From positions 248,001 to 312,000 of the forward strand of contig CBFFRP010000218.1 in the NCBI GenBank assembly GCA_965644295.1: DNA of 64,000 nucleotides, in the 5' to 3' direction. Position 1 is the first letter of the stretch. Each line of letters begins with the position of its first letter. The translations under genes were made by a program, and so were the position numbers. The DNA is from Paraphysomonas bandaiensis. Taxonomy: Eukaryota; Protista; Chrysophyceae. Below, piece by piece: positions 1 through 64,000 of this stretch. Under the pieces are notes generated by a model. The model was not told where the DNA came from and did not search any database. It saw only the letters and a program-made list of their open reading frames with translations.

Positions 1-125
1 GTCAAGTTTCAATCAAGAGCGGGTTTGCCTCTCTTTGGCTGCAAGGACATGGAGGTGATGAAGGGTGCTATATGCACAGTACCCGTCGCTGGGTATATGT
101 TGTTTTATTCTTACCGCCGAGGGTC

Positions 126-1660
126 TTATAGGGTTAGACAATACACCCTGCCCATGGTGCACATGAGATGCCTGAGGTGGATATGATCCGTGGGGGACCT
201 TTGTGCAAGGTGGCGTCGGGCTCTCGAGGAGAGAGCAACATCAAGTATCTCGCTCTGGGGCAAGATGGTGTTTATATGAAGTTGCCGTGGATCTGGGGGC
301 TCCTCAATCCTGACGCCTTGTCTGGTACGCAGGTGCTGCAGAAAGTTGGAAATGCGTTGTTTGGTTCGTGAGAGGGCAGTGTTGAGTCGGAATTGAATAC
401 CAGGTATATTGGAAGTGCCTGGCGTAGCGAGAATGTGATATCCGTGCTGACTTTGTACGATGTCGTGGGTTGTGACATCTTCAGTGGTAGGGTTCATTAT
501 AAGGGACTGGCTGAAGAATGGTGTTAGATGAACCCAGCCTGAGACTAGATGTGGTTGATCAGCGTCCCATAACCTGTATGGGATAGATAGTAGATCTAAC
601 ATTATTTAAAAATCCTGCATGTTCATTTCCAGTTCGCTGTCTGATGGAGTGTTTTGAGAATGTTCGAATCGTTGCAGCAGCTTCCGGAGTGATTTTGTAG
701 AGGAAAGTGGGGTTCCTTTTGTCAAGCAGAGTGCTCTCACATGCTTGGAAATGTCGTGCGTGGACTCCACATTAGATTTGATGGAAGTCTGCAACAGCTG
801 TGCTATTAGTAGTGCGCTGCACGTGGAATCCATCTTATGTTCTGGTTTTGGAAATGTAGTCATAAAGATGTAGTTGTCTGCCCTGGAGATTTTGTCAATG
901 AAGCTGTCCCATTTCTCGGTCCTAGTTGGGGTCAGCATTTGCGTGTGTATCTCCTTTACTAGTTCTAATTGGGGAGCGACCGCTATGGTGTGGAAGTCAT
1001 CGTATCCAACCCAGTTGTTCAGAATCGTAGAGTGGAATGGCACGGAATCCGGTCCCACAGCATGGAGAATGGGGTCTGGGGTAGGACTTGTGTGAGCTGA
1101 GTCGGCTATATCCGGTGCTGGTGGGTCGCCAGTATTCAACGAGGGGTGTGTTGGAGCAGGTGATCTCCATTTGGCAGGAAAATAGTCAGTGAGGAGCGCA
1201 CACGGTGGTACAATATCCTTAGCGTGTTTGAGTGTCTTAGTCTTAGGGTGTTGTCGCGGTCCGTCACCACTATTGTCAGAGGAATATTCCTTCCCTTGGA
1301 GGGTATGTGAAGGATGAATACATAATTGTTTCTGGTGATACCATTGAGCTCCTTTAGGTTTGTGTGGTAGTGCCTGTAGTAGACGACTGCATACAAGTTC
1401 AGGGAGCCGTTCCAACAGTGTGTGGAGTTCTAGTTTTACTGGTTGCTTTGTATCCAGGAAGAAATGATCTTCAGAACAGAACACATCATGAAATGGGCGT
1501 TCTTGCGTCATGGGAAGGAAGGCTGAGTGAAAGGTAGACCAGTACATCCAGTTGTGCCCTAGGACTTCTGGTTCTTCCTGCCATATTCGGAGTCGTATGT
1601 TTAGGGCATACTGACACCATTGCCATTGCTCTGGGGGTATTCCGATGGCAGTAGGTTTCT
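126..1660 (-). pseudogene. Intronless broken reading frames, probably a retroelement-derived (ORF1/gag-like) remnant
   Basis: Consecutive ORFs 606-1547 and 126-602 are in the same frame, split by one stop. The frame stays open upstream to ~1660, where the satellite cuts it. No diagnostic motif recognised. Confidence 0.3.
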
Positions 1661-1674
1661 TTCTACGAAGTGCT

Positions 1675-3568
1675 CTGTGATATAGTGTATATAGTGAGAT
1701 GGTACAGTGGTGTATAGTGAGATAGATAGTATAGTGGTATAATGTAGTGAGATAGTGTAGTGGTATATAGTGAGATAGCTGGTATAGTGGTATATGGTGA
1801 GATAGATGGTACAGTGGTGTATAGTGAGATGGTATAGTGGTATATCATGAGATGGTATAGTGGTATATAGTGGGATGGTATCTGGGTGTAGAGGGAATGT
1901 GTACAGTGGTGTTTAGTGAGATAGATGGTATATAGTGGTATATATTGAGATGGTATATGGGTATATAGTGAGATGGTAAATGGGGTATAGTAGTGAGATG
2001 TTATATTAGCATAGTTAGATGGTATAGTGATATTATTATTTAGTTAGAGGGTATGGTATGTATAATAACAGGGTATATTAGCATAGTTAGATGGTATAGT
2101 GATGTCTACTGAGGTGGTAATATATAGTGGTAAAATATAGTGAGATGGTATAGTGGAATATAGTGCGATAGTATAGTGGTATATACTGAGATGGTACAGT
2201 GGTATATTGTGGTATGGGATAGTGATGTATAGTAATATATATGGCGTATGGGTGTATAGAAAGAGATGGTATATTAGCATAGTGAGATGGTATAGTGGTA
2301 TGTAGTGCGATAGTATAGTGTATATAGTGAGATAGTATAGTGTATACAGTGAGATGATGTAGTGGTGTGTAGTGGGATGGTATATGGGTGTATAGTGTTA
2401 TGGTATAGTGATGTGTAGTAATATGGTATATGGGTGTATAGTGAGGTGGTATATTAGCATATTATAATATATATAGATAGTATAGTGATAATATATAGTG
2501 AGATGGTATATGGGTGTATAGTGAGATGGTATATTAGCATAGTGAGATGGTATAGTGATATATATAGTTTGATGGTATAGTGTATATAGTGAGATGGTAC
2601 AGTATTGTATAGTGAGATAGTATAGTGGTATAATGTAGTGAGATGATAGTGTAGTGGTCTATTATAATGCGATTGTATAGTGGTATATTGTGGTATGGTA
2701 TAGTGATGTATAGTAATGTGGTATATGGGTGTATAGTGAGATGGTATATTAACATAGTGAGATGGTATAGTGATAATATTATATAGTTAGATGGTATGGT
2801 ATGTATAATGAGAGGGTATATTAGCATAGTTAGATGGTATATAGTAATGTATGTGAGATGGTATAGTTGTAAAATATAGTGAGATGGTATAATGATGTAT
2901 AGAGTGAGATGATGTAGTGGCAAAATATAATGAGATGGTATAGTGGTATATCATGAGATGCTATAGTGGTATATAGTGAGATGGTATAGTGGTATATAGT
3001 GAGATGGTATCTGGGTGTATGGTGAGATGGTATATGGGTGTATTATAGTGAGATGTTATATTTGCATATACGGGTAGTGGTCTAACTAGTATGACTAGCA
3101 TTCTTCTAGCCACTAATTGATGCAAGGTCTCAACGCCTATTGCTAAATAATCAGACATTCACTATATTTGCATAGTTAGATGGTATAGTGATAATATATA
3201 TATGGGTGTGAGATGGTATATGGGTGTATTTTGAGATGGTATATGGATGTTTAGTGAGATGGTAAAGTGGTGTATAGTGAGATGGTATATGGGTGTGAGA
3301 TGGTATATGGGTGTATAGTGAGATGGTATAGTGATGTATAGTTAGATGGTATATGGGTGTATAGTGAGATGGTATAGTGGTATAATATAGTGGGATGGTA
3401 TAGTAATGCATAGTAGTATGGTATATGGGTGTATAGTGAGATGGTTATAGTTCATACTTGTGAACTGTATGTAATATATATGATGTGTAGTCGGTGACTT
3501 TTATAGCTGTAAAACGGAAGTAATATGGAAGAAATTAGTAAAAAATGTTATAAATAATACTTTTCACA
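1675..3568 (-). repeat. Degenerate minisatellite (TATAGTGAGATGG / TATATGGGTG / TATAGTGG modules) with a ~125-bp unique head at ~3444-3568
   Basis: Repeated 8-13-bp modules, almost no C on the + strand. Head plus repeats recur inverted at 28700-29086. Confidence 0.9.
3069..3162 (+). mobile_element. 94-bp 5'-truncated non-LTR retroelement 3' end inserted in the satellite
   Basis: 12-bp TSD TATATTTGCATA (3057-3068, 3163-3174). Sequence resembles ~49603-49696 and the end at ~63083-63112 (ACGCCTATTGCTA..AATCAGACATTCA). Confidence 0.8.
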
Positions 3569-3756
3569 CTGTTATTATCTTCATAGTTACTTATGTGCAT
3601 AGTTATACTCTTTTCCAACCATCATCAAAAATTTCACCAGGTTTTACATCAAAAACCAGGTTTTGGTATTACCTCGACTTGAAGTCAATACTTTGTAGTT
3701 CAACTATTTAAAAAAGATAATATAGAAATATGGATTAATTAAAATGGAGCCATAAG

Positions 3757-4014
3757 AAATAAGATTTAAGGTTAGTCTTAATATTTAGTAAGAATATACT
3801 TGATATTATTAGAGATAAAGATTGAACGATAAGGCCTAATAGTATAATAGCAAGACACGTTTGAGTAGAGCGTTAGCACCACACACATGTGCGTATCTTG
3901 TACAGTCGCGTATCATGTATAGTTTGGTAATTATTCAGTCTATTTGGTATTTCATTGTATATGTGTGTTGTATTCACGCGTTAAGAGATATACGTGATTC
4001 AATGACTCCTAATA
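3757..4014 (-). repeat. 3' LTR of copia element
   Basis: Direct repeat of 9129-9386, adjacent to the PPT. Confidence 0.97.
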
Positions 4015-4179
4015 CTCCCCCTCAATGAAATAATCATATGGCGTATACATAGATATATGGATATAGGTGTATATATTTGGAGATAGTTCTACTGAGGGTA
4101 AAACCCACGAGTGCAATCACAGATTGTGGATTACACTGATGTCAACATACAGCATACTCGTGGGAAATTCCGTAGATCT

Positions 4180-7100
4180 CTAAGTCATCCATCGTGGTCT
4201 CTTGGTTGAGTTCTCTGCCGGTGGGATAGATACTTTTGTTCTTTTATTGCTAGCAGGTATGTTGATACCTCCCCCCCCCATTAGTGAATCCCGCAATCTG
4301 TGGAACGTGTTTGATGTGAGGGGTTTAGTTAGAATGTCGGCCAGCATCTCGTTTGTAGGCATGTAATCAACAATAATAGAGTGCGATGCGACTTGTTCTC
4401 TTATGAAGTGATATCTGATGGCAATATGTTTTGTTCGTCGGTGGTGTACGGGGTTTAGGCATAGTTGAATTGCACCTTTGTTGTCACACCATATGGTTGT
4501 TGAGTATGGCATGTGGAAGCCCAATTCCGAGAGTAGTGACCGTAGCCAAATAGCTTCTTGACATGCTGTTGATAGTGCCATGTACTCCGCTTCTGTAGAG
4601 GATAGAGCTACAGTAGTCTGGAGTCGTGATTGCCAGGAAATGAGACAATTTCCAATAAAGAAGCAAAACGCTGTGGTCGACCTGCGAGTTAAGTTACAGC
4701 GTGCCCAATCACTGTCAGCGAATCCAGTTAAAGTAACAGACTTCCCGGAGTACTGTAGACCTTGATCGATAGTGCCTTTGAGGTACCTAAGTATGTTTAA
4801 TGCGGCTTTGCATGTAGTTAGATTTGGATTAGTACTGAAACGAGCAAGGGTGTTTACAGCATATGCAATATCAGGTCTAGTGCACACAGCAATATACATA
4901 AGTGAACCTATGAGCTCCTTGTAAGGAAAATTTTGGACAAATTCTTGATTTTCTTGAGATAGTTGTTTCTTTTCGAGAATGTCTATATGAAAATTTGTTG
5001 TCATGGGGTGACTACGTGGCTTGCAATCTTCCATGTTGAATCTGTGGAGTAGGTTCCGTATGTATTGAGATTGATTTAGTGTCGTAGTTCGATTCTGTAT
5101 ATCCTGTTTGACGAATATGCCGAGGTAGTAATCTAGGAGGCCGAGATCATGAATGTCGAATTTTTCAGCTAACGAATTCTTGATTTGGATGATGTCAGTC
5201 CTACTTTTACCGGCGATAATGATGTCATCGACGTAAACTGCCAGAATTATGGGTCGACCATTGATTGATTTCGTGAATATGCACGGGTCGGACACTAATC
5301 TGGTAAAACCGCAGTCTAACAAATAATTAGTACAACATTTATACCAATTTAACCCGGACTGTTTGAGTCCGTATATACTCTTTAGAAGTCTGAGGACTTT
5401 ACCGTTTGGAACATTGAGACCAGCGGGTGGATACATGTAAATTTCCTCTTGGAGGTCTGCATTGATGTAAGCAGTAGAGAAATCTACCTGGTGAAGCTCC
5501 AACCCAAGTATAGTTGCTAGTGCTATGACTGTTCTCATTGATGTGGCCTTTGCGACTGGGCTGTAGGTTTCGTTGTAGTCTTTACCCTCGACCTGGGAGA
5601 AACCTTGAGCCACTAACCTCGCCTTGAAGGTAACCTCATCTCGCTTGACCTTTACCCTAAACACGAATTTTCCCCTTATAATGTTGGAATTTGCTGGTGG
5701 TGTCGTTATCCTCCAACAGCCTTTGCTCTCTAGAGACTTGATTTCTTTGTTGATGGCTTTCAGCCATTGTTCCTTGTACCTGCCTGATAGTGCCTCGCCA
5801 ACATTGTTAGGTGTGTTAGGTACATCATTGCTACATGTGTCATTTGCATGCATAATGATGTCAACATCATTCATGTATAATGTTCTGTAACTATCATGTT
5901 TATCAGGTGTTTTGTGGTTGTACAAATATCTTTTATCAACATCACAGTGGTATATATTATCACCGAATTTGTGTACATTCATGATTACCCTTTTCCTGGT
6001 CTGCCTCTTGCTGTGGAGACTTTTCTTTACGCAACGGCTCACCTTGTGTCGGTGGGGTGTCCTTACACCCGTAATTGTGCCATCCGGGCTTTGCCGGCTC
6101 CTGTCACCCAGGGAATTCACAGTCTTGATAGCTCGTTTGACCTTACGAGCAGGGTGATCACGCTTGTTGTCACCCCGTGCCTCCTTCGGCACTGTATTCC
6201 GCTGAGCTTCTGCTGTGCGGCGAGGCCTTGCCTCCTTTTCATTTGAGTAGGGTCCTCTCAAATGGCTGTGACTCCCGCCCCGTGTGGCGTCATGACGGCT
6301 GTCGGTTGAACTGCTCCTCCCTGGAGCTGTTCCTTCCACGGGGCATCCTGGTTCCTCTTGCGGGGGTGATACCGCGTTCTGATAACTGAAGTGCTCGGCG
6401 GTGTATCTTTCGATGTCCGCAGCGTGTATTGGGTCATTTAACTCGATGACTCGCCCTTCATTTTCTCGTGGGGCCAATCCTCTGTAAGCAGCCACGTGGC
6501 CTTTGATGACTGTGATTCTTGTCGTGATGTATTGGAGGCCATCCTGTGGATCTGTGTGGGTCATTCCAACGAGGTATTGGAAGCTCTCGGTTGTTCGATT
6601 CTCTGAATTTTCTTCTCTCAGTGATGATTCGATTTCAGCGTAGTAGTTTTCCTTGACGTCGGGGATGCACTCATTGAAAAAGACGTGACTTGAGATTACG
6701 AAGTCCTTGAGTGAAGGTACATATATGACGTACCCTGGTCCATCTTCTCGGTATCCCATGAAGTACCCAATATGGCTATGTGGAGACCAATCGTTTCTTC
6801 TCTGAGACTTGTCTATGAATGTATGGCATTTGCAGCCCCAAATCCTGGCGTAAGATAAATCGGGGGCCTCGTCGTGGATGAACTGATACGGTGATATGAA
6901 TCCCTTTGCAGTGGCGCATGGCAGGCGATTTTTCATATGCGTGACGGTGGACATAGCCTGTTCCCAGAAGTTGGGTGGTAGGCCCGAGTTGCAAATGGAT
7001 GCAAGCGTTCTTTCCTTGGTCGTGCGCCATGGTCGTTCTTGTATGGGGTTGTCTTCTGGCGTGTACGGAGCGTTGAAGGTCCAGGTTGATCCTAATTTTC

Positions 7101-8222
7101 TCAGCAAGTTCAGTACACGATGTGATACTAGCTCACGGCCACCATCAGCATGATAGTGTATTAGCCGTTTGCCTTTCGAATGCAGATAATCCACAATTTT
7201 CTGAATGCACTCAATGACAAAATCCTCGGTTCTGTGTTTTCCATAGAATGTCCAACTGTATCTTGAAGCTGCATCGGTAGCTCCAAAGACTACGGTGTTT
7301 CCTGTGACTATTGCTGGAGGTGAAAATGGTCCAGTAAAATCAACTGCTATAAGTCCTCCAAGCTCCTGCGATCTTCTGGTTTTTGTCGGTATCATTTGCC
7401 TTGTCTCGCGCCTATGTTTCCTCCTGTGAGCCTTGCCTTGTGCGCAGCCATCACAAAGACCTTCTGGTAGCTGTGGCGAGCTCAGGTCGGATTTTGAAAT
7501 AGTGATTCCTTTCACAAGATTCAACTTTAGTGCTTTTTGAATTAAGCCAATGGATGCGTGGGTCAACCTTCGATGTGCCAGGGAGATCGAGGAACCGCTG
7601 GATGTAGATGCCAAGTTGCACTGGTCTTGGATGTAACCTAAATCGGATAATTTGACCTCGTATAGACCGTTTTGTTTCCTGGCTGTGGTTAACAAAATTC
7701 CATCGTGGTATACGCGTGCCTCGTTTGGTCCGAATATGATATTGCAGTTGGCGTCTGTTGTCAACTGGCTGATAGAAATTAAAGTCTTTGACGCGTCTGG
7801 AACTAGCCTGCACTTGCTAATCAGTCCAAGCTTGCCGTATCCCAATGCCTGCATTTCTGATCCTGATTTGGCGGTGTAAATTGTGGTTTGATCGTAAGTG
7901 AATTCGGAGAGTAAGCTTCGTGCTGCTGTAATTGATATTGTGCAGCCAGAGTCTAGAATGCCAAATTCCTGCTTCTCGTGTTCCGTATGTAGGACGTGGT
8001 TGTCTGTGATCATCCCAGAGAATGCACTGTAGTCATTGTCATCGTTTGGCCCCTCATCGTCATAGTCTTCCAGTCTTAAGTTCGAATCCCGATGACTGTT
8101 TCTTGGGTATTTTGATGATGTGTTCTTGGAGTGATGCCCTTTCCCTCTTTTGTCGTCGTTTCGTTTGTTTGTGGACTTCTGCATCTGTTGTATGTGTTCC
8201 CACGAGTGCTTGCACTCTGCTG
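4180..8222 (-). CDS. pol: Copia Pol (protease, integrase, RT, RNase H)
   Basis: ILDSGCT protease; HRRLTH...CDGC zinc finger; VDF/HADGG/QER DDE; IGYFMGY (GKGY-like); FKARLVAQG, HQVDF, LKSIYGLKQS, YVDD RT; FADSDWA, STEAEY, WCDN, TKHIAIRYH, ADILTK RNase H. Confidence 0.97.
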
Positions 8223-9119
8223 CGCAATGTGGTTGGATCCATTGCATCTGAAGCACTTAACTTCGCGCGAGGCTCTTGTGACTTTGCTGGGCTTGTTGAA
8301 TTTCTTCTGTTTTCGCTGCCCGTTGTTGTGCTTCTGCTTCTTCGGTAGACGGGGGTTAAACGGCTGTTTGCCTGTTGAGCTGTAGTTTGCGCTGTCCCGT
8401 TTGGTTTCCGTATTTTGTGATAGTAGGGAGCCTACAGTGGAATGCTCGAATGCTCTCAATCTTCTTATCAGCGTTTTATAATCATCAATTGGGTTCATTT
8501 GGAGGTTGATTGCCAGGTCCTTATAGGTCTGGTTCTCATTTGAGACCATCCCTTGTCGTATTCTTGAAATAAGGTCTTGTTCAGAGACTTTGTGGCCATG
8601 TGTAGCGAGCTTTAATCGCAATTTTTCGACTTCGTCCAGGAATTGATTGATTGTTTGAGCTTGCTTGATTTTGATTGATTGCAGTTGGCCAATGAGGTCG
8701 GTTATCGTATCATTTGAGGTCTTGTCTTTGAAATGCTTTTCGATCTCTGACCATGCCCTTTTTCCATCTCCTTCAGGGACTGTTTCGATAATACCCTCTG
8801 CTTCCTCGTTTTGGCCAATCACCGCGCTGGATAGAAGTGACCATAGGTAATTGTTGCCCTCCTCGAAATACTGCATATTTTCGTCGTAGGCGTTTTTCCT
8901 GTATAGGTAGTCCTCTTCTGTTTCTTCCTCTTGACGTATAGGCTCCTCTGGCGCATCGTTTCTTAGGATGTATACTATCTTAGGCTTACGAAAGAACCAG
9001 GCTCTACTTTTCTTCTGCCATTTTGAGAAGTTCTTGGCGTCGAAGGGTGGCATGGAATCCTTCCTCTTGTCCGATGAGTCGGAGTCGGAGTTATCGTAAC
9101 TGTTAGTCTTAGAACTCAT
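8076..9119 (-). CDS. gag: Copia Gag; zinc knuckle broken by a frameshift at ~8222-8225
   Basis: PPFDAKNFSKW N-terminus, helical capsid-like region, CFRCNGSNH half-knuckle. ATG directly follows the PBS. Confidence 0.93.
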   Translation of the reverse strand: MSSKTNSYDNSDSDSSDKRKDSMPPFDAKNFSKWQKKSRAWFFRKPKIVYILRNDAPEEPIRQEEETEEDYLYRKNAYDENMQYFEEGNNYLWSLLSSAVIGQNEEAEGIIETVPEGDGKRAWSEIEKHFKDKTSNDTITDLIGQLQSIKIKQAQTINQFLDEVEKLRLKLATHGHKVSEQDLISRIRQGMVSNENQTYKDLAINLQMNPIDDYKTLIRRLRAFEHSTVGSLLSQNTETKRDSANYSSTGKQPFNPRLPKKQKHNNGQRKQKKFNKPSKVTRASREVKCFRCNGSNHIAQQSASTRGNTYNRCRSPQTNETTTKEGKGITPRTHHQNTQETVIGIRT

Positions 9120-9128
9120 CCGCTGCCA

Positions 9129-9386
9129 AAATAAGATTTAAGGTTAGTCTTAATATTTAGTAAGAATATACTTGATATTATTAGAGATAAAGATTGAACG
9201 ATAAGGCCTAATAGTATAATAGCAAGACACGTTTGAGTAGAGCGTTAGCACCACACACATGTGCGTATCTTGTACAGTCGCGTATCATGTATAGTTTGGT
9301 AATTATTCAGTCTATTTGGTATTTCATTGTATATGTGTGTTGTATTCACGCGTTAAGAGATATACGTGATTCAATGACTCCTAATA
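9129..9386 (-). repeat. 5' LTR of copia element
   Basis: Direct repeat of 3757-4014, adjacent to the PBS. Confidence 0.97.
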
Positions 9387-9562
9387 ATAAGCAAGAGCGG
9401 AAGCTCGCTCCTTCTTCACTATTTCTTTTGGTTAAGAAATGAAGTTTGCGGAAATCAGTTCTAGTAAAGCAATCTTAGTACTATTAGCACCACATTGTAG
9501 TTGAAATACCAATACACATCACTCTTGTAGCTTATGCATATCCTGTTGGAATAATTACCATT

Positions 9563-10924
9563 TTAGGCAGATTCAAGTGTCAAATCATCCCGAGATCCCC
9601 CGGAAGGTAGCACTGACTGAGAACCAGAGGCTGGTTGAGCACCAGAAACTGGATGAGAACCGGGAGTTGGTTGAGCACCAGAAACTGGATAGGAACCAGG
9701 AATTGGTTGAGCAGCAGAAACTGGATAGGAACCAGGAATTGGTTGAGCACCAGAAACTGGATAGGAACCAGGAGTTGGTTGAGCACCAGAAACTGGATAG
9801 GAACCAGGAGTTGGTTGAGCACCAGAAACGGGATGAGACCCGGGAGTTGGTTGAGCACCAGCAGGCTGCCATGTAAATTGTGTAGGCTGTTGCTGCGCAT
9901 AAGCAGGATGCAGAGACTGGTTCTGTCCATAAGAAAGTTGTAGCGGCTGACCATACATCTGTTGCACAGGAACATACATATATGATTGCTGGGGTTGTCC
10001 CATTGAAGTTGGATGAACCATACCAGAGGGTAAAGCAGCCATGTTATTTCCACTCCCTGGCCCTATATGTTGGGTTGAGGGAGAAGGCAAAATTTCAGTA
10101 GAGGTATTTGGACATGGATATGTCTTGTTAGCAGCATGCAATGCAGTAGTGGGAGTCGGCTGCGGTGCTGTAGGGGTATCATCACTCTTGCCGGTCTTTT
10201 CCGTTGGGTTCACTTTTGGATATTTGACTAATAAGTGAGATACTAGACCCCATTGTAGCTCAATGGATAGTACAGCGAGAGCACATAGACAAAAAATAAT
10301 GAAGCATACAGCAGCTTCATTGAGCTGCGAGCAATAGTAGGCAGAACATAACGAAAGTTGGATAATAAGCAGCAGTACAAGAAAGGAAGAAGCAATCGCG
10401 GTGTATTTTGTCAGTTCAGTTTTCTCGGTAGGGAGCCAGGAGGGAATCACATTTCTTCTGTAGACATAAGTAGTAATGAAGGTGCAAATGAGAATAAAAG
10501 ATACAAGCGCGACAGACAAAGTAAAGGCGCTATACTCTTCCACAGTGGAATTAACTTCCAAATAATCACTGTCACTTCCAAAATCTAAGGGACATACATC
10601 ATTAGTATCTATAGATTCTTTAATGCAAATGTTTTGATTCGCATTTACTCTCAAACAACATCCATTGCATCCTGGATTATAATTGTCACAAGTGGAATAC
10701 GGTGAGTCAGGATTTGAGCAAAACTGCATAGCAGAATCGGTCATACATATCTTTCCAGTGTAGTATAACGATCCGGAGTATGCGTTATAGATGTCCGGAT
10801 CAATAGTCACGCATCTGGTGCATAAGTTTGTTACAACTGTACTGCAGCTACCACCGTATGATGTTGTGGTAGCGCATTTTTTACATGAATATATATTCAA
10901 GTTGGTTACTGAGCAATCAGACAT
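9563..10924 (-). CDS. Membrane protein: Cys-rich N-terminal region, ~3 TM segments, Gln/Pro-rich tail with 12-aa repeats (5' end uncertain)
   Basis: 453-aa ORF with many Cys in the first 115 aa, three hydrophobic stretches and (GAQPTPGSYPVS)n. Confidence 0.7.
   Translation of the reverse strand: MSDCSVTNLNIYSCKKCATTTSYGGSCSTVVTNLCTRCVTIDPDIYNAYSGSLYYTGKICMTDSAMQFCSNPDSPYSTCDNYNPGCNGCCLRVNANQNICIKESIDTNDVCPLDFGSDSDYLEVNSTVEEYSAFTLSVALVSFILICTFITTYVYRRNVIPSWLPTEKTELTKYTAIASSFLVLLLIIQLSLCSAYYCSQLNEAAVCFIIFCLCALAVLSIELQWGLVSHLLVKYPKVNPTEKTGKSDDTPTAPQPTPTTALHAANKTYPCPNTSTEILPSPSTQHIGPGSGNNMAALPSGMVHPTSMGQPQQSYMYVPVQQMYGQPLQLSYGQNQSLHPAYAQQQPTQFTWQPAGAQPTPGSHPVSGAQPTPGSYPVSGAQPTPGSYPVSGAQPIPGSYPVSAAQPIPGSYPVSGAQPTPGSHPVSGAQPASGSQSVLPSGGSRDDLTLESA
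9630..9862. repeat. 36-bp coding tandem repeat, ~6.5 copies
   Basis: GGTTGAGCACCAGAAACTGGATAGGAACCAGGAGTT units. Confidence 0.95.
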
Positions 10925-11931
10925 CGTCTACACCTCTCCGCGTAAGAAATTTCGTACCTATGTCAGCAAGTTGTACTTTAATGGATGTATCCAATGCAAC
11001 ACATACATACATACATACATAAGTGCATCATGACAATTCCACTAGTAAAGCAGATATTGATTCCCCACTCACTGCAACGAATCTTGAAGAGTCTAAAAAA
11101 AATCTCCATTCTCCAACTGCAAAACCAGGAAACTACGTAGACAAATACGTACTTGGATCGAAAATACAAAACTGATACTACAGATCAAACACTCACGGAT
11201 CCAGTTCGCCCGTTGTCCTCCGTTCAAACTAGGCAAAAGACAAGTCTCTTTGCAGCACTAGAATTCATTTCCAAAAAATAAGATCATACGGGCTGGCTAT
11301 ATTCAGTTTTGATTAAATCCACCTATTTTTGATCACTGAATTTTTTCAGATTTTTCTAAATGATCAAAAGTATGAAAATCTGTGAAAATTGTATATAGGT
11401 ACGTATTACGTTGTATACAGGTTAGATATATACACGATAGTATACATGGTATACTGCTGTATAGACAATCGTAAACCACGCCTGCACTCATGTATCATAG
11501 TCACATGTAACATACACGCATCTTCATATGCTTATCATACAATAACTAGCACTGAGTTGCACGCCTCTGCTGTCTTATCTATAGAAGAAATGCGGCTTAT
11601 TGAGATTGTATGCTGTGGGTAGATGAGACTGCACATATAGGTTACACTTGAGCTCTCTCTGCAACAGACCTGCCTATATGCGTATATGCGTATATGCCTA
11701 CATGTCTGTATGACATTATGATTATATATGACTATCAATGAAGAGGCGTCTCATTGTATGAATATGGTGGCATTCGTGGTGCTCTTCTTATGAAGTATAG
11801 GTGCAACAACAGACCGCTCAATAACAGACCGGCTGTCTGGTACCTTGTAAGGCACGACTCCAGGACATGAGCACATATCGCGCGTAAACCTCGTTGTCGG
11901 TACTGGTAGGAATCGTCATAGTCTTCCAGTC

Positions 11932-12732
11932 TTAAGTTCGAATCCCGATGACTGTTTCTTGGGTATTTTGATGATGTGTTCTTGGAGTGATGCCCTTTCC
12001 CTCTTTTGTCGTCGTTTCGTTTGTTTGTGGACTTCTGCATCTGTTGTATGTGTTCCCACGAGTGCTTGCACTCTGCTGCGCAATGTGGTTGGATCCATTG
12101 CATCTGAAGCACTTAACTTCGCGCGAGGCTCTTGTGACTTTGCTGGGCTTGTTGAATTTCTTCTGTTTTCGCTGCCCGTTGTTGTGCTTCTGCTTCTTCG
12201 GTAGACGGGGGTTAAACGGCTGTTTGCCTGTTGAGCTGTAGTTTGCGCTGTCCCGTTTGGTTTCCGTATTTTGTGATAGTAGGGAGCCTACAGTGGAATG
12301 CTCGAATGCTCTCAATCTTCTTATCAGCGTTTTATAATCATCAATTGGGTTCATTTGGAGGTTGATTGCCAGGTCCTTATAGGTCTGGTTCTCATTTGAG
12401 ACCATCCCTTGTCGTATTCTTGAAATAAGGTCTTGTTCAGAGACTTTGTGGCCATGTGTAGCGAGCTTTAATCGCAATTTTTCGACTTCGTCCAGGAATT
12501 GATTGATTGTTTGAGCTTGCTTGATTTTGATTGATTGCAGTTGGCCAATGAGGTCGGTTATCGTATCATTTGAGGTCTTGTCTTTGAAATGCTTTTCGAT
12601 CTCTGACCATGCCCTTTTTCCATCTCCTTCAGGGACTGTTTCGATAATACCCTCTGCTTCCTCGTTTTGGCCAATCACCGCGCTGGATAGAAGTGACCAT
12701 AGGTAATTGTTGCCCTCCTCGAAATACTGCAT
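11932..12732 (-). CDS. N-terminally truncated copia Gag (266 aa) in unit 1
   Basis: 11912-12736 matches 8056-8880. ORF starts at Gag Met82. Confidence 0.6.
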   Translation of the reverse strand: MQYFEEGNNYLWSLLSSAVIGQNEEAEGIIETVPEGDGKRAWSEIEKHFKDKTSNDTITDLIGQLQSIKIKQAQTINQFLDEVEKLRLKLATHGHKVSEQDLISRIRQGMVSNENQTYKDLAINLQMNPIDDYKTLIRRLRAFEHSTVGSLLSQNTETKRDSANYSSTGKQPFNPRLPKKQKHNNGQRKQKKFNKPSKVTRASREVKCFRCNGSNHIAQQSASTRGNTYNRCRSPQTNETTTKEGKGITPRTHHQNTQETVIGIRT

Positions 12733-14416
12733 ATTTCAAATACTTATTATCATTCATTGCATCTTCAAGTGCCCCTATGCGTGTAATGCAGGATTGTCTG
12801 TTCTCTTCATACAAACTTCTGAAGTTTCGAATTTCTCTGGATATAAGAATAATACCGGGTACTCCCTCCGCACTCATGTTTGTGTCTCTACAGTATGCAT
12901 AGCATAGTATTACCTTGTCTTGTAGTGAGTTAAGTAAAGTACAATCTGTGAAAATTGGTTGTCGAAATATTGGATGCTCGGGGTCGTACAAATCTACTAA
13001 CGCACCTCGGTGGTGATGAAATACAATAAGTGCAAACAGAAATCTGATCACTCTTTGAAAGCATTGGGGATAATAATCATAGGAAGGCAATATTTTGTTC
13101 CAACCATATCTTTCCAACTCCATGAGTGTAGATTGGCCAAAATGAGGACATAAAACATCAAACTCATCAGCTGTTAAATTCAACTGCGAAGTCGTACGAC
13201 CTACGAAAGCATCGCCATCGGCTTCCGAAAACATATAACAGTCCTGAGTTCTGCCTACTCCTTGACCAGCCCTCAAGCAAACTTGAGTTCTACTAGGTCC
13301 ATCAAGTTTGGATACTGAAGTTGATTCGGCAAACTTCCGATTGCTATGAGTTCCTATATCTTCCCTTGCGCAACCAAGATCCAATGATTTATCGATTCCA
13401 TTTCTCACTGCATCGACGAGAAGACTGTAATATCTCTTATTTTGATCGTTTCCAGCAAATAAATATTTAGCATCTTCGACACTGGTTCGATGGATACAGA
13501 AAACATATACTGCCAGATCTAATAGAGGACAAATTTCTGGAGCAAAAGGGTTTGCATAAATACGCTTTATATCACTTGTCATAGTCCCTGCTTGATCAGT
13601 TTTGGTGGTTCCAAATTTTATAGTCATAGCGTCATTAGACCAGTCCATATTCGTAGTTATGACATCATCAACATTATCCGATCTACCTATAGTTGAAACG
13701 GATTTTGTAGTAAATAAAGAAGCAAATATTCCCTCGTGCCATGATTGGCCTTTTTTGGTGGGCTTCATTTTCTTGAAATAACGACATATAGCTTTATAGC
13801 CATGTAAATTGAATGCACTTTTCCCTTCTCTTGACTTCATTATGCCATTGCGCTTTTTACTTCCTACATCCCTTTTATAGGTTGCAATGGAAGCACACAA
13901 AGCCATATCCACATCCCCAGGCCATGGGTAGCCGACTTTTCCCATACTTGGACAGTCATATTGGTGCCACCACCGAAGTGCACTCTTGTAATTTTGATAA
14001 GCCTGTGCACTTACGGTTACTTTATCTTTTCCCGGATTCATATCGTATTGACTGTCGACTTCAACGTGATCACTGCTGGTTGCTTCAACTTCACCTTCCG
14101 TGATAATTTCGTCACGTCGTTTCCTTTTATTCCCTCGTTTGGGAAGGTCTTCATCAATAGAGATGGCCGCAAAGAGAAGCTTTGCCACAGCTACGTCAAT
14201 AGGAAGCTTCATTACATAAATGTCTTTAGCTTCTCCAGTGTGCTTGATAGCTTCACCATCCTCATTAGTCACCAGTGCTTCTTTTCGTATATCCTCGTCT
14301 TTGTTTAGTATGTTGGTGAGTACTTTACACTTCGAAAGATACTGTTTTTTCGTCTTTGTGACAACGTTTCTTTCAGCCTGCCCTTGAACAACAAGACTCA
14401 GTCTAGCTCGTTCCAT
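12629..14416 (-). CDS. Crypton-like tyrosine recombinase; native C-terminus replaced by out-of-frame gag sequence
   Basis: YKSALRWWH, REGKSAF, GRSDN (R), TKTDQAG (K), IYANPFAPEICP, IGTHSNRK (HxxR), VCLRAGQ, QDCY (Y), GDAFVGR. These resemble stramenopile Crypton / Ndc10-II motifs. Confidence 0.9.
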   Translation of the reverse strand: MERARLSLVVQGQAERNVVTKTKKQYLSKCKVLTNILNKDEDIRKEALVTNEDGEAIKHTGEAKDIYVMKLPIDVAVAKLLFAAISIDEDLPKRGNKRKRRDEIITEGEVEATSSDHVEVDSQYDMNPGKDKVTVSAQAYQNYKSALRWWHQYDCPSMGKVGYPWPGDVDMALCASIATYKRDVGSKKRNGIMKSREGKSAFNLHGYKAICRYFKKMKPTKKGQSWHEGIFASLFTTKSVSTIGRSDNVDDVITTNMDWSNDAMTIKFGTTKTDQAGTMTSDIKRIYANPFAPEICPLLDLAVYVFCIHRTSVEDAKYLFAGNDQNKRYYSLLVDAVRNGIDKSLDLGCAREDIGTHSNRKFAESTSVSKLDGPSRTQVCLRAGQGVGRTQDCYMFSEADGDAFVGRTTSQLNLTADEFDVLCPHFGQSTLMELERYGWNKILPSYDYYPQCFQRVIRFLFALIVFHHHRGALVDLYDPEHPIFRQPIFTDCTLLNSLQDKVILCYAYCRDTNMSAEGVPGIILISREIRNFRSLYEENRQSCITRIGALEDAMNDNKYLKYAVFRGGQQLPMVTSIQRGDWPKRGSRGYYRNSP

Positions 14417-14578
14417 TATATAACACAATTACAGTTAGTTGATGTACATTGAATGTCCAGTCATTATACTATGAGTGTTCTTGTTCTATCACTTCAACAG
14501 TTCCAGTAATATGATGGATTTCTATGCTTAAAAAGTGCACTTTTATACTTAAAATAAGGGTTTTTTAGAGTTTAAGTC

Positions 14579-14763
14579 TGTGTAAATTATTTTTCATACT
14601 TCTACTAATTTCGAAAAATTACACTCGTTTGTTATGAGATCCTGCGAGGGAGCTGAATCGAAACTATCCGAAGTATGAAAAATAATTTACACAACTCCAA
14701 AAAATTGAGGTTTTAATTTTCATACTTCTTCGGGTTTTTCTAAATGATCAAAAGTATGAAAAT
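14579..14763. promoter_or_regulatory. Terminal inverted-motif cluster, putative recombinase binding/crossover region (repeated in each unit)
   Basis: Perfect 24-bp inverted repeat (14579-14602 / 14670-14693) and 12-bp inverted repeat ATTTTCATACTT / AAGTATGAAAAT (14716-14727 / 14752-14763) bracketing the unit junction. Function is inferred. Confidence 0.65.
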
Positions 14764-15315
14764 CTGTGAAAATTGTATATAGGTACGTATTACGTTGTAT
14801 ACAGGTTAGATATATACACGATAGTATACATGGTATACTGCTGTATAGACAATCGTAAACCACGCCTGCACTCATGTATCATAGTCACATGTAACATACA
14901 CGCATCTTCATATGCTTATCATACAATAACTAGCACTGAGTTGCACGCCTCTGCTGTCTTATCTATAGAAGAAATGCGGCTTATTGAGATTGTATGCTGT
15001 GGGTAGATGAGACTGCACATATAGGTTACACTTGAGCTCTCTCTGCAACAGACCTGCCTATATGCGTATATGCGTATATGCCTACATGTCTGTATGACAT
15101 TATGATTATATATGACTATCAATGAAGAGGCGTCTCATTGTATGAATATGGTGGCATTCGTGGTGCTCTTCTTATGAAGTATAGGTGCAACAACAGACCG
15201 CTCAATAACAGACCGGCTGTCTGGTACCTTGTAAGGCACGACTCCAGGACATGAGCACATATCGCGCGTAAACCTCGTTGTCGGTACTGGTAGGAATCGT
15301 CATAGTCTTCCAGTC

Positions 15316-16116
15316 TTAAGTTCGAATCCCGATGACTGTTTCTTGGGTATTTTGATGATGTGTTCTTGGAGTGATGCCCTTTCCCTCTTTTGTCGTCGTT
15401 TCGTTTGTTTGTGGACTTCTGCATCTGTTGTATGTGTTCCCACGAGTGCTTGCACTCTGCTGCGCAATGTGGTTGGATCCATTGCATCTGAAGCACTTAA
15501 CTTCGCGCGAGGCTCTTGTGACTTTGCTGGGCTTGTTGAATTTCTTCTGTTTTCGCTGCCCGTTGTTGTGCTTCTGCTTCTTCGGTAGACGGGGGTTAAA
15601 CGGCTGTTTGCCTGTTGAGCTGTAGTTTGCGCTGTCCCGTTTGGTTTCCGTATTTTGTGATAGTAGGGAGCCTACAGTGGAATGCTCGAATGCTCTCAAT
15701 CTTCTTATCAGCGTTTTATAATCATCAATTGGGTTCATTTGGAGGTTGATTGCCAGGTCCTTATAGGTCTGGTTCTCATTTGAGACCATCCCTTGTCGTA
15801 TTCTTGAAATAAGGTCTTGTTCAGAGACTTTGTGGCCATGTGTAGCGAGCTTTAATCGCAATTTTTCGACTTCGTCCAGGAATTGATTGATTGTTTGAGC
15901 TTGCTTGATTTTGATTGATTGCAGTTGGCCAATGAGGTCGGTTATCGTATCATTTGAGGTCTTGTCTTTGAAATGCTTTTCGATCTCTGACCATGCCCTT
16001 TTTCCATCTCCTTCAGGGACTGTTTCGATAATACCCTCTGCTTCCTCGTTTTGGCCAATCACCGCGCTGGATAGAAGTGACCATAGGTAATTGTTGCCCT
16101 CCTCGAAATACTGCAT
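15316..16116 (-). CDS. Truncated copia Gag, unit 2
   Basis: Same translation as 11932-12732. Confidence 0.6.
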   Translation of the reverse strand: MQYFEEGNNYLWSLLSSAVIGQNEEAEGIIETVPEGDGKRAWSEIEKHFKDKTSNDTITDLIGQLQSIKIKQAQTINQFLDEVEKLRLKLATHGHKVSEQDLISRIRQGMVSNENQTYKDLAINLQMNPIDDYKTLIRRLRAFEHSTVGSLLSQNTETKRDSANYSSTGKQPFNPRLPKKQKHNNGQRKQKKFNKPSKVTRASREVKCFRCNGSNHIAQQSASTRGNTYNRCRSPQTNETTTKEGKGITPRTHHQNTQETVIGIRT

Positions 16117-17800
16117 ATTTCAAATACTTATTATCATTCATTGCATCTTCAAGTGCCCCTATGCGTGTAATGCAGGATTGTCTGTTCTCTTCATACAAAC
16201 TTCTGAAGTTTCGAATTTCTCTGGATATAAGAATAATACCGGGTACTCCCTCCGCACTCATGTTTGTGTCTCTACAGTATGCATAGCATAGTATTACCTT
16301 GTCTTGTAGTGAGTTAAGTAAAGTACAATCTGTGAAAATTGGTTGTCGAAATATTGGATGCTCGGGGTCGTACAAATCTACTAACGCACCTCGGTGGTGA
16401 TGAAATACAATAAGTGCAAACAGAAATCTGATCACTCTTTGAAAGCATTGGGGATAATAATCATAGGAAGGCAATATTTTGTTCCAACCATATCTTTCCA
16501 ACTCCATGAGTGTAGATTGGCCAAAATGAGGACATAAAACATCAAACTCATCAGCTGTTAAATTCAACTGCGAAGTCGTACGACCTACGAAAGCATCGCC
16601 ATCGGCTTCCGAAAACATATAACAGTCCTGAGTTCTGCCTACTCCTTGACCAGCCCTCAAGTAAACTTGAGTTCTACTAGGTCCATCAAGTTTGGATACT
16701 GAAGTTGATTCGGCAAACTTCCGATTGCTATGAGTTCCTATATCTTCCCTTGCGCAACCAAGATCCAATGATTTATCGATTCCATTTCTCACTGCATCGA
16801 CGAGAAGACTGTAATATCTCTTATTTTGATCGTTTCCAGCAAATAAATATTTAGCATCTTCGACACTGGTTCGATGGATACAGAAAACATATACTGCCAG
16901 ATCTAATAGAGGACAAATTTCTGGAGCAAAAGGGTTTGCATAAATACGCTTTATATCACTTGTCATAGTCCCTGCTTGATCAGTTTTGGTGGTTCCAAAT
17001 TTTATAGTCATAGCGTCATTAGACCAGTCCATATTCGTAGTTATGACATCATCAACATTATCCGATCTACCTATAGTTGAAACGGATTTTGTAGTAAATA
17101 AAGAAGCAAATATTCCCTCGTGCCATGATTGGCCTTTTTTGGTGGGCTTCATTTTCTTGAAATAACGACATATAGCTTTATAGCCATGTAAATTGAATGC
17201 ACTTTTCCCTTCTCTTGACTTCATTATGCCATTGCGCTTTTTACTTCCTACATCCCTTTTATAGGTTGCAATGGAAGCACACAAAGCCATATCCACATCC
17301 CCAGGCCATGGGTAGCCGACTTTTCCCATACTTGGACAGTCATATTGGTGCCACCACCGAAGTGCACTCTTGTAATTTTGATAAGCCTGTGCACTTACGG
17401 TTACTTTATCTTTTCCCGGATTCATATCGTATTGACTGTCGACTTCAACGTGATCACTGCTGGTTGCTTCAACTTCACCTTCCGTGATAATTTCGTCACG
17501 TCGTTTCCTTTTATTCCCTCGTTTGGGAAGGTCTTCATCAATAGAGATGGCCGCAAAGAGAAGCTTTGCCACAGCTACGTCAATAGGAAGCTTCATTACA
17601 TAAATGTCTTTAGCTTCTCCAGTGTGCTTGATAGCTTCACCATCCTCATTAGTCACCAGTGCTTCTTTTCGTATATCCTCGTCTTTGTTTAGTATGTTGG
17701 TGAGTACTTTACACTTCGAAAGATACTGTTTTTTCGTCTTTGTGACAACGTTTCTTTCAGCCTGCCCTTGAACAACAAGACTCAGTCTAGCTCGTTCCAT
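16013..17800 (-). CDS. Crypton-like tyrosine recombinase, unit 2 (VCLR to VYLR)
   Basis: Same as unit 1 except one C-to-Y substitution. Confidence 0.9.
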   Translation of the reverse strand: MERARLSLVVQGQAERNVVTKTKKQYLSKCKVLTNILNKDEDIRKEALVTNEDGEAIKHTGEAKDIYVMKLPIDVAVAKLLFAAISIDEDLPKRGNKRKRRDEIITEGEVEATSSDHVEVDSQYDMNPGKDKVTVSAQAYQNYKSALRWWHQYDCPSMGKVGYPWPGDVDMALCASIATYKRDVGSKKRNGIMKSREGKSAFNLHGYKAICRYFKKMKPTKKGQSWHEGIFASLFTTKSVSTIGRSDNVDDVITTNMDWSNDAMTIKFGTTKTDQAGTMTSDIKRIYANPFAPEICPLLDLAVYVFCIHRTSVEDAKYLFAGNDQNKRYYSLLVDAVRNGIDKSLDLGCAREDIGTHSNRKFAESTSVSKLDGPSRTQVYLRAGQGVGRTQDCYMFSEADGDAFVGRTTSQLNLTADEFDVLCPHFGQSTLMELERYGWNKILPSYDYYPQCFQRVIRFLFALIVFHHHRGALVDLYDPEHPIFRQPIFTDCTLLNSLQDKVILCYAYCRDTNMSAEGVPGIILISREIRNFRSLYEENRQSCITRIGALEDAMNDNKYLKYAVFRGGQQLPMVTSIQRGDWPKRGSRGYYRNSP

Positions 17801-18699
17801 TATATAACACAATTACAGTTAGTTGATGTACATTGAATGTCCAGTCATTATACTATGAGTGTTCTTGTTCTATCACTTCAACAGTTCCAGTAATATGATG
17901 GATTTCTATGCTTAAAAAGTGCACTTTTATACTTAAAATAAGGGTTTTTTAGAGTTTAAGTCTGTGTAAATTATTTTTCATACTTCTACTAATTTCGAAA
18001 AATTACACTCGTTTGTTATGAGATCCTGCGAGGGAGCTGAATCGAAACTATCCGAAGTATGAAAAATAATTTACACAACTCCAAAAAATTGAGGTTTTAA
18101 TTTTCATACTTCTTCGGGTTTTTCTAAATGATCAAAAGTATGAAAATCTGTGAAAATTGTATATAGGTACGTATTACGTTGTATACAGGTTAGATATATA
18201 CACGATAGTATACATGGTATACTGCTGTATAGACAATCGTAAACCACGCCTGCACTCATGTATCATAGTCACATGTAACATACACGCATCTTCATATGCT
18301 TATCATACAATAACTAGCACTGAGTTGCACGCCTCTGCTGTCTTATCTATAGAAGAAATGCGGCTTATTGAGATTGTATGCTGTGGGTAGATGAGACTGC
18401 ACATATAGGTTACACTTGAGCTCTCTCTGCAACAGACCTGCCTATATGCGTATATGCGTATATGCCTACATGTCTGTATGACATTATGATTATATATGAC
18501 TATCAATGAAGAGGCGCCTCATTGTATGAATATGGTGGCATTCGTGGTGCTCTTCTTATGAAGTATAGGTGCAACAACAGACCGCTCAATAACAGACCGG
18601 CTGTCTGGTACCTTGTAAGGCACGACTCCAGGACATGAGCACATATCGCGCGTAAACCTCGTTGTCGGTACTGGTAGGAATCGTCATAGTCTTCCAGTC

Positions 18700-19500
18700 T
18701 TAAGTTCGAATCCCGATGACTGTTTCTTGGGTATTTTGATGATGTGTTCTTGGAGTGATGCCCTTTCCCTCTTTTGTCGTCGTTTCGTTTGTTTGTGGAC
18801 TTCTGCATCTGTTGTATGTGTTCCCACGAGTGCTTGCACTCTGCTGCGCAATGTGGTTGGATCCATTGCATCTGAAGCACTTAACTTCGCGCGAGGCTCT
18901 TGTGACTTTGCTGGGCTTGTTGAATTTCTTCTGTTTTCGCTGCCCGTTGTTGTGCTTCTGCTTCTTCGGTAGACGGGGGTTAAACGGCTGTTTGCCTGTT
19001 GAGCTGTAGTTTGCGCTGTCCCGTTTGGTTTCCGTATTTTGTGATAGTAGGGAGCCTACAGTGGAATGCTCGAATGCTCTCAATCTTCTTATCAGCGTTT
19101 TATAATCATCAATTGGGTTCATTTGGAGGTTGATTGCCAGGTCCTTATAGGTCTGGTTCTCATTTGAGACCATCCCTTGTCGTATTCTTGAAATAAGGTC
19201 TTGTTCAGAGACTTTGTGGCCATGTGTAGCGAGCTTTAATCGCAATTTTTCGACTTCGTCCAGGAATTGATTGATTGTTTGAGCTTGCTTGATTTTGATT
19301 GATTGCAGTTGGCCAATGAGGTCGGTTATCGTATCATTTGAGGTCTTGTCTTTGAAATGCTTTTCGATCTCTGACCATGCCCTTTTTCCATCTCCTTCAG
19401 GGACTGTTTCGATAATACCCTCTGCTTCCTCGTTTTGGCCAATCACCGCGCTGGATAGAAGTGACCATAGGTAATTGTTGCCCTCCTCGAAATACTGCAT
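18700..19500 (-). CDS. Truncated copia Gag, unit 3
   Basis: Same translation as unit 1. Confidence 0.6.
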   Translation of the reverse strand: MQYFEEGNNYLWSLLSSAVIGQNEEAEGIIETVPEGDGKRAWSEIEKHFKDKTSNDTITDLIGQLQSIKIKQAQTINQFLDEVEKLRLKLATHGHKVSEQDLISRIRQGMVSNENQTYKDLAINLQMNPIDDYKTLIRRLRAFEHSTVGSLLSQNTETKRDSANYSSTGKQPFNPRLPKKQKHNNGQRKQKKFNKPSKVTRASREVKCFRCNGSNHIAQQSASTRGNTYNRCRSPQTNETTTKEGKGITPRTHHQNTQETVIGIRT

Positions 19501-21184
19501 ATTTCAAATACTTATTATCATTCATTGCATCTTCAAGTGCCCCTATGCGTGTAATGCAGGATTGTCTGTTCTCTTCATACAAACTTCTGAAGTTTCGAAT
19601 TTCTCTGGATATAAGAATAATACCGGGTACTCCCTCCGCACTCATGTTTGTGTCTCTACAGTATGCATAGCATAGTATTACCTTGTCTTGTAGTGAGTTA
19701 AGTAAAGTACAATCTGTGAAAATTGGTTGTCGAAATATTGGATGCTCGGGGTCGTACAAATCTACTAACGCACCTCGGTGGTGATGAAATACAATAAGTG
19801 CAAACAGAAATCTGATCACTCTTTGAAAGCATTGGGGATAATAATCATAGGAAGGCAATATTTTGTTCCAACCATATCTTTCCAACTCCATGAGTGTAGA
19901 TTGGCCAAAATGAGGACATAAAACATCAAACTCATCAGCTGTTAAATTCAACTGCGAAGTCGTACGACCTACGAAAGCATCGCCATCGGCTTCCGAAAAC
20001 ATATAACAGTCCTGAGTTCTGCCTACTCCTTGACCAGCCCTCAAGCAAACTTGAGTTCTACTAGGTCCATCAAGTTTGGATACTGAAGTTGATTCGGCAA
20101 ACTTCCGATTGCTATGAGTTCCTATATCTTCCCTTGCGCAACCAAGATCCAATGATTTATCGATTCCATTTCTCACTGCATCGACGAGAAGACTGTAATA
20201 TCTCTTATTTTGATCGTTTCCAGCAAATAAATATTTAGCATCTTCGACACTGGTTCGATGGATACAGAAAACATATACTGCCAGATCTAATAGAGGACAA
20301 ATTTCTGGAGCAAAAGGGTTTGCATAAATACGCTTTATATCACTTGTCATAGTCCCTGCTTGATCAGTTTTGGTGGTTCCAAATTTTATAGTCATAGCGT
20401 CATTAGACCAGTCCATATTCGTAGTTATGACATCATCAACATTATCCGATCTACCTATAGTTGAAACGGATTTTGTAGTAAATAAAGAAGCAAATATTCC
20501 CTCGTGCCATGATTGGCCTTTTTTGGTGGGCTTCATTTTCTTGAAATAACGACATATAGCTTTATAGCCATGTAAATTGAATGCACTTTTCCCTTCTCTT
20601 GACTTCATTATGCCATTGCGCTTTTTACTTCCTACATCCCTTTTATAGGTTGCAATGGAAGCACACAAAGCCATATCCACATCCCCAGGCCATGGGTAGC
20701 CGACTTTTCCCATACTTGGACAGTCATATTGGTGCCACCACCGAAGTGCACTCTTGTAATTTTGATAAGCCTGTGCACTTACGGTTACTTTATCTTTTCC
20801 CGGATTCATATCGTATTGACTGTCGACTTCAACGTGATCACTGCTGGTTGCTTCAACTTCACCTTCCGTGATAATTTCGTCACGTCGTTTCCTTTTATTC
20901 CCTCGTTTGGGAAGGTCTTCATCAATAGAGATGGCCGCAAAGAGAAGCTTTGCCACAGCTACGTCAATAGGAAGCTTCATTACATAAATGTCTTTAGCTT
21001 CTCCAGTGTGCTTGATAGCTTCACCATCCTCATTAGTCACCAGTGCTTCTTTTCGTATATCCTCGTCTTTGTTTAGTATGTTGGTGAGTACTTTACACTT
21101 CGAAAGATACTGTTTTTTCGTCTTTGTGACAACGTTTCTTTCAGCCTGCCCTTGAACAACAAGACTCAGTCTAGCTCGTTCCAT
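19397..21184 (-). CDS. Crypton-like tyrosine recombinase, unit 3
   Basis: Same translation as unit 1. Confidence 0.9.
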   Translation of the reverse strand: MERARLSLVVQGQAERNVVTKTKKQYLSKCKVLTNILNKDEDIRKEALVTNEDGEAIKHTGEAKDIYVMKLPIDVAVAKLLFAAISIDEDLPKRGNKRKRRDEIITEGEVEATSSDHVEVDSQYDMNPGKDKVTVSAQAYQNYKSALRWWHQYDCPSMGKVGYPWPGDVDMALCASIATYKRDVGSKKRNGIMKSREGKSAFNLHGYKAICRYFKKMKPTKKGQSWHEGIFASLFTTKSVSTIGRSDNVDDVITTNMDWSNDAMTIKFGTTKTDQAGTMTSDIKRIYANPFAPEICPLLDLAVYVFCIHRTSVEDAKYLFAGNDQNKRYYSLLVDAVRNGIDKSLDLGCAREDIGTHSNRKFAESTSVSKLDGPSRTQVCLRAGQGVGRTQDCYMFSEADGDAFVGRTTSQLNLTADEFDVLCPHFGQSTLMELERYGWNKILPSYDYYPQCFQRVIRFLFALIVFHHHRGALVDLYDPEHPIFRQPIFTDCTLLNSLQDKVILCYAYCRDTNMSAEGVPGIILISREIRNFRSLYEENRQSCITRIGALEDAMNDNKYLKYAVFRGGQQLPMVTSIQRGDWPKRGSRGYYRNSP

Positions 21185-21549
21185 TATATAACACAATTAC
21201 AGTTAGTTGATGTACATTGAATGTCCAGTCATTATACTATGAGTGTTCTTGTTCTATCACTTCAACAGTTCCAGTAATATGATGGATTTCTATGCTTAAA
21301 AAGTGCACTTTTATACTTAAAATAAGGGTTTTTTAGAGTTTAAGTCTGTGTAAATTATTTTTCATACTTCTACTAATTTCGAAAAATTACACTCGTTTGT
21401 TATGAGATCCTGCGAGGGAGCTGAATCGAAACTATCCGAAGTATGAAAAATAATTTACACAACTCCAAAAAATTGAGGTTTTAATTTTCATACTTCTTCG
21501 GGTTTTCAGAAATTCAGTTTTCCTGGTATTGGCAGTTGGAGAATTGCTA

Positions 21550-21705
21550 ATGTATGTAGGTATGTAGGTAGGTAGGTAGGTACAGTAGGTATGTTTTTTT
21601 AGCACGGTTTTGCAGTAGGATATTTGTGGAAAAGTTGATTCCACAATCTTGGCATACATACATACGCCTACCTACCTACCTACCTACATACATACATACA
21701 TACAT
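21550..21705. repeat. Opposed (TAGG/TATG)n and (CCTA/CATA)n microsatellites forming an imperfect foldback
   Basis: tgtatgtaggtatgtaggtaggtaggtagg ... cctacctacctacctacctacatacatacatacataca. Confidence 0.8.
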
Positions 21706-21745
21706 AAATAACGAAAGGAGTGCAGTAAGTTAAAATCAAAGTATC

Positions 21746-23020
21746 GTGATCAATGTGTCTGTGTTTCATATGTTGCGGCCCAAGCTCGGCCACGATTGTT
21801 CCCAAAGCCACTGGAAGGATCATGATTACGGGAACTGGTGCGTATGCCGCGAATACAGTATTGACTGGAGGTTTGTAAAGAGAGTTGTACAAGCGGTGAA
21901 ATATCAATCTCAATGGTCATACAAATTGCTCTGCTGTCCATGTTTGGAGAATAGAGAAGCTCTCAGAGAGATTAAGTCATTAAAGTGTGAAGCACAGAGA
22001 AATGGACTCGATTTTTCTGTCAAGTATTTAAACAGAAGTATAGCACTTGTGGCAATGGATTCTAAATCTCCTCTCAGGACTGACCCGCCAGTCAAGTTGA
22101 AAGATGCGTACTCATCATCAGGGTGGATATTTTCTGGCATGCCAGCTGCAGAACATGCTGAAATATTAATGAACTTGAACCAGGCACTACAACCACATTG
22201 CGGCTGTTGTTTGGTGTGTTTGAAACATATTGTATTTTCTCCTCCGGACTGTGGAACCTTTCTCGCGATTATGCTTCCCTGGCATTGTTGGTTAGTAAGG
22301 ACTCTGTCTGGTGCTCTACTGAAGCTTCTGGCAATGGCAACAGCACCTTGTTGGAGTTGTTGCTCTGCGCATACAGTTGCAAAGATGAAACCAGTTGCAG
22401 AGGACAAAGGTGTAATAATCAATAAAACATCTTTATGTGGTGCTGTGTACGCTCTTAGCGCTGAATACAGTGGTTACCCTTTTCAACAGGATGAGGTACC
22501 CATAAAAGATGGAATGCATCAACCAGTTGTTCTCCCTGAGTCGACCAGAAATGGTCCTTCTATGCCTTCTGGTGGTTATGCTATGGCCCCAACTCCAAAT
22601 AATATGCCTCCTGGTGATTACGTCATGGTCCCAACTCCCAATAATATGCCTCCTGGTGATTACGCCATGGTCCCAACTCCAAATAATATGCCTCCTGGTG
22701 GTTACGTCATGGTCCCAACTCCCAATAACATGCCTCCTGGTGGTTACGCTGTTGCCTCAACTCCCAATAATATGCCTCCTGGTGGTTACGCCATGGTCCC
22801 AACTCCCAATAACATGCCTCCTGGTGGTTACGCCATGGTCCCAACTCCCAATAACATGCCTCCTGGTGGTTACGCCATGGTCCCAACTCCCAATAACATG
22901 CCTCCTGGTGGTTACGCCATGGTCCCAACTCCCAATAACATGCCTCCTGCTGGTAGTGCTACCAATAGTGCATCTCCTGGAGCTTGTATGGTTCCTACTA
23001 CAAATTCTATGGTACGATAA
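21746..23020 (+). CDS. Cys-rich protein with a hydrophobic central segment and a 14-aa Pro/Met repeat tail
   Basis: 424-aa intronless ORF (first ATG at ~21770); CCPC, CGCC and CWSCC clusters; (GGYAMVPTPNNMPP)n. Confidence 0.7.
   Translation: MINVSVFHMLRPKLGHDCSQSHWKDHDYGNWCVCREYSIDWRFVKRVVQAVKYQSQWSYKLLCCPCLENREALREIKSLKCEAQRNGLDFSVKYLNRSIALVAMDSKSPLRTDPPVKLKDAYSSSGWIFSGMPAAEHAEILMNLNQALQPHCGCCLVCLKHIVFSPPDCGTFLAIMLPWHCWLVRTLSGALLKLLAMATAPCWSCCSAHTVAKMKPVAEDKGVIINKTSLCGAVYALSAEYSGYPFQQDEVPIKDGMHQPVVLPESTRNGPSMPSGGYAMAPTPNNMPPGDYVMVPTPNNMPPGDYAMVPTPNNMPPGGYVMVPTPNNMPPGGYAVASTPNNMPPGGYAMVPTPNNMPPGGYAMVPTPNNMPPGGYAMVPTPNNMPPGGYAMVPTPNNMPPAGSATNSASPGACMVPTTNSMVR
22561..22955. repeat. 42-bp coding tandem repeat, ~9 copies
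   Basis: ATGCCTCCTGGTGGTTACGCCATGGTCCCAACTCCCAATAAC units. Confidence 0.95.
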
Positions 23021-26000
23021 TGTGAAATTGTAATACATGCTATATGTATTGTTAGCGAAGTAACTTATGAATGTCTCGGCAGCCTGTCAGGCAATAAACT
23101 AAATGACTAAGGGTGATAGTAATTCTAATTGACAAGCTAGATTTCCAAAAAGGTAACAAAAATTGTTCGAATTGGACATTTCACTGAGTTAACTTTTCTC
23201 TACACGTAAACTTTAACTTTGCTATATTGAACACAATGCACTTCCAAGTAAGAAATTATGATTATTATTCCGAATACTATTTCACTACATATTCGTGTAA
23301 CATGTGTTGAAACATCTGTTCTCAGCAACATCTGTTTATTATATGTTCATCAGTCAGTTCTATATCTTGTATAGTCACACATCAGTAACTGAATTTAATT
23401 CCTTTGTACCTATAGTCATCCGTTAAACCTATGGGTTGACTTCACCTATTGCACACTATTAACTCACTTCAATTGCACAATATATATCACATCATATTGC
23501 AGAACTCAACACTCCCACTCAATTGGATGTAGTTAACCACTCTAAAATTCGTGAAGAACATTGCTATCGGATACTACGCAACCACCGAACCTCATAGGAC
23601 ACTGGTGGACGTATGACTCCGCTGGTATACAGGGGGGATTCGAAATAAACAACTGTCTGATGAATGCTATGCTAAGTTAAGCTAGTTAGCTAGCTAGATG
23701 CTCTAGATTAATTCATATGAACACTTATATAAAATGCTATCTTGAAATACATGGGCGTTGCTTATTCTAATTTACTTGTACAGTTACACACAAATTACCA
23801 AAAAAAATCATGATTTTTACCAAATATATATCGAATAGTGAAACAGACACAATTTTGAAAATAGCATATCTGCACGAAATAAACGAATTAGAACGTCATA
23901 TACAGCGCAAAGGAAACACAATGACATAGCAGTGACTATTCTACAGTAATATTTATATTTTTCGATACATATGCCACGTAATTAGGTGTATAAGTACAAC
24001 TAAACAAACATCATATATGTGTATTCCCGATATAAAAATATTTCAAGAAAATTGAATGAAAATGATAAAAATGATATTGCACCTATGTAAAGAGTTAAAA
24101 AGCTATCTTGATCCAACTTCCCGTTGCTTATTTGAATTTTCTCCGATTTCTACATAACACCAAAAATTAGGTCAAATATATGATATATGCACAGGCGGAT
24201 AAATATATACAAGCATCACACAGACCTTTATAGTGCCCCCTTGCGATTTCTTCTTCTGGTACTAATCCTAGTACCACTACTGGACTCTATTTCATCTTCT
24301 GGTAGCAATTCGTCATAAGTCGATGTAACCGCCAAACCTGTTGAAATTTGAGAAAGTCGATTTAAGTTGAGTTTATGATACGTATTGCAATAATTAGTGT
24401 AGTAGATGTGAAGAGAACATGTTTGAAATGACAAGTAATAAAAAATATATCAAGTTCAGACCAAAAAATGTTGAATGAAACGGTTACATTATACATAATA
24501 TATGTGTACTACATAGTGCTATATACAATACAAAGGTTTTTGATTAATTATAAGTACTTACAATCGACAATCAACCGAGCTTCTGCAGAATATACTGCAC
24601 CAGTGCCTGTCAACTCCTGCTTGTATAGAAATAAATGAGGAATAACAATACGTATTATTATGTATATATTATACCACCTTCATAGCGCAACAGGTACTGC
24701 AGGATTGCTCGAATATCGCCGTCGTTATCGACCTCTGAACCTGTACATCTCTCTGCCGTTGTATGAGTGAACTGTACAACCTAGCTGATATTAGGGTCCT
24801 TCACCAAAGCACCAATCACACTCCTGCGGTACAACTTCATTAGCACTTGTACCGTCGTTGCCACAGAGCAATATACCTTTATCACCGCTACCATTTTATA
24901 TAGGTAAAACTTCAGTGTCATATCAAAAAATAGAGGTGAATGGTGCGACGTCTTTGCTGCGGGAGCAGCAGCCCACTCTGATACAGCTCAACGAATTGAC
25001 AGACTGACAGAACTGAGCCTTTATACTTACTACAATGTGTCGGGATCTCACACCTCCCACTCTTTGGCTATGGTGCCTATGAGTGTCAATAACTTCACTG
25101 TTGAGGCAAAAGCGGACAATACAAGACCAATATATTGACTCCGGGACCAACTGGTTAGTTTGCTGTCACTCATTGACAAGTACTGTGGTCTCTGTTGTCA
25201 CAGCCCCAGAGCGAAGGTATGAGATACGCAGTTCCTACCACTTCCATTAATCCTGGAGGTAACTTGTTCTCCCTCGCCTTGAGAGCTTATTCTGCATATC
25301 AACTTCCATCCACCCCTCCACAGTTCTTTCGTACGCGGTTGCCACAATGGCTCTTGAAATAGGAGTGATATTACGTCTGTATTCAACGTATATTACAAGG
25401 CATAGTCAATATCTACAAGGCAGATACGAATAAGTAGAATAACCTGCAGTAGAAGCGACAGTACATCCTAGACAAATGGACCCAGCTGCATTACACCTCA
25501 TAATGCAAGGACAAAGCGAAAGGAATGTATTGGAAGAATGTCCACACTATCCAGAGTACTCAACAATCTTATAGCTATACGACTTGGTTGGCGCAATCGA
25601 AACAGATGATGATGTCCTGATGCATACTGGACAAGCGCATGCATTAAAGATAATTTGAATCCTGGGGAAAAGACTATTGTGACAATGTCTGTTCAGACAA
25701 ATCTGCTGTGGTGACATGAGTGTGACGGCCATGAACTATATCTGTTACCTTTGACCACCGAAGGTTGCTCTTTCATGTAAAATTTTTACTGCTATAGAGG
25801 AATAAGTGAGCACAACAGGAAAACATCATCTCCACATGTGGAAGTGACATTGGTAGACTCGGTTTTGTTGACGTCAGGTGTGTACAATACCTGTATATGA
25901 TATTTGATACTCACGTCTGTTGCCAGATAGCTCAAGGAGAAATACAGTTCAGTAGATTTAATTCTTCTGATATTTTACAAGCTAAGTATGTTCGAAACTG

Positions 26001-26519
26001 AAGCTAGGGAATAATATACTATATATATATATACTGAAGGTAGCTCACTATATATTGCCGTATATTGCCATCAATATAGCCCAGGTAATGACTTCATCAT
26101 GACATTGATATGCATGCAAGACATCTACATATATATATGATAATAGTAATCAAGCACTCGCTATAGAAATGTCTGGTAACTGGATATAATGAAATGGCAG
26201 TGCATCCATCTCCCACACTGTAAAATTATAACGATCACGCATGCGTTTAATTTAACTTGAGTTATACTTTACGTATTTCCTTATTAGGATTCAGCTTAAT
26301 ACATGATTGTATTAAGGTTTACGTGTTGAGCAAAGTTAATTTGAGTGTAATGTCAACATTCCCAACATCTACAAACCAATTTCCCTGAAGCACTACCTAC
26401 AAGATTACGCATATAACGTTTGGCTAAATAAAACCACGTTCTAAAAACATGGGTACAGAGAGACAAACATAGCAGCTGGTTTGAGACGAGTTGCAGCATA
26501 GCATCATCAAGACGCCCAT

Positions 26520-26880
26520 CGTACCGGTTTTTGGTAGATTAGGGATCGACTGCTCTATTCACCGAGTGACCTGCACACGTCTCCACCTCAAAAAGAAATA
26601 GGCCTACATCCACGACATCAAAAGTAGATTCCGAGATCACTCGTTACATATAGCCATGGATGTCATCGCAGTGCAAGACACACGACTCCCTAAACTACTT
26701 CTCACCCATGCGCGCTCGCTACCTCGACTTCAATCACGACGTCATTTTGCCTCCTGCGCACAGATATTTAACCCATCAACAAGCACATACTCCACTACAG
26801 ATGAAGATAGTTATCCAGTGGACATGTGCTGGCCACAGATCCTGAAACTATTGTTACGGTCAAGATCCATAGCATAAATA
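26520..26880 (+). pseudogene. LINE AP-endonuclease-like fragment
   Basis: IAMDVIAVQDTR resembles the APE DII.LQET motif; frame degenerate. Confidence 0.45.
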
Positions 26881-27128
26881 GCATTGCATCTATTGACTAC
26901 ACCAGCATGCTAATAGCATTTGCATCAATTCCATTTATGAGAAGTTTAATACCCATTTCTGTATATATATAGATATATGTGTGCATATATATGCCGTTAG
27001 CATCTTAGCCTCTCATGTATTTGGACGCAAAGTACAGCAATACTACTGCAAAACATCATTATAGTATACAGTACTGTATTCTCCTCCATTACACACTTTG
27101 GACCATTTTACATAGTTTCGACCCTTTA

Positions 27129-27553
27129 GGCCGTTCCTTACGGTTGGTCAAAAAAAAAGATAACATACACATGATGAAAGCACCCATTTCTATAGGAGAA
27201 ACTGTCAAAAACCTGTGTTTTGTAAAGAAAAGGGGGTTTCATGCCATATATATTGAAAAGTTATATGTAGATATATTGGATGCATTATGCTGGTTCCAGG
27301 ACACCGTTTGAATCACAACAAGCGCTCAGCCTACTCGACATAGACTTGGTAAAACTCGTGATAACAATAATATGACTCGAGGTTCCTAATATAGGCCGCA
27401 ATATTATTTCTTACCATACCATGTATGTTGGAAAGAAATGAAATCATTTCTTACCATGATCCAAAATAAATTTTTTTTTGACCACCGTAAGGAACGGGAA
27501 GAGCAAGAAAAAAAAATTCATTTTTTATTTTTTACCCACCGTAAGGAACGGCC
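27129..27553. mobile_element. PIF/Harbinger (Tourist-like) MITE, 425 bp
   Basis: TIR GGCCGTTCCTTACGGT; 3-bp TSD TTA (27126-27128, 27554-27556); extra internal TIR-like copy near 27472-27497. Confidence 0.85.
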
Positions 27554-27626
27554 TTAGAAAAAAGTTTAAAAAAAAGTATTTTTGAAAATAAAACTGAAAT
27601 CTGTTGTTTATTTCGAATCCCCCCTG

Positions 27627-30083
27627 TATACACGGGTCAGATATTAGTCTGGTGAAACCCATATCTAGCATAAAATTTGTACAGCACTTATACCAGTTAA
27701 GACCTGCTTGCTTTAGACCAAACATGCTTTTCATCAGTTTGAGGACTTTTACGTCAGGGACGTCTATCATGCCAGGAGGGGAATGCATGTATATGTCCTC
27801 TTTGAGGTCAGCATTGATGTACGCAGTTGTGAAATCGATTTGGTGCAATTTGAGTCTCATAATGGTCGAAAGGGCAATAATTGTACGTAGTGATGTAGTA
27901 GCCTTCGCGACGGGGCTGTATGTATCATTATAATCGATGCCTTGGATTTGAGTAAAAACCTGTGCGACCAGTCGAGCCTTGAATTTGATATCATTCTGTT
28001 TTCTTTTTATTTTGAATTTATGACTCTTGCTCCAGGTGGTAACGCAGTGTATCTCCAGCATCCTTTCCTCTGAAGAGTGGATATTTCTCTGTTGATAGCA
28101 TCGATCTACTGCTGTTTATATTTACCTGAAATAGCATCTTGAACACTCTTTGGTGTATCGGTTAGGTCGTCAATGTCATCGCAATTACTGATAGCATGCA
28201 TAACAATATCAATATTGTTTGTATGTAATTTTGATATACATTGTGTATCATGTGTCATATGATTTACTACATCATGTTTAGCATTTACATCACATGTATA
28301 TACACCATCACCTAGTTTGTCTACATTTACTATTACTCGTTTCCTGGCCATTCTCTTGCTTCGGAGAACACTCTTTTTACCAGCTGAAATTTTGTGCTTT
28401 GCTGTAGCATGGACCTTACTTGGCCCTTCAGGTGTACCCTGATTTCCCCTATTTCCCGATGAATCAGCAGGCTTGTAACAGCGTTTGGCCACACACTGAC
28501 ACACACGATTCACTTGACTGTGTGGTGCCGGATTCGGCACTAGATTCCCATTGAATTGTTTCGAAGGGCGAGTGGGTAGGTTCATCCCGATGGCTGCTGA
28601 TTTTCTCCTGCGCGGCATCATGATGTCTTAGGTTCACGTCACTCCCCCTGGAAGTAGCGGCTGGCGCTGGAGATTCATTAACTGTATCGGGGTCTCGATG
28701 TGAAAAGTATTATTTATAATAGTTTTTACTAATTTCTTCCATATATTACTTCAGTTTTACAGCAATAAAAGTCACCGACTACACATATATATTACATACA
28801 GTTCACAAGTATGAACTATAACCATCATCTCACTATACACCACTATACCATCTCAAAATACACCCACATACCACCTCACTATACACCCATACCATATTAC
28901 TATGCATCACTATACCATCCCACTATATTATATACCACTATACCATCTACTGTATACCACTATACCAACTAACTATACATCACTACACTATCTCACTATA
29001 CACCACTTTACCATCTCACACCCATATACCATCTCACTATACACCCATACCATATTACTATGCATCACTATACCATCCCACTATAATATCGGGGTCTCGA
29101 TCTGATTTGCTGGATTTATGTATTGGGGTTTTCGATCGAGAATTACTACGTTTGAGACCAACTGCTTTGAGTTCTATGTATTCTTCAGTGTACTTTTTGA
29201 CGTCTGCAGCATGAATGGGGTCGTCGAGCTGGATGAGGCGTGTAGTGTCACCGCTGTTGTCCACTAGACCACGATACGCTGCGATTAGTCCTTTTCTGAG
29301 CTTTATTTGAGTCGTTACATATGTTAATCCATCGTCTGGATCTACATGTGCTAGACCTATGAGATATTTGAAACTTTCTACTGTCCTGGAGGTCTCATTC
29401 TCTTTGAAGATATCATTTATCTCCTTAAAATATCTCTTATCCGCTGGTGGAACACATTCGTTGAAAAACACATGTCCTGATATAACAAAGTCTCTTAATG
29501 CGGGAACAAAGACTATATATATATCCAGGACCATCCTCTCGATAGCCCATAAAATACCCAGGCCAACTATGTCTGTCCCAGTTGTTCTTTCGGAGACTGG
29601 AATCGATATTCACAAAGCATTTACATCCCCATATTCTGGCATAACTCAAGCCTGGTATTTCGTTTCGATAAACTGAAGTGGAGACATAAATCCTTTAGCT
29701 GTTTGACACACGGTAACCTGCTGGAGAAGTTCTTCGCATCGAATTTCGGCATTGAGTCCTTTCGCTTGTCGGTTGTCAAATCCGAGTCGGTTAAGTCGTA
29801 ACTTGTAACTTTAACTGACATCTCGCTACTAAATAAAGAATTGATCTTTATAATAGTAAAACAATGTTGTGATTATCAGAGTGTAAGTAATGAACACGAT
29901 AGAGTGAAAATTATGAATAACAATATAGAACGTAGCTATCATGCACAACGGAATAGTTAGAAGTGTAACTGATAATGACGATCACGTATCTTCGACAGAT
30001 ACTCTCTGTAATTCAGTTCATGGTATATTTCATTGAACATTATAACTCACAGATACAATCATGTATTAAGCTGAATCCTAATA
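27627..30083 (-). mobile_element. Decayed sister copia element (5' LTR ~29831-30083, internal deletion, 3' part missing)
   Basis: Gag start MSVKVTSYD..DKRKDSMPKFDAKNFS joined to integrase RLPC; SYARIWGCKC, PGYFMGYREDGPGY, FKARLVAQ, FGLKQAG, SDPCI. LTR ends TATTAGG...TTATTT as in the intact copy. Confidence 0.93.
28700..29086 (+). mobile_element. Head-plus-minisatellite insertion with 15-bp TSD
   Basis: TSD TATCGGGGTCTCGAT (28685-28699, 29087-29101); inverted homologue of the ~3200-3568 region. Confidence 0.88.
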
Positions 30084-30775
30084 AGAATCAAACGATACAC
30101 AGAACACAGCCCTGGTATTAACAACGATACTGTCAAAGTATTGAACTACAACCAACTCCTACGTGCGTACTTGAAGTTTGGTAAAGCCAATCGCTAGTAG
30201 TTATCCTGTATTCTATGTAGCAATGAAATACAGAATATACATGACTACAGTATAGGAGTAGCTATTACAAGTATACAAAGAAACTGAAAATATAGTAGCT
30301 GTTAAAGATATGATTTGTAGAACAGAATGTTGATGTTGGTGAATGACGTGGTTCCTAACTCACAGTGCTACAACATCATAAACTTACTATATCTCCTATA
30401 ATATCAATCAGTCAATACTGCACTAACTAAAAGCTTAAATTAATACAAAGTTTTCTGATATATTGATCTCACTTTTCAGTTGCTCTTGAAGTAGATTCCA
30501 AATACAGACAGATTCATAATTTAAAAAAAGATTACCGCCTACTATCATGATTCTGGGCACTTAATGACATATAAAAAAGTAGTAGCTATGTATGTGAACA
30601 TTTTCTTCATTATAATAAGTGAATATTGCACGCATTAGCAAAATGATAATCGTCAACATGTCGGCTACAGCAATTATTACCTCATACTGCAAATGCATAC
30701 TTTGCTATTCCAGCTACAGCTACTGACAGCGGCATTTCAACAGAAAGACCCACCAACACCGTAATCGGTGTATAA

Positions 30776-31975
30776 TTATCCTTCTTCAAAGTAGCTGGGA
30801 AATATCTGTCGGAAGGGAATCAGTACATAAAACAAAAAAAATAACTGTTACCGTTGACTCCATAAAATTTATGAATCTCTCACCATACTCCGGTGGGGGC
30901 ATATTCGATATGTCTTCTTTGCTTGCACCCATCGCAATGCGGAATGCTCTAAGAGCAACTTAAATGGTCGAAATAGTGCTGTAAATTATCATACCTGGCA
31001 ATTTTAGCCTTTGTTTTAAAAGGAGTCAAGACATCGATCAGCCCGAAGTAGTACTCCCTGTGTACGACGTTACCAAGTAAAACGAACGGTATGGGGCACT
31101 CACCACTCCGGGTGCTCGTCACAGAATCGTGGCTTTGGAACCAGATCGGCCCGGATAGCCTTCGCCCCGTCAGCGATATCGTGACGGATCGGAAGGGTCT
31201 TTTTGCGGTCGTCGGATTCGTTTTCATTCGCATCAGGTCCGTACGGCTGTCCCGGAAGTTGCAGACTGGTCTGCACGTACCTCTTGGTAATTGCAACCAT
31301 TAGGGAGTAGTTGGTCATGTTGAGGTCCTGCAGAAAGTGTACGTCATTTTTAAGCACACGAAGCACATCTTCGCGCTCCTGTTGTGTGAACGACATCTCG
31401 TGCTCCCACGTCACGTCTGCGTCCTTTAGTATACCCCCCTCCTCACTGCTCGCCCGGGTGGAGCAGCCCTTCAAATCCAGGAAAAACAAGTGTTCGTGAT
31501 TTTGTCTAGGAAACAGTGATCGACTAACTGTAAAGTATTGACACTTCGTTTTAAGCTTCACGCTGGTTTCTATTCTGAAAAATGCAATATGATGAGGCAA
31601 TAAGGTTTCATCTTGCCCCAAGATATACGATGAAACGGCTTCGAAAGTGTCGCGAAACATCGCATACTCATCAGTTGGCAACCCTTTAATAACCATGCGC
31701 TCACGAGCAGAAAATAAACACCCAGAATCAACCTCTCCCGCTAATTCGCTAACGACTAATGGCCCGTGTTCTAATTCATCGCGAATCTCCCCAAGTGATA
31801 TGTGCCACTTATCTCTTATGCGTTGAAACACATCCGGCCAATATACTCTGACTGTAAGACTAATATCTCCCTCTGCCACTATAGAAATGTGGTCATCATG
31901 TCGTTCAGCGCGTGAATTTCTGTCCAAGTCAGAAAATACCATGCCGAGTGCGATGTGTAGAATCCTCTGATCCAT
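30776..31975 (-). CDS. Phosphatidylinositol phosphate kinase (PIP5K/PIP4K)-like, 4 exons, divergent active site
   Basis: YWPDVFQRIR, MVIK, DLKG, LKD, NYSL, YFGLIDVL, PPEYGERF. Introns 31058-31103, 30949-30994 and ~30806-30851. Confidence 0.88.
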
Positions 31976-32598
31976 TGTCTGGTTAATTGATTAATTCGAG
32001 CCTCTAACTAATACAAAAATAAGAGAAATCGAATTCACTTCACGTGAATACGATTAAATTATGCCTTGATTTATTTAGGCGGCTCTGTGAATGTTATTAT
32101 TCAGGAGGGTGGAACCTCAGTGCAGTGTGTGAGCTGAAGAGGTCTAGTACACCTACACACTCATATTGTGGAGGTACGCTGTGCACTGCCAGTGTGCTGC
32201 TGTATGTGCTGCTGTATGTGCTGCTGTATGTGCTGCTGTGTGCTGTGTATTACATCTTATCCTTGTATGCTAGTGTATTTTAGGGAATACGGTTAAGTGA
32301 GTGGTAGAGGATCTACATGTCTATGTCCATATTAAATTGAGCGTATGCCGTATACCGTATACAGTGTACTGGTATTGTCAGAGTGGGGCTTACCATATGA
32401 CGAACTGTACAGGACATACCCTCCATACTCTGCTGTACACAGCCGGACAAGCCATCACAGTTTTTTTTTGAAGAGGATCCATACCTAAAAACGCTCTATG
32501 ATGGTGTGTGTATTCTTTCAGAGGGTTTCAAATTCACCACATCATCAGTACATAGTCCTGTACAGTCATTGATTGTATAGCCATACATTAAAATACAG

Positions 32599-33644
32599 AT
32601 GAAAGCAACAGATGATGATGAGGAAGATGACGAGCAGGAATTTAGGCAATACAAGGTTTCGACATGGCACTTATATTGCCATACATTAAACTAGTGTAGG
32701 TGATTCTGCTCGGGGACGGTGCTGTTGGGAAAACCTCAATCGCAAATCGATTCACAGATGATAGATTTGCACAGACGTATAAACAAACAGTTGGGGTTGA
32801 CTTTTTCATTCGACGACTACAGTTAACACGTGAGACCTCTTATAACTTATATATTTATAATTAAATCTTTCTGTTGTAGCTAAGCTTCAAGTAGCTCTCC
32901 AAATATGGTGTGGTATTATGCTGATGTTTACATTAAATTATGTTTCCTTGTTAGGGATATTGGGGGACAGTCCATAGGAAGTAAAATGATCACTAATTAC
33001 GTTGCAGGAGCGCACGTATGAATGTTATGGCGAAACAGTACAATTATAATATTATTTCTATTCCAGGCTGTTTTGTTTTGCTATGATATCACGAATGCTG
33101 AGAGCTTTGCTAATCTTGAAGACTGGTACAGAATAGCATCTAGAACTTTTGACGAGGATGCGATGCCATTCACAGTGCTTGTCGGGAATAAATGTAGGTG
33201 TTCTGCGCTGTATCATACTGCTTACATTTACTTTGAGATATGTAGGTGATTTGAAACACCTTGCAGCAGTTCGATCTGATAGTCATTCAAGATTCGCGAC
33301 GGAGAATGAAATGGCTGCATTCTTAATGTCTGCAAAGAATGGTGACCAAGTCAACAAAGCCTTTTGGAAGATTGCTTCTTGTCTCGCTGGTAAAGATACA
33401 TCTCGTGTGGAAAACTTTTAAACCGTAATTACCCCATTGAATATATTATTCTGTAGGTGTTGCAATGACAAAAGGTGATATCGACAGCCAGGCCAATGTT
33501 GTTCCAGCTCAGATTATAGACCACAAAAGGTACGTATACTGTATGCTACCGTTCTCTCTTCACGTGTCATGTAGGCACGATGAAAAGGTTAACGATGGGG
33601 CCGTCCCAGACTATTTGAAGCGGAGCGGCTGTATAGTGTCGTAA
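32599..33644 (+). CDS. RAB28: Rab28-like small GTPase, multi-exon
   Basis: Spliced translation gives GDGAVGKTS, YKQTVGVDFF, WDIGGQ, VGNKCD, SAK and C-terminal CaaX CIVS. Confidence 0.92.
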
Positions 33645-34357
33645 TTATTGCTGTGTCTAATCCTGCTTTTCAAGCATAGCATGGTTTCTCATTCTTACTT
33701 TAATAACAAGTGCATTTTGGTTAACTTTGGTGCTTAGTAGAAATTTATGTTGTGTACAATTGTAAGTAGTTGTTCTCGTAATATCCTTATCTTGCCGCAA
33801 TTCTTGGTGTGCATGTTTGCAATCGAAGTTGCTGTCATAATATAACTAAACAATAGGAAAACTCTTTGTCAGAACTTGAGTAGAAGCTCTGCTTCCAACA
33901 GAAAGCACTCTATTATCATTATTTATCGTTGTAGGTTACTTAGGAGTGTAATTTGACGGGTATTTTCTGACCCTAATCAAAATATGAATTCTTTTCAGAT
34001 CATTGTTGAGTGTGGAATAGAGACTATAGACGTACCACTTCGAGAATGTATGCCAACAACCACTGTACATAATGAACTATTTCTCAGGTTTTTAAGGTTC
34101 CGACACGGAGTAAAAATATACAATGCTTAAAGCTAGCTCAGTAGGTTGAATGAGTACCATGGTAGAACACAGAATGTGGTGGTGCAAGTACTTGTGCGTT
34201 GTCAAGACAATCGAACTCACATACTACAACCTTGATATATTCCACAAAACAAGTACACGAATTTCACTGCAAGAAATTATTTTTGAGTTAATATAATCCA
34301 AATACTTTTTATTACAAGCCCATTACATCTGGCCAAACGACACAATCGTTGCCCAAT

Positions 34358-35821
34358 TTATGCCGATTGCCCGAGATTCCACCTCACGAATTTGTTGATA
34401 GATACTGAGACAGGACTATTGGGGCTAATCTCTTTTCCAAGTGTTTGGAGATATTTCGATATAACAGGAGTACCCTCGACAGCCATGTGAGTCTATTGTA
34501 TATTAAAAATTAAATATCTTCTCCACATTTAGAGGAGCAGGCGTACCTGTCCAGTAAGACTCATCTCCTCCATACGCTTGGAGACCTTTCCTGCAACAAT
34601 TTTGTCGAGCATAGCCGGATTCTTCAGAGGAGTGGCTAACGTTTGCTCTCTGAAATTAAATAACAGCAACATGAGGTTTGATGGGTTGCCATAAAGGTGG
34701 AAATCCTACCTGTATATCGCAGTCTCGGCTTCAACCACTGAAGACGGGATGTCTGAAGAAGAAAGGTAGGTTGGTTTGGCCGCAACCTATAAACCGTAAA
34801 ACTGCCATCACATAAAAGATTTAGAGAACTTACTACGTGCATTGCCAATCTTCGAGCAGCATTGTGGAGTTTTTCAGTGGAGCCCTCAGGGGTTTCGGAC
34901 GTCCGTAGAGATACCAGTGACACCTCTCGCCCCATCTGCAATACAGCAGTAGATATTGAGTGGACTTACTAAAATATAAAAAAGTAGTATACCTCAACCT
35001 TGGCGCCAGTATCAGGCTCGTCCAAACCTTCAAGTACAACCTAAAAATAGTGAATTCAGAAGGGAAGTACACACGGCGAACTCTACCTTGCCGTGAACGT
35101 ATGCAGCAGTGTGTGTGCCTTCGCTGTCCAGGTTCTCAGCGCGACGCAGTACAATGTTCTCCCTACAGTAAAGGGCAACAGCATTTAAAATAATATGTAG
35201 AGATATTTGTGTTATCCTATCGAAATACCTGATAGATGTGGTAATATCACCCAATATGTCCTGGACGGTTTCTCCAGTTTTTGAGGCAAATGTGTCGATA
35301 ACAGGGAGTTTCAAAACATCCGTAACTTCAAGAGTGCCGCTCTGAGGTAAAGCATTTACGGTAGCTGTTGTAGCGGCAACAAATTTCTGAAAATCTTTAT
35401 TTCTGCTAACAAAATCTGTGCAAAGAAAAGTAAATCGCCTTGCCAGAATGCAGTGTATCTGTCAACCTGTCTCACTATTGACTTCAACAAGAGTAAACAT
35501 ATTCTTCCTTTGATACACAGCAATTAAACCTTCGACGGATACCCTGTTGCTCTATATAGATATTTCACATTTAAACAATACGATACGAGTATGCCTCAAA
35601 ACCTGACTGGAAGCTTTCGCTATTCCTTTGGCACGGAGCCAATCCATAGCCTTCTGCACATCGCCATTAACTTCAGGGTCCATCAGCGCCTTTTTGCATT
35701 CCATCATAGGAGCCCCAGAGGATTCTCGGAGGGCCTTGACTTGAGCTGCAGTAACTTGTATGCTGCGGTATCTATGGATCTGGTGAGATGCAAGTATGCT
35801 ACGACCGGTACGAAGAAACAT
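34358..35821 (-). CDS. TSFM: Mitochondrial elongation factor Ts, multi-exon
   Basis: Transit-like N-terminus, [28 protein letters not shown] across an intron, LAMHV, terminal KFVRWNLGQ. Confidence 0.93.
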
Positions 35822-36338
35822 ATTGATGAAGGAGAAATTCGATATATCTACCACGCTCAATCAATGCAATGCATGTGCAGAGTGCTCAATCAATACCGTA
35901 CGCCGTATATGACATACACACCACACTCCTACACGCTGCCTTCTATCACCACACACATTAACATACCCCATTGTCCAATAAAATATTCATATGGATATAT
36001 AAAGGTATGTTATTGGCTACATCTGCAGCACAATAGCATCAGGTGTACAAAGTGATATAAAATCCGCTTTTATTTCTGAGATTTCATTTTTTTCTCTAAA
36101 TATCCCATATTTTCCCTAAACATATGTTTTTTTGTGTCCAGGACATCCACTCTCATAGGAGTGGGCATCTTCACAATGGCTGCCTCTCACTCTAGTATGG
36201 TATGCATCATATAGAGAAATGCAGAGAAAGGATTGTGTGTGTTTCTCAAGACATACAAGTATTAGTAATATCGAATATTTAGCAACAGTGTGATTGGTGT
36301 TACTATTACAGTGTTCGCTGTAATTGTTTCCCGATATA

Positions 36339-37412
36339 ATGAAATCATTCCGCACGTCAATAGCACGCTGCTCCCCCCGTCACTATTTCTACTTTCTATG
36401 TTCATTAGTCGGACTATACATGATGATATCCATTATATGGGAAATACATGTCAGGACTTATGTATGGCAGTCAACTCAATTAGCTGATATAGTGACACCT
36501 GTGCGGCGGTCAAAGTGTCCTTATGATGCATCTCGAAACACAGGCAGTTATAACGACAACAAAGATCTTCGTATTGGATTGTTGTTTCTCTATGGGGAAT
36601 CCTTAAATGGTGAATGGGGAAGCGATGTGATGAAGATGGTAATGGATAACCGAATAAAATATGCAAAGCTCCATGGATACGATATCATAAACGCAAACTC
36701 CGTTATCGACAAATCGCGACCCATTGCGTGGAGTAAATTGTTAGCAGTGAAGAAATATTTGCCAGATTATGATTATATACTTTACATTGATATGGATGCT
36801 GTTATTATGGAGCCTTCTGTAAAGCTGGAGAACATCATTTCAATGGCATCATCGAAAGTTAAGCAGTATGATTTTATAATGACAGACGATTGGAACGGTC
36901 TGAATACAGGTGTTTTCTTTGTTCGTCGCTCGGAGTGGTCTCTTGCATTCTTGCAGCTTGCGTGGGACCAGTGGCAGCTGATACCTCCGCGATCCACGGC
37001 CCCTGGAAATGAAAAGCATCCGTTTGAATATGAGCAGCGCGCCTTTCACTACCTCCTCAATACACCGATGTGGAAATCGCGCCCAAAATTGCCTACTTAT
37101 AAGGGCGAGGGGGTTGTGGTCCAGGGTAAAGGGTCAGGAGGAAGTCGGGGAATGCGCACCCACTTCTTATCCCTTCCTCAGTGCACGATGAACTCCTACG
37201 CACTTCATCCTTTCGATTACGCTCACAGCCAGCATCGCGAATTTTCTCAGGTTTTTTCTCTTCCTGTGATACCTATCTGGTACTCATTGTTTGTACTGTA
37301 GTATGTGGACGGCGATTTCATCATTCACTTTGCCGGGAAAAAGGGGAGCGCCAAGATGGCCATTCTCAAACATTACTTAGAGTTAGCAGAGAAGAAATTT
37401 TCTCAGATATAA
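36339..37412 (+). CDS. GT34 (GMA12/MNN10-like) type II membrane glycosyltransferase, 2 exons
   Basis: N-terminal TM, YAKLHGY, WSKL, YIDMDA, GLNTGVFFVR, EQRAF; exon 2 GDFIIHFAG. Confidence 0.9.
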
Positions 37413-37592
37413 TCTGTATAGGTGGCGTAGTAGTATTCGATGTATGATGCACATATAGAACCTAAGAAATACTTGTGTTTTGACTCTGTATTTGTAATGT
37501 ACTGGTGTGGTGTGGTGCTGTAATTCAATATGTGATGACCCATCTTGGTAATCTATTTTTAGAATTATTCTTCAATGCGCGATAAGCAGCTG

Positions 37593-37671
37593 TTATTCAC
37601 AATTTATGCTTACTTCAACAGTGATGTATATATTATTCACAACTTATGCTTACTTCAACAATGATGTATAT
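37593..37671. repeat. ~40-bp tandem duplication
   Basis: TTATTCACAA(T/C)TTATGCTTACTTCAACA(G/A)TGATGTATAT twice. Confidence 0.8.
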
Positions 37672-37988
37672 TTCGGTTTATGCTACGTTTCAGTTTATCC
37701 CATATATTCCATCAAACCATTGGTGTTAAAGTGATCTGTTATTGCATCCTGAAGTAGCTACGCACTAATATTACTACCCATTTTATAAACCCTAGAGGAG
37801 CCAGATTTTAGATTATTGAACAGGGAGTGAACGGAAAAAAATTAGCATAAAAACAAGTAGCAAACGGATTGACGTACATCTATAAATCACAAGCTTGATG
37901 TTTATAATATGTGCGGTGCAAGAACGAAAAGGTATATATATTATATTACTATCCACACAGCATCGTATATACAAATATGACGTCGAGA

Positions 37989-40987
37989 TCAATACTGCTG
38001 GGACTGTAATAACTCGTAAGCCGACATATTACACTTTTGAGCTTCACTCTGAAGTCGTTTTAAAAATACTGATGCTGTCTGAAGAGCTTCTTTGGCTTGG
38101 TCCAAGTCATTGTCATCTGCTATTTTAATTCGAACTAATTGTCGCACGCCATTCACTCCAGACACGAGGTAGTGTACTTGTTTTTCGGTTAACTTGCCCC
38201 TGATGTTATCTGGCATACTCTGAACAACAGAGCTGACACTTGATATTTGATCTGTCAAAGCTGTGTTGCTGTCATACGGTAGCAACCACCGGGACAGTGC
38301 CCCTCGGAGAACATTCAGAGACTTCGCCACACGTTTTAGCTACAGAAGCATAGTTAGATATGACATTGAAGTGACGAAACTACTCACTTCTTCCATAAAC
38401 AATAATCCTGCCTCGGCAGAGGCCAGCGTGAACTGGATATCTTCGTCACTGTTAATCGGTCGCCGCAGCAATAGTTCTACTTCACCTCTCCTGTATACAC
38501 GTATCAGATGGATGAAAACGTTCTTTGCGAGACCTACCTCATTACCATAGTTTGGGACCATGGGTCCGCGGGCGCTAATGGCTTTCGCGAGCAGGTGGAC
38601 ACTTCTTCTCCCTCCAAGTCCTTCTGAACGGCATTGGACCTTTTCTTCAGAGCCAGAGAAGCCCGATCTCTATTTCTCCGGTGTATCACAGGGCGGGCTT
38701 CGCCCTCACTGTCCGCAACTGCTGATTTCCCAGCCGCCATGTCCTCTTCCATTGTATCCAATGACCCCAATGATTTGCGGTGCCCTCTCGCCCGCCCTCC
38801 TGCCTTCTGCCCGACTCCTGCACTAAAAAACCCTTTTTCCTGGGCTGGTTGGGCGGAAAAACTTTTAGGTTCAGATTGTGGACCCTCTGCCCCCCCCCCG
38901 CATGGTGACCGCAGTCCGTTGACACTCGCAGGAGTGCCGAGAGCACCCGCTTGAATAGAAGATGCTCCATTCGGATTCACACCCTTGACACTGACCGGTG
39001 ATGAGTCCGCAGAGGACCTATGTCTAAGACAAGTCAACTTAATTGCAATTGCACCCTCTGTACAAACCTTCGGTTGAGGTTCTTAAGAACACTCCTGTTT
39101 CTCTCGCTTTTGCCGTTGGATCCATCCATACTTCCATCTAGGTCCACAGAGGATGGTTTCGAAACTCCTGATGTCGAAGCCGGTGGATCCTCTCTGCGCG
39201 CAGATGTGGGTACCTGCTGCTGCCTTCGCCCTCCAACAGCACGACGCTGGTGATATTGCTTTGCCTCCTCATCCACCTTGCCCGCTCCTCTACCAACCAC
39301 AGAAAGACTACCAGCATCAGAACATTCATCCCTAGCAGCGCGGCGAATCGGAGACACTGACAACTTCTCTGTCATGCTGCTCATTTGTTGCATACGCCTA
39401 TTTCCCCCAACCCCAGAAGCCACAGAGTCTGAACTAACCTCACGCTTGAGGGGTTGCCGCCCTCCATGCGATACTCTTGGAGATATTATCTGCTGGTGAG
39501 GTTGTCTGCTCTGTTGTTGACCGCCTGGGGCCCTCGAGCTACCTTCCCCTTCCGCTACTTTATCGACACCGCTGTTCTCAACAGAAAAGCCACGGCGACT
39601 GGACTGCTGCTGAGGTCTATTGCGTGGGCTGTTTCCTCCTTCTGTGTGGCGTTCATGCCTCTGCCTATGCTCATTTGTGGGGATGGCAGGGGACGGACTG
39701 CTGTGCTTGGTCGGCCGAGGCAGGCCTCTCTTTGCCTCACCTCCGCGTCGAGCGGAGAGTGCCTTCTTCTGTCGCTCTTCTTCCTGCTCAAGGCGATCCA
39801 GTTGTTCCAGCTGTCGCATGAGGGAGTCCACCTCCATCTCCAGCTACACCACATATATTAAGGCAAGAATGCTTGCAAAGAATAATTACAATTACCTTTG
39901 CGTTTTGCATTGAGCTCATAGTACGCTTCCGCTGTAGTTCCAAAAGTGACTGGTTTTCCATCCGCACCTTCTGCATTATAGACTCATACCCCGCAAGCGA
40001 GAAGGACGAGTCATCGTCTGTATCTGATTTCAACGGTGACTCAGTAGACATCCTACCATCATGTTGGGTAGCCACAGGATCATTTATTTGCTGCAAATGA
40101 TACAGTTGGAGCTGATGGAACTGTGCCTCGTGCTTCGACTTGGAGTAAAAGGGAGAGGGGGGGAAGTCGTCAGTTGGTAGTTCACCAGGGGAAGTGGGTG
40201 GGAAAGTTAGAAGCTGGCCAGTTGACTCCGAGGATCCCTGATTCGCCCTGTCTATGGGCGTCTTGGGAGTCTTAGGGGTCTTGGCTGCTTTCATCTTAGG
40301 TACAATTGCCGGGGAAGTTTCAGTCACGGGCGGTGGTGTATTCTCTGATGACCGAGAGGGCCGTCGATAATTTTGATTTCCAGTGGGAGTACGCGACTTC
40401 TCGACTTTCACCTCTGATGTAGCTGTCGTCCCCTCATAATCATTCCTATTATTCTTGTGGGGTTGCGGAGATAACACTGGTGGTGACGATGTCGTATCAA
40501 AAGAAGTTTGTCCTTTTTCTTCTGCCCTGTCGTCTCCAATGATTGAAACAGTTGTAGGGGCAACATCTTTATCAATGTCGTCCTCAACACATTCAGATTC
40601 CTTAGATGGAGAGGGAACTATAGTGTCATCCAATCGAACGGGACTGCGAGTTTCACTTTTAGCAGAATAACGACCCCCACTACTACTGCTGCGACTAATA
40701 AATATATCCGATCGTTTATCCTGAGGGGGAGGAGACTTACTGCCTTTGTCTTCAGCAATATCTGTGATGGCGAGATCGGAATACACATATTCTTCTTTTG
40801 ACTTCGCTTCCGAATGTTGCGACTCGAATGAGCTAGATTTATTAACACCTTCATCTCGATTGAAGCCGCTATCGATATGTGTTCCACCAACAACCATGCG
40901 GCCATTAGGCCCTTCAAAGGGCATCACATCATCGCCGTTAGAGACACCGATCTCTCCACGGAATTTCTTGCTACCGGCAGCACCCAT
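37989..40987 (-). CDS. Multi-exon, largely disordered protein with MG myristoylation-like start and helical C-terminal domain
   Basis: Chain of ORFs (39896-40987, 39040-39841, 38537-38995 and smaller) separated by short GT-AG introns; MGAAGSKK start. Confidence 0.75.
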
Positions 40988-43594
40988 GTATAACTTATCT
41001 GTGTATCATATTATATTCTGTGCTCTGTATATGTAGCAATAATGCGAAGTGTTGGAGCTGGTAGTTACTTCAGTTAGTTGTAGCCGGGATGAATGCTTAT
41101 ATATGATGAGTTTAACACAAGAAAACAATACGGAATATGGAATACGTACCTCTGTAATCGTACCAGTATATCCTTGCGAGATAATCCATATGGCGGCAAA
41201 GAAATCAGCTTTTTTACGTTGTTTAAACAATAAAACGTTGGTTTTTAATTATGATTAACATATTCCCTAGTATTCCCACAACGTTCAGAGTGTATTGTTC
41301 TATGAGTAGGAATTCCTACATATGAAGTCCGACACTCAAAAAACGATTGTAGAGGTTTTCGCTCATGGCTTGAAGAGCACTACGATCATGTATCACTATC
41401 GTATCTGCCTGGATATTGATGCATATCGTCTCAATGGACTTTCTAAAGGTGAAGTTTTTTCACCTCCATATATACTCTATCTACAGACACACTCTGCACT
41501 ACTCAACAGACACTATTCGTAGATGATGAGATGAGGCCAAACGGGGCACCGTACTCTGACTAGTTGCATTTCATGGTAATCGAATTTCTTGAATATACAA
41601 ACTTCTTTGCGTTAGGCTTCTTCAGGGGCCATTTTGTTTGGGCTGGGAATAGACTCGTTACTTCCTATTAAAACCTTCAGGATATTAGACTTTTTCATAT
41701 ATTCTTTTCTATTTTTGTTCTTGTGGCTACCGCCTAGTCATCACTGGGCGAATCTTGGGTGGGGCTATTAGTACTCTCATGGCACTGGAACTCTATCACC
41801 CGTCCAAAACCGGAGTAGGAAAGGATATAACTTGGCCGTCGTAACATAGGGATACACAAGGATAATACGAGAGAGCTTTGCGAAGAAAATGTGCCGTAGT
41901 AGGGGTTATGTTTGATATATAAACTACAGGTAACGAATGATAGACTACAGGAATATATGACAGGGCTTCTGTAACTCGGAATAAATTGCATCATAAATAA
42001 TATAGTATATCTTACATTTTGCTGAATTCATACGGTCATCTTAGTTGCAATAGTTTTTTATATGACCTAGTATTACAGATATTTTCACCGCTGCTGGATT
42101 TGGCAGCTCTGTCATCGTCGAATTCGTTTGTGTTCTTTTAGCTGTATTCTTACATATTCAAAGTTAGCGTTGTATTAGTAAATTAAGGTACTATGAATAT
42201 TCTGTAGGAGGGTACAACGTATAACAATAGCGCATAAGACCAGGGATAGGGAACAGTATATGTCGATTTTGTGTGGTTTGGTTTTGACATTGCTGTACAA
42301 ACGGATCCGACTCACGAGAACTGAGCTAACAGATTATATTAAATTTAGCAATATTGTTTATATGTAAGTAGTACCGTTTATAGAATACTCTTAACGGCTG
42401 CTTTAATGTACAATTCTATTCTTCATATTTAAAATTTAGGGGCTATAGATACTAGCGTTCTCTTGAAACCATATTGCAATAGGCATTGGTGGGAATATTT
42501 TTCTTTTCTTATCAATAACAGTAATTACTGTTCACTCTGAGTAGCATTAACAGCAACGACAACATCAATGATCAATACAATGTGATAACAACAGTAACAA
42601 TGTATATGGCATATGTTATAACACCTAAGAACATCGGTGGCATAATTGATTTTTGATTAAAAGAATCGCGTCTAGAGTTACATAATGAACATATCCACAA
42701 CGAGCCTGAGTTTTTTCCATCACTACATCGATATACATTCAAGAATTCATACAGCAAATGCAAACAGTCTTTATCACCCATTATAGAACACACGTGCCTC
42801 TGGGTAGTGAATTTAATTCCTATAGTGGAAAGGTTAACAAGTCGGGTATTTCGTCAGTATCTAGCCGCAAGACATAAGATACGACCGCAACAGCTTCAGA
42901 TTACACGGATAATGGCCCACTTACGACTGATTCTAGTAAAAATTTAAAAACATTATCGTATTATTACCTTCCTATATAATAGGGAATCACTCATTAGATG
43001 TGCATCTTGTAGTCATTGAACTCATTGGGAAAAGTGAAAGGTATAAAAAGGATACCGTAAGATTCTAAGAATATATCTGGTTGCCTATGATACCGGAAAT
43101 GCTGACAACAATGACGACAATGGTATGAGATGACGGAATTGGCTATACAGAAAGTCTATTTTCTATACATATATGCAATTCCTACCCGAGATATTGTGAT
43201 ATGCACAGCACTCCCCCTGGATGAAAGATTCTACAGAGTGGGTGAAACACAACAATATGCATATTCATGGATATTCATAATAATTTTCAGGGCATTTTCT
43301 TCAGATCTGCTTTCTCGTGTTTTTAGTATAAACTCCCTAAAAAAGTCTTGAAAATCCCAGAAAATCCCAGAAAATCCCAAGTCGGAAGTGTGTTGGATTT
43401 GGAAGTCTATCTGGACAATTCCGGACTATCTCCACATTGTAGACAACTTCGTACATCACACCCACATCATACCTATGTGGGGTATACACACAAATTAGAA
43501 AAGATACCGAACGACGCGAAGAAACATATACATAACTCATTCTCTAAATAATTGAAGTACTAAACGCTAAGAGTGTTACTTAAATTAACTGTGT

Positions 43595-46500
43595 GATGGG
43601 AGAGCACAGAGATTATCATCAAGAGTATTACAGCGGTGGTCTGGGCAGTAGAGATAACAGGACAGGGGGGATGTACTTCGTTGAATCAGATATGCATCCT
43701 CAGAGTGGTAATAATCAAACCATTCGAGAGAATCAGACGCCAGCCGCAGACGAGCACGAAGATACGGATTCTTTCTCATCTTTTTGGAGCGCTCGTGTGG
43801 GTGAGCATCTGCAAAACCCATCCAGCCAATCAGATAGACACGACACAGCTGAACACCCCTCTGATGACCACTCACTGAGAGATGTAAAGATACAACAGCG
43901 TCAGGCGATAAAGAATCGTGAAGATTATAGAGTCAAAGAGTTGACTCACGACTACGATGCCTGGGATGAAAAGGAGCAACTACGACGCTATGAAGAAAGT
44001 CAAGAGCTTGAAAAAGAGCGGTGGCGAAAAAAACAGCAGAAACTACGCGACCAAAAAGCTGAATCTGAGAGGAGAAGACAACAAGAAATGCAAGAGTTGC
44101 AAGACAAGGAAAAGAAGGAAAAGGAGCATATGTGGAGGGAGCGAGAAGGGGTAATTGATACTGAATGTGAGAGTAGAAGACAGGATGAAGTCGACATGGG
44201 GGCGGTAAGAGAGCATCGTGAACTCCGGAAACAAGAGTTGCAAGACAAGGAAAAGAAGGAAAAGGAGCATATGTGGAGGGAGCGAGAAGGGGTAATTGAT
44301 GCTGAACTTGAGAGTAGAAGACAGGATGAAGTCGACATGGGGGCGGTAAGAGAGCATCATGAACTCCGGAAACAAGAGTTGCAAGACAAGGAAAAGAAGG
44401 GAAAGGAGCATGTTCAAAAGGAGCGAGAAGGTGTAATTGATGCTGAATCTGAGAGTAGAAGACAGGATGAAGCCGACATGAGGGCAATAAGAGAGCATCG
44501 TGAGCTCCGGAAACAAGAGTTGCAAGACAAGGAAAAGAAGGGAAAGGAGCATGTTCAAAAGGAGCGAGAAGGTGTAATTGATGCTGAATCTGAGAGTAGA
44601 AGACAGGATGAAGCCGACATGAGGGCAATAAGAGAGCATCGTGAGCTCCGGAAACAAGAGTTGCAAGACAAGGAAAAGAAGCATATGTGGAGGGAGCGAG
44701 AAGGTGTAATTGATGCTGAATCTGAGAGTAGAAGACAGTATGATTCCGACATGGGGGCAATAAGAGAGCATCGTGAACTCCGGAAACAAGCGTTGCAAGA
44801 CAAGGAAAAGAAGGAAAAGGAGCATGTTCAAAAGGAGCGAGAAGGTGTAATTGATGCTGAACTTGAGAGTAGAAGACAGGATGAAGCCGACATGAGGGCA
44901 ATCAGAGAGCATCGTCAACGTATGTACCTGAGTAGTTTGCGTGGTGATTTTGAAAGCAGTAGTGGGATTGCTGCGGAAGTCGAAGGCCAATCACATTCGT
45001 CTGTTGTTTTGGACAGCGGTCCTATCAAATCGGGAGGTACTGACCAGTGGGAATGTGAAAGGTGCACGTTCCTCAATAGCAATGAGCTTAGAGTGTGTGA
45101 GATGTGTGATATCCCGAGGGAACGAAAAACGGAAGTTGCTGGTAATTATGGCAGATCCCCTCCTGCTAAATATGTGGGTACCGGTGAGCATCCTCAAGAG
45201 ATACCATTTGATTACGGAAGGAGAGTATATCATGTATTATCCGGTACCAGCAGTCAGTATACCGCAGGGGCAGTGTCAGCATGCACCACAATTGCTCTTC
45301 AGGCTGTTCATAGTATACTCAATGCATTGACTGACTCAAGATTTCCTTACGGGTGCTCCCCTGCACTGATAGATGACATTGTCAGATTAGGTTCGACCTA
45401 CAAAGGTGATTTTCATCAGGACCTCAACGAAGTTCTGAAAACCCGGCGAGATCTAACTGCGCACGAGGAGAAAGGACTCAGACCGGTAACCCCTTACTCG
45501 ACACAGTACTTTTCTTTATATATTTATTTGTACAGGTGGGTACAATGGTCGATGTCTCGCCTCAGAACCCAGTGCCAGGCCTTCGCCGCGGGCTGGAGTG
45601 GAACCGTTCACTGAAGGCTAATGTGGCTTGTGTATTAACATGTCAGGCGCAGTCAATATGCGTGGTGTATGTATATAGCCCCTCCTTGTCCCCACATACT
45701 GATTCTGATGTGAAGTTTATCCTATTTGACAGCCACTCCAGACAGCACAATGGTGTCAATTATGGGGCATGTTTGCTATTTTTTAATAGCTTGGATGACG
45801 TTTGTCACTACATACAGCTTCTCTTTCCCTCCATTGATATGCCTGCTCTCTCTATACAAAGCGAGTTTGAGCAAGCTCAGTATGCGGCTATAACTGTGGG
45901 GCAAGCGGATTTCTTTTGTCTAAAACGTTCTTGGTCGATGAGACCTGATGCTATGTTGCAATCGAACCCGAGTACACCCCTTGAGGAGTTTCAGAGATCA
46001 GGCTCTATATGCTCATCAACAGGATATCAGACTCCCGGCAGTGTACAGTATAATATACATGATGAATTTGACAGGGAGCGAATTAGAGCTATTGAGCTGA
46101 CAAGGGATCAAGCAATCGAGAGGGAGATGAAATTACTGGCAGATATTAGAGATTTGCTAATGGAACAGCGGGCTTTACAAGTTGCCCTCAGTTGTGAGAA
46201 AGACGAACACGTCAAAACGAAGGAAGCTCTAGCGAAGAAGACTATTTTGTTAGACAATATTGAGTACAGGCTTCTGCGGGCAGAGGAGGATGCCCAAAAT
46301 TTTAAAGACAGGTCTCTCAGTCTCGAAGTCCTGCTCAAGGAGTGTCTGCATGAAAAGAACACACACCAAACCCAACGTTTGCCCTGTGATGATGATGTTG
46401 ATAGTACCCATCGGTTAGAGCATAAAGACCAGGCGCGCGGAGGTGAATCCAGCTTAATGTGCTCTACTTCAATTTTTCTGACTGCAAGTATTGTAGGCTC

Positions 46501-47426
46501 TCGTCGTATTATTGGTGATTGCTTTATGAATGGATTGAATGTAATACAAATGGAAACAGACAAGATGATTGCACAGCAAATGGAGGAGGAAGAGATGCGC
46601 TTGGCCGAGGATGCTGCCATGGCCATGAAATTGATGCAGGAAACAGTTTTCTGTTGCACTATTTGTAGGGACGACGAGGTGCGATCACAATAGTATTACT
46701 GCATTATGTGATCTGACGATTTTTCAGGTCTCATACGAGGACATGTTTGACCTTGAACATGCTGATCATAAGCTATGTAGGGTTTGTGCAAGGTGAATAA
46801 TGTGCAATATTCTTGTGTTATGATCATTTCTATCAAACAGTCGCTATATACAAACAGCGCTGAAAGATAGAACTGTGCCTGTTCGCTGCCCTTTCGAAGG
46901 ATGCGACCTACACTTATCGGAGAGTAAATGCTTCGAGGTATTATCGTGTGAAGAGCAAGAGTTTTGGCTTGAACTTTCTAAACGTCCTCAAGGCGATCCC
47001 GGGTTCAGACAATGCCCTGTACCTGACTGCAAAGGGTTTGACCTCAAAGATGACGAAGTCGAGGCCGATTGTACCTGTCGAATCTGTCACCATCACTGGT
47101 GTTCGAATTGCCAGGTCGATCTAATTGAATCCCAGCACACTGGAATATCCTGCAGTGCCTATCAGCAGTGGAAGAAAGACAATGAGACAGGAGACGAAAA
47201 GATGGATAATCTTTTGCAGGAAGGGTTGGAAGATAAACGTGGAAAAGATCGTATGCGTCGTTGCCCTTCCTGTCAGCGTCCCTGGTCGAAGGATGAAGCC
47301 TGCAACCACGTGGTTTGCGCGGTTGCATTTGGGGGGTGTGGAGTTCACTTCTGCTTCAAGTGTGCAAATTTTTCCGCCAGCACTGCAACGGAGATATACA
47401 ATCATCAGCCTTCGTGCAGAGGATGA
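43595..47426 (+). CDS. RBR E3 ubiquitin ligase with 40-aa repeats, NZF/RanBP2 zinc finger, VTD-like cysteine-protease domain, coiled coil and MIU-like motifs
   Basis: WECERCTFLN..CEMC; SQY..SACTTIA and FILFDSH; DAAMAMKLMQE; RING1 CTIC..H..HKLCRVC..CPFEGC; IBR CPVPDC..CRICHHHWCSNC; RING2 CPSC..ACNHVVC..CGVHFCFKC. Frame-preserving introns 45486-45535, ~46679-46727 and ~46792-46840. Confidence 0.88.
44092..44915. repeat. ~120-bp coding tandem repeat, ~7 copies
   Basis: QELQDKEKKEKEHMWREREGVIDAESESRRQDEADMRAIREHRELRK-type units. Confidence 0.95.
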
Positions 47427-47649
47427 AATTAATTTATCGTATCATGTTTCTATAATGTATGTTTTATGGTTTTACTGATACGGTGGATATGGCAATCAAT
47501 ATTTCTAATATGTCACTTAATATTCTACTATTGATTTTACTACATATTCTACTATTGATTCTACTGCATCTATTCTGAAAGTGTAGTAAAATGGGGTCAT
47601 TATGATACAAGTCAAGGATAGAGACAATATGACGTACGTAGCAGTTAGT

Positions 47650-47774
47650 ATATTTAACCACGGGAAATAAGGGGTCTATATTGCCCCGCGCTCAAAATTT
47701 TGTAACGAGGGCGAAAAGCCCGAGTTTTAAAATTGAGACAAGGGACAATACTCCTTATCTTTAGGTTAAATTAT
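47650..47774. other. ~125-bp imperfect palindrome (foldback)
   Basis: Nested pairs TTTAACC/GGTTAAA, ATAAGGGGT/ACTCCTTAT, TATTGCCCC/GGGACAATA, CTCAA/TTGAG, GGGC-GAAAA-GCCC. Confidence 0.75.
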
Positions 47775-48399
47775 AGCTTATCCTCATGATGTTGAAAACT
47801 TAATATATATTAGATTGTATAGCTTTTAGTAGCTGGCTTGCTGTAAAAAGAAAGAGGTGTTTCCTGATTAGCGTTTAGAAAACAAATGATAATTTATATT
47901 GTTTCAAATGAATGGTATGTATACTATGTATGCTTTGGGAATAGTAGCAATTGCCTGGTTATGAAGGTAGGTCGCTTGCACTGACATCATCATTATGATC
48001 TTATACAGGAGTCGAATGATGGAATATAACGTGGAGTGTTTGATGATCAGCTTTGGGTAGTTGGCTCATGATTGTGGTTTCTCTCAAAAATACGTAAGAT
48101 AACGAAATCACATAAATGACTGTCAAAATCATAATGAAGATAGAAGCGAGCTTCTGTTGACCGGTGGTAATGTTAGCGCTTTGTTGAGCCAAAATCAAAA
48201 AATCAAAAAAAGGGGATAATGAAATAACTTTTAGCTAGTAGTCTTTTAGTCAGATAAAAAGTGAGAGTAATATATTAAGGCCAGATCTAGGTAGGTGAGG
48301 AATGTTTTGAGAGTGTCAAGTTATGACACAATGGATGATTTACTAAGTTAACTGGACGTGTATTCACTCATTAATATTGTTAAAATTATCATAATCAAT

Positions 48400-49696
48400 A
48401 TCTAGAACTACGCATAAGGAAACAGGTATAGTAGATATGGAATTTAAAATATCTGAAAACCTCAAGAGATACATGGAAACATCAACACCTATTACCATGA
48501 CAAACGGCTCAAAGCCTTTAGGATGAGACCACATTTGAAACGCTACTATAAGCAGAAATCCCATGAAATGGAGACCCTTACACCCAGAATCCAACATACC
48601 CACTCACCTCCAACTTAGGCTACGTCAATTTTACCGTGCTAAAGGAATCCCAAAGCAGCTCAAATAACGCAACATATGTCGGAGCAGGACACCAGGTTTC
48701 TATGCCAAGCTCCACACTCGTGCGTATAACCATACTCCAGACCCTCCCATTGTTCAGGAAACAACCTGACCCCCTACGATCAAATAGGAGGTCTACACTT
48801 TGATAAAGCATCTATACCGTCACGAGCACAGCTCCATCTGGTGAAGAGACCGGATCATGGCACCAATTCTAAAGAAACCTAGTGACTCATCACAAACGCA
48901 TCTTAGACCCATATCAGTCTCCTTAAAAAGACGACCAAACATCTTACAATAAAAAACATTCAACAGAAGCTATTATGTCCCTTACATCATGGCTACTGCT
49001 GAATGGAGGAAATACTGCGACACACCTGTGAACAAGCGCGTAGATGGGGATGAAAGGATATGCACTCTACGTGACTTCAAGAAGGCCTCGAATCGATCAT
49101 TCGTAGTCTACTCGTCTTGCGTGGGCACAACATGGGGAGCCTCGCTGAGTGTTTGGAAGTCCTGGATGCAGATAGCCTCACTTGACCATGGACTCCCTCA
49201 ACAAAGTCGGACTCGCACCTTGGTGTTCTGGGGGATAAGAACCGGAGAGATTCTCTCTGGGAAACTAACGTGACCCGCAAACATAGTCAGCAGATATTCT
49301 TATGCACACTCATAGCCGAATGCTTGTGTGGTACAAGGGACACCAATAAGTGTCACTTGTGTAGACGTCTTTGGGCCCTGACGAATAAACAGGCATCCGG
49401 GAATGGGACCACCTCAAGGGCATCCGGGACAGGGCCCACCTAAAGGGTAACTTGGGTATTGGGCTGCCTGCTGAAGTCAAGCATCCGGGATGTTCACCTT
49501 AAGAACTCAGAGCGGAAGTGAACGCACCCTGGTGCTTGCGGCGACGCACAAGCAGCTTTCGTAGCATTAAATAGTAGGATAAAAAAAGGGTGTACTAATT
49601 AGTTACAGGTAGAGGTCTAACTAGTTTGTCTAGCATTCATTTAGCTACTAAGTTGGTGCAGGTTTTTAACGCCTATTGCTAATAATAAGACATTCA
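48400..49696 (+). mobile_element. Degenerate non-LTR retroelement 3' portion (left boundary uncertain)
   Basis: 49203-49696 is homologous to 62625-63112, and its end matches the TSD-flanked 3069-3162 insert. Upstream are broken coding-like frames. Confidence 0.6.
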
Positions 49697-50185
49697 ATAC
49701 ATGACCATGGCCTCAGTTCACGGCCAACCACATGAAGTACGAAACTAGGGCAAGGTACTCAGCAACAATTGTTACAATATCTCACACCACACATATGACG
49801 TCACGGCTGAAAGGGGTGCCACAGAGCTACTTGCACATGTGTTTTTCTCTTTACATACCTCTCTGCTGGCCAGAGAAATCATCACCATCTCTCAAGGATG
49901 AGCTCCCACCTATGGATGAACCACACCCCATCTTCATCCAGACTTGAGTAGGCAACTCTCCTAATAGCAACCCCTGACAGCAGACGACTTCACAAATATT
50001 CCCCCCAACAAATAGTAGACCATATCTCATCACTTGTGCTTTCTCTGGCATACTAATAGCCACCCAGAAAGTTATTTTCCTCGTGCACCCTCTCTACAGA
50101 GTGGGATTCAGACTGCTCCCTTGTATCTCACGATGAGACCGCATTCCACTCCACCTCCAAGCTATCAAACACATAGGCACCACTC

Positions 50186-50214
50186 ACAAGACAAGACAAG
50201 ACAAGACAAGACAA
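50186..50214. repeat. (ACAAG)n microsatellite
   Basis: Direct reading. Confidence 0.85.
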
Positions 50215-50718
50215 GGAGTCGTACTATTCAGGCTAGCAGCCCCCATTAGGTCCTAACTCATGGTCATGATCACACACACTCATCTTCTGGGCCTGCAATC
50301 TATAAATATAGTGACCCGCAATGGGCCATGTGCGTAATCGGCATACTTTGTATATTTTTGTTCCAAGATGCCTCAAATATTGAGACAAAAATTATCTGTA
50401 TTCCAGCCGTAGATGTACTTCAGTAATATAAAAGAATTTTGCTTCAATATATTTCCGAAAAATATAATGCTGACTGCCGATACGTGACCTGTGGACATAC
50501 ACCGTATACTATGATACACTCTATACGGTACTTCTGTATGCAGTATCACAGTACAGAGTTCTGCCGTGTTTTTGAATATAAATTTTGAACTATACGCCAG
50601 ATACAGCCGTATGTAGGTCGTAGTGTACATGTGCGTCAAGGAGAAAGATTCAGTGCCCTCATCTATCGGCTTCAGTTGTTTGATTCAATAAAGTGTACCA
50701 ACCTACCGCAAAGGTGTC

Positions 50719-53700
50719 ATGAAATTACAGGAGCTAGAGTCTTTATTCATTGAGAAGTTGACTGAGAAGTATCGTCTGACACAGAGAGATATTAAACGAG
50801 CGTTCATTAAGTTTGACACTGACGGGAGCGGGTTTTTAAGTACTTCAGAACTCACTGCAGCGATTGGGTTGTTTCTTAATGGCATAGATAGGAATCTAAT
50901 AGTAGAACTTGTTCAACACTATGACGTTGATCAAGATGGTGTGATTAGTATCGATGAGTTCAGTGAGTTTTTGTTATCTAGAAACTCTGAAGACAAAAGT
51001 AAATGGCTCACTGTGGACCACTTAACCACGAGCAATCCACAACGGACTCAATCTCGTCAAAAAAGGGGAGTTAAAGAACATACTGTGCAAATTCATGAAG
51101 ATCAATCGGATTCTATTCACTACCGGGCCAAAATGTTTCTGCAGGGCATGAAAGCGTTATTGATTAAGCAAACTTTGGATCGTCGACGTGAGGGTGATAT
51201 TAGTCACAAAGAGAGGAGAAAGTATAGTACCAACGCGCTGATAGAGGCAGAATCCAAGGCCAATATTCACGCAGCATTTTCGCCACTTGTGCAAAGTGAT
51301 GGTGTTTCTTTTGCAAGCTTTGCGAGGTTTATGCCCCTTGACAGTGAACGTGTTTAATGTAGGATATTGTTTTGTTCAGAGTTTTACGGCGGTATGTGCC
51401 CCCAGGAACGCGAGATGTTGGAGAGGACGTCTTACGATATATTTTTGAGCAGTGCGGAGGATCGGTCAGTGTTTAAAATACTCTCTAAGTTGTGGCATGA
51501 CATTTTTGTCAATATCACAGACTGGTGTACCGTCATCTACTGGTGCCTCTCCAGATATTCTACTAAGTTTGCTGTTTGATAAAGGTGCTACCACTGTTAA
51601 TCAGTTTGGGTTTACTCATGAGGTATGTGGCTTTCGTTGACTCATTGTATCGTCATCTGATACTGGTGCATAGGTGAAACCTGCGTTGAGCACTGGCAGG
51701 TAACATATCTTTATACTTCCACCTCATGCTTCACGAAAACCTGTTCAATACTCAGAGAAACTGTGGGTGCTGGTCCTTTGCGTGTTCCTCGTCCTAGCGA
51801 TACTGTAAAAAATGACAATGTGTATGTGACTCCTCATCAAATAGCGGATGTACCAATGCGATTCGTCACAAGGAGGTGGGTAGCCTACCATGCTCTGCTT
51901 CAGAAGTAATGTACCCGCACAGATGCAAAACCTCTCTTGCCGTGCCGTCAAACTTCAATATGCGCCATTTGGACAGGTGAACGTATTATGCTTTGTTTTT
52001 CTTGTTACATCATTCACAGGTCTGCTCGTCCTCCGCCGTATGAGTGCGTGAGAGATTATGTCTTTGGCATCAAGTCAGCTGTCACATCTGGTAGCTGCAT
52101 ATATCCATGTCCGCTTCCTGTGAATGAAGAAGACGAGGAAATGACAAATAAAATTATTTACGCATCTGCAGCGCTTGGAGTGGTTCATGACACTGTCACC
52201 AACCGGTACCTTTCGTAATATTTTCTGTCCATCTTAGTTTATTCTACATATGTTTTTTTCAGTCAACTGTTCTTTGAAGGACATGATGACGATATCACGT
52301 GCATCACAGTGGCACCAGGTAATATATTAGGGTTGTAGCCCTTATGTTAACTATACGTTTAGGCTCCGCAGGGTTGGTCGCTACCGGTCAACTTGGGAAA
52401 AAATCTGTGGTTTGTATATGGGACTGTTCTCTGCTCGGTGTAAGAGATGGATCGTCATCATATTCCCATCGATATAATGTAAGCGACGGCGGACTCATTG
52501 CGAGGTAGTTTTTGTTAATATTGAGGTGCTGTATATTCACGTAATGCCAGAGTTGGGCTTGGTTTCTTCCAGCGTGCTGTGTGTGCTGTGACTTTTAGCT
52601 ACGACAGTAAGTATATTTGCGCTATTGGGTCCGATGATCATCATGCCATGGGTATATGGGACATTGGTTCTGGTGATCTGATAGCAGAGACTGCATCCCA
52701 AAGTGGCGTGCCCCCTCAGATAACTTCAGTGTCGTGGTGTCCTAGTCCTCAGTTTGCAAGTTTGTATATGTATTTAACTGCATCTGCAGCTCTTAACATG
52801 TGTCATTGATGTGCCTAGCGTATATTAACAAGGACCACAATGGCTTGAGTGATGTTATTTGCACGACTGGTAGTAGCTTTGTCATTTTTTAGCATACGAT
52901 AACACTCATTACAGGAGTAAGTCATCTGAAATTTTGGTCTTTCATTCGACCATCCCAGAGCTCCTCGAGGTCTAATGTGGGCTTTACTTTCCGTTCGCAC
53001 TGGATGGGGAGGGTAAATACACATGAAATATAATATTCTGTAGTTACTATGCTAAACATTAGGTGACCGTTAAAAAGCCAAAGGTTTTTACCTGCTCTGC
53101 CTTTGTTCCTTCTTCGGATGAAGGATCTCGTGTTAGCGAAGTACCGTCCTATGATGTCGTCACTGGAGGAGATAATGGCTATGTTTTTCTGTGGCGTAAA
53201 TCGAAATGCATTTTTGCTGTTGATGCCATTCACAATGGAGCAGTTCGTTGCTTGCAGTGGATAGATGCACATGTGTACTGTGGAGGCAGTGGAGGCTCCG
53301 TGGTTGTTTTGGTTAGAGCATCTCTGGAAGTTGTTGCAGTTTATAGCGCCCTTCCTTGCCGCGAGCCTACTACTGCCGTACATGGAGAGCCGCCCGGATT
53401 CGGTTCTAGAAGTCCCCGATCATCTGCGACTGGTACGGGACGACGCCCTGTAAGTGCTCCTCGAGGAAGGAGGTTACCGGAAGGAGAGGCAGCAGCAGGA
53501 GGAGGAAGACCTAGTTCACGAGTTGCTCATATCAGTCGGAAGGGTGGTGTCAGAGGTCCTAAGAAACAATGGGATGGACCCAGGGATCATAAATTGGTGA
53601 ATCACACACTACCCAGTGGCATAAAAGCATCTACAGATGTGTATAGCATCGCCTTAATTCAGGTGAATCATGTGCCAGAGTATAATATACTTACGATTTC

Positions 53701-54938
53701 TCAGGCTCCAGGTGGAGTGAAAAAGAGAGTGAATGGGACATATACTTCCGTTGTACGGATATTTGCAGTCACTGGGTTCGGGAAACTGATGGAGCTTGAT
53801 ACTACGGGTAAGACGTTGATTTTGTTATGAGGTACCTTATCGAATTGACGTAGGTTCTGCCCCCGCTAATCCACTTCTGTCGTTTCACTATGGCCCGGTT
53901 TGGGCTGTCGGAACTTGCGGTGGCGCGATGAATTCTCTAATACTGACGGGAGGAGATGACAAGTGGCTCTGTCTCTGGAACCATATCAATATGTCTTTAG
54001 AAGCCAGGTGCCGTTCGAAGGCACCGATTCGGTGTATCGATGTACACTTCTCCAACAATATTGTGTCCATTGGAATGGCGGGAGGGGCTTTTGCTATGTA
54101 TCGCCTCGAAAAAAGCCGAGGAGGGAGTTCACATGCTCTAGTGCGAAGTACGAATCCATCGATTTATTCTCTTCATGAAATAGAGTCACGGAAAGATTGT
54201 CTGGAAGACATATCTGATATCAAATTCAGTCCTAACGGGAAAATGCTTGCTGTAGGATCCCATGACAACTATATTGACATATATGCCACAAACATTACTC
54301 CACCCACACTAACTGAGCTTGCAACATGCTCTATTCGGCAACTTAAGAGACTTCGAGGGCACACTAGTTATATAACCCATTTGGATTGGAGCATAGACAA
54401 CAAATTCATAAGATCTACTTGTGGTGCGTATGAGTTACTTTTTTGGGATGTTACTTCTGGGAAACAGAGTTTGTCTTCATTTGATACTCTTGAGGCTGAT
54501 GCTTCGTGGCATACATCTACTTGTATATTAGGGTTCAACCTCATGGGGTGAGAAATGACACAACAATGTAGTATTTTTATATGATATACTTTTGCGTCTT
54601 GTGTAGTATTTGGCCGAAGCATTCCGATGGGACGGATGTCAATGCAGTTGATGTTGATTCTCATCATCAACTTGTTGCTACAGGTATGCAACTGTGAACG
54701 ATGTGATACATATTTACGTCTAGTTGACTTTACAGGCGATGATTTCGGCAATGTGAATGTGTTCAATTATCCGTGTGTAGTGAAAGATGCTCCAGGTATA
54801 CACTGTGGGGGACACAGTTCTCATGTGATGAATTTAAAGTTTGCATCACGTGATGACAGCTCAGATGATTTAACTAGTTTAGTCACAGTTGGAGGGAATG
54901 ATAACGCTGTGATGATATGGAGAATTTTAAGAACTTAA
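50719..54938 (+). CDS. EF-hand plus echinoderm microtubule-associated protein-like (HELP/WD40) protein, multi-exon
   Basis: EF hands DTDGSGFLSTSE and DVDQDGVISIDE; IIYASAALGVV..FFEGHDDDITC; IKFSPNGKMLAVGSHDNYIDIY; GHTSYITHLDWS; GHSSHVMN; VGGNDNAVMIW. Confidence 0.9.
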
Positions 54939-55226
54939 GTGCTGTTGTACATTCCGGCTTTGGTAATGGTTAAACCATGAGTAATTATTAATAATTTCCG
55001 TACTAATGGGATTTAGATGCAAAACACATAAGCAGTTGAATGAGCTGATTACTTTCTAACTAGGCTCATGGTGATGATGGAAACAGTTGACAAGATGGGG
55101 ATACGCATGGTTATGACTGATGAATAAGAAACAGCTTCTACTAATCACACAAACGATATTCACACATCACACAGTACGCATTATAGTTGTCAAGGTTGTC
55201 CTTTTTCTAAACAGAAGATTTTATAT

Positions 55227-56413
55227 CAGGGCTAGGAAACAATATATTGCAATACTATTGTAAGTTAGCGTTCTCTCAATACTATTGATGGAGATTTTAA
55301 GCAGGCTCAACAATACAATTACAATATATTGCAATATATTAGTATGACTAAGCAGTAAGTAAACACACCCGTAGATTCCATTTTTAGTATTAGTCATTAA
55401 GATCTTATGACAACCAAACCCACAACTGCTTATAGCTACTAAAAATCCACCTCGTTCTCATCCTCTGAGCCATCATCGCTGACGTCAACATCACCATATT
55501 CTTCCAAAATTAATTCTGAGGCTGCTTAAACTTCCCCATGAGTAGGTCTACGTGCCGAATGAGAGGTCTAATGCCTTGGTCAGGTCTTGTCACAACTCCT
55601 TCCTTATTTCGCTTCTCTTTGCTCCCGAGGAGTTCATTGACCGCAAGGTCGATGAGATGACATCCAACTAGGGGCACACCTATACACTATTGAAAAGTTA
55701 TAACAGACGACGATTTTACTCAAACAAAGGTATTACCGGAATCGTTTGCCAGCTTTCTGTTTGTAACGCAGTTGTTCCCAATGCAAAACTCAACAATAAT
55801 GCAAACATTATCAGCATTAACCACTCTACCCACTCTCAAAAATGTTTTTGCTTTGCCCGAAGGTTGGAAAACAAAAGCATCCATGGGACCATTGGTGCAG
55901 ACAACCCGTAAATACTTCTTCATGGAATCTTCCCACTCACCATCATACATGTGACGATGTGTGGTTATTCAAGTTGTAGCCATTCGATATCTTCTGTACT
56001 CGTATGCGCCCACAGACTTTTCATTCATGCTTGTTTGGTTCACCTTCAACCGGACTCCAAAAACAGCGGTAAATATCTCTACTTTTGTATGCATTCATCG
56101 TTCAGTTGTCTCTTCTTATCACTATAGGATATATATACTCTATTAAGAGAAGTACTGTACATACATGTGGAGGGGTGTAGAGTGAGCTGGCAATACATGG
56201 CTTTTTTTCTTATTTTCCGGATATTTGTATACATGGACTTGTAGTTTTTACCCTACAGTTAAGAATATGACTATCATAATATTGATTGCAATATATTGTG
56301 AGCCACTTTAACAGAAACAATATTGATGGAAATTTTGGCCGGTCGAACAATCAATATATTTTACAATATATTGTACAATGTATTGCAATTCAATATATTG
56401 TTTCCTAGCCCTG
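55227..56413 (-). mobile_element. Internally deleted hAT DNA transposon
   Basis: 23-bp TIR CAGGGCTAGGAAACAATATATTG; 8-bp TSD TTTTATAT (55219-55226, 56414-56421); transposase relic VPLVGCHLIDLAVNE on minus (~55630-55678). Confidence 0.9.
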
Positions 56414-57562
56414 TTTTATATATATTTCCGGTAGAAATTGGGAATATTCAGTGGTCGCTAGTAACTAAGTACAGAAATACTACTCTACTTCCAATATATT
56501 CCAACAGTTGCACGATATACTGCTAAGAGCTTTGAAAAGCATTGACACACAATTCAGACCAACAATAAAAGTGCACAATATTGTTCCCTACTCTAATAAA
56601 GTATATGTGTACACAAAATCGTAAGTATCTCCTCAATAATAAACGCTGATAAAGAAGCAATTAACGTTATGCTTCATTTATGTATTTATAAAGGAATTGT
56701 AATCGAGAAGGAAAACAACACTTAGAGAAAAATCACCATGCACCAGATTTTCACCTCTCAAACAGAAAAGGTAAAAATTTCGGGGCGTATACGTGATTTT
56801 TCGTAGGAAACTATTACATCAATTTCATTGCCTATATCTACCCGCACAATTCTGCACACATAGTTTCCTGTGGCAATTTATTGGAGCCATTGACACTACA
56901 ACATTTCCTCAGCCCCGAAAGGGAGGTCCATCTATTCGGAGACTTACAGTGAAGATATAATAGAACGTACAACTACACCTGACGAGATTCAACTCAATGC
57001 TGACAAAGCGCAAGATGAGATCACTGATAACAGTAACAGAAGATATGCACAATCAGCTGCAGGTGATCATGCTAGGTTAGAATCAGTAGAGGTCAGATTG
57101 TACCGAAGTTAATACTGCATACATCGATCCCAAACGGCGTAAACTCGTTAGTCCTGATAAAATACATATAAATATTACAAAGTGAAAGGCGAACCCTTCT
57201 ATGATTCCGCTCATCAGAGTGTTGTCGTCCTACATGTATGCTTTCATACAACACCTCAATGATTTGATTCAATATTATGATAAGCAAACGTCAGATAATT
57301 CTCTAACTCCTTTTCTTTCCGCTCTAACACTCTCTGTAGATTTGAACTTTACTCGTCCGTGGACTCATCAGGCTCTGGCGAATCAACTGACGCTGGGTCA
57401 TTTCTTGTCCTCTCCACACGAATGTATTCCTTATATGGGAATGGCGGATTGGATGCCTCTCAAGCATATATATATATGCACATACACTTGCTCTGATTCT
57501 TCATTGCATTCTGCTGTGCGTGTTGAATAGCCCACAATACCACAAGATTCAGTGAAACTCAC

Positions 57563-57613
57563 ATAAAATCCTTAAAATCCGTGATAAAATCCTTAAAATC
57601 CATGATAAAATCC
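57563..57613. repeat. Short TAAAATCC tandem repeat upstream of TRAP-alpha
   Basis: Five TAAAATCC copies. Confidence 0.75.
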
Positions 57614-57796
57614 GGAGAACCCAAAAAAACATCATAATTGCTGTGTGCTCCTGCTGGTGATGTCTGGATTGTGTTGTATGTGGGTGATATTATGGCTGTT
57701 GAGCTACAAGATGGTTGCAATCCTCACTTGACCACTGCTGTATTGAGGGGAGGCGTTACTATCTCTACGGGCTACCAAGCAGAATCTGTGGCGAAC

Positions 57797-58622
57797 ATGA
57801 GGTTCTTGTGCTTTACCTTTTTAAGTGCAGTTCTATTTTCAGTAGGATTCGCTCAAAGCGATGGTTCGGAAGGACAAGCAACACAGCAACAGCAATTTAC
57901 ACATCCACTGACGAATATGCCCAGTGCCGTAGAGGATGTTGAGACCTCATTTCTTTTTCCAGACCATCCTGACAATAAATTTCCTATTGGTGAAGTTGTT
58001 ACAGTGCTGTGCCACTTTTCAAATGATGATCAGTATGCCTACAATGTTACTGCCATTATGGGAAGTTTAAATTCACCATACGATTTCAACTTTCATGTAC
58101 AAAACTATTCTTACAAGCCTATTGGCGTTGTGGTGAGACCCGGAGATGAGTTTACTTTTGAATATCAGTTTCATGTAAGATTTTGATGTTAGTCTATTGC
58201 ACCTGTAATTTAGAACAGTTGCACCCCGACCTCCAACCAGTGGAGTACGCGCTTGCACACACAGTATTTTATGATGATGAGAGGGTATCTTACAGTTCAA
58301 CATTTTTTAATCAGGTTTGTGTGGTTTGTGTTCTGTGTTCTATAATCTCATGTCTCCATCAGACTGTGGAGTTATACTACCCTACCGATGATTTTGATTT
58401 GATAACCACAGCAAGGCTTACTTTTAGCATTCTGTCTACGATTGGCCTTATCTTTGTCTCACTCTTTTTATGTTTTCCTGAATTTAACTTTGAAATGAAG
58501 AAGACAAACAGCATGAGGGGGACGCACAAATCGGTGGGTAGTGTACATAGTGGTCTTATTGCTTACGCTCACCACCAATAATATAGGCTCCAGAAGAGTG
58601 GCTAGAAAATTCTGGAAACTAA
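57797..58622 (+). CDS. SSR1: Translocon-associated protein subunit alpha, 4 exons
   Basis: Signal peptide, DVETSFLFP, YNVTAIMGSLNSPYDF..QNYS, FEYQF, STFFNQTV, TM segment, terminal EEWL. Confidence 0.9.
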
Positions 58623-59727
58623 TTTGCAGCTAATTTCTCTTTTGGTATTGATATTTTCTTCTAGAGTGTAGTGTGGATTTGTGGTTGAAAACTCAGCAAC
58701 ATGTTAATGAGTCGATACCAGGGAAAATATTGGGTTTGGTAATAGTAATAAGTTAATAAGAACCACGAATTTCCTTTTACTGCAAATTCTAACCGGGAGA
58801 TGGGTTATATTTTTCTGTCAGCCTTGTCGAATGTATGCGCATTAGACAGCTCTCTATATTAATGATACTACTACAACCCTCTATTGACAATATACTAATC
58901 ACTAATCAAAGGTTGTATGGTTATAGTCAATAGAGGTGAAGATAGTTCGCTTATCGAAGAGTAAATTATTAGGTCTGCTACCACCGCTGTATACTGCTAC
59001 ACCAACCCAACAACAGATTCTCTGTTGATGTACAATATATATCACCAGATTTAAACTCCATTTCATTCGAACCGGCCTCAATACGTAGTGAACTGCGGTC
59101 ATTGTCTGAAAAGTAAAACCTTTTTTCCTACTAACGACTGTTTCGTGTGATATTCGTAAAAACTAGTATTGCATACACTATACAGATATCCATATCGTTT
59201 TGTGGTACCTCATATGTGGTGGGCATAAAATACATAGTTTGTAGCGACTTTTCTTATCATATTCCAAAGTAAAATAAGACTTCGTCTTGAAAAATGTCTC
59301 CACTGTACACATATGCATTTGTAACTGAACTTTAGAGTCGAAAGCTAATTTTTATAAATGCATCGGCATTGTAACAAAGTATAACATGATAGACATGATA
59401 GTGATTGGTATGAAGTGTACGACATGATAAATAGCTACAAGGATAAGTAGCTATCAAACATGGAAGGCGCTGTATATCACTAAATAGTAGAAAAGACAAC
59501 GGTGTTTAATAATAAGAGAAGGGTGGATGCAACTTGAGTTTTTTAGTAAGGGCTAGAAAGCCTTCGCATGAAGTATAGAAATATAAGAGCAGAGACTAAA
59601 CGCATTGTAGAACCACATTACTTGGAGTAGACTCTTGTCATTGAGTATATATTTCATAGTAGGTACTGATATGGACAACAATGAGAATCGATGTCGAGGT
59701 CGTAGATGTGGATTATGATGATGGATA

Positions 59728-59755
59728 CAGCACAGCACAGCACAGCACAGCACAG
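59728..59755. repeat. (CAGCA)n microsatellite
   Basis: Direct reading. Confidence 0.85.
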
Positions 59756-60099
59756 ATGATGCGTATCCGGACGATATGGCAGTCAGTCCTCACTGCTTGT
59801 GTTGTAGCTATGTGTAAACTGGTATACGAACCAATACTCCAAGATTAATAAAAAAACTGCAGGATTTTCCTAAAACTCGGCTATATTTACTCGGAACTAA
59901 TTAGGTATCTAGATTTCCAGCTTTTGTGTGCTGTACAGACAGCAGTGTAGACAGCAGTGTATACGTACATGTCCGAGTAGTTGTGTGCTGTAATGTCTGC
60001 ATGGTTGTTATTAACAGGCAGGGTGTAAGTATTGCCAGAGCTCCTCCATCATTGCATGAGTAGTGTACACAGATACCATCGGCTGTTACAGTAGTGGTT

Positions 60100-61809
60100 A
60101 TGGATACAACAACTTGTATTGATAATTGTAAGAAGCGGAAGGCGTTTGCATATTCAGAGGACGGCAGCGCAGAGTTCGAGACTGAATACTGCGAAGGCGA
60201 CGAGTATGATGCTTCCCTTAGCCGCTTCAATACAACAAAGATGTTGAAGCTGGAACCTGAGAGTGAAGGAAAGGATAGTGTTCAAGATAATAGAAAGTAC
60301 TTTACCGGACGTGTAGAAAAAGCGTTGGTAGAGTTAAGTAGCGTCAGCAGAGTGTTGGATTTATTGAAGCGAAAGGAAAATTTGAGTCTTTTGACGTGTG
60401 CGCGACAGTCACAGCCTTTGAAAGGGAGTGTTGTACCAGTTACTCAGCGCATGGCTATGAAGCGGGATGGACTGAAAAGAGGTATGGATATATTAAGCCG
60501 AGGCTTGAAGAATACTGCACAGCTCGTGAAGGAAAGGCAGCGATTTGCAGTAGAGTGTATTGCTATTAGGAAGCGATGGAGGTTAGTGCACATTCCAACC
60601 TCTCAAAGTATTATTCCTCGGCCGGTTAGCCATTCGGATGGCATATCGGTCGATTGCTCCTTTTTCAGCGCTGGTGACAGCATTGAAATTAATGATCACA
60701 CTCTGGGAATCAGAGTGGATGATAAGTGTTCTTCAAATTCAGACCATTCGAATCACCTAAAAACAATATGTATCACCCTATTATATAATGATAGGCATGT
60801 TCTTGCCAGCTGCAATGATTGGGATGTGATGGTACCAGCTCTTGCTGTTGACAGAGTACCAGGGTCACTGGACTGGGAATGTGTACGAAAGCAGCATGAT
60901 GTCGCCTCCCGCCGATTCTTTTTGACGGTTACTTCGGCAGCTACAACTGGTAGTTTCCCGTGGACGGTTTCTTCTCTAGCGTCATGTCCTCAATGTAGTG
61001 ACGGTGTCTCAGATGAATGGCTACCAGACGCACTTCAAGCGTTGTACAGCCACCCTTTGCATCAGAACTTACAAATTTTGTCGCTGACTAGGTCTGAGGT
61101 ACGAGTGGCTGTATCACGGTCACTGTCGCTTTCAATCACCCTCGCTCCTCTTCCAGATAGTGTATGTTTTGAGAACCGTACAGCTGATGAGGAGCGCTGC
61201 AAAGAAGCACTGTTGGCAGTGTCGCGGGCATGTTTGGCTCTTCAGAAGAATTTAATGTTTTCAATAACGAAGAGGTTTCCCACCATTTTGAATGTCGGAA
61301 ATTTGAATGATGAGTTCTCCTGTCGAGATGCTGAGGCTGGGAACGCTACCATAAAAAACGCAAGGGAAGTTAAGGAGGATGTAGTGCAATTGCTCCTGCC
61401 TGTATTGCATAATGTACAGCTTACTATAATGAGCAGTCGGGTCAAAAGTGCCCTTTCGAAGTGCTCCATAAAGTCTTCGTGGTTACCGCTGAAGTCTAGC
61501 TGTAGTCGAAGAGCAGTTCTGCTTCGAGTGCTGAATGGAGAATTAGTTACGCTAGAAATATCTCCCACATATACTGAGGTCATATTTTCTTCTTCGACAG
61601 TGACTAAAGTATTTTTTCAGAGTGCTCAGATGGACGCGCTAGTAAATAGTTTTAGCAACTCTGTTATGGAGAGCACTAGCCAACTACTCCCGGCTGTTTT
61701 GAATTCCGTCACTTCAAATACTTGTGGCTTCCAGATTGAATCCCCGCATGTTAGGTTATATGATTATGATGGAATTTGTCGCTTCCTTTCGCTATTTAGT
61801 CAGATATAG
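60100..61809 (+). CDS. MED17: Mediator subunit 17-like protein
   Basis: Intronless ~569 aa. ALVELSSVSRVLDLL and KRDGLKRGMDILSRG..F....IRKRWRL resemble the Med17 N-terminal helices. Confidence 0.65.
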   Translation: MDTTTCIDNCKKRKAFAYSEDGSAEFETEYCEGDEYDASLSRFNTTKMLKLEPESEGKDSVQDNRKYFTGRVEKALVELSSVSRVLDLLKRKENLSLLTCARQSQPLKGSVVPVTQRMAMKRDGLKRGMDILSRGLKNTAQLVKERQRFAVECIAIRKRWRLVHIPTSQSIIPRPVSHSDGISVDCSFFSAGDSIEINDHTLGIRVDDKCSSNSDHSNHLKTICITLLYNDRHVLASCNDWDVMVPALAVDRVPGSLDWECVRKQHDVASRRFFLTVTSAATTGSFPWTVSSLASCPQCSDGVSDEWLPDALQALYSHPLHQNLQILSLTRSEVRVAVSRSLSLSITLAPLPDSVCFENRTADEERCKEALLAVSRACLALQKNLMFSITKRFPTILNVGNLNDEFSCRDAEAGNATIKNAREVKEDVVQLLLPVLHNVQLTIMSSRVKSALSKCSIKSSWLPLKSSCSRRAVLLRVLNGELVTLEISPTYTEVIFSSSTVTKVFFQSAQMDALVNSFSNSVMESTSQLLPAVLNSVTSNTCGFQIESPHVRLYDYDGICRFLSLFSQI

Positions 61810-62624
61810 GAGGCCAGCGCATTCGTTGAACGTTTGTAAGAGCAGGATGTAGTTATAATATTTTACTACGTGTAATGTTACTGCTTTGCAGCATACGTCT
61901 AGTCTCTGTTGTATTTAAAATTCTTATTGACTGTTGGTTTAGCTCACTTCAGCTAGAATTGGTTATACTCTTGTAAAAAAGAAGTTGAAATCTTAATGAT
62001 TATTACGTTCTTGTAATTATGAGTCGAGTACGAGAAACACTTTCTTACACAAAGCTTTCTTAGACATCATGGCGTGTAGGGAAGTGTGAAATAATCACTT
62101 GTCACATCCTAAGTAACTGATCGTTAAAATATAATCTATATCTATTATCAGTTATTGTCATTAATTTATAGATTTATATTCTCTCTACTACCAATCAATA
62201 TTTTATCAGATCTCAGATAAACACGATCTGAAACGTATTTTTTTTATTAATTCATGTATTATAGTCTATGCTCTATGCCACAATGGTAATGCATGGCATT
62301 GATGGCCATTAATAGTAATGCCATTATAATTGCCGGGAACTGGACTACCATTAATGGGCCATTATTGGTTACCAGGCCCTGGACTATGCAGAGTGTGTAT
62401 AGTCTATAGTTGCTTTTATTCAACGGTAAATGTCTTAAATACAGCTTTAATTGCATAAAAATAGCAAAGCTTCACATTTTGTTGATTAACTAGGATGTAT
62501 AGATTTTCAATCTCGACACCTTATAGCATTTCTATGCAAGGTCATTTACTAACTAACTAACTGCGTCAATTTTGCTTGACTCTTAAAAAAATTTTTTTAG
62601 TGCAACTTTTAGCCAGATAGATAA

Positions 62625-63112
62625 AAAAGTCAGACTCGCACTTTTTCGCGGTGTTCTGGGGGATAAGTACCGGAGATATTATATATTCGGGAAATTAACG
62701 TGAGCCGCATATATGTAATCAGCAGATAGTGTTTTGCCCACTCATGGCCAGTAAATGTTTGTGCAGTACAAGATACACTACTAGTAAAAGTCATTTTTGT
62801 AGACGTCTTTGGGCCTTGACGAATAGACAAGCATCCGGAAATGGGCTTCACCTCAAGAGGATCAGGGGTATTGGGCTACCTGCTGAAAGGTAACCGGGGT
62901 ATTGTTGGGCTGCCCGCTGAAGTCAAGCATCGGGGCTAGTAGGTCACCTTAAGGTCAGAAAACAAAAGTGGTTGCACCTTGGTGGGATATCACTAGCGGG
63001 ATATCGTAGCGTTAACTAGCGGGATATCAGAGTTAAGCACTAGTTAGTTAAATTACTTTGCTACATTAGTTCTGACTCTTACACGCCTATTGCTACTAAT
63101 CAGACATTCACT
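62625..63112 (+). mobile_element. 5'-truncated copy of the same non-LTR retroelement family
   Basis: Collinear similarity to 49203-49696 (GACTCGCAC..GGTGTTCTGGGGGATAAG, GTAGACGTCTTTGGGCC, GCTGAAGTCAAGCATC, CAGACATTCAC). Confidence 0.75.
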
Positions 63113-64000
63113 ACTGATATGACTACAAAAACAAAGAGAAAAATTGAGTCATAAAGACAATAATTGATGATATTTGTTATTGTGGTTTTCGTATTATTAG
63201 TGAGGTCACACATCTAAACTCTAAACACAGCCGTAATTATGAGTATTATGATGTGAAAAGTTATTATATTATAATATTTCAAGGATCGAAATAGTAATAT
63301 CCTTACTCGCTAACATGATTCATTGAAAAGTAGAAGTCCGAACTTTAAGTCTTTTTAACCTATTACTAACCACAAGGCCTCTCAATTCAGCTTCTCAGCT
63401 CTCAGTCAGTTTAGCCTTTGAGTAGCAAGAAGAATCTCAAATATACATCGTCATCACAACCAGCTCTTCTTGGAGAAAGACATTATTTAAGAGAGAAGGG
63501 CGTAGGCACAGTGAGTAGAGGGTTTTGTAGCTGGTCATCATGTGAGCATGTATTGTAAAAAAAGTATAAGAAGAAACGTGGTATTCTCGCTGAAGTGATA
63601 TACCCTTAAAAACTGAAGAATATGCCGGTATACTTCGTAATCGCAAAGCTATTGTTTGTTGAGACCTGTTATTGAGTAGGATAACTACTTGACAATAATA
63701 TGATCTACTAGAAGCTATTACGACTATGATGTTTCATAAAAAACTCAATAACAATCCGCGACATTTATATTGCACTATTAAAATGACGTGAAATGTCAAT
63801 AAAAATATCAGGAGTAGAACTGCAAATGCCATTCATCGCGATGAGTATAGTGGTCATTTCAAGACATTCACATGTTCCAAAATGTGTGCTTCTCGATGTC
63901 TACAATGAATACAAGTCAAACATATTTACACTGCGCCTAATCATGCCTTCAACTTTTTATTGGATGAAATCGTATCCCCAAGACTTGGCGAAACGCTGCG

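Follow-up and report, generated by a model that had tools for sequence, protein, structure and literature searches.

A predicted VTD deubiquitinase-RBR ligase fusion with NZF and MIU-like modules in the chrysophyte Paraphysomonas bandaiensis

Described VTD proteins and how the algal locus compares

VTDs (viral tegument-like deubiquitinases) are a rare family and the newest recognised class of eukaryotic deubiquitinases. Fusions of a VTD to an RBR ligase are found in most Agaricomycetes, and VTDs have also been placed in stramenopiles (Erven et al., 2022, PMC9741609). In the published scenario the VTD-RBR fusion is limited to Agaricomycetes and dates to ~185 million years ago, and the supplement text of the same study mentions neither diatoms nor RBR (PMC9741609). 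Fungal, protist and bacterial VTDs are K6-specific, as seen in vitro for the VTDs of the fungal fusions, with the fungal and Naegleria enzymes cutting K6 di-ubiquitin, and the role of this K6-specific branch is described by its discoverers as 'enigmatic' (PMC9741609). We analyzed a stretch of 64,000 nucleotides of Paraphysomonas bandaiensis DNA (the window), in which there is very probably one nuclear gene that encodes a protein of the Agaricomycete-type VTD-RBR class, composed of a repeat array, an NZF finger, a VTD domain, a long helix, a MIU-like helix and an RBR ligase. The author of an earlier note on this DNA knew of no described VTD-RBR fusion, but such fusions were already reported from Agaricomycetes in 2022 (PMC9741609), and the novelty implied there is not supported. 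The algal protein is a further member of this known class and not a new kind. There are three new points: a VTD-RBR protein occurs in this alga's lineage, a second and distant marine lineage has the fusion too, and the algal protein gains NZF and MIU-like modules.

As in the Agaricomycete VTD-RBR proteins, the VTD of the algal protein is located N-terminal to the RBR in one protein. There are several differences. The algal protein is approximately twice as long, comes from other lineages (a marine alga, with relatives in marine protists) and additionally contains an NZF, an array of 47-aa repeats, a helix of 100 residues and a MIU-like helix. When analyzed against the ESM Atlas, the top neighbor is a basidiomycete RBR-type E3 cluster (TM 0.71 over 204 residues; features 0.94). 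When only the RBR part was used in a feature search of the Atlas, the matches were generic IBR clusters, and the fungal VTD-RBR cluster was not among them. Taken by itself, the RBR part therefore does not particularly resemble the fungal cluster, which leaves common descent of the fusion unproven.

The VTD domain itself is nearest by sequence to Wc-VTD1 and to heterolobosean proteins, with the fungal cluster also closest in the ESM Atlas. Wc-VTD1 from Waddlia chondrophila (8ADB/8ADC) is a bacterial effector that lacks an RBR, an NZF and a MIU, and relative to it an insertion of 11 residues precedes the D-S-H strand in the algal domain. The heterolobosean VTDs (Willaertia magna KAL9653372.1, Pharyngomonas kirbyi) contain the same Gln, Cys and D-S-H motifs followed by a helical tail, and they also lack an RBR; the characterised member of this group is Nf-VTD from Naegleria fowleri, with which no direct comparison was made. 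The herpesviral tegument USP M48 (2J7Q) and the helitron enzyme DrT1-VTD2 (8ADD) represent a K48/K63/K11-cleaving subfamily that occurs in a viral or transposon context. Finally, A20 (an OTU domain plus a zinc-finger E3), as well as HOIP together with OTULIN or CYLD, share with the algal protein the idea of coupling ubiquitin removal to ubiquitin attachment and the use of NZF-type readers. However, the deubiquitinase parts of A20, OTULIN and CYLD are not homologous to that of the algal protein (OTU or USP versus VTD), and the E3 of A20 is not an RBR. The algal protein has no OTU domain and falls outside the A20-type class. Any A20-like editing by this protein would be an analogy only.

Gene structure and the neighboring paralog

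The gene model comprises four exons on the plus strand (43596-47426) that encode a protein of ~1227 aa, with introns of 50, 49 and 48 nt that are all of the GT..AG type:

43596..45485, plus strand, exon 1: opens with the first ATG (43596) and runs for 630 codons, in an ORF of 43593-45614, with a GT donor at its end
45486..45535, plus strand, intron 1: 50 nt, GTAACC...GTACAG, inside the VTD domain
46679..46727, plus strand, intron 2: 49 nt, GT..AG, within RING1; homologs are colinear after its removal
46728..46792, plus strand, exon 3: 65 nt, mid-RING1; tblastn with homolog P0004 spans 46725-47429
46793..46840, plus strand, intron 3: 48 nt, GT..AG, within RING1
46841..47426, plus strand, exon 4: end of RING1, IBR, RING2 and the stop codon

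The splicing of this gene and its status as a single transcript were deduced from sequence logic and from homologs. Searches were run exon by exon, with homolog matches reaching E 4e-36, which is well beyond chance. The earlier note had described a frame-preserving 50-bp intron at 45486-45535. There is indeed a GT..AG intron of 50 nt at this position, but it does not strictly preserve the frame, as 50 nt is not a multiple of 3, and splicing of intron 1 is needed to join the exon frames. The last codon of exon 1 is complete at 45485, and unspliced read-through hits a stop at 45614. The position of intron 1 is common to homologs P0003, P0004 and P0032-P0034. The spliced RING1 is colinear with the unbroken RING1 of P0001, P0002, P0004 and P0005. 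The two RING1 introns (46679-46727 and 46793-46840) are absent from the earlier note. P0004 and P0032-P0034 share a conserved N-terminal region, for which a search of the window revealed no matching upstream exon, and a homolog search with the N-terminal half, conducted in a length band of 347-1104 aa, returned none, with the band being the likely cause.

A paralog located 50 kb upstream has an NZF-VTD-helix arrangement without an RBR. The existence of this paralog, and of relatives that also contain only the VTD, indicates that the deubiquitinase is able to stand alone. Repeat copies are fewer in the paralog than in the window gene, and a 4-nt indel between the two genes falls within intron 1. 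The in-frame translation of intron 1 is also the only stretch of the paralog model with a pLDDT <50. Comparison of the window gene with the paralog gave dN/dS values of 0.2-0.66, based on 7-23 substitutions per segment, which is too few for significance.

Domains of the predicted protein

Every feature named in the earlier note is present at the position given there. The features that we assign to the coding sequence upstream of intron 2 are as follows:

44091..44919, plus strand: tandem repeat, in-frame 141 nt x 5.9 (47-aa E/K/R-rich units); Tandem Repeats Finder, 90% matches, score 1273
45048..45107, plus strand: NZF (Npl4/RanBP2-type) finger with C-x2-C-T-F-x-N-x6-C-E-M-C spacing
45195..45485, plus strand: N-terminal half of the VTD, with the codon of a conserved Gln at 45255-45257 and the codon of the putative nucleophile Cys at 45282-45284; from profile A2 and fold matches
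45536..45928, plus strand: C-terminal half of the VTD, with the D-S-H motif (Asp 45728-45730, His 45734-45736)
46058..46369, plus strand: long single helix of 104 residues, candidate coiled coil (exon-2 residues 175-278; AlphaFold pLDDT 82-90)
46448..46642, plus strand: second long helix that runs into RING1 (exon-2 residues 305-369, AlphaFold)
46559-46594, plus strand: MIU-like motif on the second helix
46616-46630, plus strand: Ala-centred stretch on the second helix, after the MIU-like motif
46652..46678, plus strand: start of RING1, where exon 2 ends, carrying its first Cys pair

The NZF-type finger with a TF dipeptide that the earlier note had pointed out is present at 45048-45107 in both pattern and spacing. 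Its score with Pfam Zn_ribbon_RanBP (E 2.8e-4, 20.5 bits) is under the 27-bit cut-off, and the T-F pair is not kept in every ortholog. We take the T-F ... M of such a finger to be a ubiquitin-binding signature.

In the spliced protein the VTD domain spans 230 aa, with Gln554, Cys563, Asp695 and His697 as its motif residues. A search of PDB sequences with profile A2 (hmmsearch) matched Wc-VTD1 (8adb/8adc) with an E of 3.4e-11 over 171 positions and DrT1-VTD2 (8add) with an E of 1.1e-5, while a sequence-level match to M48 was absent from this search. In the A2 alignment the Cys is placed on C313 of Wc-VTD1 and the D-S-H on D440-P-H442. Both the Cys and the D-S-H are kept across the family, with the D-S-H being invariant in close homologs. 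A half-domain profile also retrieves the heterolobosean proteins from Willaertia and Pharyngomonas (E 7e-9 to 9e-5). Pfam searches with single exons gave no match for the middle domain, Herpes_teg_N included, and a PDB search with the single sequence of each VTD half returned only noise. The fold was modeled with AlphaFold using as input the 95%-identical paralog, translated as a stop-free read-through of the in-frame intron (L006:4601-5338), and this model has a pLDDT of 86.3 and a pTM of 0.86. When the VTD model was used in Foldseek, as the earlier note had proposed, the six best matches were all VTD structures with a probability of 1.0. Residues 225-235 of the model form a helix, and the alignment extends to residue 493 of Wc-VTD1, which is beyond alpha-9, the C-terminal helix expected of K6-type VTDs. 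By profile and by model, the middle domain is thus a VTD-type papain-like deubiquitinase domain in which the predicted catalytic Cys, Asp and His are aligned, in keeping with the VTD-like assignment given in the earlier note.

The coiled coil and MIU-like helices of that note fit the two long AlphaFold helices of exon 2. We call the motif at 46559-46594 MIU-like by comparison with the MIU consensus, and a D-hydrophobic-x-x-A-x-x-hydrophobic-Q/E-E-E pattern recurs at this position in P0001, P0002, P0004 and P0029. Literature support for the consensus consists solely of a remark on a 'conserved Leu-Gln' (PMC5824887).

Regarding the ligase, Pfam detects IBR (E 3e-10) and IBR_1 (E 6.3e-7) in the last exon, and an RBR profile that covers RING1-IBR-RING2 matches ARIH2 (9e-9), RNF216 (1.5e-8) and HOIP (2e-6). 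Specifically, positions 6-211 of profile A4 align to ARIH2 138-330 with RING1, IBR and RING2 in order, and the ACNH Cys of RING2 (codon 47301-47303, residue 1187) aligns with the CNH of ARIH2. Judged from its sequence, the RBR part is a complete RING1-IBR-RING2 with the RING2 cysteine, as had been noted earlier. Zinc ligands 3 and 4 of RING1 are H-x2-H in the algal clade versus the usual C-x-H, with P0015 having a Cys there. Given these H-x2-H ligands, E2 binding by RING1 is not assured.

Alternative readings, predicted working and origin of the fusion

One alternative is that there are two genes, one for the VTD that finishes within the helical region and another for the RBR, with the single frame being an annotation artefact. 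The paralog that lacks an RBR would agree with this, as would the database gene models P0001 and P0002, both of which begin downstream of intron 1. We nevertheless consider two genes to be highly improbable, since no stop interrupts the frame between 45536 and the RING1 donor (46678) and RING1 starts inside that same exon. Furthermore, both domains are present in one ORF in P0004 (an 886-aa single ORF with NZF, VTD and RBR that has only one 39-nt in-frame intron) and in P0015 (a 1008-aa single ORF with VTD and RBR from a distant marine lineage). These relatives support the single polypeptide that the earlier note had proposed for VTD and RBR, and they place the architecture, which that note had suggested looking for elsewhere, in two other lineages. 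Assignment of the middle domain to another D-x-H/VTD-like family, either UfSP/ATG4 (C78 type) or plant DUC, is disfavored to the point of being scarcely credible. Neither UfSP nor ZUP1 is nearest in fold or sequence, which argues against UfSP/ZUFSP (peptidase C78 type), and plant DUC is disfavored by the D-S-H arrangement, the VTD sequence similarity and the lack of any C2 domain. A YopT reading of the protease domain was also considered and rejected.

If the middle domain is a VTD, it could still be a pseudo-enzyme or a ubiquitin-binding module that serves the RBR without cleavage. Inactive VTD domains are reported from insects and transposons (Erven et al., 2022, PMC9741609), the Bolivina family member P0023 has a Gln in place of the His, and the fungal and Naegleria VTDs are unreactive with mono-ubiquitin probes (PMC9741609). 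Against this, the window gene, the paralog and nearly every homolog retain the complete set of Gln, Cys, Asp and His, and the same-motif fungal and Naegleria enzymes do cleave K6 di-ubiquitin (PMC9741609), so we regard loss of cleavage as unlikely. It is quite improbable that the protease instead targets a ubiquitin-like modifier (NEDD8) or a non-ubiquitin substrate in the style of YopT/AvrPphB, as the closest characterised D-x-H enzymes of the VTD fold all cleave ubiquitin chains (PMC9741609) and the adjoining NZF, MIU-like helix and RBR are modules of the ubiquitin system.

The preferred reading is therefore a single protein with, in order, lineage-specific repeats, the NZF, the VTD, a predicted disordered linker, the ~100-residue helix, the MIU-like helix and the RBR. 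For this predicted enzyme we infer both VTD deubiquitinase and RBR E3 activities, as well as a linkage preference. The NZF and the MIU-like helix would anchor the protein to ubiquitin or to chains of it, and the VTD domain would cut isopeptide-linked ubiquitin chains. For the VTD, linkage selectivity is probable and a K6 preference possible, as in Wc-VTD1, Nf-VTD and the fungal VTD-RBR proteins, with the K6 preference being extrapolated from relatives at ~20% identity. Cys1187 of the RBR would accept ubiquitin from an E2 and hand it over to a substrate. The fused deubiquitinase may then strip auto-ubiquitination from the ligase, or it may trim or edit chains that are made or found on shared substrates.

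Regarding its origin, we tentatively suggest, at somewhat less than even chances, that the fusion is not private to Agaricomycetes. It would then either have arisen repeatedly (in fungi, in the algal lineage and in the P0015 lineage) or be older and have moved between lineages as a unit, with the algal form, equipped with NZF and MIU-like readers of its own, functioning as a self-contained linkage-selective (perhaps K6) chain editor. That a VTD and an RBR, here with additional ubiquitin readers, are joined in a second and a third lineage speaks for a functional meaning of the combination, and the published scenario of an Agaricomycetes-only fusion gains a concrete test. As a point of annotation, database models of VTD-RBR genes are routinely cut at the intra-VTD intron, which hides the deubiquitinase half.

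Gene model and an intron inside the VTD domain

The gene on the plus strand (43596-47426) is spread over three consecutive open frames at 43593-45614, 45536-46693 and 46875-47426. Removal of three introns fuses these frames into a single one that runs from the ATG at 43596 to the stop codon at 47424-47426, for a total of 1227 codons. Its zinc finger and introns are located as follows.

45048-45107, + strand: Npl4-type zinc finger (NZF) with Npl4-finger spacing, a T-F dipeptide and, within the last Cys pair, a Met
45486-45535, + strand: intron 1, 50 nt, GT..AG
46679-46727, + strand: intron 2, 49 nt, GT..AG, inside RING1
46793-46840, + strand: intron 3, 48 nt, GT..AG, inside RING1

Intron 1 had been described in the earlier note as frame-preserving. 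Its existence is confirmed, although in a literal sense it does not preserve the frame: 50 nt shift the frame, read-through stops at 45614, and splicing restores the downstream register. Several observations bear on its position inside the domain that we assign to the viral tegument-like deubiquitinases (VTDs). Specifically, the database homologs P0003 and P0032-P0034 end exactly at this position, P0001, P0002 and P0005 start exactly there, and P0004 has a 39-nt GT..AG segment that is by chance in frame. In the paralog, which lies in the same genome and is 95% identical, the intron measures 54 nt, 4 nt more than in the window copy. Because 4 is not a multiple of three, such a length difference between conserved coding halves would be tolerated only outside coding sequence, which indicates that this stretch is non-coding. 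When the paralog is modeled with AlphaFold, pLDDT falls below 50 only at residues 102-116, which are the translated intron. The public ortholog models P0001, P0002 and P0005 begin at a Met just past the intron. They thus lack the half that carries the catalytic Cys, and the deubiquitinase (DUB) is hidden in current annotation.

The two RING1 introns were missing from the earlier account. Once they are spliced out, RING1 reads colinearly with that of P0001, P0002, P0004 and P0005, where it is uninterrupted, and P0004 used as a tblastn query covers 46725-47429. Searches were run exon by exon or with natural stop-free sequences.

Identity of the middle domain

Single-exon searches with the middle domain gave no matches to Pfam or PDB sequences. 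The family is rare, as a profile of the domain's C-terminal half recovered only 24 credible relatives among 1.84 billion representatives. When 30 segments of the family are aligned, a conserved Gln is followed nine positions on by a Cys, and a near-invariant Asp-Ser-His-x-Arg and a Gly-Ala stand out as well. Searched against PDB sequences, the profile of this alignment matched Waddlia Wc-VTD1 (8ADB/8ADC; E 3.4e-11 over 171 positions) and zebrafish helitron DrT1-VTD2 (8ADD; E 1.1e-5), structures solved in the study that defined the VTD family (Erven et al., 2022; PMC9741609). The family Cys aligns to residue 35 and the Asp to residue 162 of Wc-VTD1, counted along the aligned chain, and this distance of 127 residues matches the spacing of the C313A, D440A and H442A mutants (Erven et al., 2022). 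Note that the running text of PMC9741609 calls the catalytic residue Cys319 while the figure legend lists C313A; 319 appears to be a slip, as the PDB chain spacing (127 residues to Asp440) fits 313.

We modeled the paralog domain (L006:4601-5338) with AlphaFold using the same alignment and with the intron read through, which gave a pLDDT of 86.3 and a pTM of 0.86. The best six Foldseek matches of this model are all VTD structures (probability 1.0), followed after a gap by AvrPphB (11.4), other YopT/MCF-type proteases (7-10), UfSP (6.7) and ZUFSP (5.0). The Foldseek matches and the alignment to Wc-VTD1 together show the papain-like fold, with Cys, His and Asp in aligned positions, that the earlier reading of a VTD-like deubiquitinase requires. 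The plant DUC family shares a VTD-like fold, but its site is Cys-His-Asp and its sequences are not similar to those of VTDs (DUC preprint). The D-S-H motif and the sequence match to VTDs therefore assign the middle domain to the VTDs rather than to DUC.

Relatives with a VTD only were found in Tetraselmis chui (P0029), Willaertia, Pharyngomonas and Bolivina. P0029, an MMETSP0491 transcript, has by eye a ubiquitin-like N-terminal segment. Its presence in a green-alga transcriptome is contrary to the absence of VTDs from plants stated in the DUC preprint, and it could be either a genuine chlorophyte sequence or culture contamination. P0003 (309 aa, NCBI/JGI, on a 1154-nt contig) has an exon-like ORF in the order VTD C-terminal half, linker, NZF and VTD N-terminal half, and from this order the gene in that organism seems to carry at least two tandem NZF-VTD modules.

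Fusion to an RBR ligase and flanking modules

The RING1-IBR-RING2 (RBR) with a catalytic RING2 Cys that the earlier note had read is recovered by Pfam (IBR, 3e-10; IBR_1, 6.3e-7) and by profile matches to ARIH2 (9e-9), RNF216 (1.5e-8) and HOIP (2e-6) that span all three fingers and align the RING2 C-N-H cysteine. RING1 ligand positions three and four are H-x2-H in the clade of the window protein. Strong, indirect evidence from sequence places VTD and RBR in one predicted polypeptide. No stop interrupts the frame between the VTD half and the first RING1 Cys pair, a stretch that includes both helices. P0004 (886 aa; L007:3001-5661) carries NZF, VTD, helices and RBR in a single ORF. P0015, a far more distant protein of 1008 aa whose cluster has ten members in marine metagenomes, likewise combines VTD, CCCH/CCHC fingers, helices and RBR in one ORF.

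The observation of a VTD-RBR protein is thus confirmed, and the earlier note was right on what the protein is. It was wrong on novelty: it knew of no described VTD-RBR fusion, but fusions of this already known kind were published by Erven et al. (2022; PMC9741609). The top ESM Atlas structural neighbor of the model is likewise a basidiomycete cluster of 92 members labeled 'RBR-type E3' (TM 0.71, 204 residues, rmsd 2.8), and this cluster also ranks first by features for P0004:200-886 (0.94). With only the RBR part as query, the matches are generic IBR clusters.

T-F and the Met of the Npl4 finger form a ubiquitin-binding signature. The window NZF scores under the Pfam cut-off, and T-F is replaced in some orthologs. 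An AlphaFold model of exon 2 alone, made with its own alignment, consists of the VTD half, a disordered linker, a 104-residue helix (175-278; pLDDT 82-90), another disordered segment and then a second helix (305-369) that continues into RING1. The second helix holds a D-x-hydrophobic-x-A-x-x-hydrophobic-E-E-E stretch, and at the corresponding place P0002 and P0029 have A-x-x-[IL]-Q-x-E-E, which we take to be nearer to the MIU core. This stretch is a candidate, unproven MIU-like motif; the canonical MIU motif has a highly conserved Leu/Gln (PMC5824887).

In the window protein the VTD catalytic residues and the RBR catalytic cysteine are intact, and candidate ubiquitin readers flank them. With most confidence, the VTD would cleave ubiquitin chains; next, the RBR would ubiquitinate via a Cys1187 thioester; and, with less confidence again, the NZF and MIU-like helix may bring the protein to ubiquitinated material. 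Held more tentatively, the DUB may be linkage-selective, perhaps for K6, the linkage that bacterial, fungal and Naegleria VTDs prefer or require (PMC9741609). Least confidently, the DUB might keep the ligase free of chains of its own making or edit chains on common substrates, for which A20 serves as an analogy only.

Exon 1 also contains an in-frame tandem repeat (141 nt x 5.9; 44091-44919) of 47-aa E/K/R-rich units, in more copies than in the paralog. Orthologs have an unrelated conserved N-terminal region in its place that is absent from the window.

A partial duplicate, a diverged fragment and a dispersed repeat

The paralog is a 5' partial duplicate about 3 kb upstream of the window start (242539-244962 of the contig; L006:3539-5962). 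It has ~91% nucleotide identity to 43549-46228 and diverges past 46228, with no RBR found downstream of it. Its 807-aa open frame holds NZF, VTD and helix with fewer 47-aa repeats and the 54-nt intron read through in frame. The VTD is 95-97% identical to the window copy with its residues intact, and dN/dS between the copies is <1, a value based on very few changes. A diverged minus-strand fragment at 228202-228959 of the contig (L013:2702-3459) encodes no more than the end of the helix, RING1 and a portion of the IBR, with 72% nucleotide identity to 46723-47142. Neither a RING2 in it nor a VTD near it was found. It represents either a remnant or a piece of some other gene.

Finally, a dispersed repeat of ~500 bp adjoins both gene copies, with 49194-49699 and 62623-62887 (minus strand) having 78-88% identity to L006:6220-6701. 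This repeat may be connected with the gene duplication or with transposons.
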